Assembly: GCA_013239625.1 (NCBI GenBank)
Contig: MU055753.1
Span: forward strand, 2,224,702 to 2,288,701
Direction of reading: 5' to 3'
Source of the DNA: Lama guanicoe
Lineage: Eukaryota
DNA length: 64,000 bases
Shown: positions 1 to 64,000 of the stretch, in pieces
Layout of the letters: each line of letters starts with the position of its first letter
Position numbering within the stretch: position 1 is the first letter of the stretch
Made by a program: the position numbers and the translations under genes
Notes under the pieces: model-generated
Databases searched by the model: none
Told to the model about the DNA's origin: nothing
The model's input: the letters and a program-made list of their open reading frames with translations, nothing else

Positions 1-69
1 AGAAAGAAATCTACAGGACTTGGGTCATAAGTTAAGAAAAAAGGTAGTAAGAATTAAAAAAAAAAAAAG

Positions 70-262
70 AGGCCACTTCTCTTGCTCCCTCATCTTTGGA
101 GATGGTCTGTACTCTACGGACTGTGTGTCTACTTTTACTTTAACCTGAGCACCCACCCCCCCCCAACACCTCATGGCCTTTCTCTTGCCTTCTGAAACAG
201 CCTGCACTCTATGCATTTCTCTAAATAAATTTAACTTTACAAAGAAAGAAAAAAAGAAAGGA
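70..262 (+). mobile_element. ERV LTR-like 3' fragment ending in AATAAA and an A-rich tail
   Basis: ctcttgccttctga...cactctatg...ctctaaataaa pattern resembles ERV1-class LTR R regions; flanked by A-rich tracts. Confidence 0.4.
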
Positions 263-2276
263 AGGAAGGGGAAGCTAGCATGCGATGGAGACTGGGAGGC
301 CTGAGACAGAGGGGGGCCTCATTCTGTTGTAAGAAGACAAATCAGCTAAGTGCTACGTGGGCCAGGAGCAGCGGACAGGGCTTGCTGTCACCCTGACAGT
401 GACACCTGAGCCTGAAAACTGTTCAGAAAGGCACAGGGAGGTAGAAGAGAAGCCTTGGAGAAAGGCTTTAGAGAAAGGAATGAAGTTAGAGGCTGACCCA
501 ATTGGCCAACTAAGAAGTTGGCTACCGTAGGGCCATGTTAAGCCCCATGTCAGGAAGGGAGGAGTGGCGCTGCTTACAAGATACAGGAGCAGGTGGTCCC
601 AATTCCCAGGAGCCTGGGGAAAGCAAAAAAGCCCTGGACCAGTGATACCCTGTTATCAGTAAGTTCCGAAGACCCGCTGGTCAGGCTCTGTTCAAAAGTA
701 CCAAGTTCTAAAAAGAGAGGCACCTGGTGACCAGAAGGAGGGTTTCGGGGTAAACTGAGCCAGAATTCAGGTTCCATGTGGGCAGGGATCTTGTTTTGTT
801 AACTGATGTCCCCCCAGTGCCTGGTGTGCGGTAGGAGCGCAAATCGAGATGTGAATGTTAAATGACAGACAACACCCACAGGTGGCCCGGCAAAGCAGAC
901 TCCCTGGAGGCATTCTGGAGGCAAAGAGCAGAAGGGGCTGGGGGAAAGGGGGCCACAGCAGCCTGCTGGGAGGTGCGGGAGAGTAGGCAGCTTCTGGAGA
1001 TGTGGAAAGAGTAGGCGTTGCATAGCAAGGAAGGGGAAGTACAGGCCACTTCTCCCACCACAAATGACCCCTTACTCGCACATGATGGGAAGGGCAGGGC
1101 TCACTCAGCAGCTTGTGACCAGCAGGCAGGCCCAGACAGAGGGAGGCCCCCAAGCCCCTACCCACTAGTGTTTACAGTCAGCAGAGATTGTTTGGAGTTC
1201 CATCCCTGCACATACCTGTATGGGGAGCCTCCCCAACCCACCAGATAGGGTGGGGCAGGGCGAGTCATCAAAGTCCAAAACCAGACCTACTCGAAAAGCC
1301 CTGGCCCAGACCAGGCCAGACCAGTCCACGGGTGCTGCAGCTGTGTCAGGACTCACCTCCCTGGGTCCCACAGTTCCTTGACCTGGCCCAAGTACCCTAC
1401 TCCCAGATAAGCCATTTTCACTGAATTTGACATCCCAAGATTGTTAAGGCCCAACTTCAAAACCAGGTTGCCATCAAGAACCCTGGATGGCCCATTCTGC
1501 ATTCCCAGGATAGCCCCTCCCAATTCCAGGCCTCAGGGAAGGGGAGGAAGGTCATTCATTCATTCTGGCCTGAACTGAAGACTTCTTCCTACGGAAAAAG
1601 ACCCCTCAAAACTGAGGCTTCAAGCAACTTCACCCATCCAGACAAGAGTCCACACACACAGTGCTAAGGCTGGCCCGTCTCCCAGACATCCATCCTGCGC
1701 CCTCAGCCTGTCTGCCCGTCCCCCACCCACCAATTCCACTCCCATCTCTGGGTTCCTGCCGGCTCTCAGGACCAAAGGCTCAGCCCAGCTTTCCTAACCA
1801 ACCCACAAAGCCTAGCAAGGGTATTGGGAAACACCGACAAGCCCTAACCGGAAGCAGCTGCCTAGGTGCAGACCCACCTGACCCCCCCCACGGGGTGGGG
1901 GGGGCAGGGCGCCACGAGGGCGAGGGCTGTGGTCCTCTGCAGGGAGCTCCAGGGACGGATCCCCTACCGCCCACGGACAGGATCGGCCCCATGTCTGGGG
2001 AGCTTTCAGAGGTGTGATGTCACACCTGCCCGCAGGATTGGGGGGCGGGTACAGAGCAAGCGCAGGACCGCGCGCCCCCACCCCAGCCTCGCTCCGGACT
2101 CTCCAGGGGCTAAGATGGCAGCGGCGCCGCCGCCCAACCCCCGCACTGACACCTCCAGCTGACTGGGCTGCGGTCCTGGGACCCCCAGGAGACTCTAAGA
2201 CCCACACCAGGGCCTAGCCCGCAGGCCCTGCGCTCCAGACACCCCACAGCCCCCGCAGCCCCCTCCCCCGCCCGCA

Positions 2277-2330
2277 GTCACGTGAGGACTGGGACCCCCA
2301 ACAGCTCGAAATTACGTCACAGTGACGTCA
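2277..2330. promoter_or_regulatory. Intron-1 CLEAR E-box plus tandem CRE sites
   Basis: GTCACGTGAG 2277-2286, TTACGTCA 2312-2319, TGACGTCA 2323-2330. Confidence 0.65.
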
Positions 2331-2409
2331 CACGCCGAACCCCGGCGAGCCGTGGGCACAAGCCCCACTCGGCCCCCGCCTCCCGGGTCCCTCCTGCCAC
2401 GGCGCTCAC

Positions 2410-2488
2410 CGCTGAAGATCATGGCGGACGAAGCGCCCATGACCGCGAAAAAAGAAGCGTACTCGGGGCCGTGCTTGGCCTCGGACAT
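2410..2488 (-). CDS. ATP6V0C: V-ATPase 16 kDa proteolipid subunit c, coding exon 1 (gene continues beyond window start)
   Basis: ATG at 2488 reads MSEAKHGPEYASFFAVMGASSAMIFS plus 1 nt, then donor G|gtgagc; 79 nt; matches the recalled ATP6V0C N-terminus; lies in a CpG island. Confidence 0.96.
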
Positions 2489-5479
2489 GTCTGCGAGTGG
2501 GGAGGAGGCGAGCTCAGCGGGTTGAGCTGGGGACGAGGTCGGGCCGGGCAGCGGGCGGCGAGCTGTGCGAAGCGAGCGGTCAGGCGGCTGCGAAGGCGAT
2601 CCCGCCCGTCAGCCGCTGCGCTCTAAATACCAGCACCGCAGAACAAAATGGCGGCCGCGGGCGCGTCACATGACCCGGGACCCGCCCCTGCGGGCTGTAC
2701 CACCTTGCGCCGGTGGGGGGCGCCCCTCGGACGCCTCGCGGACCGCCCCCTCACTGCACTGTCGCCCAGCCCTCCCGGACCCTAGCGCCAGCCCCACCGC
2801 GGCCTCCGCAGGTGCGCTGTAGTGCGCCGCCGGCCTCTCAAACCCCGCGGCGTTGGGCCTGTCCGGCCCCTGGGTCGGGGCGGGGCGGTGGCGCGCCATA
2901 TTTGCATACGGGGCGGGGCTCGAGGCGCCCCGCCTTCTCTGCGGCTGCGTGGCGTTAGCAGGTGTTCGGTTCCGAGAGTCGCTGTTCTTTGCGTTCTTGG
3001 TGTGGAGCCCAGCCTCGGTGTTCTCACAGCCCAGCCCCCGAGGACGTCCTCACACCTCCTGGGTCAATCTGAGGGTCCTAGCAGGCGAAGCCGAAGTCCT
3101 GCATCCTGGGCGTCAGCCTGTTCTGCTGCAACCCCCAGGGAAGCCCCCACTTCCCTGTGAAGTCCTGGTCTCTGGCCGCAACCCTCCTGTGCCCCCCTGT
3201 CCGCAGTCTCCTTCAGACCCACCATACCCGATCCAGCAATTGGTGATTTCTCCCCTGGCTTCCAAAGTAAAGGAGCCGCCTCCCCGGCATCTGTTTCCTC
3301 CTTTGCCTCAGGGACCCAGACTACAGTTGAGGCGGTTCTCTGTCCCTCAGAATGTGGGCATGACAAGTTTGAAGCCCTGTCGGTGTTAAGACCTGTGAAG
3401 GCTTCCCCGGATTTCTACATCTGTCGTCCCCAGCCTGCCTGTCCCCACACAAAGCCCACAAATTCAGGGCTGCCTTGATTTCTGTAGCAGCAGTAAGTGG
3501 TTCCCTCTAAGCCAAGGAGGCACGCTGGCCTGGGACTGGCACTGCCCAGGTGATCCCACTTGGCCATCCCATCGCCCCAGCTAGCTGCCTTATCTCTACC
3601 CATCAGCTCTGGTTCCCTTTGCCCTTTTGTCCCTCCATTTAAGGCACCCTGGGTGGCTGCCAGCTGGTCCTGGGTCTCCCTTGAGCCCCAAGTCCTTGTG
3701 CCCGTGTTCAAGCACTCTCCCTGAGGGCCTGGCCAGTAGCGGTCACCCACCTCTTTACATGGGCTGTGGGGAGGGAGTTGCCTCCCCGGTCTGGCCCTCC
3801 CACTGGACACTCAGACCCACTTTCCACAACAGGAACCTCCCTCATAGCCTCTTCTCAGTGAGGCTGGGTCTGCCCCTCTCTGAACTTGCAGCCCGCAGAG
3901 TGCCATGTCTGTCCTGGTTCAAAAGAGATGGGGGCCACCATTCGACTAGAGCCCTCCCCATTGCCCTCTGCCCCTGGCTTCCTTGTCCCTGACTCTGACT
4001 TCTGGAAAGAGGAATCTTCACTCAGTGTCTCCACCTCCTCCCCAGCTCCTTGCCCTTGCCAAGGTTGCTGGTGACCGCCATTTCTCTAAGCTGAGGGCCA
4101 TTTGTCAGGCTGTCTGAATGGGCGTCTCTGCTGCCACAGTCTGCTGCCCACTTCTCCACACCTCCTCTCTCTCCAGTTCACCTCCACCTGCCTGGACGCC
4201 CTCATTCCTTCATGGAGTCACAAGGAGGGACAGGCCCAGGCCCAGGCCCTGCAGCTTCAGTTTCAATGCAGGTCCCAGGTGTTCCCCGGATTCTCCCTGC
4301 CCCATCCTAACCCTCGGCGATCACCTGCACTTTTACAGACCTGAAGCCCTCAGAGCAAGCGAATGCTTATATGCCTGCCCCAGGCCCGGCCCCCAAACTC
4401 CAAGCACTAAGGGTCCAGGGCCAAGGGAGCCCAGACTGGGAAACTGGCACTGGTCAGGAAGCTGGGGAGGCTGCAAGCAGGGTGAGACTTCAGCCTAAGG
4501 AGAGGAGATGTAGGACACTCCACCTCAGGAAACAGCATAGCCAAAAGCAACATTTTAAGAAACTTTGAAAAAAATCTACTTCATTCAATTCCCCATAAAA
4601 CAAAGTAGAAAAAGTGATGTTGCTGCTCAGAATTAGATGAATGTGCTAACTGAAAAAAATTCTCTTGATCCTTAAACATAATTGGCCCCTACAATGCTTC
4701 CACTTGATCATCTCATTGCAATGGTATTTATGCATACATACACATAGATGTTTGCGAGTTATCAGGCACTTCATTAAAAAGCATATAACCCAATTAAGAA
4801 TAAAAAGTTTGTTAGAATTCAAATATTTTTTACCTCCAATTTACTAGGTTACTTGCTGGGCTTATACAGTAAGGGTGGATCATACTTTTTAGTCAAATGT
4901 AGGGAACTTTTTTACCATCATTCTTAAGGCATCTCAAAGACAGGCGGCAAGGCGGGCAGAAACCAGCAGCCCCGACACCAGAGGTTTAGGGAGACAGTTC
5001 CCTCTGCAGGTTCAGAGAGCAGATCGGCTTTGCTCACTGTACTCTGGTTTTCTGCCCAAGTTCTGGTGTGAGAGGTCACAGTGGGTCTCTGGTGGGGCTG
5101 CTGGCACCTCCAACCAGATCGTGTCAAGCTGAGCTTACCACCCCCCTGCATCACCACCAGCTTCCACTCAGTTATTTCCATTTCAGGCAAGAGGCTCAAC
5201 CACCCAGCTGGCTGCGAGCACCAGCAGCCTTCGAGTCACGGCTCACTCTTCATGACTCATCAGGCCCCGAGATTCTGTGGCTTCCCAGCTCTTCCCCTGC
5301 CCCACTGCTGCCACTGCCTCTCAGGCAGGCCTTCGTTTCTGGCCTGGGTCTTCTCACAGCTTCGAACCTGGTCTGCCTGCCCAGTCTTCTTTATGCTACA
5401 GCCACGCAATCTTCCTAACTGATACATCTGACCAGCCACTCTCCTCCTGGAGTCCTTCAACCCTCCCCGCTAAGCATTT

Positions 5480-5660
5480 TGGGGTATGCTTTAATCTGCA
5501 CAATTATCCTTTGAGGAAGGATACCATTACCTTCATTTTGTGGACTAGGAAACAGGCTAGGGAGGTTAAATACCTTGCCTGGGGTCAGCTGGCTTACAAG
5601 TAGTGAAATTGAAACTCAAACTCCACAGGCTAAGCCCAGCCTGTGCGGCTCATTACACCA
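5480..5660 (-). mobile_element. MIR SINE fragment
   Basis: MIR core-like text cattttgtgga..ggaaacaggct.gggaggttaaataccttgcc. Confidence 0.6.
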
Positions 5661-6812
5661 CCTGCTTCCTTCACACGAGCTCAGGGAGCATCTGGTGACC
5701 AGTGACAGGGCCAGGAGAGACCCAGGTCATCTTCCTCTGGGTCACCCAGCACTAAGTAGGGTCTTGGGATGAGATGGGCCAGGGGATGTGGAAGAGAATG
5801 GCTAGGGGCATATACCTCCACCTTCTCCCTCAGAGCTCTGTACCCCCTGGCGTGAAATCACGGTGTCACAAGCCCATGGCCTATCATTGTGCAGGTTGGG
5901 AGTTCCAGGAATAAAGGAGGAGGGACTTTGGGAAACTCGAGCCAGAGAGCCTGATAGGGAGAGGTACAGAGGGATTCAGGGTAGGGTCCTGACTTCCCCA
6001 AGGGTTTTAATGGGGACAGAAGGGCCCACCACTGTCTGAACTGAAAGATGGTGGGAGAGGGAAATCCCATGGTACTTTACAGAGACCTTGGGAAGGGAGG
6101 GGATGGCTGGGGAGGTAGAAGCCAGGAATAAAATTACAAATGATTGGAGAAGTGAGCTTATCCTGAGGAAGCCACTTCAAAGAAGAAAGAAGAGAGTCCT
6201 GCAGCCTGACCCGGCAGCCTTATCAAGAACATCAGGAAACTGCAGATGACGTGTCCAGGCAGGGAGCCTTGTCCCAGTGGACGGTCCCATTCTTCCGAGT
6301 GGCCATGAGGACACACCAGAGGGTGTGACTCTGAGACAGGGCACTGGCTCTCCTGACCAGGCTAGATAAGAGATATGTGTGGCCCAGGCAGGGCTGGGAG
6401 GAGACCAAACAAAATATAGTTTCACTTTGGGCAGGAGTTGGGGGAATATGTGTAAAGGTGACTTTTTTGTATAATTAAAATAAGTAGAGCGTATAAAATA
6501 ACACAGAAATTTTTTAAATAAAAAGTGTCCTTTGGGTAAACACAAGCAGGACACTGGTAGAGGGAGGCTCCAGGAGCTCAGCTAGGGGCAACCAGCCCTG
6601 CAGGGGACCCTGAGTAGTGCCCAGTGGCTCCAGCTGGATGTCAGGCCCGGGAGAGGCAAGAGGTCAGAGGCAGATGATTAGGGTGATCCCAGAAACCGAG
6701 CAGCACCCCTTTCTCGCTGACCCCAACCTTTGAGGGCTGATGTGAAAGGGCCTGATTGATCCTTGCTCCGGGTGGACCAGCAGCAGCAGGCAGGGAGCCC
6801 AGGGGCCGGCTC

Positions 6813-6832
6813 TGACCACCAGGGGGCAGTGT
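6813..6832 (+). promoter_or_regulatory. Candidate CTCF site
   Basis: TGACCACCAGGGGGCAGTGT matches the CTCF core CCACCAGGGGGCAG. Confidence 0.6.
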
Positions 6833-7089
6833 GGGGCTCTCTCCCTGGGCTGCTTAGAGGAAGGAAGGGTGAATCCGGCTGATTTACAGTAAACCAGGGC
6901 CTGGCACTGGGCCTGGCACAGGGAGCAGGTTCTCAGAAAGGGCTCTGGGTGAATCCTCATCCCTGGGTGCACCGTCTGCCCCGTTCTGGGCTCAGCATCC
7001 TGAAGGCCAGCGCAACCTCCTTTGACTCCAGCAGTCAGAATTCACAACCCCTGGGCCCTGTCAGCCTTCAGCCCTAAGCCACTCTGATG

Positions 7090-7340
7090 CCTGTTGAGCA
7101 GCTACTATGTGCAGGCACTGAGCTAGGCTCTGGGGAGACAAAATTGAGGAAAAGCGCTTCTACCCTACCCCGGGGGACTGGAGTCACAGACAATGATGTC
7201 CCAATGCCAAACCAGAAACACTGTTACTTCAAGCAGAGGTGGCACAAAGGAGGGAGGGCCCAGGAGGCTCAGACAACCCCCAGGGGGTGCTCTCTAAATG
7301 AGGTCTGAAAAGATGAAGAGGCTTTGAGCAGGGGAGACAC
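7090..7340 (-). mobile_element. L2 LINE 3' fragment
   Basis: ttgagcagctactatgtgcaggcactgagctaggc is the reverse complement of an L2 3' end. Confidence 0.55.
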
Positions 7341-7629
7341 ACGATCCTGTTCGTGTTTAAATCAGAGACGACCAAACCACATAAAGCTGGGCAGCTGCTG
7401 ATGAGATGGAAGCAGGTGATGATCCCTGAGATACCTGCATTTGTATGACAGGAGGCGGGGTGCGGGGGGTGCACAGGTGCTTTACCTGATGTGCATGCAG
7501 ACCCTGCTGACAGTGGTGGGCCCTGTGGACCAGAGAGGGAAGGACATCTCCCACTGTAGCTGTTCTGGTACTGTGGGACATTTTTACTAGGTGCACATAT
7601 TATCTTTTAAAAAAACCGAGAGACAAGGA

Positions 7630-7785
7630 GGAATGCAGAGCAGGTGCTTAAATGAGTCTCTTTGCAGGGTGATGCAAATGTTGTGGAAACAGAAGTGGTG
7701 GGTGCACAGCACCGTGAAGGCGCTAAACGCCACTGATGTGCTGACTTTAAAATGGTTAAATTCAATGTCAAAAAAGACAATAAAA
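7630..7785 (+). mobile_element. L1M (L1MB-like) 3' fragment
   Basis: gggtgatgcaaatgttgtggaa...gccactga...actttaaaatggttaa signature. Confidence 0.55.
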
Positions 7786-9344
7786 CAAAGTACTTCCGGG
7801 GGTGGCTACAGGTGGGGACGCAAGCTGGGACACGATTACTATGGACCAGGCCCACAAAGGGGCCCATGTGATGTGGTGGTGGGAGCAGAAGAGGGGTAGC
7901 CCAGCCTGGCTGAACTCTGGGCAGACACTGTGGCCCAGGGTTGACCCACCCTGAGAGAGGTAGGCCTCTGAAATGTCGGAGGATACAGGCCTGCACCCAT
8001 ACACCCCCAGCCAGGGGATTCACTCCCCACCCAGGGAATATATCTTGCCAATTCTGGCCTGTCATTGATGTCAACCACAAGATGGTCCTAAGCACACTTA
8101 CAGTAAGAAGTCATTACAGGGAATGTTGGGGGCATCCTCAACCACAGGCCCCAGGAACACACGGCCACATGAGATCAGTGCACAGCCATCTCCCTCCTAG
8201 AGTTATCCGACAGGCCCCAGCACAGGTGGGACCACATGGGGCTCCTGCTTCTCACAGTCTGAGTCTCTAGGGGAGGGATGGGGACACTGGCAAAATGTTA
8301 CGTTCACAGGGACCTCAGGGGAAGGGTCCAAGGCTTGGGGCATGAAGCCCACTAAGGAATGGGGAAATGGCCCAGAGGCAGAGGCTCTTGGTTCAGAAGA
8401 GAAACTGAAAAACAGCTGGCGGCAAAGAGCCGACTGGAGACCAAATCTCTTTTCCCTACGAGATCAGGACTTCTTCATCTTGGGCCAGGCCACCTGAGGG
8501 TGGCAGCAGAAAAGTGCTGACAAGAATGCACAGGTCTCGGGAGGCAACTGCAAAGGAAGAGGGAGCAGCAGGAGCGCGTGTCCAGCCGCCAGCCTGAGGA
8601 AGAGGAATGGGAGGCGAGAGCGGGGCAGGAAGGATGGGAGGGCCGCTGGCAGTCCTCCAGCACTGGGAGGAACCAGCAAGACGGACGTGTGCACAGGCCA
8701 CAGAGAAAGTAGGTCTTATGTTCTCCCTGATGTTGTATATGTACACCCAATTAAAACACAAGGTATTAGAAAAGACATAAATATCGACTTCTATAAACTT
8801 CCAGGTAAAATGTTCTCATTTGGAACGGGTATGACTTTGGACACTGAGTTTTACACCTGACAGGGATGCATGCAATTCTTGGCTGAGAAGTTTGGACCAT
8901 GATTCCTGATGGCCATTCCTCACATTTATGGAGCACGTCCATGTGACAGGTGCCAGGAACAAGAGTAAACAAGACAGATCAGGGAAAGACTTGGCTGGCA
9001 CTTGTCAAAGGAAAAAAGCAGCTGGGTATCTCTCTCTGTAATGGAGAAACTTCTCAGCATGGATCACTATCAGCTACTGCAGCCCCTTAAATTCACGTCC
9101 AGTGCTTCCTTCTTCATGGATGTTGTCCGTCCTGGAGATAATGCACTCAGGAACCCCCACCTCACGGAAACGTTTCCATATCAAGTATTTCACACTGATG
9201 TTGATCCATTTGTTTATTTAGGACTCAAATTAACACTGACCAAACATATTACTAAGTCACTTATTTTCACTTTTCCAAAGTTAGATTTTGCTTCAAAGCC
9301 ACACATTCACTCACTACACATATCTTCACAAGGTCCTCGGAATT

Positions 9345-9350
9345 TTTATT
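9345..9350 (-). terminator. Candidate TBC1D24 polyadenylation signal (second candidate at 9213-9218)
   Basis: AATAAA on minus followed by GU-rich tgtgtagtgagtgaatgtgt; implies a 3'UTR of about 3.9 kb. Confidence 0.5.
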
Positions 9351-10264
9351 ACATTCATTGAAATGCTCCACAATGTCAGCCCAGCAATCCATTTTTCAAC
9401 CAATAACCATCCTACGTAAGAACAAGAGAGTAAAATTAGTCACACAACTTTTTTTCTCTTCCATCTTTAGCTTGTAAGCTTTTGACAAAACATGTCCTTA
9501 GCCAGTCAATGCACTTCAGGAAGTAATAGGACAGAGATGTGTCCCTCTGTCTTCACAGGAAGACAAAAACAGGGGACAGGACAGCTTGGATTGTGTGAAC
9601 TTCCCTGTGCTATCGATGGCACCGATGGATGAAATCAGACCCGTAGGCTGTCTCCGGCCAGGGGCGCTTATAACTGGCAAACCGAGCTGAGCAGCCATGC
9701 CTGGGGCTTCAGCGATCTAAAGCAGAAGCCTTTTGTTTGTTGTGTTCTGTCACGACATGGGTCAGAGTGTCTGCATGACAGTGGGTCCACTGATTCTGCT
9801 TCCTCTGTCCCAAGCACAGCCTTGATAAATTCCATATGGTCACGTGAAATGGGGGCCTCTGCACATGTGGGAGGCATTTCAGCCCTAGTGACAGTAACGT
9901 GACACTGCACCTAACAGTTTCCGGCACAATCTGACCTGAATATAACAAAGGTCATGCTTTTTTTCTTTTTTTGACAGCAGGCTATTTTTTAAAATCCACA
10001 CACTTTTCTATTAACTTGACAGCATAGTGTGAAGCACCTGTGAGGCAGGCTCAGCACTGCTGCCTCACTTGGTAACCTCTTCTGCAAACAGGACATTTTG
10101 GGGAGGACATTTTGGGGAGGACAATCAAGACATATGAATTCATGTTTGAGACATTCGCTCTACTGCCTGGCCATTTTTTTTTGACCAGTGTTAGTCTTGT
10201 GTATTTGATGACATTCAGGATTTAAATAAAATGTGGGAAAGGAAGTATCTATAAAAATTAAATC

Positions 10265-10470
10265 TATTGCTGGAACAAAAAAGGGAATCTGAATAAAGAC
10301 TGTAGTTTACGTTTCTAGCATCATACTAATGTTAATTTCTTAGTTTTGATAAACGTGAGCTGTTAACTCTGGGGGAAGCTGGGCAGGGTATGTAGGAGGT
10401 TGGTACCATCCTGGAAACTCCTCTGTAAATCTAAAATTATTTCAAAATAAAGTTATAAAAATAATCTACA
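10265..10470 (+). mobile_element. Old L1M (L1MC/ME-like) 3' end
   Basis: aatgttaatttcttagttttgataa...ggggaagctggg...tgtaaatctaaaattatttcaaaataaag signature. Confidence 0.55.
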
Positions 10471-11559
10471 AAATATAAAATATGTAAGGAGAGTATAATA
10501 AAGGCTTTGTCACTTCAGGAAATGGATAAGAGGAAGTTGAAGATCTTCTGAAATCTTCAGAAGTGTTAAAAATAAGTTGCCTTGAAAAAGTAAAAAAATT
10601 AAGCATGGAACTTATACAAATAGGAAAAATTGAAATACTAATTTTAATTCAATAACTAAAACTGAAAAATTTATAAAATACAAATGACTTACTTTTGTAT
10701 TATAAGCTATTTTTGGAAAACTGATTTTCTGAAGCCTTAAAGGCATACAGTCCACTTCGATGAATCATTTAATGGACTGGTTTAAACTATGTTCAATGTT
10801 TTGTTTTTAAAACAAACTTGCAAATGTTTCTAGAAAAACAAATGATAACTCATTATGCAATTCCATAAGACTTTGGCTAATTTTTAACATCAAAGCTAAT
10901 GATAAATAATCAGGAATAACAAAGAATATTAACAAAATAAATTATGCCGTATTTGGGAATACCTAATATCAGATAATAAGGATAATACTAAGAATTAAAA
11001 AATAAAGATAATAATCACACGTATCTTTTAGTTTTAGTAAATAAGTAAGAAGATATGAAATTCAAAGACAATGAGTATTTTGCATGCACATGCAAAGATC
11101 TCATGATACAGAAATTATGACTAAGCAGCAACTATCCTCTGTGGGCCAGACCTCTGGGAAGGTTGGGCAGGGGCCCTTGGGGCAGTCACAGAGTCCTCTG
11201 CACTTACCAGCAAAAGAACACCCCGGTTCAGGAAGTTTGCAGAGGAAGCTGTGTGAAAAGTGCTCAGATATGCCTTCAGCTGCTTCTGAAAGGCTATGTT
11301 TTTAAAAGGACATCCCCGTGATAGAACACTGACAAGCATAAGGCTGCACCCCATTTGGTGGCATGCCTTGGGGGGAGCCCCTGGAGGCCCCTCTGGTTGA
11401 AGAAACCAGACTCAGATCCCTGGAGTTCATGTAACGAGACCGTGTTTAATGAACACCGAGTACAGATGAGGGCTGTGGGCTCAGAGGAAGGGAGACAGCA
11501 AGGGCTGCAGGGGTGGTGGTGCTGTGACACCACTTCCCAGAACCTCTCCCTTTCACAGG

Positions 11560-11700
11560 AAGTCACCGTCCCCCTCAGAGCCTCTCAACAGTCCTATAGG
11601 GACAGCAGAGCAGGGTGACTGGCCCCATTTTATAGTTGGGGAAACAGTTCCAGGGAGGCTCACTGGCTTGCTCAAAGTCACACAGGGTTCCTGGTCCATC
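11560..11700 (-). mobile_element. MIR SINE fragment
   Basis: ccccattttatagttggggaaacag...cttgctcaaagtcacacag. Confidence 0.55.
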
Positions 11701-13243
11701 TTTCTGTACCATTATGGCCTGGCTCAGGGGAGACATGAGCAGGTGGGCAGAGGAGGATGAGCGCCCCACGGGAAGAGCAAGCAAAGTGTGGAGGACAGGG
11801 GTGTGGTGTGTGGGGACACTGACAGGGGTAGAGTCAAGTGGGAATCGACCTGAGGGGCAAGACCCCCTGGCATCTGTGGCCCAGGCTGCCCTGGTCCCGG
11901 CACAGCTGCTTGGGTGTCTGCTTCTCCCTTCTTCCCGCTGGGGTACCCAGGCCCTCAGGACCAGCTGAGGGAGGTCACAGGGTGAGAGGGCCGCTCCCTG
12001 CAATGCTCACTGGCCAGTCTTCACTTGGCACCTACTGTGCATAGGCCCAGGTTAGGGCCAGGCAGGGAGGGTGGGGGAAACCACGTTCTGTGGCCGACCA
12101 CAGTACTGGCAGAGGGAGGCAGAGGGACGCAGAGGGAGAACTTGTGCTACACAGTGGGAAGAATCATGAAGGAGCCACGTGGGCAGGGAGCTGGGGAGGG
12201 TGCAGCCCCAGTGAACGGGCATGTGGAGCCCAGTGAAGGGGAGGGGGCAGGGCTGGGAGAGGAGAATGCCCCTGAGGGGTCTAGATGGGATCCTGGGGCC
12301 CAGGTCACTGCAGCAAAATGGGGCAGCTGCAGGGACTTGCAGGGAGCTAAGGAGGCCCCAGGCTGGAGAGGAGGAGGGCTGAAGAAGATTCCATGGGTCC
12401 AGGCTTCTCTGGGCAGGCCCCTGGAAATGGAGCTGGCTGGTTTCGGGTCAGTCAGAGGGCCCCTCCCTTGGTGGCCTCTCCAGGCATAACACACAATGAG
12501 GCCCAGGAGAAGCTTCAGGCTCTGCAGAAACACAAGGATACGTCACATCCCCTCCAGCCCTTCATCCCACTGGCCCTTGGCCTCCCTCAGGAGGGACCCA
12601 GAGCCCTGTACCAATCCTGCCCTCCTCTCTTTCACCTTGCAGTTCCTGTCCAAGAGGCAGGCCCGGGAGGCCAGCACAGGGAGGAGAGAACTGAGTCAGA
12701 AGCTCCAGGCAGATGCTCCTGTCAAGCAACAGTCCCCAGGGCACCTGTCAGCTTCTCAGGACCAATACATCTCTAGGGAACTGCCAGCAGCAGGCCAGGC
12801 AGGGGACTGCAGAACCCGCTTGGGAGCCAAGCTAAGAGGCACCAGCAGGGGGTGCCACGGACCCACACTTTGTGGCCGGATCCTTCTGCCTTTCCAGCCT
12901 CGTCCTTCCTACCCCCGCAGAACTAAGGCTCAGAGGCTGCAAGATGTCACCCTTCCCAGGCCTTGGGCATAGAATACCTACACAGAGCAACAGCCAGGGC
13001 CTGAGTCCAAGGTAGAGATGGTAGCAAATATAGGCAGGTCTGAGAAGGGCCAGGAGGGACAGGCCTGGCCAGCTGAGGCCCTGGCATCACTGCCCAGCCC
13101 GCTCCCAGAGCCCGGCTGCATCCTGATGGTGCGACCTATGTATATTGGGGTGGGGTCTTCATTCACCGCCCCTTCCCTGAAGAGAGGGGCCAGCTACCAC
13201 CATACCCAACGGCAGCAGCTCGGCCACTGGAGGCTCACGCCTG

Positions 13244-13603
<360 letters not shown>

Positions 13604-13877
13604 CTAGATCTGCTAATGAGCCCGTTTCCCCAGCCTGCACCCTCATGTCCCTGTTCCCGCCTCTCGTGCCTGCCCCACCCCCCAACACTTTCTTCCTCTG
13701 CCATCATAGGGGCTCTGCCTGTCTCTCAGGTGAGGCACCTACCACTCACGTCAGCAAGGGCTGGCCCAGCAGCTTTTGCTGCCCATGACCCTGCAACCTC
13801 CACCCAGGCTGAGTGACCAAGGGCTGGCAGGAGCCGGGCTGGCAGGAGCCCAGCTGGAGGCGGAAGGAGGCACCCAC

Positions 13878-14100
13878 CTATGATGAGGCAATCGTTGCCC
13901 CCAGCCATGAACAAGGACTCAGTCTTGGAGGGTAGGTTGAAGTGCCGAGCAGCCAGGAACGGCGAGAGACGGTCAGCGGGGTCTGAGGACGTGGAGTGGC
14001 AGAGTGAGGAAGGAGTGGTGGTGGGTTCCATGGACACGGGCCTGGTCAGCTCCGGGTGTTTGATGACCACCCACTCATAGCGTTGGACCTCGGGCTGCAG
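13878..14100 (-). CDS. TBC1D24: TBC1D24 exon 7
   Basis: ctcag|CTG...ATAG|gtggg; [18 protein letters not shown]...DCLII; 223 nt. Confidence 0.96.
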
Positions 14101-14422
14101 CTGAGGGCAAAGGGGCAGCACAAGGAGCTGGCACCGGCCCTGCAGAGCCCCTTCTGCCCACTTTTCCCCACAATCCATCATCAGCACCCTCTCCGTGTGA
14201 GGCCCCGAGCCAGGGGCTAGGAGACGGCGCCGCATGCACGGGTAAAGGCCTGCCTGCTCTCATGGCACTCATGGTCTAATGATCACCAGCCAGAAGGGAA
14301 CAGGGTGGTACCTGTGCGGTAACTGCTATGACGAAAGTAAACAGGGTCACATGAGTGGGGGTGACGTGGGGTTGGGGGTCAGGCCTGTCGACCCAGTAAC
14401 TCCCGCAGGGAGACTCACTCAC

Positions 14423-14518
14423 CCTAAACACAAAGCATTCTCCAGTCCCAAAGAAGCCCAGTTTGCCTCCAAACTTATTCCTCTCACTCCAGTCTGTTGA
14501 CAGGTAAGCTCCACACAC
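14423..14518 (-). CDS. TBC1D24: TBC1D24 exon 6
   Basis: [32 protein letters not shown]; AG/GT flanks; 96 nt. Confidence 0.96.
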
Positions 14519-15486
14519 CTGGGGAGAAAGGCTCAGGGTGAGGCTGCACCCTGCTTAGGGCCTGCTGGGGGACCATGGTACAGCTGGGGGGTACTGTTGT
14601 CACAGCCCCACCCTCACCACTTGAGGGCTAGGGGTGGAGAGTAGTATGGGAAAGTCAGAGTTTATAGGTGTGAGCTGGCAGTGAGAGTGGGAAGACTGCC
14701 TCGGCCACCATTAGCTTCCTGGGGATATTTTCATTTCCCTCCTTGGCCTTAAGGCATGGGGGTAAGCTCCATGTCCACACTCGGGTTGTGGCATCAGCCC
14801 CAGGGAGGTGACTCAGATGGAAACTTTCAGGAGGTACCCCTGCTCAGGAAACATTTCCCAACCCCAGCATCAGCCAACAAAATGCTCGATTAGAGAGTCA
14901 CTTCTTTGAGTGGCACAGCGTTTGCACAAAGTATCTGACAATCAGTCACCTGCTATAATGCAGATGCCCAGGCTCCTGCTGGCAACCCAGATGCAGAGTC
15001 TGGAATGAGGTGAGGGACCTATAACTCCCACAGGTGTAGGTCTGGGAGCCATTGAACAAGGAGCCTCTAATGCAAGCAGAAGCCCCTAGGATGGGGGCAC
15101 GTGAGCTCTGACTTTTCGAGGCATCTCAGGGTACTTTCCAGATGCCAGCTACTGCAGAAAGCCAGGCCTTGAGCACTACTCGTTAAGGGGGTGGAGGCAG
15201 GTAAAGGCAGACGACTCACCTGGCACTGCTGCTGCAGAAAGAGGCAGGGCCTCACTCACGACGCATTTCTGCAAAGCTCCTCTAAACTGCCAGGCTGTTT
15301 CAGTAGTGGCCTGGACCCCCAGGGGAAACAGGGAGGCCCTGAGTACTTGGTGGTCACATGGGGAGGCTGGATTCGCCTCTCTGTAGAGGGCCAGCCCTGC
15401 TCTGCACCCCAAAGCGCAGGAAGCCTGGGTTGGGGGTACAAGGGAACACCCACCCTCCTTGGGGCATGAGAGCAGCAGATTCCTCA

Positions 15487-15639
<153 letters not shown>

Positions 15640-16789
15640 TCACCCTGGCACCCCTTCCCCAGCACCCACAGTGTCTGAGAAACTCAGGCTGTCTGGGGGT
15701 GGACCAACCTGGGAACTGCTTTTCCTCACCTCCTCACAGAGCCAGGCACTGTGGGCAAGAACTGCAACACCTTGGCCTGGGCACTTTTCTCAGCTAAGAT
15801 GGAGCACTGGCCAGGAGGCCTGCAGGCCAAGCGGTCAGAGGCCCCAGGACTCTCGGCCTGGTATGATGCAGAGGAGAAGCTGCACAGTGGACAGAGCCAA
15901 ACGCCAGGTGCTTCAGGGAAGCAAGAACCAGAGGAACAGGTCCCTGCTGTAGGAAAGCTCAGAACGTCCTTGGGAGCTGGGCAGCACCAGGAAGCATGTG
16001 AGGAGGCCTGAGGCTGCCACTGTGATGGTGCCAGGTGCCCAGGACTTGGCTGGCATCCCTGATGGCCCTGCTAGGCCATCCCTCAGCAGGCCTCCCACAC
16101 TGCAGAGGTGAGAGTCAGGTAAATACAGCTGTAGCTACGCCATGTTTGTGGGGTCATTGACAGTACCTGCCATGTGGGCTGGGCCAGCTCCACCTGTGTC
16201 ATCCCTGCAGGGTCACCTGTGACCCAAGCCAGAGCTTCTGAGGCCACCTGCCATTTAAGGCTCTAAGGGGGTGGTCCTACCTGGTAGAGTGACCTTGAGA
16301 GACAGTGGGCCCTGAGGGAACCCGGCCAGAATGCCCTGGACGTTGCCAGGGCCTGGCACAGGCACTACCCACAGGGCTGACCTGGCCTACAGACTGACGG
16401 AGTCGGGGTGGAGCAGTAGTGACCAAGGCCTGTTGCCTCCAGCTATCCTCTCTGACAGTTCTGAAAGCTCCCTCTGCAAAGTCTGCCTCCTGTATCACCA
16501 CATTACCTACATGGGGGCCTGGACCCCTGAGGTTTGTGTGGTCCAGGAGTGAGAAAAGCCCAGAAAAGGGGCTCCTAATTCTAGCGTCCCCCACAAAGAG
16601 GGAGGATGCCCACATTCAGAGGCCCATTTCCAGCTACCACTGTGACCTCTCGGAAGCGTGGGCAGGGTGAGAAGATGGGCAGCCCCTCACCTCACTCGAC
16701 CCCTTCCACACTGTCCATCTGGCCCTCGGAGCCCAGGCCTCAGGGCCTTGGGAGGGCAGGCCGAGACTCCTCCGGCCTCCTGGGCGTTA

Positions 16790-17032
<243 letters not shown>

Positions 17033-17407
17033 TCATGGGAGTCAAGACTAAAGTAAACTTCTCACCTATTCAGCCAGGTCAGAGCCTGGTTCTAGATGCC
17101 CTCAGGGAGACACGGGGTAGAGCTGTCCCCTAGAGCCCCGCTCCCATCCCGCTACAAAGAGGGGAGAGCACCCAGCCCCAGTGGGGACAAAAGCACCTTT
17201 TCTCAGAAATGGGGACAGAAAGCAAGTCAACTCCAGCAAGACAATGCTTCAAGGCCAGCCAAGCACCAGCAGGCAGGCAGCCAGGCAGCCAGGCAGACAG
17301 AAAGACAGAAGCCAGCCCTGAGAGCCAGAGCAAACAGCCAGGCCCTGGGACAGCCAGGCTGGAAGACAGAGATAAGCCAAGTGTGGAGACATGGTTTCCA
17401 GACCTAC

Positions 17408-17425
17408 CTTTTAGAAAGTGAAACA
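17408..17425 (-). CDS. TBC1D24: TBC1D24 exon 3, 18-nt alternatively spliced microexon (SVSLSK)
   Basis: ttttcag|TGTTTCACTTTCTAAAAG|gtaggt; frame-preserving; including it gives a 1680-nt CDS = 559 aa. Confidence 0.92.
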
Positions 17426-18015
17426 CTGAAAAACAGGAGGAAGCAACGGACACGGAAAAGATGAAGAAAAATAAAACAGACAAGGAGAGGTTAGTGGCAA
17501 GTACTGATGCCCAGGACATGCCTGCCTTTGGCCCAAGAGAAAGGCCTCCACGTCTACAGCACCGTCACAGTGCCTGCCGTTGAGAAGGTCTCAGGACACA
17601 TGGGCCCTTCCCAGGCCTGCTCCCCAGGGGGCCGTGCCTGGCAGCCAGGAGAACAGCCAGCAAGAGAGCCCGGAGCTGGAGTGGTGGAGCAAGTGCTCTA
17701 AAATGACTCAAGGAGTCAGCCTGGCTCACTGCTGGGCCTTCTGGTGCCATGGGCAGCATCCAGCTTCCATCCCAGCCAGAGGCCCCATGCCCAAGGACAG
17801 CACCCTGTACCTTCAGCAGCCTGTGACTATAGCCAGGTAGGTCTTTCTCCTTTCCTGTGGTTTTCTACCTACGCATGGATGGATGGCCAGCTGGCTGGCC
17901 GGACAAGCTCACACCTCAAGCCCCCAGTATGCATTCCGCCAAAGCCCCACCCCACCCAGGCCCTGGTGCCCTGCCCTGAATCTGGCCACACCTGTGGCCC
18001 CAAGGGACCTGCCTA

Positions 18016-19089
<1,074 letters not shown>

Positions 19090-20169
19090 CTATATCCTAT
19101 AGGATTAAAAGCCATGCTTAATACATGTATATGAAGGTTCACATTTTTAAAAAACAGGTTTTTGTTTTAATCTTTTTTATAAAGTATCAGAAAGGCTTCC
19201 ATTTAAGGTAAGTGGATATTCTGAGAATTCACTATGAACTCTGGAGTATAACTTCTTTCCTTGGGGCTTATGAAGCTACTGAATAGGTCACACAGATTCT
19301 GGGTAGTGAGAGGCAGGCTAGAGATGAGTTTCTGAAAGGGCTTTGAGAGGCTTACCCTGCTGAAAACAACTCTCTGTCCCAGGGGTGAGAGGCCCACAAG
19401 GCTCCCACACTTCACCCTGTGGCCTGTGGGCCTTCTGAAAAGGAGCTACTAGTCAAGAAGACTCCATTAAGCCAAGAGATGCTGCGTTTCAGTTCTCAAA
19501 GGCTTCAGGCCTTCAACCGGCCTGCATCATGAGGAAGACACACACCTACTCTGCCAGCCGTCCCTGGGTTGGAATTTGGAGGCCAGCTTTTAATGTTCTA
19601 AAAATACCAGCTTAGTTTCAGGCAGGTATTTCAGAGAAGAATCATTGGTGGTGAGTAGACATGAGGGCTGAACAATAAATGGAAGGCATTACAGCTTCAA
19701 AATCAGACATTTATGCATCCAAATGAGCCAGAAGTATGGGGGATTTGGTGCTGCCTCTCCATTATAGGCAACTAATGAGATTCATGTAGACATTAAAAAA
19801 ATGGGTAAAATGTGCTATCTGGGACTCCGGCTGCATGTGGACAGTGAGATAGAAGCCTACCGTTCAGAACACCACAGTTTAACATCTGTTTTTGCCAAAG
19901 GCTACTGCTGTCAGCACAAAAGACAACAGTTTGCCTGCGTACCTCAGACTAACCTTTCTGCCTGCGATGGTACAACTGTCGAGATATCACAAAGGCTTGC
20001 TTCAGTGAGTTCTGGTAAATGACCAGATCATTCCGGTTTCTCCTGCATCGAGAACATTCATCTGAAAATATAAAAAGCAAGTAATGCTTTAAAAACATTA
20101 AGCGGAAAGAACTGTAATATAAGGCCTCTATGAGTCAGGTGTCTTGAGAAAGCACCTTAATGTGGTGCT

Positions 20170-20975
20170 TTTTTTATTGTGTTAAAATATGCATAACAAA
20201 CATTAACCGTTTTTAAACAGTTCAGTGGCATTAAGTACATTCACAATGTTGTGCAACCATCACCACCATCCATCTCTAAAACTTTCTCATCTTCCCAAAT
20301 GGGAATTCTGTCCCCATTAGATACTCACTCTCCATTCCCTTGCCCCCACTCCTGGCACCTACCACTCCACCTTCGAAGAACTGGACCACTCCAGGTACTT
20401 CACACTAGTGGAATCTTATAGTATTTGTCCTTCCTTGTCTGGCTTATTTCATTGATCACAATGTACTCAAGGTCCACATATGTTTATAGCATGTATGAGA
20501 ATGTATTTTAGGTTTACAGTAAAATTGAGAGGATGGTAGAGATTTCCCACACACCCTCTGCCCCACACAGGCATAGCCCCCCATTATCAACATTCCCCAC
20601 CAGATGGTACATTTGCTACAACTGATGAAATTACACTGACACATCACCCAAATCTATAGATTAATGAGGGTCCATTCCTGGTCCTGCACATTCTATGAGT
20701 TTGGACAAATGTAAACTTATACGTATCCTGATTATAGTATTATTCAAAGTATTTCTGCTGCCCTAAAAATCCTGTGTTCCACCTATTCATCCCTGCTCAC
20801 CCCTCACCACCAGAATTTCATTCCTCATTATGGTTAATAATATTCCATTGTATGGATAGAACACATTTTATTTATCCACTCATCTGTCAATGGACTTTTG
20901 GGTCTTTCCACCTTTTAGTTGTTGTGAATAATGCTGCTGTGAACACGCCTGCACAAGTATTTGTTCAAGTCCCTG
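20170..20975 (-). mobile_element. Composite old L1M 3' fragments (L1MB-like interrupted by L1MC-like at about 20500-20800)
   Basis: T-tail then cagtggcattaagtacattcacaatgttgtgcaaccatcacc; internal ccccaccagatggtacatttgctacaactgatgaa; resumes with tattccattgtatggata. Confidence 0.65.
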
Positions 20976-22694
20976 GACATATATCCAGTGACACTGTTTT
21001 TACAGGGATCTTTCCGCAGGAAACATTAATTAAAATAAGATTTTGTGACATCTATTTAACATGTCCCAGTAGAAAAGCCTTGCCCACAACAGGACCAGGC
21101 CTGCTGCCAGTGCTGGAACCCTCTTCCCCAGAAGAAAAGAAACCCAAATGGCAGTTGGTTTGTTTTCTCTGTCCTGGGCTGGACAGCAGGAGGGGCTCCC
21201 CCTCCCAGGTTGTGAAGGCTAGGCCAACAGGCCCACTCGCATCCCCACGGCCACTCCCAGGCCCAGCACTCCATGATCTTCCATGGATAAGTTACCTATA
21301 GAGTTTATATCCTTCATTCCAGGCTCTGAGTCCACTAGCCTCTGGGGGGACCCCAGGCCTATCCTGTTTGTGGGAATAGAACCTGCTCCTTTTCAGGGCA
21401 ATAAACACGTTTATAAACAGAACAAGAGCTGGGCAGGACAACACCAACCCTCACTCGACTGGCTTCAGATTCAGGTTGAATATTAAACTGGAAACTCCAA
21501 AAATGATTAGTGTACCTTGCAAATTCCTTCAGAAAGGGCCTTCAGGGAGAAGTAGGCCTATGGTTTTATTTGCTGCAGCAAGCGGGCCTGGGAACACACT
21601 GGATTCGGAGGGACTCCAAGGCAAAGACATTTGCAGAAGACCCTGAAGAAGCCCCTCCAGACCTCTGCAGGCTCCCACCCGAAAAGATAGCACGGTACTT
21701 CCAGAGCAGAGCAAATAAGGCTCGTGATGACCTCCTCAGGCATCTATAAAACCAGGGATCAGGGTAGATTTTTATTTGCTTATTTATATGAATACATAAT
21801 CACGATAAAGTCAAATAATACAAAATTATAGAGTAAAAATGTAAAGTCCTGTTTAAGCTACCCCTCAATCCTCTTCCCTCTTCTAGCTAAAACAATCATC
21901 ATTCACATTTTAGTGCACATCCTTCAAAACCTTTTCTTGCATTTACATGCACACATATTCACACCCCAGTGAGACTGTTTAAGCTGGCTACTGGGAAGGG
22001 GAAGTCAGGAGGCGGGAAACAGACCAAAACCTAAAGTCATCTGGGTTGGACCCACACGGTCTAGAAGTAAGTTTCAGAACTGAAGCGATACCCTCCCCCA
22101 GTTATTCCGTCTGCAGCTTGTGGCTGTCACACAACACTGTCTACACTTCCTGCTCCCTTGTGGAAACAAGGCTTCACCTGTTCCCCACCGCCTCCAACTC
22201 CTGACAAAGGTGTCAGGCCTGGGAAGGAGGCCATGCTTCCTGGTCGGCACCAGGCGGTCGGGAGTAGAGAAGCAAGGCAGGAGTGAATGTGGGCAATAAT
22301 TGAATTTAAAGTCAGACAGGCTGAGCTTCAAAGTCCAGCTTTGCTATCTGTCTGGCCAAACCTCAGATAAGCCATGCCTCTCCCCTGAACAGCAGCTGCC
22401 TGTCTCTTAAAGGAAGTGATGAATACGAACCACCCAACAGACATGAATCCCCAAGCAACACCTGAGGGTTGAGTTCTTACTCTGGACTCTGACTCGGGCA
22501 CGGGTGGCAGCCCACTCTCTTTCTCATGTACCTTTGCCTCCTTGGCAAACCAGGGCAGACAGCCAGCAGGCTGGCCGCTCTTCCCAGCCAGCAGAGCCCT
22601 ACCAGCAGGTGCCCTGGAAAACCACTTTCCCTTGGCCTCAGGAGGGGAGGGAGGGAATGAATCCTAACCACAAACACTGCACTCACCTTAAGGC

Positions 22695-22747
22695 CACACA
22701 CACATACACACACACACACACACACACATACACAAACACACACACAC
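22695..22747. repeat. Imperfect (CA)n microsatellite
   Basis: Read directly from the sequence. Confidence 0.9.
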
Positions 22748-22959
22748 CCCTAGTCTCAAGTTCACTGTGGAAGATTGGGGGTGGGGGCAGGGCTGGCTCT
22801 CTGTAGTGGCATCTCTCCACCAGCCCTGTGGGAGAAGGCTGGCCCCACCCGCCTGCAGCTCCCTCAATTTGGAATGTAGGAATGAACTTTGTGTTTTTTG
22901 TCCTCAGCTTTGGGCCTAACCTGCAATTCTGGGAAAACAGGAAAAATTCCTCTTAACAC

Positions 22960-23440
22960 CCCGTTAAACTCACAAGAATTGCAGACAGTGATCAGATAGG
23001 GACACCACACTGCATGTCTGGAGGGCGGTGGCTACTTTAGCTGGGATCATCAGGGTGGACCTCTCCCAACTTGAGCTGAAGCGATAAGGAAGCAGATGGA
23101 AGAGCTGAGGAAAAGCCACCCTGGACAAAGAGAAGAATGAGTGCAAAGGCCCTGAGGTAGGAACAGGGCTGGTGTGCTCCAGGAAGAGAAGGGCATCCAG
23201 TGTGGCCAGACCACAGTGTGCGAGGCAAGAACAGTGGAAACAACCACGGGCTGGATCGTGCATAGGGAGGAGTCTGCATTTTACTCTAAGTGCAGTGGGG
23301 CTCAGGGAAGGGATGTGATCCAACGGATGTGCTTAAAAGCCAATTGTGAGGATTAACTGAGACTGTTTATAGAAAGCACTCAGTCCAGCCTGGCACGCCA
23401 GAGCAGCTCAGATGTCCCAAGAGCCTCTTACCATTACTGC
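22960..23440. mobile_element. L2 fragment followed by a MIR-like fragment
   Basis: tgcaaaggccctgaggtaggaacag...ttttactctaagtgcagtggg (L2); ttgtgaggattaactgaga...agcactcag..cctggcac (MIR). Confidence 0.5.
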
Positions 23441-26400
23441 TCCTTGGGGTCCCCTGGCCTGGCACTGGCTCTGGGATGTCTGTGGAGTGATGGGGTCTGG
23501 TGAGTTAATGCCCCACCAGTCCTGTGGAGGAGCCTGAGCATGCCCCCTCCGTAAGGGGGAGGCACAGCCACAGGAGGCTGCCACCTAGGTTCTCTCACAC
23601 AGCCCCACGAAGGTCCCCTGCTCCCTTTGGAATGACCCCTTCAAATGGCCCCTTTGAGGGACCTACCTCCCCTTCCTGCCTGTCCTGCTGCTTTCTGACC
23701 CCGTAAGCCCCTTCCAGTGACCCTCGTGTTCCTTTCCCACACACACACACTATACCAGTTTTGAGAGTTTAGGCTACCTAATGGAAAGCAAGTATTTCTT
23801 TGAAAGAAAAATAAAAACCTAAGTGGAAATGAGTGACATCTACTTCCCTGAAATGTTATCTTGCTGTGCCAGTGACAGCTCCCTCCAGCTTCCCGTCCTG
23901 TGGTGATGACCAGTGCACCCTCCAGCCCGAATACATGGTCCTGGGTCTGCCAAGAGCAAGTTCACATCAGTCTCTAGAGAGGTCTGAAGTGTTAGCAGCC
24001 CCTTCAGCGGCTCCTGGCCTGCAGACACGCAGGCCCTGGGCAAAAGCAGCCTTTCTGAGGAGCGGAGTTCCTGTGAGATGATGTTTTGACCAAGAAAACC
24101 CTATAGGAGCTCAAATAAACCTCAACTCTGCCCTCCCCCAAATTTGGGTGAACCCCCAAAGTGTGCCCACAGGAAGAGGGAGGTGGCCAGCTGGGGTGGA
24201 AAGAGCCCAGCCCCACCCCCGAACCTGTCAGCTCTGCTCCATCAGGTGTGCAGCCCTACGAGCGGATTTCCAACCAGGAACAGACAGGAGGAGAAAGAGG
24301 ATGTGTGAGGAAGGACAAGACCTCACTATGGACAGTGGGGCAAAAGACAGCCAGGACCACGCCACTGGTTAAGCAGGACCCCTCCTGCACCCTCCTTCAA
24401 GGACTGCTGAACACAAATTCCACCACCAGGTGATTTAGCCTCTCATTCCCATCTCCTCCAATCCTGAGGACAGTCTCGTGGCACAGGGATTCATTACACT
24501 TCACAGATGAGGGAAAGGAGATACAGAGAGGCACCTGAGGGTCCCCAGCACAGGGAGAACCAACCCTGATCTGTCAGCCTTCAGAGTGATCACAGAGGCC
24601 ATAGTGTCCTCTATCCTGCTCCCACCTCAGGAGCACAGGCCACACAGGGTGGTCAGCCCCGCCCACCTTCCCTCTTCAGCCAGTTCACTGGCTGGCTTCT
24701 CAATGCCACGCTGCTGTCTCAGAACACCACCCTGGGTCCAACGAGTCATGAGACCTCTGCCTTCCTCACGTCTTATGTGGGGAACATGATTTTCCCAAAC
24801 AATTGGATTTGAAAACAAACTTGCTTTCATGTGACAAACAGACCTTCACATTTAAGCCTGGGCGATTCCATCTTAACCACCTGACAACAATGGGTGCCAT
24901 GTCTCCCTTACAGGCTGCCTCTCCCAGAGGGCCCAGCACTCCATTACAGCTCCCCTTGCCCCAAACTTCCATTCATCTGACAAACTTCTATTCAGTTGCC
25001 TTTTCTGGGCAGGGCACCAGGGATATGAGAGTAAAAGATGGCTCTCAAGACCAATGATGACAGCACACACAGTCAGACCAGGCAGGGTGCTGGTGACTAC
25101 CAAGGCAGGGTTCTGACTCTGCATGAGCACCACAGAAGGGGCAATGCTACCCTGAGTGCATAAAGATGGGGGTGGGGACAAAAGCATAAGGGAAGGCATG
25201 GCAAACTGTGGAGCTTCAGGCAGACGACATGGAGTGGCTGATGGTGGGATGAGAGGGGGCCAGCAGCCTTGCATGCCACCTGCACTAGGAGACTGGACAT
25301 CACCCCCACACAAGAGGGAGCAGGAGGAGAAGAGCCTAAGCAGAAAGTGACATGATTAGATCTGCATTTTAGAAAAATCCCCCTCGTGGCCATGGAGGAA
25401 GGAGGGCAGAGTCCAGAAGTGGGGGCAGAAGGAGGGCTGGGCTGAGGCTGACCACAGAGGATGAAGATGGGGTGGATTCCACCAGATGAGGTGACCTGAT
25501 GGTGGGGGGCACAGACCCAAGCAATGAACAGAGAATTCCAGTCCAGCGGTGGGGTTTTGGTGGGGCAACATGCAGCAAGAGGCAGCCCTGTGCAGAGGGA
25601 GGTTGGTGCTCACCATGATGCCTGCCCACTCCCATGACCCCTGCCCAGTCCAGCCTGCCTACTCTCCCCTACCCCTTGGCTCCAGTTCAAGGACCCAGGG
25701 CTCAGCCTGGCTGGGCCTTAGTCACTATGCCACAGGACAGGGTGGCTGCACTGTTGTGTTTCAGTTCTTCCCCTCTAGTCTGAGCAATTCCACATCTGTT
25801 TCCTGGGAGTGAGACCAGGAACAAAGAAGAGTAAGGAGGCTCCAGCCCTGCAGACTGGTCAAGAACAGGCCAATGGGCAGGAAGGAGGAGCAGTGAGGTG
25901 CTCAGTCCCAGGCTTGAGAATCTCCATGAGACCAAGAAATGCACAATCCTTTCAGGAAGTTTCCCCAGAGTGAAATTCAGAGCATGTGCTATTCAGGTAG
26001 TTCCTCAGCCTCAGAGACCACCAGTCCCCAGACAGGATGCAGAAGAATGACAGATTCTTCAACACCTAGTGGCCCCACTCCAGCCCTCAAGGTTTGTGGG
26101 GTCTGGAGGTGAGAAAAACACAGAAATTACAGGACACGGTTGCTGCCTGTTAAGATGCTCAGGGTGCTGGGGACATGGGGCAGCCAGTCAGGCAGAAAAC
26201 ATGGCAGCAGGACAGGGAAGGAAAGATGACCTGTGTGTGGGCAGGGAGGGCTCATCCAGGTGGCTAAGCGTGTGGCTCAGCTTGCAAGGTATTTGGGTAG
26301 AGGAGCAGGGCCAGTGGGACAGCCTAGGCATCTGGGCTGGTGAGTCAGGCATGGTAGCAGGTGCTCTGAGGGAGAACGTGGAAGGAAGTGGGGGCGGTTG

Positions 26401-29269
26401 GGAGATATCCCTGAGGCCATCCACCTATGATAGCCACAAGGGGCAGCGTGGGGCCTGGACATGACAGTAGGCCTGGAGTGGGATGCATTCTGAGACAGAG
26501 GATGAACTGCCTCTTGTTATGCTGGGACCCTTCTCTCAAGTCCAAGTCAAGTCTGACTTCCTAATGAGAGGCTCAGTCCTCCCATCCATCCTGGGGGAGA
26601 AGCCAGGGAAATACTCAACCCCACCCCTAAGAATCTGCCGGAGGCCTGGGAGACACAGCTTCAAGACTGTCTGGAACCCTGGGCTCAGGATGCTCACCTC
26701 CGCACCAGAGGCCTCAGCGGTAGGATGATTCCCAATTCTGTGGATGGCTGGTGGTGTTGGTGTCACCGACTGGGGTGGCCACAGTCACTAATCCCCCACA
26801 TTTCCTTACTTTGCTGCCCTGCTTTTTCCTTACTTCACCCCCAACTCCCACCTCTTTTCTTGCTCTGGAACTTGTTTGTGACAAAGAACACCCCCCGCCC
26901 CTCATTCGCTCCCTGAATGCACCCTTCCTCCAGGACAGAAAGCAATGTGCTCTCCCCATCACCCTCCTGCTAGGGTCTCTCCCAGGCCCCCACCCCTATT
27001 CCAGCTCTTGGCCTCCTTCTCTTAGCTGCCCTCTGTGCAGGGCATTCCAGCGTCAAGTAGGCAGACCAGGCTCAAAGCTCTCCAACTTTAGAAGCCTTTA
27101 CATCTCTAATGCTTTATCTACACCCCATCATCCCAGGAAACTGCTCTACGCTGAGGACACACAAACACCTCACTGTCTCACAGTTGTCCTGGAGCCATTC
27201 ACTGCCCTCCTCCCACCTGCTGTGATGCCACCTCCCCTCACCTACCAGCCCTTCATGGCTTTACTTGTCTGCTCAGCCTGGATCCATCCCTCCAAGCCTC
27301 AGCTCCCATCTCTCCTGTGCTCCTGTATCAGCTATCAGGCAAAACCCCCACAAGAAGCCAGTCTAACAGCGTGCTTCTCCACTCTTGCACACCAACTGCA
27401 AAGGGGAAAAAATCAGACTGCCCTGCTTGCAGCCCTCAGAGCCACCTGGCAGCCCTTCTCTCACGTCTCACCAGCACCCTCTCTGGTTCCCCGCACTAGC
27501 TTACTGCTTCACGCCTCTCACTGTCCTCCAGAAACAGGTGTCAGGAAAGAGCCTCCTCTTCTCTCAGACCCTGGCCCTCAGTTTGCATTCCCCTACCCTT
27601 GATCCTGGATCTCAGCTCCTGGGGACCTGAACTCTCCTGCATCTCTAGTGCACCCTCTCTGCCATTACAGACAGGCCCCCAAACCCCCAAACACAGCACC
27701 CGATACTCCACTCCAGCTTAGTCTCTCCTTTCCTTCCCAGTCAAGCTTCTGGTGAGAGCAGGCTGTATCCATCTCCTCCCTCACCACCCGGCTGCCAGAC
27801 CTGATACCTCTGAGCCCTTACCTCCCTGGAGCGCCCAGTGCTGACCCCACTGTTCTCAGCTCTCCTCTCCCTGGGCCTCCTGAAGCCCCTCCCTCATATA
27901 TGTCTGTTTACCTCTCCTGCTGCTGATGCTCTTGTCCCTCAAATGTCCCTTTTGTGCAGTCCCTCCTCTTCTCAGCCTAGATTTCTCTTGTGAACTCAAG
28001 TCCCATACCTCCAATTGCTTTCCTTAAGTCTTCCAACCTTCACATACTCCCTGTGACACCAATGCAACTCAGCTCTGACTCTCAACTTGCTCTGCCCCAC
28101 TCTACCTGAAGCCCTTTCCTGCCCCTGACCCCCCTTCAGGATCTGGCCCTACCTGCCCTCCAGTGGCAGTGTCAGGAACCTTGACAGTGGAAAGTAAGAA
28201 AGGCAGAACGCACCTGTTCTCCTTTCTCCCCTCAGGCCAATTGGCTTCAAGCCTTGGCCCAAATGCCCTCTCCTTCACCAGCCCTTCCAGCCCTTCCGAT
28301 ATCCCAGGCAGGGCTGAGGTTGGCATCCCTGCACACCACCTCTCCTCATTCAAATTGGTTTCAACTTGGCACACTGTGGTGATGGTCTGCAATGAGTCCA
28401 GCTGTTCTACTGTACTGTGGCTTTTGAGCCCTGGTGTCTCACACCAGGAAGGTGGAAATGAAAGAACGAAACAGATGGAGACTCAGGAAAATCCCAAGCC
28501 ACCCAGGCCCAAGAGAAAAATTTAATTCTAAATAATAACAACAGGGAATATTCGCCAAGTTGTTCTAGGGGTGTGATCTTCCCAGCAGACATCTTCACAC
28601 GATGAGAAGGCAGAGCAAAGGGATTTTTCAAATACTGCTGGTGACTGGCATTCCAACAGTGACTACCAGGCTGCCAGAGAACGGGGAATTTGATAGTAGG
28701 CCCTTTGCTGATGGCACACAATGGAGGGCACGTGCCAGGTATAAAGGGGTGGAACTATTAAGGAGGTGTTAGTCACAGCACCTCAGGCCAGTTGGTTGGC
28801 CAACTGCTGCCACTGGCCACAAGTTCAAATGCAGGTTTTACCAGGGCACCTGAGCCTATGGGTGGGACCTGAGCAGGGCAGATTCCTAACCTTATCAGCC
28901 ATTCAAAAAGGTTCCCTGAGTCCCATTCTTGGGCAGAAAACCTTTTTCCCAGCCAGGTCTGGTCTACCCATAGGCAGGGGCTGGGGTTGGAATGGGGCTC
29001 TGCTAACCTGGGGTATTTATCTTCTGAGCTCAGCAGTAAGTCTGGGGAAACCACCACAAAGGGCACAGGAGAAATCAGCTAGCTGCATGGAATGAGAAGC
29101 AGAGGAAGAGAACCCAGCTGTCGGAAGCTAGAATCTTGACTGGTCTGAATTCCAAGCAAAGTGCCTGTGACAGGTGTGCCTTGGAAGGCCGGGCACATAG
29201 CAGGCTCTAGTCAGGTATCTTCAGACCTGACAACAGAGCTGGGGTGGGAGGGAATCTTTCAGGTTTAAT

Positions 29270-29620
29270 CATTTTAATTGGCATTTGATACACTTCCTGA
29301 ATGCCAGTGCATCAAGTGCTGGAATACAAAGATGTAAAGCCTAGCCCTAGCTCTCAATGAGCTTCTGGATGTGGGGACACGGGTGTACTGACCATGCCAA
29401 CTCAGATGCAGATGCTATGAGAGAAAAGCACAGGGTGTCGGGTGCCCAGCCTGTGAGGAAAGAGGGGCCTGGAAAGCCTCCCTAAGCCAGCACCTGCCTC
29501 AGTTAGATCCTGAACACTGAGAAGGCCTTTGCCTAGGAAGCAGCAGAAACAGCGTGGGCACAGGACAGGTCTTGGAGAGCACGGCCACTTGGGGCTGGGG
29601 AGCCCTTCAGCTCTTTAAGC
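29270..29620 (-). mobile_element. L2 fragment
   Basis: gtgctggaatacaaagatgtaaag..ccctagctctcaatgagctt pattern. Confidence 0.45.
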
Positions 29621-31469
29621 AGACAGGCCGGTGCGGGTCATTCATGGTGCAGAGTCAAAGGCAGCTCTACAGTCCAGCTTCATGGGCTCCAAGAAGCCAA
29701 AGGGTCCAAGACAGAGTCCTGGGGTTCACGGGGCCACTGAGGAAGGAGAATGCTCTTGTGGGCTGGGAGGTGGGGAGGGGACAGTCCAGGAAGGCAGGGA
29801 AAGAAATCAGAGGCAGGTGGAGTTAATGTATACATGGGATCTTTCTAAGGCCCACAGGTTAACCAAGTTATGAAGGCTGGAACAATCCTTGAGGAAAAAG
29901 GAATTACAGAAGATTATCAGGGAGTGATGGCAAACTGACACAAGGAAAGGCTGAAGGGGCAGAAACCAGGGAAACTTTTGGTGGGGACACAGGTAATGAA
30001 TACATTTAGCACACTACACAGCAGAAGAGCTTTTATTGGTAACAGAATCACCTATAGGTAAACAACAACCCTTAGTCTGTGTGGTATCCAATTAAAATTG
30101 TGTAACAATTAGGCAAACACACAGTTTCAGATTATGGGAAACAGGCCAAGCCACGTGTAGTGCCTTCTCAATCACCTGTAAAGGGAGAGCGCAGTCTGGG
30201 CGGGACGGAGGGAGAAACCTCAATGGCTCACATGTGACCCCTGCCAGCAGAGCCCTGGGCAATACCTGGCTGAGACAGATAAGGTCCCATGGCCAGGTGG
30301 GGGAATTTAACTGCACAAGACAGAAGGAGATCCTGTCTCACATGCTCCAAGTGAGTAGGTTCCATAAGAGACAAAGGTAACTGCTAACAAACAGCACTTA
30401 TCCAGAGGTTGGCACAGGCCTGCAGGGCCATGCACTGCCTTGTGGGCAGAGACTCCTTTTGCAACATGAGCCTTTCCTCAGCCTCTCCTGTGTGCCCCTC
30501 ACTGTGGGAGAAAGACTGGGGAGGGGGCACTACGCTCCTGGCCTCTGTATCCCCAAGAATTTTTCCCACCTGCTGCTAATGCTGATCTATTACACAGAAA
30601 CTGGAGTCCTGGAAGGAGAGCAAGAGGACCCAGAGAACTCTGCAACCTCGGATCTGTCTCTATGTCTCAGAAGGTTTTATTTCGGAGATCTAATTGCGAG
30701 AAAGGTCTGAGAGCACCAACCCTCTGTCTGGAGGGGAAGGTGGTCCTTTGAGATGAGTGACAATCTGGAAGCTTCCCAAAAGGCAAATAAACATACAAGA
30801 CAGGAAGGCCTCTGGAATCAATTGTGTGATTTTGTAACTTTAGTATTTTCCATTTTGCTGTTTAACCAACAAACTAGGGCTCTGTGACAGAAATGAAAAA
30901 CCCACTATTCTGCCTCCATGTTCCACAAAGGCAAGAGCTTATTAATCAGTTTTGTTACTTTATTTCCTCTGTGTTTTACAGACATAAAACATTAGGTACC
31001 TCTAGGGTTCGGTATTCTTTTCCTCATTCCGTACACTCTCCCACTCTACTCTCTGGCTTCAGTGCCACACAGGAACAAGTGCCCAGAATGCTTTTGAACC
31101 CCGTTTGCTCTCCTTGGCTCCAGATCAACATATACCCAGGAAGTCTTATCCACCCTCAGCTCAACATCCCTGTATTCAAAGTCATCATCCATTCCCAGGC
31201 CTGCTCCCTTCCTGCATATTGTGTGTGGCATGGCCCTACCAGCTGCCAGTAAGCCAGTCTTGGAGTGTTCTCTAAGTCCTCCTTTATCCCTAGCCCTTCC
31301 CATCCCCACAGCCAATTGTCTCCTGGTCTTGCTCTCTTTTTGATCCCCACTGCTCTTCCTCGGTACTGGGCTTTTTGTCTTGGTAGGTGTGTTACAGTGT
31401 CCCGTTAGGCACCCTTTACCCAGGGCAGCCCTTCAGCAGCCCATTCTGGCCACAACTGCGTGGTCACCC

Positions 31470-31980
31470 ATGAGAGCACAATCTAACCAGTCACTCACAA
31501 ACCCAAGATCCTTTGTGGGCCCACCACAGCTATCAGGGTAAAATTTAAGTTCAGGCCTGGTACTCAAAGCCTTCCTGATCTGCCGCCAGCCTAGCTCCTT
31601 AACTTCATCTCCCTCTCTTCACCCCAACCACTGGAGCTATCCTCTGCCCTTCTCCCAGCAGCCCGTGGGAGGGTGTGCCCCATACTTCACACACTGTCCC
31701 TTTGCCTGGAAGTCTCCCTCACATGGTCTTGCCACTCCCGTTCAATCTTCAAAATTTAACTCAAGCCCTTCTCAGGAGCCCCCACTAGAGGCCAGCTGGA
31801 TTCTACTCCTCTGAGCTCATGTCAAGCTCTGTCCATTTCTACAGGTGCACCTACCACAGTGAAGTTCATGGGCCCATCTCCCCACCGCACAGTAAGCTCC
31901 TCAAGGGCAGAGGTGCACTCAGTTTTGTAGCCACAGAACACAGGGCATCGTGTGAAGTATGATTTGGATAAATGTATATT
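31470..31980 (+). mobile_element. Degenerate L2 fragment
   Basis: ccctttgcctggaa...gtaagctcctcaagggcagag pattern. Confidence 0.45.
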
Positions 31981-33399
31981 GAGAGAATAATGAAACTCAA
32001 CAAATCATGAATTCAAGTTGATTACTGGTCTTATAAGGTGGTGTTTCTTTGATGTTATCTGCATTTGGAAAGTGACACTTGAAACAGCCACTGAAACTGC
32101 TGCTTCGAGTTGAAAAGGGCATCTTTCTTCCCTGTACAGAGTTGTCACAACAGAGAAGGTATGCTCAAACAGGTCAAACTCTGAACAGGGTAAATGTTAA
32201 GTGCTTTTTTATAACCTGCTTCATTGTCCTTCTTCACTTTAAACCAGAAACCATCTAAAAGCAAACACTTAAACATATTTTCTGAGGTTGGCTCAGACGG
32301 TAATGAGAATTAGGAGCAATACAGTGTGCCCAAGGTCACCTGGCCTGCTGGACAGTCCTGGCAGCTGTGGTCAGTGGTAGCTAGTGGGGCCCACCTGCAG
32401 GGGAACTTGCAAATTCAGGGGGTGAATTTTGTTATTGTTATGAAAAGCCTGCCTAGATTACTAGATTACCTCTGTATCCTCTGAAGGTCATCCTTCACCC
32501 CGACAAAAAACCACTGCACCATGGTTCATTTCAACAACCATTCAGGGAGAACCTCTGGCCTATTCCCTGCCAGGCAAAGACGAATGAGACATGGTCTGCT
32601 TCTAAACAGACTACTCGTAACTAGATAAGTGCTTCACCTACAGCTTTATCTGAGGGCTGAGAAGATTAGATGAGGACCAACCTTCAGCATAAAAGGAAGT
32701 GCATGTGGGAGTAGTACCACCGGCCAGAAATGGTAACTGTAAAACCTTTGAGGGATTTTTTGATCTTTTCTTACCTGAGTTTGTTTCTCCCAGCCTGTAT
32801 CCTTTAAAAAGAAAAGAACCTGCACACTTCTTAAGGCCATTAAGTCAATATTTCAAGGTGGCTACTATGTGCTAGGGCAAGAAAGTGAAGATGGAACCCT
32901 TGCCCTCAAGTAAGGTAAACAGCTACATCTGCCAAATAATAGACAGTTTTTTGCCCATTTTTGCCCCCTGCAATTGCCTGGAAGTCACAGCAAACATACA
33001 CAGAAATAAGAAAAACCACCTTCCAGGGCTTCTGTTGGCTCTGGAAAGGCAGACAGACTCCTGACAGGAATAAACAGCTGGGGAAAAACCTCAACACCAA
33101 TATCACAACCACAAGCACTTGGGCCCCCAGGCCTGCATTTCAGGCACACTGCTAACCTAACAGCCTGCGCCTCCGCACAGCCCAGGTGGTCCTTAGACAA
33201 CCTCCAGCCAATCCAGAAGACCGACTGCTCATTTATATCTGTCCCGAGTGAGGTCACCAGGCTATTAGCACCCTTGCCCAGGGAGGACCTTGACCGGACG
33301 CAGCCCCTCCCCAACCTCCAGCTATGCTTACTCAAGGCTCAGAAAGCACCGTGCCAGGGGCCCTGTGGAAATGCATCTGTCTCCCCGGCACAGCCTGGA

Positions 33400-34560
33400 G
33401 GACAACTGCCGCCTGGCACAGCGACCACCCAAGGCGGCACCCGCCAGACGGAGCTCAGAGGCTGGGTAGATACCTAGGTGGCAGGTGGGCGGGCGTGTCA
33501 TCTCGGGGCTAGCGGAGGGCTGCGACTGGAGCAGCTGCACGTCTTTAAAGGCAGAACGTTATCTGAGAATCTGTTGCAATTTCGAGTCCAGAAGAGGATT
33601 TCCTACCCCGCAGAGGCGGAAAGCGCCCCGAGGAAGGAGTGACACAGACAGCTCTTTCCGACAGCCGCCTCGCCCTGAGCCGGCCGGGGCGCGGACAGCG
33701 CCTGGCGAGGGGCGCGGGCTCTGCCCTTGGGGTGGGTGTCCCGCAGCGCCGAGGCAGGCTTCGGCCCCATCTCACGCCCCGCCTGGCGCTCGGTCCTCGG
33801 GGCGGGCTGGCAGTATCAGGCGGGGGGCGGCAGGTAGTGCCAGGCGGACGGCCGCGGGCCCCGGGCGCGCGGGCTCTGAACCCCCGACCAGCGCCACGGC
33901 CGGCCCCCGCGCCCCGCCTCGGACCGAGGCCCCGCAGCCAGGCCCCCACGCCCCCTCTGTCAGCACGCCCCGGCTGCAGTGACAGCTGGCCACCCTGTCC
34001 TGCAGCCCCCGCGGTCCCCGCGCCGGGCCGTCAATCTCCTGCCCACCCGGCCGTGCACCTACCTCCTCCCGCGGCGCGGGCCGCGAACCCACCTCCGCCG
34101 GCCACACCGCTTTCTCCTCAGCTAGCCGAGAGACAGGGAGCCGGCCTTTCTGCGCACGCGCGCGCGCGGCCCCGCCCCCGCCGAGACTCTCCGCCAGCTG
34201 CCCACCCGGGGCGCCCGCGGGTCTCGGTCGCAGTGGACCTGGGCATGCGCACAGACGCCGGGCGGAGAGGCGGCGGAGCATGCGCGGGCTCAGCAAGGGC
34301 CCGGGTGCGAGGGGAGGGGGCGCGAGTGAGTCGGGGGGGTGCTGCGGGGGCCTACCCTCCAGCAAGACCTGGGGCATCGGGAGTCCGGAGGGGTGCCCGC
34401 CCGAGTCGCTGCCGCGCCGGGTCACGCGTAGACCTGGGAACGCGCGTCCGTGTGGGCACGACGTCCGGTCCCAAGCGGGCGGAGAAGGGGAGCAGGGGTC
34501 CTCCGGGCGGGACTTGAGCGGTGGAGCCCTCAGGCACAGGCCAAGAGAGACGGCCAGACG
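33400..34560. promoter_or_regulatory. CpG island / promoter of TBC1D24
   Basis: CpG-dense; NRF1-like GCATGCGC near 34243 and 34278, TGCGCACGCGC at 34151; GC boxes. Confidence 0.85.
34063..34200 (-). other. TBC1D24: Probable non-coding exon 1 of TBC1D24 (5' boundary approximate)
   Basis: Strong donor GAG|gtaggt at 34062 inside the CpG island. Confidence 0.6.
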
Positions 34561-35408
34561 GAGACAAGAGACAGGGACACCACAGGCCAAGAAAGAGGCC
34601 GAACACAGGCAAAGACACAGCAGGGACAGGGACACGGACGCCCAACATGGCAGACAGAGGTGACAGGAGGGACAGACGAGGACCAGAGGCCGCCGTCCTC
34701 GTTGGGGGAGGAGTCACAGCGCCCTCTGCAGGTCTTGACAGGGGGCGGGGGAGCCCGTGTCATGGAGCCCCATGGGGGTCCAAAAACGTCTATGGTGGGT
34801 GGCCGCGGTGCTTCCTGGGGAGTCAGAGCGCTCTCTGGCGGATCACAGAGTCCGTGGGGAGGGTGGAGTCACAGCGGCTCTTGGGGGTGTTCTCAGACTT
34901 CTATAGGTCCTGGCGTCACAATGGGATTCATAACTGTTTAGGGAAAAGGGGGTCACTTCCTTTTGGGAAAGTGGGAACGCTCAGGGACTACGACATCACG
35001 GGGGAGGTGTCACCTCCTTGGGGTGTTCGCAGAGCCTCTAACCGTTCGGCTGTGAAAGCCCTCTAGGATCACGGTGCCCTCTTGCAGGGGAGCAGATAGC
35101 TCCAAGGTGGGGGACCAAGGAGTACTCTGGAATGACATCTGCCAAGGGGGGCCTCGAAACAACTCTTTGGGGCTATTACATCCCTCTGGGTTGGGGCGGA
35201 GGTTTCGTTGTGTCTGTTACACCCCTCCTGGGCAGGAGCTCGAGGCACTGAGGGAGGCGCGGGGCAGGGTCGGGCGAGGGCCCAGATGGCGACGCGCGCG
35301 ACGTGAGCAAAGACTCCTCAGCAGGCTGATGCACTGGATGAACGTGCGCCTTGATGTATGGGAAGGGCCCCGCCTGGCCCCCGCCTGGTCCCCGCCCGGC
35401 CTGCGGGC

Positions 35409-35758
35409 TCAGGCCGCCCCGCAGCGCCCCCGCCGCTCGCGCCGCTGCAGCCTCCGAAGGCGCCTCGTCCACGCATCCCGCCAGGGCAGCACGAGGCTCC
35501 CGCGGGCGGCGCTGAGCCCGGGGCCCCGGCCCCCGGGGCCCCCGACCGCGGCCCCGGGCCCGCCCCCCAGCAGCAGGTAGCGGCGGCCGGGCAGTAAGCG
35601 CGGGCAGCCGCAGGCGGCGTCCCGCGCCGGCACCCACAGCGCGCTGCTCCCGCGCCGCGCGCGCTCCTCGCCGCTCCGGAACACGGCAAGCACGGCCACC
35701 GGGAAGCGCGTCCAGGAGCCGCGCGCCTCGCCGCGCGCGCCCACTGCCACCTGCACCG
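35409..35758 (-). CDS. NTN3: Netrin-3 exon 6 (NTR/C345C domain and stop)
   Basis: cgcag|CG; [19 protein letters not shown]...[16 protein letters not shown]...RRGRCGAA*; 350 nt. Confidence 0.95.
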
Positions 35759-36055
35759 CTGCGAGGGGGGCGAGAGGAGGCAGGTTCAGGCGGGGCGGGG
35801 CCCGGAGGGGGCGGGCCGCGCAGAGGAGAACCCGGCGGCCGCGGGGGTGGGAGGGGCGCGGAGGAGGAACCCACAGGGGACACGTAGCATCGCGAGCACA
35901 CGGAGGCCACGGGGGGCTGACACGGCGGTGACAGGGACAGCGGAGGACCAGAGGGGTGTGGTATGGCCTTGGGGTCCAGCTAGGGTCAGGGTATCCAGAG
36001 GGAAAGTGAGGGCAAGGTGAGGAGGTCGAGGGCAGGAGGCCTCAGGGCAGCCTAC

Positions 36056-36130
36056 CGTAGTCCTTCCTGCAGAACTTCTTCAGGCTGATGCGGTAGCTGC
36101 CACGGGCGGGTTTGCAGTGCAAGTCGCAGT
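36056..36130 (-). CDS. NTN3: Netrin-3 exon 5
   Basis: [25 protein letters not shown]; 75 nt; AG/GT flanks. Confidence 0.95.
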
Positions 36131-36257
36131 CTGGGAGGAGGGCGCAGGAGGAGGTTGGCACAGATCCCCACCTCCTTCCCCCATCCTTTCCTCTTCCCTT
36201 CCTTGAACCCATTACCCCCTCCCCCTATGGACATGGTGGTCTGGGATCTCCACTCAC

Positions 36258-36308
36258 CCTGGGGGTCCACAGGGCTGCTCTCCTCAGTGGGTCCAGGGAC
36301 AGGGGTCT
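36258..36308 (-). CDS. NTN3: Netrin-3 exon 4 (linker)
   Basis: KTPVPGPTEESSPVDPQ; ttccag| and |gtgagt; 51 nt. Confidence 0.92.
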
Positions 36309-36336
36309 CTGGAAAGTATGGGATAATGGCCTGCGT

Positions 36337-36414
36337 TTGAGGGGGGCAGGGGACTCTGCAGGGCTCAGGAGACAGTTGAGGGGGGCAGGGGGATGTGCAG
36401 GGCTCAGGGAACAG
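36337..36414. repeat. Two tandem ~39-bp G-rich units in NTN3 intron 3
   Basis: ttgaggggggcagggg....tgcagggctcagg..acag occurs twice. Confidence 0.75.
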
Positions 36415-36479
36415 GTAGGCAGCAGAGAAAGCTGGGGTGACCTCGTCTGAGGTGGTCTAAGCAGGGCGGCGTCACTCAC

Positions 36480-36629
36480 TAACGCAGGGTGCTACTGGAG
36501 AGCGGCTCTGCTGGAAGCCAGGGGCACAGCGGTTGCAGGTGAGGCCAGTGACGCCATCCTTGCAGGGACACTGGCCTGTGGTCTGGTTGCAGGTTTTGCC
36601 AGCAGCACCAACAGGGTGACAGTCACAGG
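36480..36629 (-). CDS. NTN3: Netrin-3 exon 3 (laminin EGF 3)
   Basis: [50 protein letters not shown]; 150 nt. Confidence 0.96.
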
Positions 36630-36715
36630 CTAAGGACAGAAGTGGGATGGTCAGAAGCCCATCTAGGGATGTGGGAAACCAGAGGGTGAGGGTGTATAGG
36701 TGGCAGGTGGCTCAC

Positions 36716-36904
36716 CCCTGCAAGCTCGGCGGTCACTCAGGGCACGGCCCAGGTCTCTATAGAAGCCCTCCCGGCAGTAGTGGCAGTGCCGGCCAGCAGT
36801 ATTGTGCCGGCAGTTGAGGCAGACACCGCCACTGCGGCGGCCAGACAGTCGGTACAGCTCCATGTTGAAGCGGCAGCGGCGGGCATGGCCATTGCAGGAG
36901 CAAG
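36716..36904 (-). CDS. NTN3: Netrin-3 exon 2 (laminin EGF 2)
   Basis: [44 protein letters not shown]...ACR; 189 nt. Confidence 0.96.
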
Positions 36905-36975
36905 CTGCAGGGAAGGATGGGTCAGGGATAGGCTCGCCTGGTCTAAGATCCCCAGGCGACCCTCCAGGGCCTCAC

Positions 36976-37903
36976 CAAGGCAGGCGTGGGCTTCCCGGGC
37001 AGTGGCCCGCTGCCATGGCCTGTCGCAGTAGAAGGGCTTGCAGCGGCTGCAGTCCGGGCCCTCGGTGCCATGCCGGCAGTCGCAGATCAGATGGCCCTGG
37101 GGGTCCAGCAGGCACCTGGAGGCATGCCCATTGCACTTACAGCGCCCACCCACCTGGAGCTCAGTGGCAGAGTAGGAGTAAGGGACCATGGCTGTGGAGT
37201 CTCTGGTGTCCCCCAGCATGGTAGGCCTTGTGAGCACTATTTGAATGTCTGTGGCGGTCACCCAGTCTTGGAGCACTGGGCTGCTGTCCAGATCCAGGCC
37301 TGGCGGGCTGCCATCCTGCACGCTGAAGGCCAGAAGGCCACCACCGTCAGGCTGGGCCTGGGGCTCAGGGAAGCACAGGGCTTCAGGCCCCGGGCCAGCT
37401 GGGCCATTAGCAGGGGCAGGCAGGCGGCCGTAATCCAGGCCACAGCAGGAGGAGAAGAAGCCCAGTGGAGCCCAGCTTCGGCCATGGTCCTGAGACTTGA
37501 GCAGGGCCACGGAGGTTGGGGGTGGCGAGCAGAAGCGCAAGCTCACGAACACCAGCTCAAAAGCCTTGCCCAGGGGCACTGTGAGGGTCACGTTGAGGGG
37601 CACCTGCGTTAGCGAGTCCGAACGCCAGCATAGAGGGCTTGTGGTGCCCCCTGCGGAGGTTAGGAGGCTGGCAGGGTGTGCCCGCCGCGGATCGGAGGCG
37701 TCGCAGGCCCGCGTGGCCGGCCGCCCGCACGTGCTGGACGCCTGCACCTCGCGGCCCAAGGCCGCGTTCACCAGGCCGGGCACGCAGCCGCGGGGCGCGC
37801 CCCCCTCGTCATGGCAGGGGTCGGCGGGCGCCGGTGGCCCCGGGCTCAGGGCGGCCAAAAGCGTGCCCGCGGTCAGCAGCAGCCCCCAGGGCCAGCCGGG
37901 CAT
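36976..37903 (-). CDS. NTN3: Netrin-3 exon 1 (signal peptide, laminin N-terminal domain, LE1)
   Basis: [15 protein letters not shown]...[13 protein letters not shown]...HACL; donor G|gtgagg; 928 nt; six exons total 1743 nt = 580 aa. Confidence 0.97.
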
Positions 37904-38560
37904 GGCCGGAGCCGCCGTGGGTCAGCCAGCCAGCCGGGGTCCCACGCCACTGCCCTCGGGAGAGAGAGCCCGCTCCGAGGCTCTGCCTGCTGGTCCTCAA
38001 TGCGGAGCAACCAGAGCCCCCAAGCGGCCCTAGCCGGGGCCCAGAGGTGGGAGCAGCTGCGGGCACGCCCTGGCCGAGCGGAGCAGCGGGGATGTCGGTG
38101 AGTCCCCCCGCTGGGCCTGGAGCAATGACAGGCGTCGCCCCCGCTCTCGGTGCCTCCGCCTGCAGAGGCCCCACCCGCCACCCGCCGCTCGCACTCACCC
38201 ACCGAGGGCCGGGTAGAGCAGGTCTCCCAGCCTCCTGGGAAGGGCCAAGGGCAGGCGGGGCCTGGGGCGCCCCGGCCGCCGCCTCCTCCTGGCTGCAGCG
38301 AGGGCGGGCGAGCTGTGCCAGAAGGGGGTGGGGGGCGCAGCAGGCGCACGCCTGGGCCCAGCCGGGGGCGGGGCTGCTCGGGCCGTGAAGGAGGGAGGGG
38401 AAGGGAGGGGAGGGGGCCTCGTCGGCAGAGCCGGAATCAGAAGCAGATTCAGACACTGGCTGGGCCAGCGGGGGAGGGGGCTGGGAGGCCCTGGAGTCGG
38501 GGGAGGGGCTGGGGAGCCAGGAATGTGCTGGCGGGAGGGGTTGGAGGGGTGGCTCAGCCA
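37600..38560. promoter_or_regulatory. CpG island / GC-rich promoter of NTN3
   Basis: CpG-dense around and upstream of the ATG; GC boxes and G-runs at 38390-38550. Confidence 0.7.
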
Positions 38561-38799
38561 CGCAGCCCATGGGGGACCACCCAGTCGGCCCCCGGCCTAC
38601 AGCCAGGCTTTGACTGCTCCTGGGGTTGTGCCACGTGCTGGGCGGGGGTCTGGCTGCCTCCTCCCTCAGGCAGGCTGGGCCCTGCATCTGAAGACTGGGG
38701 CCCAGATGCTCCCCCCTCCCCCATCCCTACAGGGCACATTCAGGGCAAAGGAGGACAATCCCGGCTGGTGGTTTTGGGGTATCCCCAAGGCAGCAGTCT

Positions 38800-39000
38800 G
38801 CTCTAGTAGAAAGAACCCAGGATTGGGGCCAGGTCTGATTTTGAATCCAAGCTGCTCCAATTTCTAGTTGTGTGTGGTTTAGATTCCTTAACTTGCCCAA
38901 GCCTCAGTTTCCTCATCAGCCAGATGCCTGTAATTCAACTTTGCCAAGCTGTTGGGATATCATGAGCTACATAGGTATCAGATGTACCCAGGGAGCTCAC
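38800..39000 (+). mobile_element. MIR SINE
   Basis: ttgaatccaagctgctcc...ttaacttgcccaagcctcagtttcctcatc. Confidence 0.65.
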
Positions 39001-41149
39001 TTGGGTCCCTCCTGCCTCATGTTCAGGAAGGACTGCACCCCAGGACTGGCCTGAGCTCACCTAAGTGATGAAGCTGGCATTCCCCACTGGGATCAGGCCA
39101 AACTCTTGTCCCAAACCACCCCTGGGTCTCTGAGTGTCTACTTGCATCACCATGATGGGCATTAAAGCTGGCAGGGAGGAAGCTGGAGCTGTGCATGTAT
39201 GTGTGTGTGTATGTTGGGGTGGGGGGCAGGTATAGCCCAGTAGGTGACAGGGCCTTGGTCAGCTGTTGAGGACCTCCTGTGACAGGTAGGGAGTCTGGTT
39301 TGATCCATGGGGAGGGCCGAGTCACAGACGGTTCAGTGCTAGAACTCCTGAGTCCCAGCCACATCCTAGCAGGTTTGGGCAGGGAAACAGTCCAGCTGGG
39401 TAGCCTGAGCACCATCTGGGGGTGAGGCAGCTGCAACTAAGAATGGCCCCAGGCAAGAGGGGCCAGAAGTCGCTCTGGACAGAAAGACCCCTTCCCCATG
39501 ACCTTTAGGTCCTTGATGGAGGGAGCCAAGTATTTCAGGAAGGGTCAGCCCCATGCAGTGGGGGCAGGGAATACAGGAATACATCCTACCTGGGAGCAGC
39601 TCTGAGGCCTGAAGTTTCAGATGGGAGGCTGACCCCAGGCCAGGCCCAGCAGCAAGTGGAGGACACCATATGGGTGTCTGTGTAGGCTGGGGCTGCCACC
39701 CTCAGCTGGGCCAGAGATAGTGCAGGGATGGACAAGAAGAGGATGGAGAGAAGAAGAATCCTTCTGCTGTTTAGGAGAGGAGGGACAGGAGGGCACTGAA
39801 ACCTCCCAGGGTATACTGAAGAAGAGGAGGATGCAGGAGAGCTTGACTTTGGAAAAAGAGCAGCGGGAAGACTGGATGGTGGGGGAAGACAGTCACCCTC
39901 TGGTCAAGGCCCTTTCCCAGGCCTGAATAGCACACATTCAGCAGGGCAGGCAGGGTGGGTGGGGTGAAGGGACTGATGGGATGACAGACTTTAGAAGGAC
40001 TGAGACAGGAGGGCCACAGGGGCTGCTAGCCTCTCCCTTCACCTCTAACAACAACAGGAAGGCCAAGGGTGCCCCATGCCCCAGAAAGCAGGTGCCACAG
40101 GGACCTGTCCTTCAACTTCTCGATGAAGAGATTAAGCCCCTTGTAACAAACAGCCATGCATGAGTGAGGGAGCTGGCAGGGCACACAGTTCTGCTCTGGG
40201 ATGGGTGAGGTTCAGAAACAACACTTTTCCAACCATCCTCTTCAAGGTTTTTCTGATCATAAGCCTCAAAACTCGCTGGGATGGGAGGAGCCCTGGTGGG
40301 AGAGTGAGGGATGTGATAAATCCTTCTGGGATTGTTAGAAGCAAGGAGGTGGCCACAGTGGGGAGAAATGCACAGGCCCAACACAGTGGTTCCCCAGGGC
40401 CCGAGACAAGCCTCCAGCAAAACTGTGGCTATCTGGACTTCAGGAGTCCTTCCAGGAAGGAGGAAAGCAGGGAGCAGCTCTCCCTGCCCAGCATTGCAGG
40501 TTTTGTGTATGGCCCAGCCTCCTCATGAGTTGGGATTAGGGTCTGCAAAACATCTGGTGGCTTCTGGTGTGGGTATAAGGCCCCCAGAGCTCAGCCTGCA
40601 GTGTTGATCAGGGTCAGCTGGCACTACTAGCTCCCCAGGGAAGAGGCTGCAGGCAGCCCAGCCTCTTCCCTGGAACGGCCCTAGGGTATGCATTCTCTTC
40701 TGGTCCCTGGTGCAGCCCTGGCAGATGGTGTGATAGGAGTTATGAGGGGGCCTTCCCCACAGCACCCAACCCAGGATCATTTCTCCTTGTGGACTCAGCC
40801 ATCTGGCTCCGGCCCCTGAATAGAGCCTCTCACACCTCACAGTTCTCTGCAGGCCCTGCCCACTCTTGGCACCTTAGGAGAGGCTCCACCTCCAGGTCCC
40901 CACCTGTAACTCTTCAGGTGGCAGTCCCCCTACCCCCATCCTCGCCCCCATTTGGAGTGATAGTTGCTGGCTTTGGGGCTCAGGGAACCTATCTGGGAGA
41001 AAACGAAACGAGGGACCCTGACAGTCTCAAGCCTCAGGGGGCTGGGGTCTTTCCCTTAAAAGACCAACTGATCAAATACTCCAGGCCTAGCCCAGGATCC
41101 CACTGTTCATCAGACGCAAGCCACCACTTGTTCACATAAAGCACAAACA

Positions 41150-41155
41150 TTTATT
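41150..41155 (-). terminator. Candidate polyA signal of the TMEM100-like gene, inside an L2 3' tail
   Basis: Minus strand reads cataataggcactcAATAAAtgtttgtgctttatgtg; 446 nt after the stop codon. Confidence 0.5.
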
Positions 41156-41189
41156 GAGTGCCTATTATGCCTCGAGAGGCTTCCACCCC

Positions 41190-42070
41190 AGCGGGTAAGA
41201 CACAGCTCGGGAAGGGCGCCTCGTCCCGAGGAAGGTGGCCACGTCAAGTCCCCGGCCAGCTGCCGCCCCGCACCCTGCACACCCGGCAGGGCCCCTGTGC
41301 CGCGCATACTGCCGCCAGCCCCGCTCTGCGCGCCAAGCGAAACGCCGAAAAGCAACACTGGGCGGAGGAGGGGCGCGAGAAGGGGAGAGCCGAGTCTGGG
41401 GAGGGGAGGGAAATGACTCGTAGCCCACTAAAGCTCAGGCCTTCTAACGGTTCAGAACGATACAGTTTGGGGACAGGGTCTGGGGAGGTTTCCAGGACCC
41501 GCGAGCCGCACGCACTGCGCCAGCAGGCTGGGGCGAGGTCCGAAGGGAGGAGGCGCCGGCTCGCCGTGACCTCGCAGGGCAGAGGGATTGGCGCGCGGGC
41601 TCAGGGCGTCCCCGGCTCCTGCCGCCCCCCGCGCATGGCCCTCCGCCGCCGCCGAGCGCGCCAGCACAGGAAGGCGGCGGCCAGGAGCCCGAGGCCCGCG
41701 CCGAGTGCGGCCAGCGACGCGCTCTGGGCCAGGTCCAGGCGGGGTCCGCGCAGCGAGAAGGTGATGGCCGTGGCAGAGGCGCCAGCAAGGAGAGCCACGG
41801 CGCCGAAGGGCAGGACGCAGCGCGGCCACGAGCCCCCCGCGCCGCCGGTGGCCAAGAGCAGCGCGCGTAGGACCCCCGGGGGCTCGGCAGGGGCCGCGGG
41901 TGGGGGCTCGTGCGAGCTCATGCCTCCGACGCGGGGGCTGCGCTCGGGGTGGGTGTGGGCGCCCCTGCAGCCCCAGCTTGCCCGCCACGTCAGAGTGGAT
42001 TGGACGGTATGCGGTGACGGCAGTGGGAGGAGTTCGCCGCTGTCTCCTGGCATCGTGTGGGCGGGCGCTA
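41190..42070. promoter_or_regulatory. CpG island covering the TMEM100-like ORF, with promoter motifs
   Basis: CpG-dense; minus-strand CCAAT 42003-41999, TGACGTGG 41992-41985, GC/CACCC boxes 41946-41986. Confidence 0.7.
41601..41921 (-). CDS. Putative TMEM100/PIRT-family two-pass membrane protein, 106 aa (alternative in-frame ATG at 42053 gives 150 aa)
   Basis: LLLATGGAGGSWPRCVLPFGAVALLAGASATAITFS...LAALGAGLGLLAAAFLCWRARRRRR aligns to recalled TMEM100 LMAATGGTELSCYRCIIPFAVVVFIAGIVVTAVAYS...LVVLSSGLFLLASSALCWKVRQR; two hydrophobic helices and a polybasic tail; has its own CpG island. Confidence 0.75.
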   Translation of the reverse strand: MSSHEPPPAAPAEPPGVLRALLLATGGAGGSWPRCVLPFGAVALLAGASATAITFSLRGPRLDLAQSASLAALGAGLGLLAAAFLCWRARRRRRAMRGGRQEPGTP

Positions 42071-43650
42071 ATCCAGAGGTGAGGGTCTCCCTTTCCTGCC
42101 CTGGGTGCCCTGTGCCGAGGCCTCCCCAGGCCTCTCCCCTCGTGCTATCCACAGCGCCTCCCTGCCCTTGAAGGCCCAGGTGCTCACAGCAGACCGCAGG
42201 ACACCACCAGTGCCCAGGACTGGCCTCAGATGGGTGGGTCATTGAGTCAACAATTTCTGGGCACCCAGCTGGGCCTAGCTAGGGATGGAGGTGGACAGCA
42301 TCCCTGCCCAATAGAGAAGATACAAAATAAACCAAGTGAATTAGCGGAGGAAATGACTGTCATGGAGACCACCTGCTGTGGAAACTGATTCTGGGGTGGC
42401 TAGTAACAGGGTGGTGGTGGGATTTGCCCTGGAGATTAAGGGTTCCTCCAGATCCCCGCAGCTGAGCATAAGCTCTGGAGGCAGCAATGGAGTGGCCAGA
42501 AAGAGGTGCTTGTCCCCCAGGTAACCTCCCTCTCTTGCTCCCCCTACCCTGGAGTTCCACTCCCCAGAAGCCCCTCAGTGCAATGAATGCCCTGGTTTTT
42601 TATTTCCTACTTTGGTCTGTCATCTGGTCCCCAGCAGCCCAAAAGACCTAGGACTCCATGTTCAAGGTTTCTGGCCTGCTGACTTTTACAACTAGGGCCT
42701 CCTGCAGGATGGGGCCACCCCGAGGCTACTTCAGCATCACCCAGTTCATTCCCCCATATCTCGAACACTTCATCAGGCTCTCATAAGACTGGGCCTTCTC
42801 AGGAATGAGCTGCCTCCAGGGCCTGAGTCTCTCAGGGAGGAAGCGGGTGTTACTTGGTCTTGCACATCAATGTTCACACAAAGGGCTAGTGCGCCAGCTC
42901 TGCGGGTTGTGCTTGGCCCACACGGGTGCTCAGTAGATTCATGTTAGTTACACCAATGCCTCCCAGCCCCCATCAAGGCCCAGAGCTGTGAAGCATCTAA
43001 CATCATCTTGATTCATCTTCACCCCAGCCCCAGTGGTAATAACCACTGTCCCAGTATGACAATGGGGACTGAGGCTCAAAATCATTGAGAATCTTGCTGA
43101 AAGTCCCACAGCAGCAGACAAGTTATAATGTCAACCCACGATCTGACTTTGACCTCTACACTTTCTTGCCTTCTAGGAAACAATGATTCCTTCAGCAGGG
43201 TAGGTGGGAGCCTCAGAGGTAATAATGGAGCAAAGGAGGTGATGGGCCCTTTCCCTGGAGGTGGCTCAGTGCGGAAGGCCCACACCAGCCACTAGCAACG
43301 GCACAGCACAGGAGGTGGTAGTGGGCACAGGCACCAGGAGACATGGCTGCCCACTATGATAGAGGCTTGTGGCTTTTTTGTGCCCAGTACAAATCTAGGA
43401 ACTTGTGGGGAGGGGTTTCAGGTGTGCCAGGGCCAGTGCATGAAGTGAGTCCCCAGTGCGGCCCACCTTGAGTGGCCTTGCCCCCTCCTTTCACTACAGA
43501 AGGAATATGCCTGTTCTTGGTAAATACGCTTCATAAATTCTCAGTAAGTAAAAACAAACAAACAAACAAAAAAAACAAAAGGAAGAAAACAAACAAACAC
43601 CAAATCCAACCTTGGTATGATTTAAATATATATATACTTCCTAATGTAGT

Positions 43651-43656
43651 TTTAAT
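43651..43656 (-). terminator. Candidate TEDC2 polyA signal ATTAAA
   Basis: ATTAAA on minus followed by a long U/GU-rich tract (43550-43600). Confidence 0.55.
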
Positions 43657-44066
43657 GTCACACAAGTGGCTTTTAAGTGCAAAGCAAGAGAAAACAGAGG
43701 TAGCTAAGAAAAGCCCGCACGAGCCTCTGTTCTCCTGAGCCTGTGGAAGGCCCAGCCGAGTCCAGCCGAGCCCAGCCGAGCCCTGATCAGCAGGTTTAGC
43801 AGCTGACAAAGGCCCTGTGCCCCTCAGGAAGAGCCAGGCTGTAGTCCCTGAACCCTCAGAAGCCTGCTTTTCCAAGGGGGCATGGACACCTCTGGGCCCC
43901 TTGCTCACTACACTAGTGAGAACCCCCTTAATCCCCATTCACTTAACTCTGACTAGGGAAGAGGGGCTCTCCCCAGCAGACAGGGTCGGGGGCAGAATCA
44001 GCTTGCCTTTGCTGCAGGGCTCTGGGAGCTGAGGGACGGGCCTGGCCACCTGGCTATGGGAAGGGC

Positions 44067-44216
44067 TCAGTCAGCAGGCTCATCTTCTCGGAGGATGGTG
44101 AGGAAGCGCTCGCCCCCCTCGCAGAGTAGGCTGTGCACAGCCCGGCACAGTGCCAGCCAGGGCGGCCCCAGGGGCTCCTGCTCCCTCACCAGGGGGAGGA
44201 GTTCAGCCATCAGGAC
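44067..44216 (-). CDS. TEDC2: TEDC2 exon 10 (stop)
   Basis: VLMAELLPLVREQEPLGPPWLALCRAVHSLLCEGGERFLTILREDEPAD*; 150 nt. Confidence 0.93.
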   Translation of the reverse strand, partial: VLMAELLPLVREQEPLGPPWLALCRAVHSLLCEGGERFLTILREDEPAD

Positions 44217-44535
44217 CTGCAGGGTGGTACAGGGCCAAGGTCTCAGGAGGGCCCCGTCTCAACTAGCTCAGGGCCCCCACAGGCAGGCCTGAGGAGTGGG
44301 GCAATTCCAAAGCAGACTTCGATACACCAGGCTCCAGCCCTTCCCTCCTCCCAGAGCACCAGCACCCTCAGCACGTGCACGGGCTCAGAGGCTCCCATCC
44401 TTCCCTGGTGGGTCTTGAGGGGAGAAGCACAGATAGACTCTCGAGGCCAAGTCCTCACGAGGCTGCAGACCTGGAGTCCTCACCAGGGCCCATGGTACCC
44501 CTAACAAAGTCACCTACTCCCCAAGCTGGAAGTAC

Positions 44536-44726
44536 CTTTTCCAGGTGAATCTGCTGGTTCAGCATGGCCACCCGCAGCCTAAGGGCTGCCAGGGTCTGCA
44601 GCTCCTGGGTACTGGAGTAGAGAAGCAATGGGGGGCTCCGGATAGTGTCTGCTCCTCCTCCACAGGGTGATGAGGCCCTAGGGAGTCTCCCCTCAGGCCA
44701 TGGCTCCAGCTGCTGTTCCACCACTG
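44536..44726 (-). CDS. TEDC2: TEDC2 exon 9
   Basis: AVVEQQLEPW...YSSTQELQTLAALRLRVAMLNQQIHLEK; 191 nt; NAGNAG acceptor. Confidence 0.92.
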
Positions 44727-45149
44727 CTGTAAGGACAGAGGGCTAAGGCCTCATGGGGCAGTGGCCAGGCGCCTCCTCCCCACTCACCTTTTACGGGATG
44801 CAAAGTCTCCCTTTGCCTCCTGGATGAAGTCGTATTGTCCATAAATAACTATCGTGCAATACCAGGTATCTGCTAGCACCTAAGTCTCACAAGCCTAACT
44901 GGCTAAATAAGCAAGTTCTTAGAGTGATGGGATCTGTGTGTTGGGAGAGGGAATGGAGCGGGGGAGCTGTCTTGGCCAGCTCCACAGGACAACCAGTGAG
45001 AACTTAGGATGCAGTGGGGTGACATGGGGAAGGGCCTGCCTGCCTCTGCTCCTGGGCTGCTGTTAAAGTCCCAACACTTCCCTGTGGCTAGAGGACTCTG
45101 ACCCCCCCACCAGATTTCAGCACAGGTGGAGGCGGGGATGGGGTCTCAC

Positions 45150-45251
45150 CTGTACGCAGCTCCTGCAGCCTGTGGAGACACTGCCCCGCCAGGGCCTGCA
45201 GCCCCTCCAGGGTGAGCAGGCAGCGGTACTCCTGCATCCAGTCCTTGGGGT
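45150..45251 (-). CDS. TEDC2: TEDC2 exon 8
   Basis: DPKDWMQEYRCLLTLEGLQALAGQCLHRLQELRT; 102 nt. Confidence 0.93.
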
Positions 45252-45356
45252 CTACATGAGTCAGGGAGGGCAGGCCAGGTCCGTGCTGGTCCTGAAGCTC
45301 TCCCTGAGCCCAGCCCTCCTCACTCCCACCAGAGACCCAAATCAGAGCCCACTAAC

Positions 45357-45468
45357 CTGCAGTGAGTTCTTCCCCCATTCGAAGTCTTAGAAGCGAGCAG
45401 GCCTTCTGCAGGCGCCCTACCTCCGCCTCCACCTCTGCGGGACTGAGCCTAGAGCTGGGCCAGCCTGA
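45357..45468 (-). CDS. TEDC2: TEDC2 exon 7
   Basis: SGWPSSRLSPAEVEAEVGRLQKACSLLRLRMGEELTA; 112 nt. Confidence 0.92.
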
Positions 45469-45642
45469 CTGGACATTGGTCAGGGAAATTCCCCTGTGGC
45501 CAGACCCCTCCCAGCCCTTTCCCCCAAGGACTGGGTCCTAGAGTTGCTCCTCAAACTCCCCAGGTTTAGAGCCAGAACCTCTGCTCCCTCCCAACCCTCC
45601 ACCCACTCCCATCGCAGGCTCCTGCAAGCCCAGCAAGGATAC
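45469..45642 (-). other. TEDC2: U12-type (minor spliceosome) GT-AG intron, TEDC2 intron 6
   Basis: 5' splice site GTATCCTTG; branch point TTTCCCTGAC with the A 12 nt from the 3' end; no polypyrimidine tract. Confidence 0.85.
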
Positions 45643-45736
45643 GGTTGTCTGCATTTTCTGGAGGAAATGGTTTTTAGCAGTAGTAGCAGCATCCCCAGAA
45701 TCACTGGTATGTGTAGAGCTGAGCTGGGCCCACAGG
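45643..45736 (-). CDS. TEDC2: TEDC2 exon 6
   Basis: LWAQLSSTHTSDSGDAATTAKNHFLQKMQTT; 94 nt. Confidence 0.92.
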
Positions 45737-46049
45737 CTGGGAGGCACACATGGCAGTGAGGGAACCAAAGAGCATTGTGGTTATTCGAGCCAGCTGGGCT
45801 GGGCCATGAGAAGTAGGCAAGGGCCAGGGTAGGGGCCCCAGCCTGGGGTGTCTGACTCTGCTGTATGTCCGGAAGGGCCTTTGGAGGCCCCAGGGAACCA
45901 AGGAGACACCATCCATGAAAAGGGGACAGAGCTGCCCCATTCTGGGAAGTACCAGGACAGAATTCAAGGAAGGGGAGAGAGGCCAGCAGTGACTGTAACC
46001 AGGATGTATGATAAGGGCTATGAGTGCTGGCTCTGAACCTGGCACAACA

Positions 46050-46220
46050 CAAACACTTGCAGGCACCACCTCATTTAACCCTTACAACACCTCTATAAAG
46101 CTGGTACTACTACTGTCACCTCTACAAGGAAGACAAATTGGGACTCAGAAACACTAAGTGCCTTGCTCAAGGTCCCACAGGTTGAGAGAGGCTGAGCTGG
46201 GCCCACTGAGTCTAAGATGA
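46050..46220 (-). mobile_element. MIR SINE
   Basis: ctcatttaacccttacaacac...cttgctcaaggtcccacag. Confidence 0.6.
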
Positions 46221-46382
46221 CTATAGCAGTCCTAAGTAGGCTGACTCTATTAAGATAGTGTCGCCACCTAGCAAATAAAGCAGAAGAACCTGCTTGAAAA
46301 GTCTTGCAAGCCTCAGCCTCCCTGCTTTCCACACTCCCCTGGTCTCCCCTCCACTCCCACCTAGCCCCAAGCTCAGCCTCAC

Positions 46383-46436
46383 CGGGAGTTCTGGGAAGCT
46401 GCTTTCCTGAAGGCCACGGGCAGCTGCAGCAGGATC
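46383..46436 (-). CDS. TEDC2: TEDC2 exon 5
   Basis: ILLQLPVAFRKAASQNS; caacag| and |gtgagg; 54 nt. Confidence 0.92.
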
Positions 46437-46911
46437 CTGTTGGGGAAGCCGGTGCTCAGAGCAGCCTTGCCTCATTCTGGGGATTACAGGCCCCACTCAG
46501 CCCCATCAGGTTTGAGGCTCACCCACCCCCTCAGACAGGGCTTCCAGAGTGACCACGGGAGCCAGTCCACTCCAGGTCTGGCCTGGCAGAGGGAAGAGAA
46601 AGCAAAGCCCAGGCCTTCTAGAGCCTATGTGCAACCCCCGGGCTGGGTGGATAAGAGGACAGGGCACTAGGCAGCCACAGAGAACAGGACAGGCTCCAGC
46701 ACATCCCACGTGGCACCTCCACAGCCTACCGTTCCATTCTGCCAGTTTCAGGTCATGGGCCTCATGGGGTGGTATCATGGGGTTCTCCTGGCCCACCTCC
46801 AGCTCAATGCCCTGCCCCTCCCCGGTCACCCCAAACCCAGACTCTTACTGCTGCCCAGGATCTGATCAGGTAGAGACAGCGATTCCCCCAGTGAGGGTAT
46901 GGGAGACCTAC

Positions 46912-47317
46912 CCCTTATCCTTGAGTGTAAAAACTTCTCGGGCCTGAGGAGCAGCCAGTGGGACTGTTTCTTGGCTCCTGCGGCTTGGTTCCAGCTTGGC
47001 AGCTCGGGCCCCTCGCCCTATGCAGGCTGGATCCTCCACTGAGACAAGCCTGTGCTCAGAGAGGTCCTTGGCAGGCACCCTGGTTTGACGGATGCCCCTG
47101 GGGGGTTTTGTTTCTGATGCATGGCTGCCAGTCCAGTCTGAGGCCCGGAGTCGGGTGGAGGCTCTGGTGGCAGGGGAAGTGGCAGTGGACTCAGACTTCA
47201 CAGTGGGGGCCTTGTCTCCTCCAGCTTTTGAGATGCCTTTTCGCACCCGTACAGCCTTCTCCAGCACCTGGGTCAGAAGCTCCAGCTCTTTGAGGTCTTG
47301 GGGACTGGGTGAGCATG
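46912..47317 (-). CDS. TEDC2: TEDC2 exon 4
   Basis: ACSPSPQDLKELELLTQVLEKAVRVRKGISKAG...EVFTLKDK; 406 nt. Confidence 0.93.
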
Positions 47318-47441
47318 CTGTGAAAGCTAAAAGTCATGTAGTGGTCCCTCACCACTGTTTCCCGCAAAGGGTCCCTCACCACTGCACTCCAAAAGACAGG
47401 CCAGGGGTGGCACCTGCAGAAGGTGGGTGGCTGAGGTTTAC

Positions 47442-47512
47442 CTGAAGACGGAACCTCTTCATCAGTTTCTGGCCCTGGGGTTGGCTCCGGAACTGGGGTC
47501 TTGGCTGGTTCC
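47442..47512 (-). CDS. TEDC2: TEDC2 exon 3
   Basis: EPAKTPVPEPTPGPETDEEVPSS; tcacag| and |gtaaac; 71 nt. Confidence 0.88.
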
Positions 47513-47753
47513 CTGTGAAGACACAGGGCAGCCGTGGTGGCACGGTCAGGAGGGAGGGCCCAGGTCCAAAACCACCCCCGCCCCGACGCCTAGCCTAGGA
47601 GCAGTCCCCGGGCCTGCAGGGGAAAGCCGGGGGAACACTGACAACCGGCAACTCGGAAGTGAGCGTTGGGCTCGGCCTCCCGGCCCAGGGGCTCTAATTT
47701 GGGTTCTGACGGTCCTAGAGAGGCCTAGTTGGGTGGTTTCGGGGTCCGCATAC

Positions 47754-47852
47754 CAGGCTCTAAGCAGCCGCCGGGAGATTCGCAGGCTCCGTTCCAGCTG
47801 CCGCTGTCGCTGGGCGCAGGAATCCAGGGCATCCCGCAGCTCGGCCACCAGC
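47754..47852 (-). CDS. TEDC2: TEDC2 exon 2
   Basis: LVAELRDALDSCAQRQRQLERSLRISRRLLRA; 99 nt. Confidence 0.92.
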
Positions 47853-47934
47853 CTGGGAGGGACGCACCCGCAGCTCAGCACCCGACGGGCCTCGGGCCGC
47901 GCGCCCTCCCGCCCCCTCCCCCCCCCCTCCCCCC

Positions 47935-47960
47935 CCGTCCAAGCAGTCCGCGGGCAGCAT
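47935..47960 (-). CDS. TEDC2: TEDC2 exon 1 (start codon; expected donor absent in this sequence)
   Basis: MLPADC resembles recalled human MLPAGC; phase requires a 26-nt exon, but GG follows instead of GT. Confidence 0.6.
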
Positions 47961-49259
47961 GAAGACTGTTGCAATTCTTCGCTATTTGCCGCTGCCGGAG
48001 AATCCCTCCTCTTCCGGCTAGAAGATCACCTCCTTCCGCCCGCGCTACCCAATCCCGAGCCGAGCTCAGGGCCCGCCCTCTCCGACGACTGTCCAGTGGC
48101 AAACCCCGCCCCTCCCCCGGCGGTTGTGAAAGTGAGCCCCGACCCGGGGCAGTGCAGGGAACTCAGGTGAGAACCTCGAATTGTGAGCAGGCTTCTGGTT
48201 TAGATAACTGGGTAGATGGTGGCACCTGTAGTTGCTTAACGGCTGGCTTCGTCTTTGTATTGAAGGCGATCTAAAGCAGGGCCCAGCTGCCTTGCTGACC
48301 CCGGGCCTCCTAGCACAGGGCAAGGCACGGGAGGGGCCCAATTGATATTTACTGCAGGAACCGTCGCTAGAGGTGAGGATAACGTGTGTTGGAAGCAGGG
48401 ACAAGGGAGTGTTCACTTTTGGACATGCTAGTGAGGTGATGAGCCATTAGTAGTCACCTAGGTAGAGGGGGATGAAGTCCGGCAGACAAGGGTGTGGCAC
48501 ATGAGCAATGGGCCTGGGCAAGATGGTACAAGGTGCGGCAGGTGTCCGTGGACAGGGACAGGTGAGGGGGAGCTGGCGCCCAGACAGGTGGAGGGATGGC
48601 AGAGCCTGGTGTCATAGAAACAACAGGAGGCTATCCCAGGAGGAAGTGTCCACTTAATGGGAGAATGGGGCTTTCAGTGACTCAGGAGACACCTGGGGAG
48701 GGGGATTTTGGGGACAGTTGCTAGCTGGGAGGAGTGATGCAGGTAGCAGGGCCCAAAATAAAAAGGCAACAGGGGCCAAGAAATCTCAGGGGATAGCAGG
48801 AGGGATGACAAACGGGGGGGGGGTTGTGTGTGGAGAGGTGTCCATTTCACAGTTGCTAATGGGAAGGTGCTGCAGCATGGCAGACAGACATGAAGGAGGG
48901 GAGCCAAGGGTGCCAGGCAGAGAAGAGGGGATGGGTTGGGACCCAGGCAGCCCTGGGACTGTTCTTAGGGTGGGTCCCTCCATCAGTAGTGGCCTGTTTT
49001 CTTGCCTAGTTGTGGCAGGCTGACAGCATTACTGCCTAAAATGATTCTCTGTGAGGTAGGAGGGGAGGGGGAAAGGGCTTCAGCCAGCACTTAAGACACA
49101 GGGAGACCCCACACCACAGCCAGGTGGTATTAGGTCCCATTGGAGTGGCTTCCTCCTACAGGTGCAGGCTGGGAGAAGGCAGAGAACTTTTGGATTTTGA
49201 AAAGTGGCCATGGACAAGGGGACAAGGCAGTTCAAATATGCACATCACTCAGCTGCTAC

Positions 49260-49365
49260 TCTCATCACATTTAATCCTCACAACACCCCTGTGAGGTAGG
49301 TATTATTGCCCCATCTTACAGATGAGGAAACTGAAACTCACACATGCCCAGGGGCACACAGTCAA
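49260..49365 (-). mobile_element. MIR SINE
   Basis: atttaatcctcacaacacccctgtgaggtaggtattattgccccatcttacagatgaggaaactga. Confidence 0.8.
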
Positions 49366-49475
49366 TAGGGGAGGTCTACAATCCCAATGCTGAGGTTCCC
49401 TTACTCAACCACACCCAACCCAGGGTGGTGAGAATTCTATAACAGTAGCAAAAAGATAGCTCCTGCAGGGACATC

Positions 49476-49477
<2 letters not shown>

Positions 49478-49509
<32 letters not shown>

Positions 49510-49538
49510 TGCACGCACGCACGCATGCACGCACGCAC
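49478..49538. repeat. Compound (CA)n(CACG/CATG)n microsatellite
   Basis: Read directly from the sequence. Confidence 0.9.
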
Positions 49539-50723
49539 CCAGAAAAGCCTCACTGAATCAGCATCTCCATGTCCCTGTAGTTTTGGTTCAAGAGCATTTG
49601 GGGGACACTCCTGGCCAAGTGGTTCTTTCCGATGTTGGAGAGGAAACAAAAGCTATCAGCAGCGTGAGCCTGTCAGTGGTCAACCCGACTGGGGAGAGGC
49701 CAGGGTCAGTCTTCGTCAGAGTCTCTGCTGTCATTATTCTGGGGAACCCACAGCAGATACACCCTCACCTGGCAAGCAGGGACAGGTCCTCTGAATCTCC
49801 TTCTCCTGCATCTTGGTCACTTCAGGTATTAAAATTGATGTATTTTTTTTCTGGCTAGCCTCTCTGGGAAAATTCTTTTTGCATAAAAAGTGTCACTGAG
49901 GGGTTTGGATCAAATTTTCTTTTTAGTTAAGCCTAAATAATGTTGAGGGTTTTTTTTTAATTAATACTTTCTATTTTTAATTTTCTTTTTGCTTAGAGGA
50001 ATGAAGAATGGAAATAAAGACAGGAAAAGAAATGACCCAGAAATTCACTGCAAAGAGAGATGTTCATACAGACACTATCTGTTGGGGACACAGACAAATC
50101 ATCACAGGAGAAGGGACAGATTTCTAAAATGAGCTGAGAATATGAGAAGGAGGGAGCCTGTGACCAAGACATCAAGGCCCTGGCCAGCAAAAGTCAAGGC
50201 CCCTGCTCCTGGTAGTCACACACAGTCCACAACAACGCAGGGATGGTGGTGGGCTCAGAGCTGCTGGCTCCCCCTGGACAGCAAATCAGACAGATGCAGG
50301 GAGGGGGAAGCTGTGCCAGGATACCTGGGTCACACATGTTCTCAACTGTGAAAGCTGTCACCTACTGGAGTGAGGCTCAGTGGGGCTGAGAAGATCAGGA
50401 TATATGCTTAAGCTTTCCAGGGAAAGTAGGACAGACATAGGAGGAGACAGAGAAATAGGTGTCACGCAGTGTGGTATGATTGCTTTGAGGCTAAACTTTC
50501 CAAAGAGAAGGATCTGAGTTTTTGTTGTGATTTAGACATCTTGATGGCTCCCAGTGGGCTTCCCTGGAGAAAGAAACTTACCGCCCCAAGTTCTCCTCTC
50601 TGATCCCCATGCGATGGCTACCAGGAGGTCTACAGGGATCCGTCTCCAGTGTCCCCTCCCCTCACTAGTGCAACAGCAGCCCTCCCTCAGCAAACATTCA
50701 CTGCAGCAAGTGCTCTGGCACAC

Positions 50724-51199
50724 TCACAGGTTCAAAAAGCCTAAGTTCATGTCCTCCTCCTCCTCACTGTGGGTGGATAGGTTTTTCCTCTTCACCTGCT
50801 GTTGGGGAACACTGCTCTCCGGGGGGCTCGGGGAACGACACTGTAAACATGACTTCCTGGCGTGATGGTGGCAAGGCTGTGTGTTCAAGTTGCTGCCGGG
50901 GGACAGCACTGAGGTAGATCGGGGAGGGTCCCCCAAGACATCCATGGAGTTTGTGGGACTTGTGCTGCTGACAGAGGAGTACCCTGAGGTTGTGATGTCC
51001 TTGCCTGGCCCCCTCCTGCTGCAGAGAGGGGGCTCAAGCCCTGGGGTCTGAGGTGTCTGGGTGCCTGGTGCCAACGTGTGCAGGTCCTGGCACCCCTCCT
51101 CCTCTGGGCAGGCCTCCTCATCGCTCGATTCCTGGCAGCAGTGCTGTTCTGGGTTCAGGTAGACCACGGTGACATCAAGGACACCGCTGGGAGCCGTTA
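50724..51199 (-). CDS. CCNF: Cyclin F exon 17 (PEST region and stop)
   Basis: VTAPSGVLDVTVVYLNPEQHCCQESSDEE...TSGYSSV...EEDMNLGFLNL*; 476 nt. Confidence 0.96.
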
Positions 51200-51863
51200 C
51201 TGTGGGAGACGTTGGGGGAGAGGTCGTCAGGTCAGAGCCTGAGCATCGGGGTGGACCCCCCTGCCGCCCCAGTCAGGATCCAGGGCAGCCCAGGGTCCAA
51301 CTCATGGTCACATATCTTGAACTTCGCTGGACAGTCCCCTTTCTTTCGGGTAAGAAATTGAGGGGGAAGGGCCTCCTTCATGCTTGGGGTATCACCCCAT
51401 GTGACTTGGGGGACAGAAGGAAGTGACAACTGGCCATCTAATCATTTACTTAATCACAAAAGGAATTGGAAAATCAACAGAAACTGCTTGAACTGGGCTT
51501 CCTGTTCAGATGGCTGACTAAGAACATGGGGATACAGCCTCCCGCAGTTGCCCTGGAGGGTACATGAGGCACAGAGCCCAACAGGGTAGTGGCAAGGCAC
51601 ATCTTGTACAATGTTCTACAAAGATCTTGTGAACTCCAGTCAGGATCTCTTCTTCTTCCCTGCCCTGGTGAGGTCCTTCCATCAACACAGGTCCAGTGAG
51701 AGATGGAGAGAGGTTGGGCCTACGTCCCCTCCTCCCCAAGGGTAGTGTTCTGGGGGCTCTGCCTGGACATATTCTCCTGCAGGTAAGGCAGCGGGGAGGG
51801 GGCCCCTCTGCACAAGCTGGCCCCTCGCACGACCCCTGGTGGTTCTCCATCCCCAGCACTCAC

Positions 51864-52033
51864 CATCGCCTTCCTTCTCGCCCTCACTCTCCTGGTCGCC
51901 CTCGTAGCCGGAGCAGTAGTCCAGGCTCCAGTCCAGGAAGCTGCCCAGCAACGTCTCTTCCTGGCTCGACAGCTCTGCAGTAGGAGTGGTGACAAAGCTG
52001 CCCCTGTCCTCCTGGAGGCTGTTCTCCCGTTTC
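51864..52033 (-). CDS. CCNF: Cyclin F exon 16
   Basis: KRENSLQEDRGSFVTTPTAELSSQEE...DQESEGEKEGD; 170 nt. Confidence 0.96.
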
Positions 52034-52730
52034 CTGTAGGGCGGAAGAGCCAGGAACCTGTCATAGGCAGCCGTGTTGGGAGGCCCAGGCTGACTCCTGG
52101 CACCTGCCCACCCTGCCCCCACGTGTTGTGAGCAAGGGTGACACGGCCCTCAGAAGCTCATGGCACAGATTGGCAGAGGCAGGTCCAGGAGCACAGTGAG
52201 GGTCCTGCTCATCTGGACTTTGTAGGATCAATAGGAGTTCTTCAGGTGGGGAGGGGACGTTATTCCAGGCAGTAGATCCAGGACAATGAGAGGACAGACA
52301 GGTTAAATGGAATACATACGGGAGACGAGGGAACAAGAAAGTACTGAGAACCTTAGTCAGGGTACCTCTGGAGTGACGGCAGCACGGTGGGCAGAAGGGC
52401 CCAGGGCGGCTCGTGCCTGGCATGTGGCAGGGCCAGAGCCTGAGTGGGCCCAGTCTGGGCTCAAGACTGTCTTCCCTCAAAGGGAATCAGGTTAAGGCAG
52501 GAGAGCCAGGCTGGAGAAAGCAGATGGGATTGCAGACAGGGGATTAGGCCCAGGGGCCTGAGGTCAACCCTGGCTTCAGTTTTCTCAGCATCTGCTCTTC
52601 TCCATGCTTTGCCTAAGGAGCCCCGTGTAAAGGGAGCCCCTCAGATGGCTGCGGGGTCACCAGGGAACCCAGGCCTGGCACAGAGGAGCTAACGCTGCAT
52701 CTCGCCATTATGGACCTGGGGCTTACTAAC

Positions 52731-52858
52731 CGCTTGGTTCTCCTTCCGGAGGGAGAGCTGAGGAAAGTGTGAATTTCCCCCGCGCTGAGGAAAGATGCAG
52801 GTTCCGGGCTCTCCTGTTTCACTCCAAGAGCTGCACACAACTGGCTGTAGCTCAGCAC
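52731..52858 (-). CDS. CCNF: Cyclin F exon 15
   Basis: VLSYSQLCAALGV...FLSSPSGRRTK; 128 nt. Confidence 0.95.
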
Positions 52859-52958
52859 CTGAGAGGAAGCTGTGGTCAGAGGGAGGGAAGAGGCCCCGAG
52901 GGGCAGGCGGGCACCCCTGCCCCCCGCCCCAGCACCCCATCAGCAGCCTGAGTGGCAC

Positions 52959-53058
52959 CTCTTCCTGGCTGATCTCTCCGTAGCGCTTGTCCTCGAATCG
53001 CTGCTTCACGGCAGTAAGAGAGACTTGCCTGTAGTCCTTGGGGACATCATCGTGGAAG
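52959..53058 (-). CDS. CCNF: Cyclin F exon 14
   Basis: FHDDVPKDYRQVSLTAVKQRFEDKRYGEISQEE; 100 nt. Confidence 0.95.
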
Positions 53059-53199
53059 CTGCCAACAGAGGGACATGTGAGTGGCAGTGGGTGGCAGGCA
53101 GCACCAGCATGTCCACTCCAAGAGGCTCATTTTTTGCTTCCACTCACTGAAGTGAGAGAGGACAAGACATTTTGAAAAACAGCCCAGCACTGGGAGTAA

Positions 53200-53782
53200 A
53201 ATCCAGCATTGCTGTGGTCGATGGTCTGGCAGTACCTCAGTTAAAAGCAGTCACCATGACCCAGCACTCCCACTCCCAGGTGCACCCCCTAGAGAAATGT
53301 GAATGGAAGTCCACATGGAAACCAGACAGAAATGTTCACTGCAGCATCATTCCCAACAGCCAGAAGGTGGAAAAAAACCCACACGTCCATCAATGCAGGA
53401 ACAAATAAACAAAATGCGGTCCCTCCATCCAGTGGACAGTTAGTGCAGATGAGAACATTATGTAGGTAAAAGAGGCCAGTCACAAAAGGCCACGTATTGC
53501 ATGATTCCATTTCTACAAAATGTCCAGAACAGGCAAACCACAGAGCTAGGAAGTAGTAAGTGTTTGCTGGGGTGGTTGGAGGGGAAATAGGGAGGTGATA
53601 GGTAAGGAGTGTGGGGTTTGTTTTGAGAGTGGAGGGAAGTGTTCTAAAACTGATGGTGGTGATGGCTGCACAACTCAATATACTAAGAGCCTGTTGAATT
53701 GTACACTTAAAAGTTTTTGTTTATAAATAAATACTTGTTTCCAATTTATCTGATCTTGAAAAAAAAAAAAAAAAGAAAGAAA
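53200..53782 (+). mobile_element. L1MB-like 3' end with A tail
   Basis: atgacccagcactcccactcccagg...gtattgcatgattccatt...gttctaaaactgatggtggtgatggctgcacaact...polyA at 53759. Confidence 0.75.
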
Positions 53783-54934
53783 ACTTCCAGGGGCAGGGAG
53801 GCAGCCAATCAAGAGCTCTTGGTAGCCAGCGTCAGGTAACAGCTATCTGCACTCGTCTAAGCAAACTTGGGGTCAGACACATGCTGACCTGCTGATGTCA
53901 CCCATGCACCCCATCACTCTGCTATGAGATCTGGGCACTGCAGGATAAACAGTGTGCATGCCACCCCGGTAAATGCTGACAGGCTCCCTGGGTGAGCAAG
54001 GAAGGGGAGAAATGGCAAATGGGTCAGAAGGGGCCAGTCAGAGGAACCTTCAACCTAGTGCCGGAGTTCTGACATCCCAGAAGGTGTTAGCACAAGTGAC
54101 TACTCAGAGGCTGCCTCGTGGTAATCGAGGAGGCGGCTGGGGGAGTGATGGTGGGCAGGCAGCAGCAGCCGAGGGGAGCAGGTCACGAGATGTGTGAAGG
54201 TGCACTGGCCCTGAGAACCGCTGGGACGCAGGGACAGAGAAGTGGGCTGGCATGAGGTCTCTGCTAGGATGAACAGGCCTTGTCCACCAAGCGCCCAGTG
54301 AAATCTACAAGGAATGGCTGGGGGAAGCTAGCGAGCCCGGCTTGGAGGAAAAGCTGTCAGCGGGGTCTGCGGCTTAGGACAGAGGCTAGCATTTAGATGG
54401 GTTTCGAATCCCCAAAGTCTCCCAGGGAACATCTGAGGACAGGCAGAAAACCAGAATTACCCAGTCCCTTGTGTGGGGGGAAGGGACACCGAGGCAATGA
54501 GCCTGGCAGAGAAAGGAGTGCAGGAGGGACTGAAGAGTGGGAGGAGCGAGTCTACAAGCCAAGCTGAGTTGGGAAGAGAGGAGAGGCCCCAGCGTGAAGC
54601 ACACTCAGTCTACGTGTGCCTGGGGCCGCAGTATTCCGACCCCAGACCTGTACGACAACTTTTCCTACACCAAAATTACTCCCTGTGGACTTAGGTTTGG
54701 GTTGGGAGGAGGTGCTGCACACACATCAAGTGTTAAAAACGTGTGAAATAAGCAACATGGCCCTGGAATTTCTAAATGTCAACCCTGAAACACGCAGCTC
54801 AGTGGGGAAGGTCGGTGTGACTTGACAGCCTTCACGGGAAAGCGAATTCCCCCTTTCACTTGTGGTACTTGGGAACACACCCCTGTGTGTGTTGTGTGTG
54901 GCAGGTGGGAGGACTCACTTCCTTATAGACTCAC

Positions 54935-55022
54935 CACTTCTGATGAAGGCTTAGGACACAGGGTATGAGGTCTTCACAGGAGAACCCAGTGAGGTCCCAC
55001 AGCCGAGTGGTCCAGGGCTGGG
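54935..55022 (-). CDS. CCNF: Cyclin F exon 13
   Basis: TQPWTTRLWDLTGFSCEDLIPCVLSLHQK; 88 nt. Confidence 0.95.
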
Positions 55023-55368
55023 CTGGGGAGGAAAGCAGGAATAGTGGGGCCATTCTGATGCCCACTCATGCCCGACAGCTCTGATGGTTCTGTTATGGGG
55101 TTTCCTAGGGCTCAGCATTGAAAGTACCCCATAGACAAAGCATGCATGCTCTCTGTCCACAGGGTGGGAAATACACTAGAACTGTATCTAATCTCACCCC
55201 CAGACAATGGCTTTTGTTCCATTCTGGTGTCCCCTTCTCAGGGAGAGATGAACACGTTTCTTTCTCTCTCCATCCCCCCTTGAATCTCAGCACTGTCTCC
55301 TGACTCCAGGAATCCCCCCCGACCACTGGCTCAGCCCATGGGGCTGGCAGAAAGTATCAGCTCCTTAC

Positions 55369-55549
55369 TCTGCCCATGTGTCAGCCTTGCTAGGAGCAGG
55401 GCAGCTGCAGCCAGGTGGGCTGGGGCATAGGCGGCCAGGCTGGTGTGCAGCAGGGAGAGCTCACAGAGGAAGCTGCACAGGTGCTGGGTTCTTGCTGCCA
55501 TGGGGACCAGTGTCAGCAGGACATCCTTGTAATCGACCACGGTGGGGAC
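55369..55549 (-). CDS. CCNF: Cyclin F exon 12 (cyclin C-terminal fold)
   Basis: VPTVVDYKDVLLTLVP...LCELSLLHTSL...LTHGQ; 181 nt. Confidence 0.96.
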
Positions 55550-55800
55550 CTAGATGGAACAAAATGGACATGGGGTCTCAGCACACGGAGGGCTCATTCC
55601 CCTATTCAGTGGGAAGGCTGATCTTCAGAAACCCCACCCTTTGGCACGTTCAGGCTGAACACCAGGGCGTGCAGTGATGAGAAGTCCAGGAGGACTTCCC
55701 AGAGCAGGAGAGCTCAGTGCCCAGGTGGATGCCTTCTGCTCTTCCTGGCCCCACGAGACCTCAACTTGGATTCAGAAAGAAAAAGGAAACGGCCACTTAC

Positions 55801-55924
55801 TCGAATCTTCCCTTCCAGGGCGGAGATGATTTCCCCCATCATCCTCACCAGGTCCTCGTATTTGTACGTGTTGTCTGTGAGCCACACGGCCTCTCGGATG
55901 GTCAGGATCTCCTTGCTGATGAAC
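55801..55924 (-). CDS. CCNF: Cyclin F exon 11
   Basis: FISKEILTIREAVWLTDNTYKYEDLVRMMGEIISALEGKIR; 124 nt. Confidence 0.96.
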
Positions 55925-57734
55925 CTAGTGTTGAGAGGGGGTCTGAGCACTCAGCCCACTCCCCTCAGTGGGGCAATCACTTTAGGCTTCAGTGACAGGT
56001 GTGGGGAGTGCAAAGAGTGGACCTAGCTGCCCCTAGTCACTGAAGGGAACTGAAAAGGTCACAGGAGCCTGTCATGGGGGCCGGAAGGGAAGAGGGATTA
56101 GCACACAGGCCAGCAGCAGTGGGAGTGGCTGGACCGCTAGGCACGCAGATGCTTCTGCAAAATGCACCCTCAATGCTGAGACGGGTCAATCCTCTTAACG
56201 ACCTAGGGATGAGGTTTTGCCCTGCTTGTGCCCGCTTCTATGGAATGGGTGTAAACAGCTTAAATCCAGAAGGCAGGTGAGCCAGCAGAACCCGAGCTAG
56301 AGGTTGTTGGAAGGTCTGGTCACAGGAATGTGACTGTCCTTAGGCAGCTGGCCACCCTGTTCTCCACTCCCCACCAGTGCTAACTGTCAGGGAACATGCT
56401 GGGCCAGCAGCCTGCTAAGGGCACCTCCCCAGGCAAGGTGGACCAGGGCCAAGCCCTCAGCCACTTTGCTTCAGGGACTCAGCAGCAACCCCGTTTGCTG
56501 TGGGCACAGCCAAGAGAGAGGATAGGAAGTGTGAGGACTGCAGGTGCTAAGAGAATATTATGCGAGTGGGACAGACAAGAGCCCTGTGCTTGGAGCTGCT
56601 TTGAGAGTGGAGGCAGGGGCATCTCAGCCTCTACAAATCTTTTTAAGCAATTATTATCCCACTGCTGGCCAGTCTGTGGTCCAGTATCTTGGTCTCTTAT
56701 TGCAAGGACAGAATTATGCAGTTTAGATCCAGGGAGGCTGGGGAGCCATCTGTTCAGCCCTCTCTGGTGACACGACCTGGAACACTGGGTTCAAAGAGCA
56801 CAAGTGAGAGGTGTCGTACAGCATGTGGCAGTCTGAGTACTGACCCCAAGCCCACGAGCCCTCTGCCTGTGGACGTGGGACCCTGCCTCCACACCCACCC
56901 AGACACCACTCTTCCCAGTTCCCGTCATGGCCACAAGACTGAGCTCATAGCAAAGTTGGACATGGTGGCCTCAGGGGCCACGGGGGGTAGCAGAAAGCAA
57001 GACAGGAACTGGGGCTCCTTCATGACCTCACGGAACAGAAAAACCAATGACATAAGCCTGAACCCTCTGCCTCTGGGTTAGTGTACAAAAGAGAAATCTA
57101 TCTCTTTGTAGTTGACACCACTGTGTACAGTGAGCCCTACAGACAAGGATGGTTGGTCTGGAAAGCACTGCCCAGGGGGGATGGCAGACCGTGCAGGAGA
57201 TGTCTGGTTTAGAAAAACAAGAAAATGCAAAATGTATAGTGGGAATTGCCATTCACATTGCTTCCAACGGCAAAACTGAGTGAGGAGGTACTAAAGGAAG
57301 GTAGATTTAGGTAAAACTTAATATGGTCTGATTTGAAAAGTCATTGCTATATAGGTGCAGGCTGCCTCTTGTGGTTGGAGTGGGCTCTGTGGGGAGTTGT
57401 GGTGAACACATGAGACCCACTAAATGCAGGTCTCTGGACACGGAGTTGAGAACTCAACCAGTGGGGGCAGCCTACTATGACCCTCCTTCATCGCAGTGTT
57501 GCCCTCAGGAGCCACAGGGAGCGGGGTCCAGCCTAAGCCTGCCCGAGTGAGGCCGAATTCTGGGTCCTGAGACTGCATGCTGGGGTGCTCTGCCACCCCT
57601 GTGTGAGAAGGACCACTTGGCAGGGCACCCCCTAAAACTAAAATCCCCCAAAACGAGGTGCGGTGCTGAAGGCTTATTTCACTGAAAAGCCAGCCTATGA
57701 ACTGGACACAGCCTGGCTGCATGAGGCTCCTCAC

Positions 57735-57899
57735 CGGGTGCAGATGACCATGCAGGCGATGCCCAGCAGCTGGAGCCTGTACCGGGGCACCAGCCGCCTC
57801 CGCAGGTACCGGTCCACGCACTCCACGGTCAGGTGAAGGCACAGGCTCGTGAAGTCCTTCATGGTGGCGACTTCTACCAGCCAGTCAATCAGGATGTAC
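57735..57899 (-). CDS. CCNF: Cyclin F exon 10 (cyclin box)
   Basis: YILIDWLVEVATMKDFTSLCLHLTVECVDRYL...LQLLGIACMVICT; 165 nt. Confidence 0.97.
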
Positions 57900-58369
57900 C
57901 TGTGGGAAGAGCACCACTCCTGAAAACCAGGGCAAGCATTCACGATGTCCCGTCTCCCATCCCTGTGCAGCCTGTCTGTCCTGAGCAGTGAGCAGGTCAC
58001 TTGAGACATCATCGGTGTCCCCAAGTATCCGTCTGAGGCTGAGACACCCTGTCCAAAGGGGCTGGGTGGCCCCACGACCCTGAACTTGGTTCCCGGGAGG
58101 CAGGTGGGCTACACACATGTGTGCTCTGCATCCCCAACCTCGGGGCCCCTAGGCTCTGGATGAGCCTGGACCATCAGGGGCAAAGTGGGTCCAGTCTGTA
58201 GGACTGGGGATTGGTCACAGGACAGGAGAAAAGCCCCTCAAAGTTTGCCTGCCTGCAAACATGTCTTCTCCTGGAGGAACAGCTCACCCGTGGACTCATT
58301 TATCACAAGCCTCTGCAGTGGAGCCAAGAGCCAGGAACACAGCTAGAGCAGGTTGCAGCGACCTGTGCT

Positions 58370-58915
58370 CTCAGTCACCTAGCAACCCCAAGGGAAGACT
58401 CGGGCTGACAGAGCCAGCAGACATGGGGTCCCTCCTCGAGGGGGTTAAACGCTGGGCCAGGACAGACGTCACAGGAGAACACAGCATGCAGTGGCACGGA
58501 TGCCGGAGTACAGTAAACGCCTTTTTCAACAAAGAAGATGGGATGGAGAGAATAGAAGCAAGAGGGAGAAGAAACTTGGTGCCACAGGACTCTGCGTGGA
58601 CAGGAGGGACGGCTCCAGGTGTCAGGCCAGACAGAAGCATCTTCCATGGACAGAAGAAAGGAGGGAGTAACGAGGCTGAGTAGGGGAGCCGGGGAGGGAA
58701 GGAGGTGAGAGGAAGGCAGCACCAGGCCAGATGTTTGAGGTTCACACCAGCCACAACTGGGACTAGCAGTGGACGCTCCCCAGTGCAGACACACTGGACA
58801 AGTGTGACATCAGACTCATAAAAACAGACCAACTGGACTGTACCCTTTGAAATGGTTAAATCTGACATTAACATAATGTTACATGTCAATTATAACGCAA
58901 TGGGAAAAAAAAAGG
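58370..58915 (+). mobile_element. Degenerate L1M 3' fragment with A tail
   Basis: cataaaacagaccaactggactgtaccctttgaaatggttaaa...tgttacatgtcaattata, then an A-run. Confidence 0.5.
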
Positions 58916-59856
58916 GGGAAGAAGTCGGCTGTTGCCTGACATAGAGGAAAATGGCAAGATGCTCAACTCAAGGTGAAATGATGCTACTTCAATAAAACTA
59001 TTTTAACTCTCGACAAGGAAAATAAAGGTTACATTTATGTTAACTCAGCCCCCCAACACACAGAAAAAGAATGGCAACAGTCCAACAAAAAAAAAAAAGA
59101 GAGAGAGAAAGGGCCAATTGAGAGGGCACGTTCCTTCCCAGAGAAAGGGGGACAGCTGAGGAGGAAGGGGCAAAGGGGGCCCAGGCACAGGACACAGAAG
59201 CACAGCCGCTTGGGGACACTGAGTGTAGGAGCGAAGGACACCGTGTCCCCTGCTGTGTGTAAGAGCTCCAGCCCCCCCAGGGAAGAGAGTGCACCACGTG
59301 CTGGGTGTTGTCTGCTGCAGCACAGCCCAAGCCTACCCATCGTGAACCTAAAATGCGTTTGAAATCTCTGGCATAGGCTTAAAAAAATTAGTCACATTTT
59401 TCCATTTTACCCTCTAACATGTTCTGTGATTGAGGGTAAAAGTGTTTCGCCAAACCTCGGAGGAAAATGGACCTGTGTGCAGGGTTTTGAGGCTGCAGCA
59501 GCTGCCTCCCCACCGCCCACCCCCGCCCCCTTGATGCCTGTAATGATAGGTGGCAAAGAAAGGGTGGTTTTTGGCATCATTTTAGAAAGATGTTTAAAAT
59601 GGTTTAGTGCATTCTGAGGCTTAAAAAGGAAAGCTGGAGAGCAGACACTGATGTGGGAGATTTTCTCTTCAAAGTCCCAGATAACTTAGGCATTACTGAT
59701 TTTTATTAGAAAACACACAGCCCTAGGGGTGATCCCAGTGGGGTTGATAATGCAGAGGGCCCTTTAATGGGAAGCTCAGCTGAAACAGGCCAGATCCCTC
59801 TTCCCAGAGACCAGCTGTCACTCTGCCTTCCCATCAGCTCTGGTGCGAGTCCTCAC

Positions 59857-60008
59857 CTCATTGTGTCATTGAGGCCCTTCTGCACGGAGAAGACTGTCTG
59901 CTTACTGACGGCGCAGGAGGCCTGGAACAGCTGGCAGACTATCTCATTGGAAGCTTTCGTTTCTAGTCCGAGCTGGTTTCCATTTGCACAGGCTTTGGCT
60001 AAAGACAG
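59857..60008 (-). CDS. CCNF: Cyclin F exon 9
   Basis: LSLAKACANGNQLGLE...FSVQKGLNDTM; 152 nt. Confidence 0.96.
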
Positions 60009-60374
60009 CTGGGGTTGGGGGTGGGGGGAGACACACGGAGTGAGAAGGAAGTAGGGGGCTTTGGAGGTTCCTGTTTCCGAATGCGAGGAGGGTTCTGCCT
60101 GCGTACACACTGGCCTACTTACACCTTCTAAGCCTCCTGGAACCGCGAGGGCCAAGAGTTTAATTACTCCTTTGGAAATCAGAAACATATCATGTGACAG
60201 AAAATTTGAAAAGGGACAGAAAGTGTGTGATGGAATGTCAGTCACCTTCCTGCCCCACACAGTTTCTCCAAAAAATTCAGTTCATTTCTGCTCAACCATG
60301 ATAGTGAAAGCTGTTGCTCCAGGGGGTGAGGAGCACATGGCAAAGTGGCCAAGAGCTGGCTGCAGGCTGGCATG

Positions 60375-60550
60375 ACCTGGCTTTCACAGCTGGGTCTGTG
60401 TGTGACCACAGGTGAATTGGGGGCTTTGAGGCACCTCAGTTTCCCTTTTCACAAGATGGTTTAACAGCACCTCTTGAACAGATGACGTGTTAACTGAGAT
60501 GTGCAGCACCCAGCTCAGGACCCGCCCTAGACCCATTAAGCCCTCAACAG
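60375..60550 (+). mobile_element. MIR SINE fragment
   Basis: tgtgtgaccacaggtga...cctcagtttccctt. Confidence 0.5.
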
Positions 60551-61834
60551 TTACTACTGACCACCCCTAAGTATTTCCTTCCAGAATTTTCTATGCACTT
60601 GAAGCAGCGGGTACGTGCATTTGTGATCACAAAACACACATGTGTTAGGTTTTCTTTTCTGCCTAATAGTCACATGGTTCCTCATGACAGGAGACTTCTG
60701 TACGCGTCTGCCCTGTTCTTCCTTTGAGGGGTTTCGAGGTTCACCTTTGTGCAGTCCGGTGCACCTTCTGTGCACGTGGTCAACCCACAGGCGCCACTTG
60801 GACCCAGATGCTTCCTGAAAGGCCTGTGCTGATTTTCACACCCACTAATAGGAACACTGTTTACTCACTAATAGGAATACTGTTTTATCACATCTTTGCT
60901 GGCAGAATCTGCCATCGTTAAAGATGTGTATTTTCAGAAGTTACTAGCTATCCACTCAAAAACACAGAGAATATCTATGTATGAGTTGCTAACAAGATCA
61001 GCCTCAATCTCTTTAAACGTGCACCCTTTCGACCAGCAGGGAGGTCAAACCTGCCCTGTATTTTGACTGCTTGTTTTACTTCCTCTTTTCTGAGCATACT
61101 GAGGCCCTCTGAACTTCCGTGGGGTCTTACTATTCTTACTGATTAGTCTGAGCTTGAACTAGAACCACACTATTCATTGCTATATTTCCTGTAAATGTGC
61201 TGAGCGCCTTCTTAGACATGATCACTACAACATCCTGTGATGAGTCAGGCTGGCCCAGCCCCTTTGTGACGCCTTCCCTAGTTTTTGAGGGCAGATGTCC
61301 CTCAACTACCCACTTGGTAGGGTGACAGGAGCGAGCTTCTATCAGCTCGGTATAGGGGGACTTCCTTTGATATGTCCTGAAACAGTGACTTCTTTGCAGC
61401 TACACAGGGAGTGTCTGGAGATCACCAACTACAAATCCCTGATGTCCTGGTTCCAACACTGGCCAACCCAGTGAGGTCAGATAATGCATTCCACACACCC
61501 GTCTGCTCCAAGGAGCCTCAAGTTCTGTTTCCAAGATGCTTCACCTACAGGACTTGAGGGAGCAGTATAAATTTTGATATTAGATGCAGTCCACAGCACT
61601 TAAAAATGAGAGGCTGGCTGGCTTACGGGCAATGGGCACTGAGGCTGGAGATGGGCAGAGATGAAGAAAGCACTTTGGGGCTCTCCTCCCTGCACACCTC
61701 AGAGCTAAACTCCTTTAAGACTCAGTTCTAAGCCCTGGGCCACTCTCACTGCCTCCTGAGTGGGAACCCAGCAGCCTTGCCCCCGTGGTCCCCACAAGAG
61801 GAGGTCTAAAAACAAAGGGTAGCTCTCAGCTCAC

Positions 61835-61912
61835 CTGCGCTTCCCAGCAACCTTTGGCAGCAAAGTCCCTGAGTTTCCGGAAGCTGTGGAGGCATCGTCC
61901 GGGATCTGACAT
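61835..61912 (-). CDS. CCNF: Cyclin F exon 8
   Basis: MSDPGRCLHSFRKLRDFAAKGCWEAQ; 78 nt. Confidence 0.95.
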
Positions 61913-62221
61913 CTGTCAACAGGAGAGTCACCATGCCCTTACATGGTTGTGTCTCTGGAGAATCTCAGAACCAACCTGTGGGGTTCTTAAATGTTCCCCC
62001 GACACTTCCAAAGGGTCCTGAGCTGTGCTTTCTTCCCAGCCCTTTATCCCCCAAATGGTGGTGGTCGTTTTGGGGAGCAGCGCTGAGAACAGCCTGATGA
62101 CCAGCAGCTCCCGGGGCCCCAGAGAACCATCTGTGTTGACAGAATCTTGTCCAAGAGTCAGTGTGGAGACTGTGCTTCTGGCCCACATAATGCACCCTCT
62201 CCCAGATCTGGGTTCACTCAC

Positions 62222-62326
62222 GTCCGTCTTTCTGTCACTTTCCCAGAGGAGGTACGAGCTGGTCAAACACCCCTGATTGGCCGACTCTTCAAACAGGTCC
62301 CGGGCCTGCTTCTGTTTCTCTTCATC
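62222..62326 (-). CDS. CCNF: Cyclin F exon 7
   Basis: DEEKQKQARDLFEESANQGCLTSSYLLWESDRKTD; 105 nt. Confidence 0.95.
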
Positions 62327-62997
62327 CTAGAACAAGTACCTCTAAGTAACCGCACAGACGGCTCTCATCTTTACTACAATGAGTTACCTAAACTGGAGTA
62401 GAAACAACTTTCCTGAAGACACACGATCTGACAACCAGGATGGCACGAGCCCGTGAGCTCTGCCCTCACAGGCCCTGCTTCCTCCTGCCCGGCGTTTGTG
62501 CTGGACTCAGCTTTGTGTCTCCAAGTGTCAGCTCCCCTTACCGCACTACCCGCAGGGTGTCGGTGGTGGTTTTTCAAGGCCCTTCCAGCTCCTCGCTCAC
62601 ACTCAGTGTCCCTCCCTGCTGCTGTCACTGCCTCAAGTCTGCTGCAGAAGGGGTTCCTTAATCACAAAGCTCAATATAGCTTTCTCGAGGGTGGAGAGGC
62701 CTGCGTGGGGAGTGGAGAGACCCGCCCACAGCAGAGCCCTGAAACAAATAGCCCCGGGGGTCCATCACACTCCAATGCTCTGCTTGGCTTCACATAGCCT
62801 CACAGACAGGGCTCGCCTTGGCTTTGAACTTGGGATGCCCCCATCTGCTGCCTTGTATGTACTTTCTGGTCCTCAGTGCTTGTGGCTGCCAGAAAGGCAA
62901 GCGGCACAGAGACTCGGGGCCACTGTGCTCTGCCTGCTCACCTGGGCCAGGACATCAAACAACGCAAGGCCCTGGTAGGATGGACAACTGGACTCAC

Positions 62998-63051
62998 CTC
63001 GAAAAGACTCAGCACTCTCCCCAAGCAGTGCAGTATGGACGCTCTGTGGGT
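62998..63051 (-). CDS. CCNF: Cyclin F exon 6
   Basis: THRASILHCLGRVLSLFE; 54 nt. Confidence 0.95.
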
Positions 63052-63398
63052 CTAAAAAGGAGGAAAAAGAAGTGTGACTGTCAGCACAGAGAACTTCCAG
63101 GGGGCTGCCCCCTCCGTCCGCAGATCCTGGTGTTCCCCGCCCCACCATACAGAGGACCTCACGGAGTCTGTGTCCTGCCTTTCCAACAGTTAGCTTAGCC
63201 CATCTGCAGTGTGGCCCCTCACCTGACCCCCAGACCCTGGCTCTGAGGCCTCCTCTCCTGCTAGCCAGATGCTGCCACATCTGCACTGTTTTCTGTGCCT
63301 CCACTGCCCTCAGGTCCCAGACTTGACTGGTCCACAGCATCTCCCCTGCAGGTTTTCTCTCCTCCTCAGACCCCACAGGCACTCCTGGCCAGACTCAC

Positions 63399-63592
63399 TT
63401 TCTGCAGCTGGCACTCCGCCTGGAGGCTCTCGTGTACCACGGCCTTGCAGCAGCTTCCGGACACCGACCAGGGCGGGCGGATGAAGAGCCAGATGAAGGG
63501 TGCAGCCCCCACATTCAGTCGCTCAGTGAGACTGAAGAAGCGAGAGGCCTTCAGGCCATTCACTTCCGCACGGGCCTCATCGGACACAGACA
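63399..63592 (-). CDS. CCNF: Cyclin F exon 5 (exons 1-4, including the F-box, lie beyond window end)
   Basis: SVSDEARAEVNGLKASRFFSL...PFIWLFIRPPWSVSGSCCK...CQLQK; 194 nt. Confidence 0.96.
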
Positions 63593-64000
63593 CTGCAGAG
63601 ACCACAGAACACAGCCCAGTGGTCAGGGATGTCTCTGGAGGACAGATGCGGACAGGTCCCCACAGTCTTTCTGGAATGTCTGAAACCTCAAGCCTGCTGC
63701 AATGGGAAGTTGCTGGTGTTTTAGGACAGCAGAGGCAGGATCGCGGCTCCTATTTTTCTTCCTCTGTTGTGTGAATCATGTGCCTCTGCCAGGCCCTCCC
63801 AGCAGCCTGGCTTCAGATCGGAGGTGTTCCCGCTTCGGAGGCATCAAGTGCCCACCCTCCTTCCAGGGGGTGGAATTACTGCTCAGCCCCTGAGGGTAAC
63901 GGGGACCCTGTTTCCTTTTGGGGTAATGAGAGTATTCCAAAATTAATGGTGACAGTTGCATGACTCAATACACTAAAAACCATTGAACTACACACTTCAC

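What the first reader, a model, noticed from the sequence alone, without database searches (positions are those of the whole stretch)
41601..41921. Hidden intronless TMEM100/PIRT-family paralog between TEDC2 and NTN3
Seen: an intact 106-aa minus-strand ORF (ATG context GGCATGA) with two hydrophobic helices (about aa 36-57 and 65-87), a short loop and a CWRARRRRR polybasic tail, in a CpG island that belongs to neither neighbour. Knowledge: aligned by eye to human TMEM100 as I recall it, the motifs ATGG, S..RC..PF, AG...TA...S, GL.LLA...LCW and the basic tail are colinear with one single-residue gap (about 28 of 70 identities). TMEM100 also has an intronless CDS. It is an ALK1/BMP9 target in endothelium and a TRPA1-TRPV1 adaptor in DRG neurons, acting through a basic C-terminal motif. 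PIRT binds PIP2 and TRPV1 through a similar tail. Inference: this is a separate, little-described family member and a possible TRP-channel or phosphoinositide adaptor. I know no named gene at this position, though it may exist as an uncharacterised LOC model.
Basis: partly seen in the sequence, partly recalled or inferred. Interest (0 to 1): 0.9.

Follow-up and report, generated by a model that had tools for sequence, protein, structure and literature searches.

The report
Unstudied mammalian TMEM100-like membrane gene
A small single-exon gene between TEDC2 and NTN3 encodes a conserved two-helix membrane protein that is an ancient, unstudied sister of the pain- and blood-vessel-related protein TMEM100, already predicted in some genomes as "TMEM100-like" but never characterised.

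Summary
Window 41601-41921 (minus strand) is an intact 106-codon ORF in its own CpG island, between TEDC2 (last coding exon 44067-44210) and NTN3 (first coding exon 36737-37903). All three genes are on the minus strand.

It is a real coding gene. It matches Pfam TMEM100 (PF16311) at 66.5 bits against a cutoff of 34. Intact orthologues occur across placentals and a marsupial, with more distant ones in birds, reptiles, a chimaera and fishes. Against a caprine-like genomic copy, core dN/dS is 0.12 and the only CDS indels are two of 3 nt, while the flanks carry frame-breaking indels.

It is not TMEM100 itself (38% identity). An origin as a recent duplicate of amniote TMEM100 is rejected (AU test).

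PIRT membership is not supported: no PF15099 hit in 13 proteins.

RefSeq already models the gene as "transmembrane protein 100-like" in several mammals. I found no paper on the mammalian gene.

Function as a TMEM100-style adaptor with a cytosolic polybasic tail is inference only. The scan's earlier notes concern this same window only, not other DNA.

Verdict: new member of a known kind, moderate interest.

The parts
41601..41921 (-). Complete single-exon CDS (106 codons plus stop) of the TMEM100-like gene
   Evidence: ORF. Pfam PF16311 at 66.5 bits. Orthologues at 64-94% identity. Core dN/dS 0.12 and only 3-nt indels against L001. The start Met is conserved in 16 of 17 aligned mammalian proteins.
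41922..42110 (-). Putative TATA-less CpG-island promoter and short 5' leader. Blocks conserved with L001: GC box 42057-42068, CCAAT 41999-42003, CACCC-rich block 41946-41960.
   Evidence: Window/L001 alignment, coordinates from the ruler. Naming these blocks as promoter elements is inference; the TSS was not mapped.
41131..41600 (-). Putative 3' UTR (about 450 nt)
   Evidence: 77-78% identity to L001, with 1-, 2-, 4-, 5-, 6- and 15-nt indels, so it is non-coding. It ends at the poly(A) signal.
41150..41155 (-). Canonical AATAAA poly(A) signal followed by a GT-rich element
   Evidence: It is the only AATAAA or ATTAAA on the minus strand between the stop codon and position 38000.
41000..42200 (.). 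CpG island that holds the gene
   Evidence: CpG o/e 0.72-0.89 and GC up to 0.79, against o/e 0.06-0.23 on both sides.
44067..44210 (-). Neighbour: last coding exon of TEDC2 (context only)
   Evidence: Pfam DUF4693, profile positions 242-284 of 285, E 3e-22. Minus-strand poly(A) signals at 43651 and 42599 lie before the island.
36737..37903 (-). Neighbour: first coding exon of NTN3 (context only)
   Evidence: Laminin_N at E 2.9e-39, plus a laminin EGF domain.

Best explanation
This is a genuine single-exon protein-coding gene. It is the mammalian member of an ancient vertebrate sister lineage of TMEM100, here called TMEM100-like. It appears to have its own CpG-island promoter and its own AATAAA about 450 nt after the stop codon, which predicts an mRNA of roughly 0.8-1 kb. 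That would sit between the 3' end of TEDC2 and the promoter of NTN3, all on one strand. The 106-aa product is a helical hairpin: a short amphipathic helix, TM1, a loop of 6-8 residues, then TM2 running into an Arg-rich tail. By the positive-inside rule both termini face the cytosol (inference). Two family-invariant cysteines would sit at the cytosolic ends of TM1 and TM2. By homology with TMEM100, it most likely acts as a small auxiliary or adaptor subunit, using its juxtamembrane polybasic tail on acidic lipids or on partner membrane proteins. This last step is inferred, not shown. Shown here: the ORF, family membership, conservation and purifying selection. Inferred: topology, transcript ends, adaptor function.
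For: - Family match: Pfam PF16311 at E 2.4e-18, 66.5 bits against a cutoff of 34. All 12 orthologues scanned also match it. hhalign against TMEM100 proper gives 98.7%, E 3.4e-16.
- Orthologues: 33 relatives at 64-94% identity, including Rangifer, Capra, Vulpes, Ursus, Marmota, Dipodomys, Peromyscus and the marsupial Gracilinanus. There are 35 invariant columns in the core, while the N-terminus varies by whole-residue indels.
- Deeper relatives: the exhaustive profile search finds bird, gecko, tortoise, chimaera, bichir and teleost relatives ahead of TMEM100 proper.
- Tree: TMEM100-like is split from TMEM100 by a branch with 99/98 support. Grouping the mammalian genes with amniote TMEM100 costs 53.7 lnL units and is rejected.
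- Selection against caprine-like L001: dN/dS 0.36 overall and 0.12 in the core (16 synonymous against 5 non-synonymous changes, binomial p 3.5e-5). Differences by codon position are 12/5/20. The CDS is 88% identical with only two 3-nt indels, while the flanks are 73-79% identical with frame-breaking indels.
- Protein shape: hydropathy and charge. An AlphaFold2 model of orthologue P0001 has helices at 16-25, 29-58 and 65-102, mean pLDDT 70.
- Gene boundaries: CpG island, poly(A) signal and conserved promoter blocks.
Against: - There is no direct evidence of transcription or translation in this species.
- Only one orthologous DNA sequence was available, so dN/dS rests on a single pair.
- The mammalian clade sits on a long stem (length 1.02) and shows a strong GC-driven amino-acid shift: G+A+R+P is 0.50 of the core, against 0.23-0.29 in non-mammals. 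Function may therefore have drifted.
- The AU test does not reject a tree in which the mammalian genes fall outside the non-mammalian TMEM100-like group (p 0.24).
- Two database proteins (P0108, P0130) look like decayed copies, so some lineages may have lost the gene.
- Nothing here tests binding to any partner.
Confidence: 0.85

Rival explanations
1. The ORF is a chance open frame in a GC-rich CpG island, for example an alternative NTN3 promoter or an enhancer, and encodes nothing.
For: At 73-79% GC stop codons are rare. Overlapping open frames of 337, 213, 178 and 114 aa exist at the same place. No RNA evidence was obtained.
Against: The ORF matches Pfam above threshold. The protein is conserved from a chimaera to mammals. 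Core dN/dS is 0.12, differences follow third-position periodicity, and CDS indels are 3-nt only while the flanks carry frame-breaking indels.
Confidence: 0.03
2. It is a recent duplicate, retrocopy or processed pseudogene of TMEM100.
For: The CDS is intronless, like that of TMEM100 (the latter from general knowledge, not tested here). It belongs to the same Pfam family.
Against: Identity to mammalian TMEM100 is only 38%. It has its own orthologues in birds, reptiles and a chimaera, which share a loop one residue longer than that of TMEM100 proper, a Ser-Trp where TMEM100 has Ser-Cys, and a distinct C-terminal end. The AU test rejects a clade of the mammalian genes with amniote TMEM100 (lnL difference 53.7). 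The ORF is intact and under purifying selection.
Confidence: 0.02
3. The coding sequence is real but is not an independent gene. It is expressed only as part of TEDC2 read-through transcripts or of an upstream exon of NTN3 transcripts, or from an upstream in-frame ATG (42053 or 42242) as a longer protein.
For: All three genes are co-oriented and close: about 2.1 kb from the TEDC2 stop and about 3.7 kb to the NTN3 ATG. The frame stays open upstream to 42242. Some automatic models start further upstream (P0002 at 185 aa, P0012 at 168 aa).
Against: Minus-strand poly(A) signals at 43651 and 42599 would end TEDC2 before the island, and an AATAAA at 41155-41150 follows the ORF. The stretch upstream of the conserved ATG differs from L001 by 1-, 1-, 11- and 15-nt indels, and L001 has no upstream in-frame ATG. 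Upstream extensions differ between species, whereas the Met at 41921 is shared.
Confidence: 0.1

Closest known systems
TMEM100 (Pfam PF16311). A two-transmembrane protein and ALK1/BMP9-dependent endothelial gene, and a regulator of the TRPA1-TRPV1 complex in sensory neurons (PMC10077888, PMC10045937, and Somekawa 2012 as cited in PMC13766674).
   Same: Both belong to the same Pfam family. Both are two-helix hairpins of about 100-135 aa. They share the motifs A-T-G-G before TM1, R-C-x-x-P-F-G at the start of TM1, and Cys-Trp followed by a basic run after TM2.
   Different: Identity is only 38%. The loop is one residue longer and has a different motif. It has Ser-Trp where TMEM100 has Ser-Cys. 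It lacks TMEM100's long N-terminus and its conserved C-terminal extension, and ends soon after the basic run. It forms a separate clade that split before the gnathostome radiation. No functional data exist for it.
RefSeq and UniProt automatic models named 'transmembrane protein 100-like', 'TMEM100' or 'TM100 protein'. Examples: XP_026340861 (Ursus), XP_004403341 (Odobenus), XP_028709761 (Peromyscus), and models for Dipodomys and Gracilinanus. Chicken XP_001232349 is the same kind of model in a bird.
   Same: The mammalian models are orthologues of the window gene at 66-94% identity. The chicken protein is 50% identical (49 of 98) and has the same loop and tail motifs.
   Different: These are predictions without characterisation. 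In birds the name 'TMEM100' is attached both to this lineage (P0161) and to true TMEM100 (P0159). One paper lists chicken LOC770617 'TMEM100-like' as induced in the laying-hen magnum (PMC8088581). I could not verify that this LOC is P0161.
PIRT (Pfam PF15099), a two-TM regulator of TRPV1/TRPM8 that binds phosphoinositides.
   Same: The likeness is only general: a small two-TM protein with a basic C-terminal region. This is from general knowledge and was not tested here.
   Different: There is no detectable sequence relationship. No PIRT hit appeared at E<=10 for the window protein or for 12 orthologues.

Membership tests
TMEM100 family (Pfam PF16311) | Match to the family HMM above the curated gathering score | tested here: met
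   66.5 bits against a cutoff of 34, E 2.4e-18, aa 21-97 on profile positions 42-118 of 133. 12 of 12 orthologues match. hhalign against TMEM100 proper gives 98.7%.
TMEM100 family (Pfam PF16311) | Two transmembrane helices forming a hairpin with a short loop | tested here: met
   Kyte-Doolittle peaks at aa 35-57 and 66-88. The AF2 model of orthologue P0001 has helices 29-58 and 65-102 and a loop at 59-64, mean pLDDT 70. Membrane insertion itself was not tested.
TMEM100 family (Pfam PF16311) | Family-invariant motifs: T-G-G before TM1, C-x-x-x-F-G in TM1, and a Cys (followed by a nearly invariant Trp) plus a basic run after TM2 | tested here: met
   Invariant or nearly invariant columns in the 28-sequence family alignment A3. 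All are present in the window protein.
TMEM100 family (Pfam PF16311) | Coding sequence in a single exon | tested here: met
   The uninterrupted ORF is colinear from Met to stop with full-length orthologue proteins. That TMEM100 itself is intronless is general knowledge, not tested here.
TMEM100 proper (orthologue of the named gene) | Groups with TMEM100 orthologues in a tree and shares the TMEM100 loop and C-terminal motifs | tested here: not met
   It falls in a separate clade across a 99/98 branch. A clade with amniote TMEM100 is rejected. The loop and tail motifs differ.
TMEM100 proper (function) | Binds and modulates TRPA1-TRPV1; induced by BMP9/ALK1 | not testable with these tools
PIRT family (Pfam PF15099) | Match to the family HMM | tested here: not met
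   No hit at E<=10 for the window protein or for any of 12 orthologues.

The most novel reading that the evidence does not exclude
Mammals carry a second, functionally unexplored TMEM100-type adaptor. In the clusters I could inspect it had no named model from the main model organisms. Like TMEM100, it would tune ion-channel complexes (TRPA1/TRPV1-type) or receptor signalling through its juxtamembrane polybasic tail. It might be co-regulated with the adjacent NTN3, and it could mask or modify TMEM100 loss-of-function phenotypes.
Probability: 0.12. Interest if true: 0.75.

Novelty: new member of a known kind. Interest (0 to 1): 0.5.

Why it matters
TMEM100 is studied as a pain target (TRPA1-TRPV1 disinhibition; the T100-Mut peptide) and as an ALK1/BMP9 effector in blood vessels. 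The searchable literature treats it as a protein without close relatives. A conserved sister gene with the same hairpin and basic tail is an obvious candidate for redundancy, for off-target effects of TMEM100-derived peptides, and for unexplained residual phenotypes. It can be tested directly by expression mapping, tagging, knockout, and channel or lipid-binding assays. It also shows how small single-exon genes in very GC-rich islands escape consistent annotation: some species have models, naming is inconsistent, and start codons vary between models.

Tried and rejected
I therefore fetched no orthologue loci and made no synteny check in other species.
- The look-up of sequencing runs listed holders, but none on record as RNA. 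Some very small runs (59-98 million letters) hold 97% of the sampled words. That suggests enrichment of this locus, by RNA or by a CpG-island-biased assay, but it is ambiguous and I do not use it as evidence.
- The metagenome scan returned only one locus (L001, caprine-like), so dN/dS rests on one pair.
- PIRT membership is rejected.
- An origin as a retrocopy or recent duplicate is rejected.
- An N-terminally extended protein from the upstream ATGs is judged unlikely.
- The first AU test, with the mammalian genes held outside the non-mammalian TMEM100-like group, was not decisive (p 0.24).
- Literature searches for TMEM100-like, TMEM100L, TMEM100B, and TMEM100 with PhyloCSF, paralog or NTN3 found no paper on the mammalian gene. 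The 'TMEM100B' mentions look like slips for TMEM100.
- Fold search was not run, because a two-helix hairpin gives uninformative matches.
- P0010 may be of primate or human origin. I fetched, saved and compared no contig for it, and I did not examine the human locus.

Full report
**Observation**

The minus strand of window 41601-41921 holds an intact ORF of 106 codons. The ATG is at 41921 (context ggaggcATGagc). Hydropathy gives two hydrophobic segments at about aa 35-57 and 66-88. They are separated by a short loop (aa 58-66), and an Arg-rich tail of net charge +7 follows.

The ORF lies in a CpG island of about 1.2 kb (41000-42200, GC up to 0.79, CpG o/e 0.72-0.89). CpG-poor DNA flanks it on both sides (o/e 0.06-0.23).

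- TEDC2 exons (Pfam DUF4693) run on the minus strand from 47267 down to 44067. The last coding exon, 44067-44210, reaches profile position 284 of 285.
- A netrin exon with Laminin_N and a laminin EGF domain lies at 36737-37903, also on the minus strand.

The three genes are therefore co-oriented. ORF length by itself means little here, because the same GC-rich stretch carries overlapping open frames of 337, 213, 178 and 114 aa.

**Is it coding?**

Several independent lines say yes.

1. The protein matches Pfam TMEM100 (PF16311) at 66.5 bits against a curated cutoff of 34 (E 2.4e-18).
2. A word-indexed search of 5.8 billion proteins found 33 relatives at 64-94% identity. All carry PF16311. They come from Rangifer, Capra, Vulpes, Marmota, Dipodomys and the marsupial Gracilinanus among others. 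Cluster look-ups added RefSeq 'transmembrane protein 100-like' models from Ursus, Odobenus and Peromyscus.
3. In an alignment of 17 mammalian proteins, 35 columns of the core are invariant. The first 20 or so residues vary by whole-residue indels, and the start Met is shared by 16 of the 17.
4. The single orthologous DNA I could obtain is L001, a 1961-bp caprine-like genomic contig from a metagenome. It is colinear with the window far beyond the ORF.
   - Nei-Gojobori counts give dN/dS 0.36 for the whole CDS and 0.12 for aa 17-91. In that core there are 16 synonymous against 5 non-synonymous differences (binomial p 3.5e-5).
   - Differences by codon position are 12/5/20.
   - The CDS is 88% identical with only two indels, both of 3 nt. 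The 5' flank, the 3' UTR and the DNA beyond it are 73-79% identical, with indels of 1, 2, 4, 5, 6, 11, 15 and 23 nt.

**Which gene is it?**

An exhaustive HMMER profile search of 1.84 billion representatives returned 71 proteins in tiers:
- Mammals scored below E 1e-45.
- Birds, a gecko, a tortoise and the chimaera Callorhinchus scored between 1e-31 and 1e-25.
- Bichir and teleost proteins scored between 1e-17 and 1e-12.
- TMEM100 proper appeared only after these, from about 1e-12. It includes a rodent TMEM100, a pigeon TMEM100 and a lamprey protein.

A maximum-likelihood tree (53 rows, 97 columns) separates TMEM100 proper from a TMEM100-like clade by a branch with 99/98 support. The mammalian genes form a 100/100 group next to the sauropsid genes, with the chimaera outside them (97/98).

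The window protein is 38% identical (31 of 82) to a mammalian TMEM100. It is 50% identical (49 of 98) to the chicken TMEM100-like protein. With the latter it shares a loop one residue longer than in TMEM100 proper, Ser-Trp where TMEM100 has Ser-Cys, and the same C-terminal end.

Two AU tests bear on orthology:
- Holding the mammalian genes together with amniote TMEM100, that is a recent duplicate or retrocopy, costs 53.7 log-likelihood units and is rejected. I named that group after seeing the tree.
- A tree in which the mammalian genes fall just outside the non-mammalian TMEM100-like group is not rejected (p 0.24).

One-to-one orthology with the bird and fish genes is therefore the best-supported reading. 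It rests on the ML tree and the shared signatures, not on a decisive test.

The duplication predates the split of cartilaginous and bony vertebrates. That is compatible with the companion note's ohnologue idea (s1-860050), but it does not prove it.

**Family membership**

TMEM100-family membership is met on every sequence criterion I could test:
- the HMM score;
- profile-profile comparison at 98.7% probability, E 3.4e-16, 41% identity over 76 columns;
- hairpin architecture;
- invariant motifs;
- an uninterrupted CDS.

It is not TMEM100 itself. PIRT membership fails: no PF15099 hit at E<=10 for the window protein or for 12 orthologues.

**Anatomy and likely mechanism**

The gene looks like an independent, compact transcription unit.
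- *Upstream:* blocks conserved with L001 lie within 150 nt of the ATG. They are a GC box at 42057-42068, CCAAT at 41999-42003 and a CACCC-rich block at 41946-41960.
- *TEDC2 3' end:* candidate poly(A) signals at 43651 and 42599 lie before the island.
- *Downstream:* the only AATAAA between the stop codon and 38000 is at 41155-41150. A GT-rich element follows it.
- *Upstream ATGs:* in-frame ATGs at 42053 and 42242 are unlikely starts. That stretch differs from L001 by frame-breaking indels, and L001 has no ATG there.

An AlphaFold2 model of the 89%-identical Rangifer orthologue, built on the 28-sequence family alignment, gives three helices: 16-25, 29-58 and 65-102. A six-residue loop separates the last two. 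Mean pLDDT is 70.

With a +7 tail and a +1 loop, the positive-inside rule puts both termini in the cytosol. This is inference, and it is the topology I recall being described for TMEM100 (not checked in the papers read here). Two cysteines invariant across the whole family would then flank the cytosolic ends of TM1 and TM2. Acylation of these cysteines is a reasonable but untested idea.

By homology, the most likely role is a small auxiliary or adaptor subunit whose juxtamembrane basic tail contacts acidic lipids or partner membrane proteins. TMEM100 is reported to loosen the TRPA1-TRPV1 complex, and a TMEM100 mutant (Tmem100-3Q) and the peptide derived from it have the opposite effect (PMC10077888; PMC10013686). 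I put about 0.4 on a generic adaptor role and about 0.12 on a TRP-specific one.

**Caveats**

- The mammalian clade sits on a long stem (1.02 substitutions per column).
- Its core composition has shifted strongly. G+A+R+P make up 0.50 of the core, against 0.23-0.29 in birds, fishes and TMEM100. F+Y+M+I+N+K make up 0.06, against 0.11-0.30. GC at third codon positions is 0.90. The TM helices are therefore Ala/Gly/Leu-rich and only moderately hydrophobic (peak 1.9-2.0).
- Bichir, many teleost and, after an extra Met, chicken proteins start with Met-Gly-Cys. This looks like a dual-acylation signal, and the mammalian proteins lack it.
- The human locus was not examined. P0010 may be primate or human, and no contig of it was fetched or compared.

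**Novelty**

The gene is already predicted as 'TMEM100-like' in several RefSeq genomes. In birds the label 'TMEM100' is used for both lineages.

I found no paper on the mammalian gene. One chicken RNA-seq table lists LOC770617 'TMEM100-like' as induced in the laying-hen magnum.

In the clusters I could inspect, none of the rodent clusters that appear on many contigs carried an NCBI or UniRef name. Not all clusters could be inspected, so 'unannotated in the main model organisms' remains a lead, not a result.

I class the finding as a new member of a known kind: real, conserved, uncharacterised and of moderate interest.

Noticed in passing
proteins P0108 (186 aa) and P0130 (67 aa), both from Logan assemblies only: Both look like decayed copies of this gene. 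The first half is out of frame, and radical replacements sit in the TM helices. This suggests loss of the gene in at least one unidentified lineage. The tail of P0108 resembles that of P0010.
   Followed up: partly
window 41601-41650 (-) and proteins P0010, P0019 (Dipodomys), P0012 (Marmota): In these three proteins the reading frame after the basic run continues in what is the +1 frame of the window. This gives a longer, unrelated C-terminal tail in place of the short conserved end. The basic run is kept in all of them.
   Followed up: partly
alignment A3; proteins P0082, P0085, P0095, P0101, P0161: Bichir and many teleost TMEM100-like proteins begin with Met-Gly-Cys, and the chicken protein has it after an extra Met. 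This is a likely myristoylation-plus-palmitoylation signal. Mammalian proteins begin with a Pro-rich stretch and lack it.
   Followed up: no
window 41601-41921 (-) compared with non-mammalian orthologues: There is a strong GC-driven amino-acid shift in mammals. G+A+R+P make up 0.50 of the core against 0.23-0.29 elsewhere, and GC3 is 0.90. This matches the long mammalian stem branch in the tree.
   Followed up: partly
window about 41325-41360 (-), inside the putative 3' UTR: The C-terminal end of the read-through model P0108 matches the translation of this window stretch (the ORF at 41110-41358). A short 3' UTR block therefore seems conserved between distant species.
   Followed up: no
proteins P0161 (chicken XP_001232349, 123 aa) and P0159 (Caloenas, 134 aa): In birds, two different genes carry the name 'TMEM100' or 'TM100 protein': the TMEM100-like lineage and true TMEM100. 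This is a naming trap for expression studies.
   Followed up: partly
window 47546-47974 (-), TEDC2 first exon region: The frame holding the conserved N-terminal helix of TEDC2 has no ATG upstream of that helix. An ATG-initiated ORF (47760-47960) is in another frame, across a G-rich run. This could be an assembly indel in the G-rich run or a lineage difference. My comparison rests on memory of the human protein and is unverified.
   Followed up: no
Sequencing-run output, runs X15-X17: Runs of only 59-98 million letters hold 97% of the sampled words of 41401-42100. That implies enrichment of this locus, either as RNA or in a CpG-island-biased assay. The kind of library is not on record.
   Followed up: no
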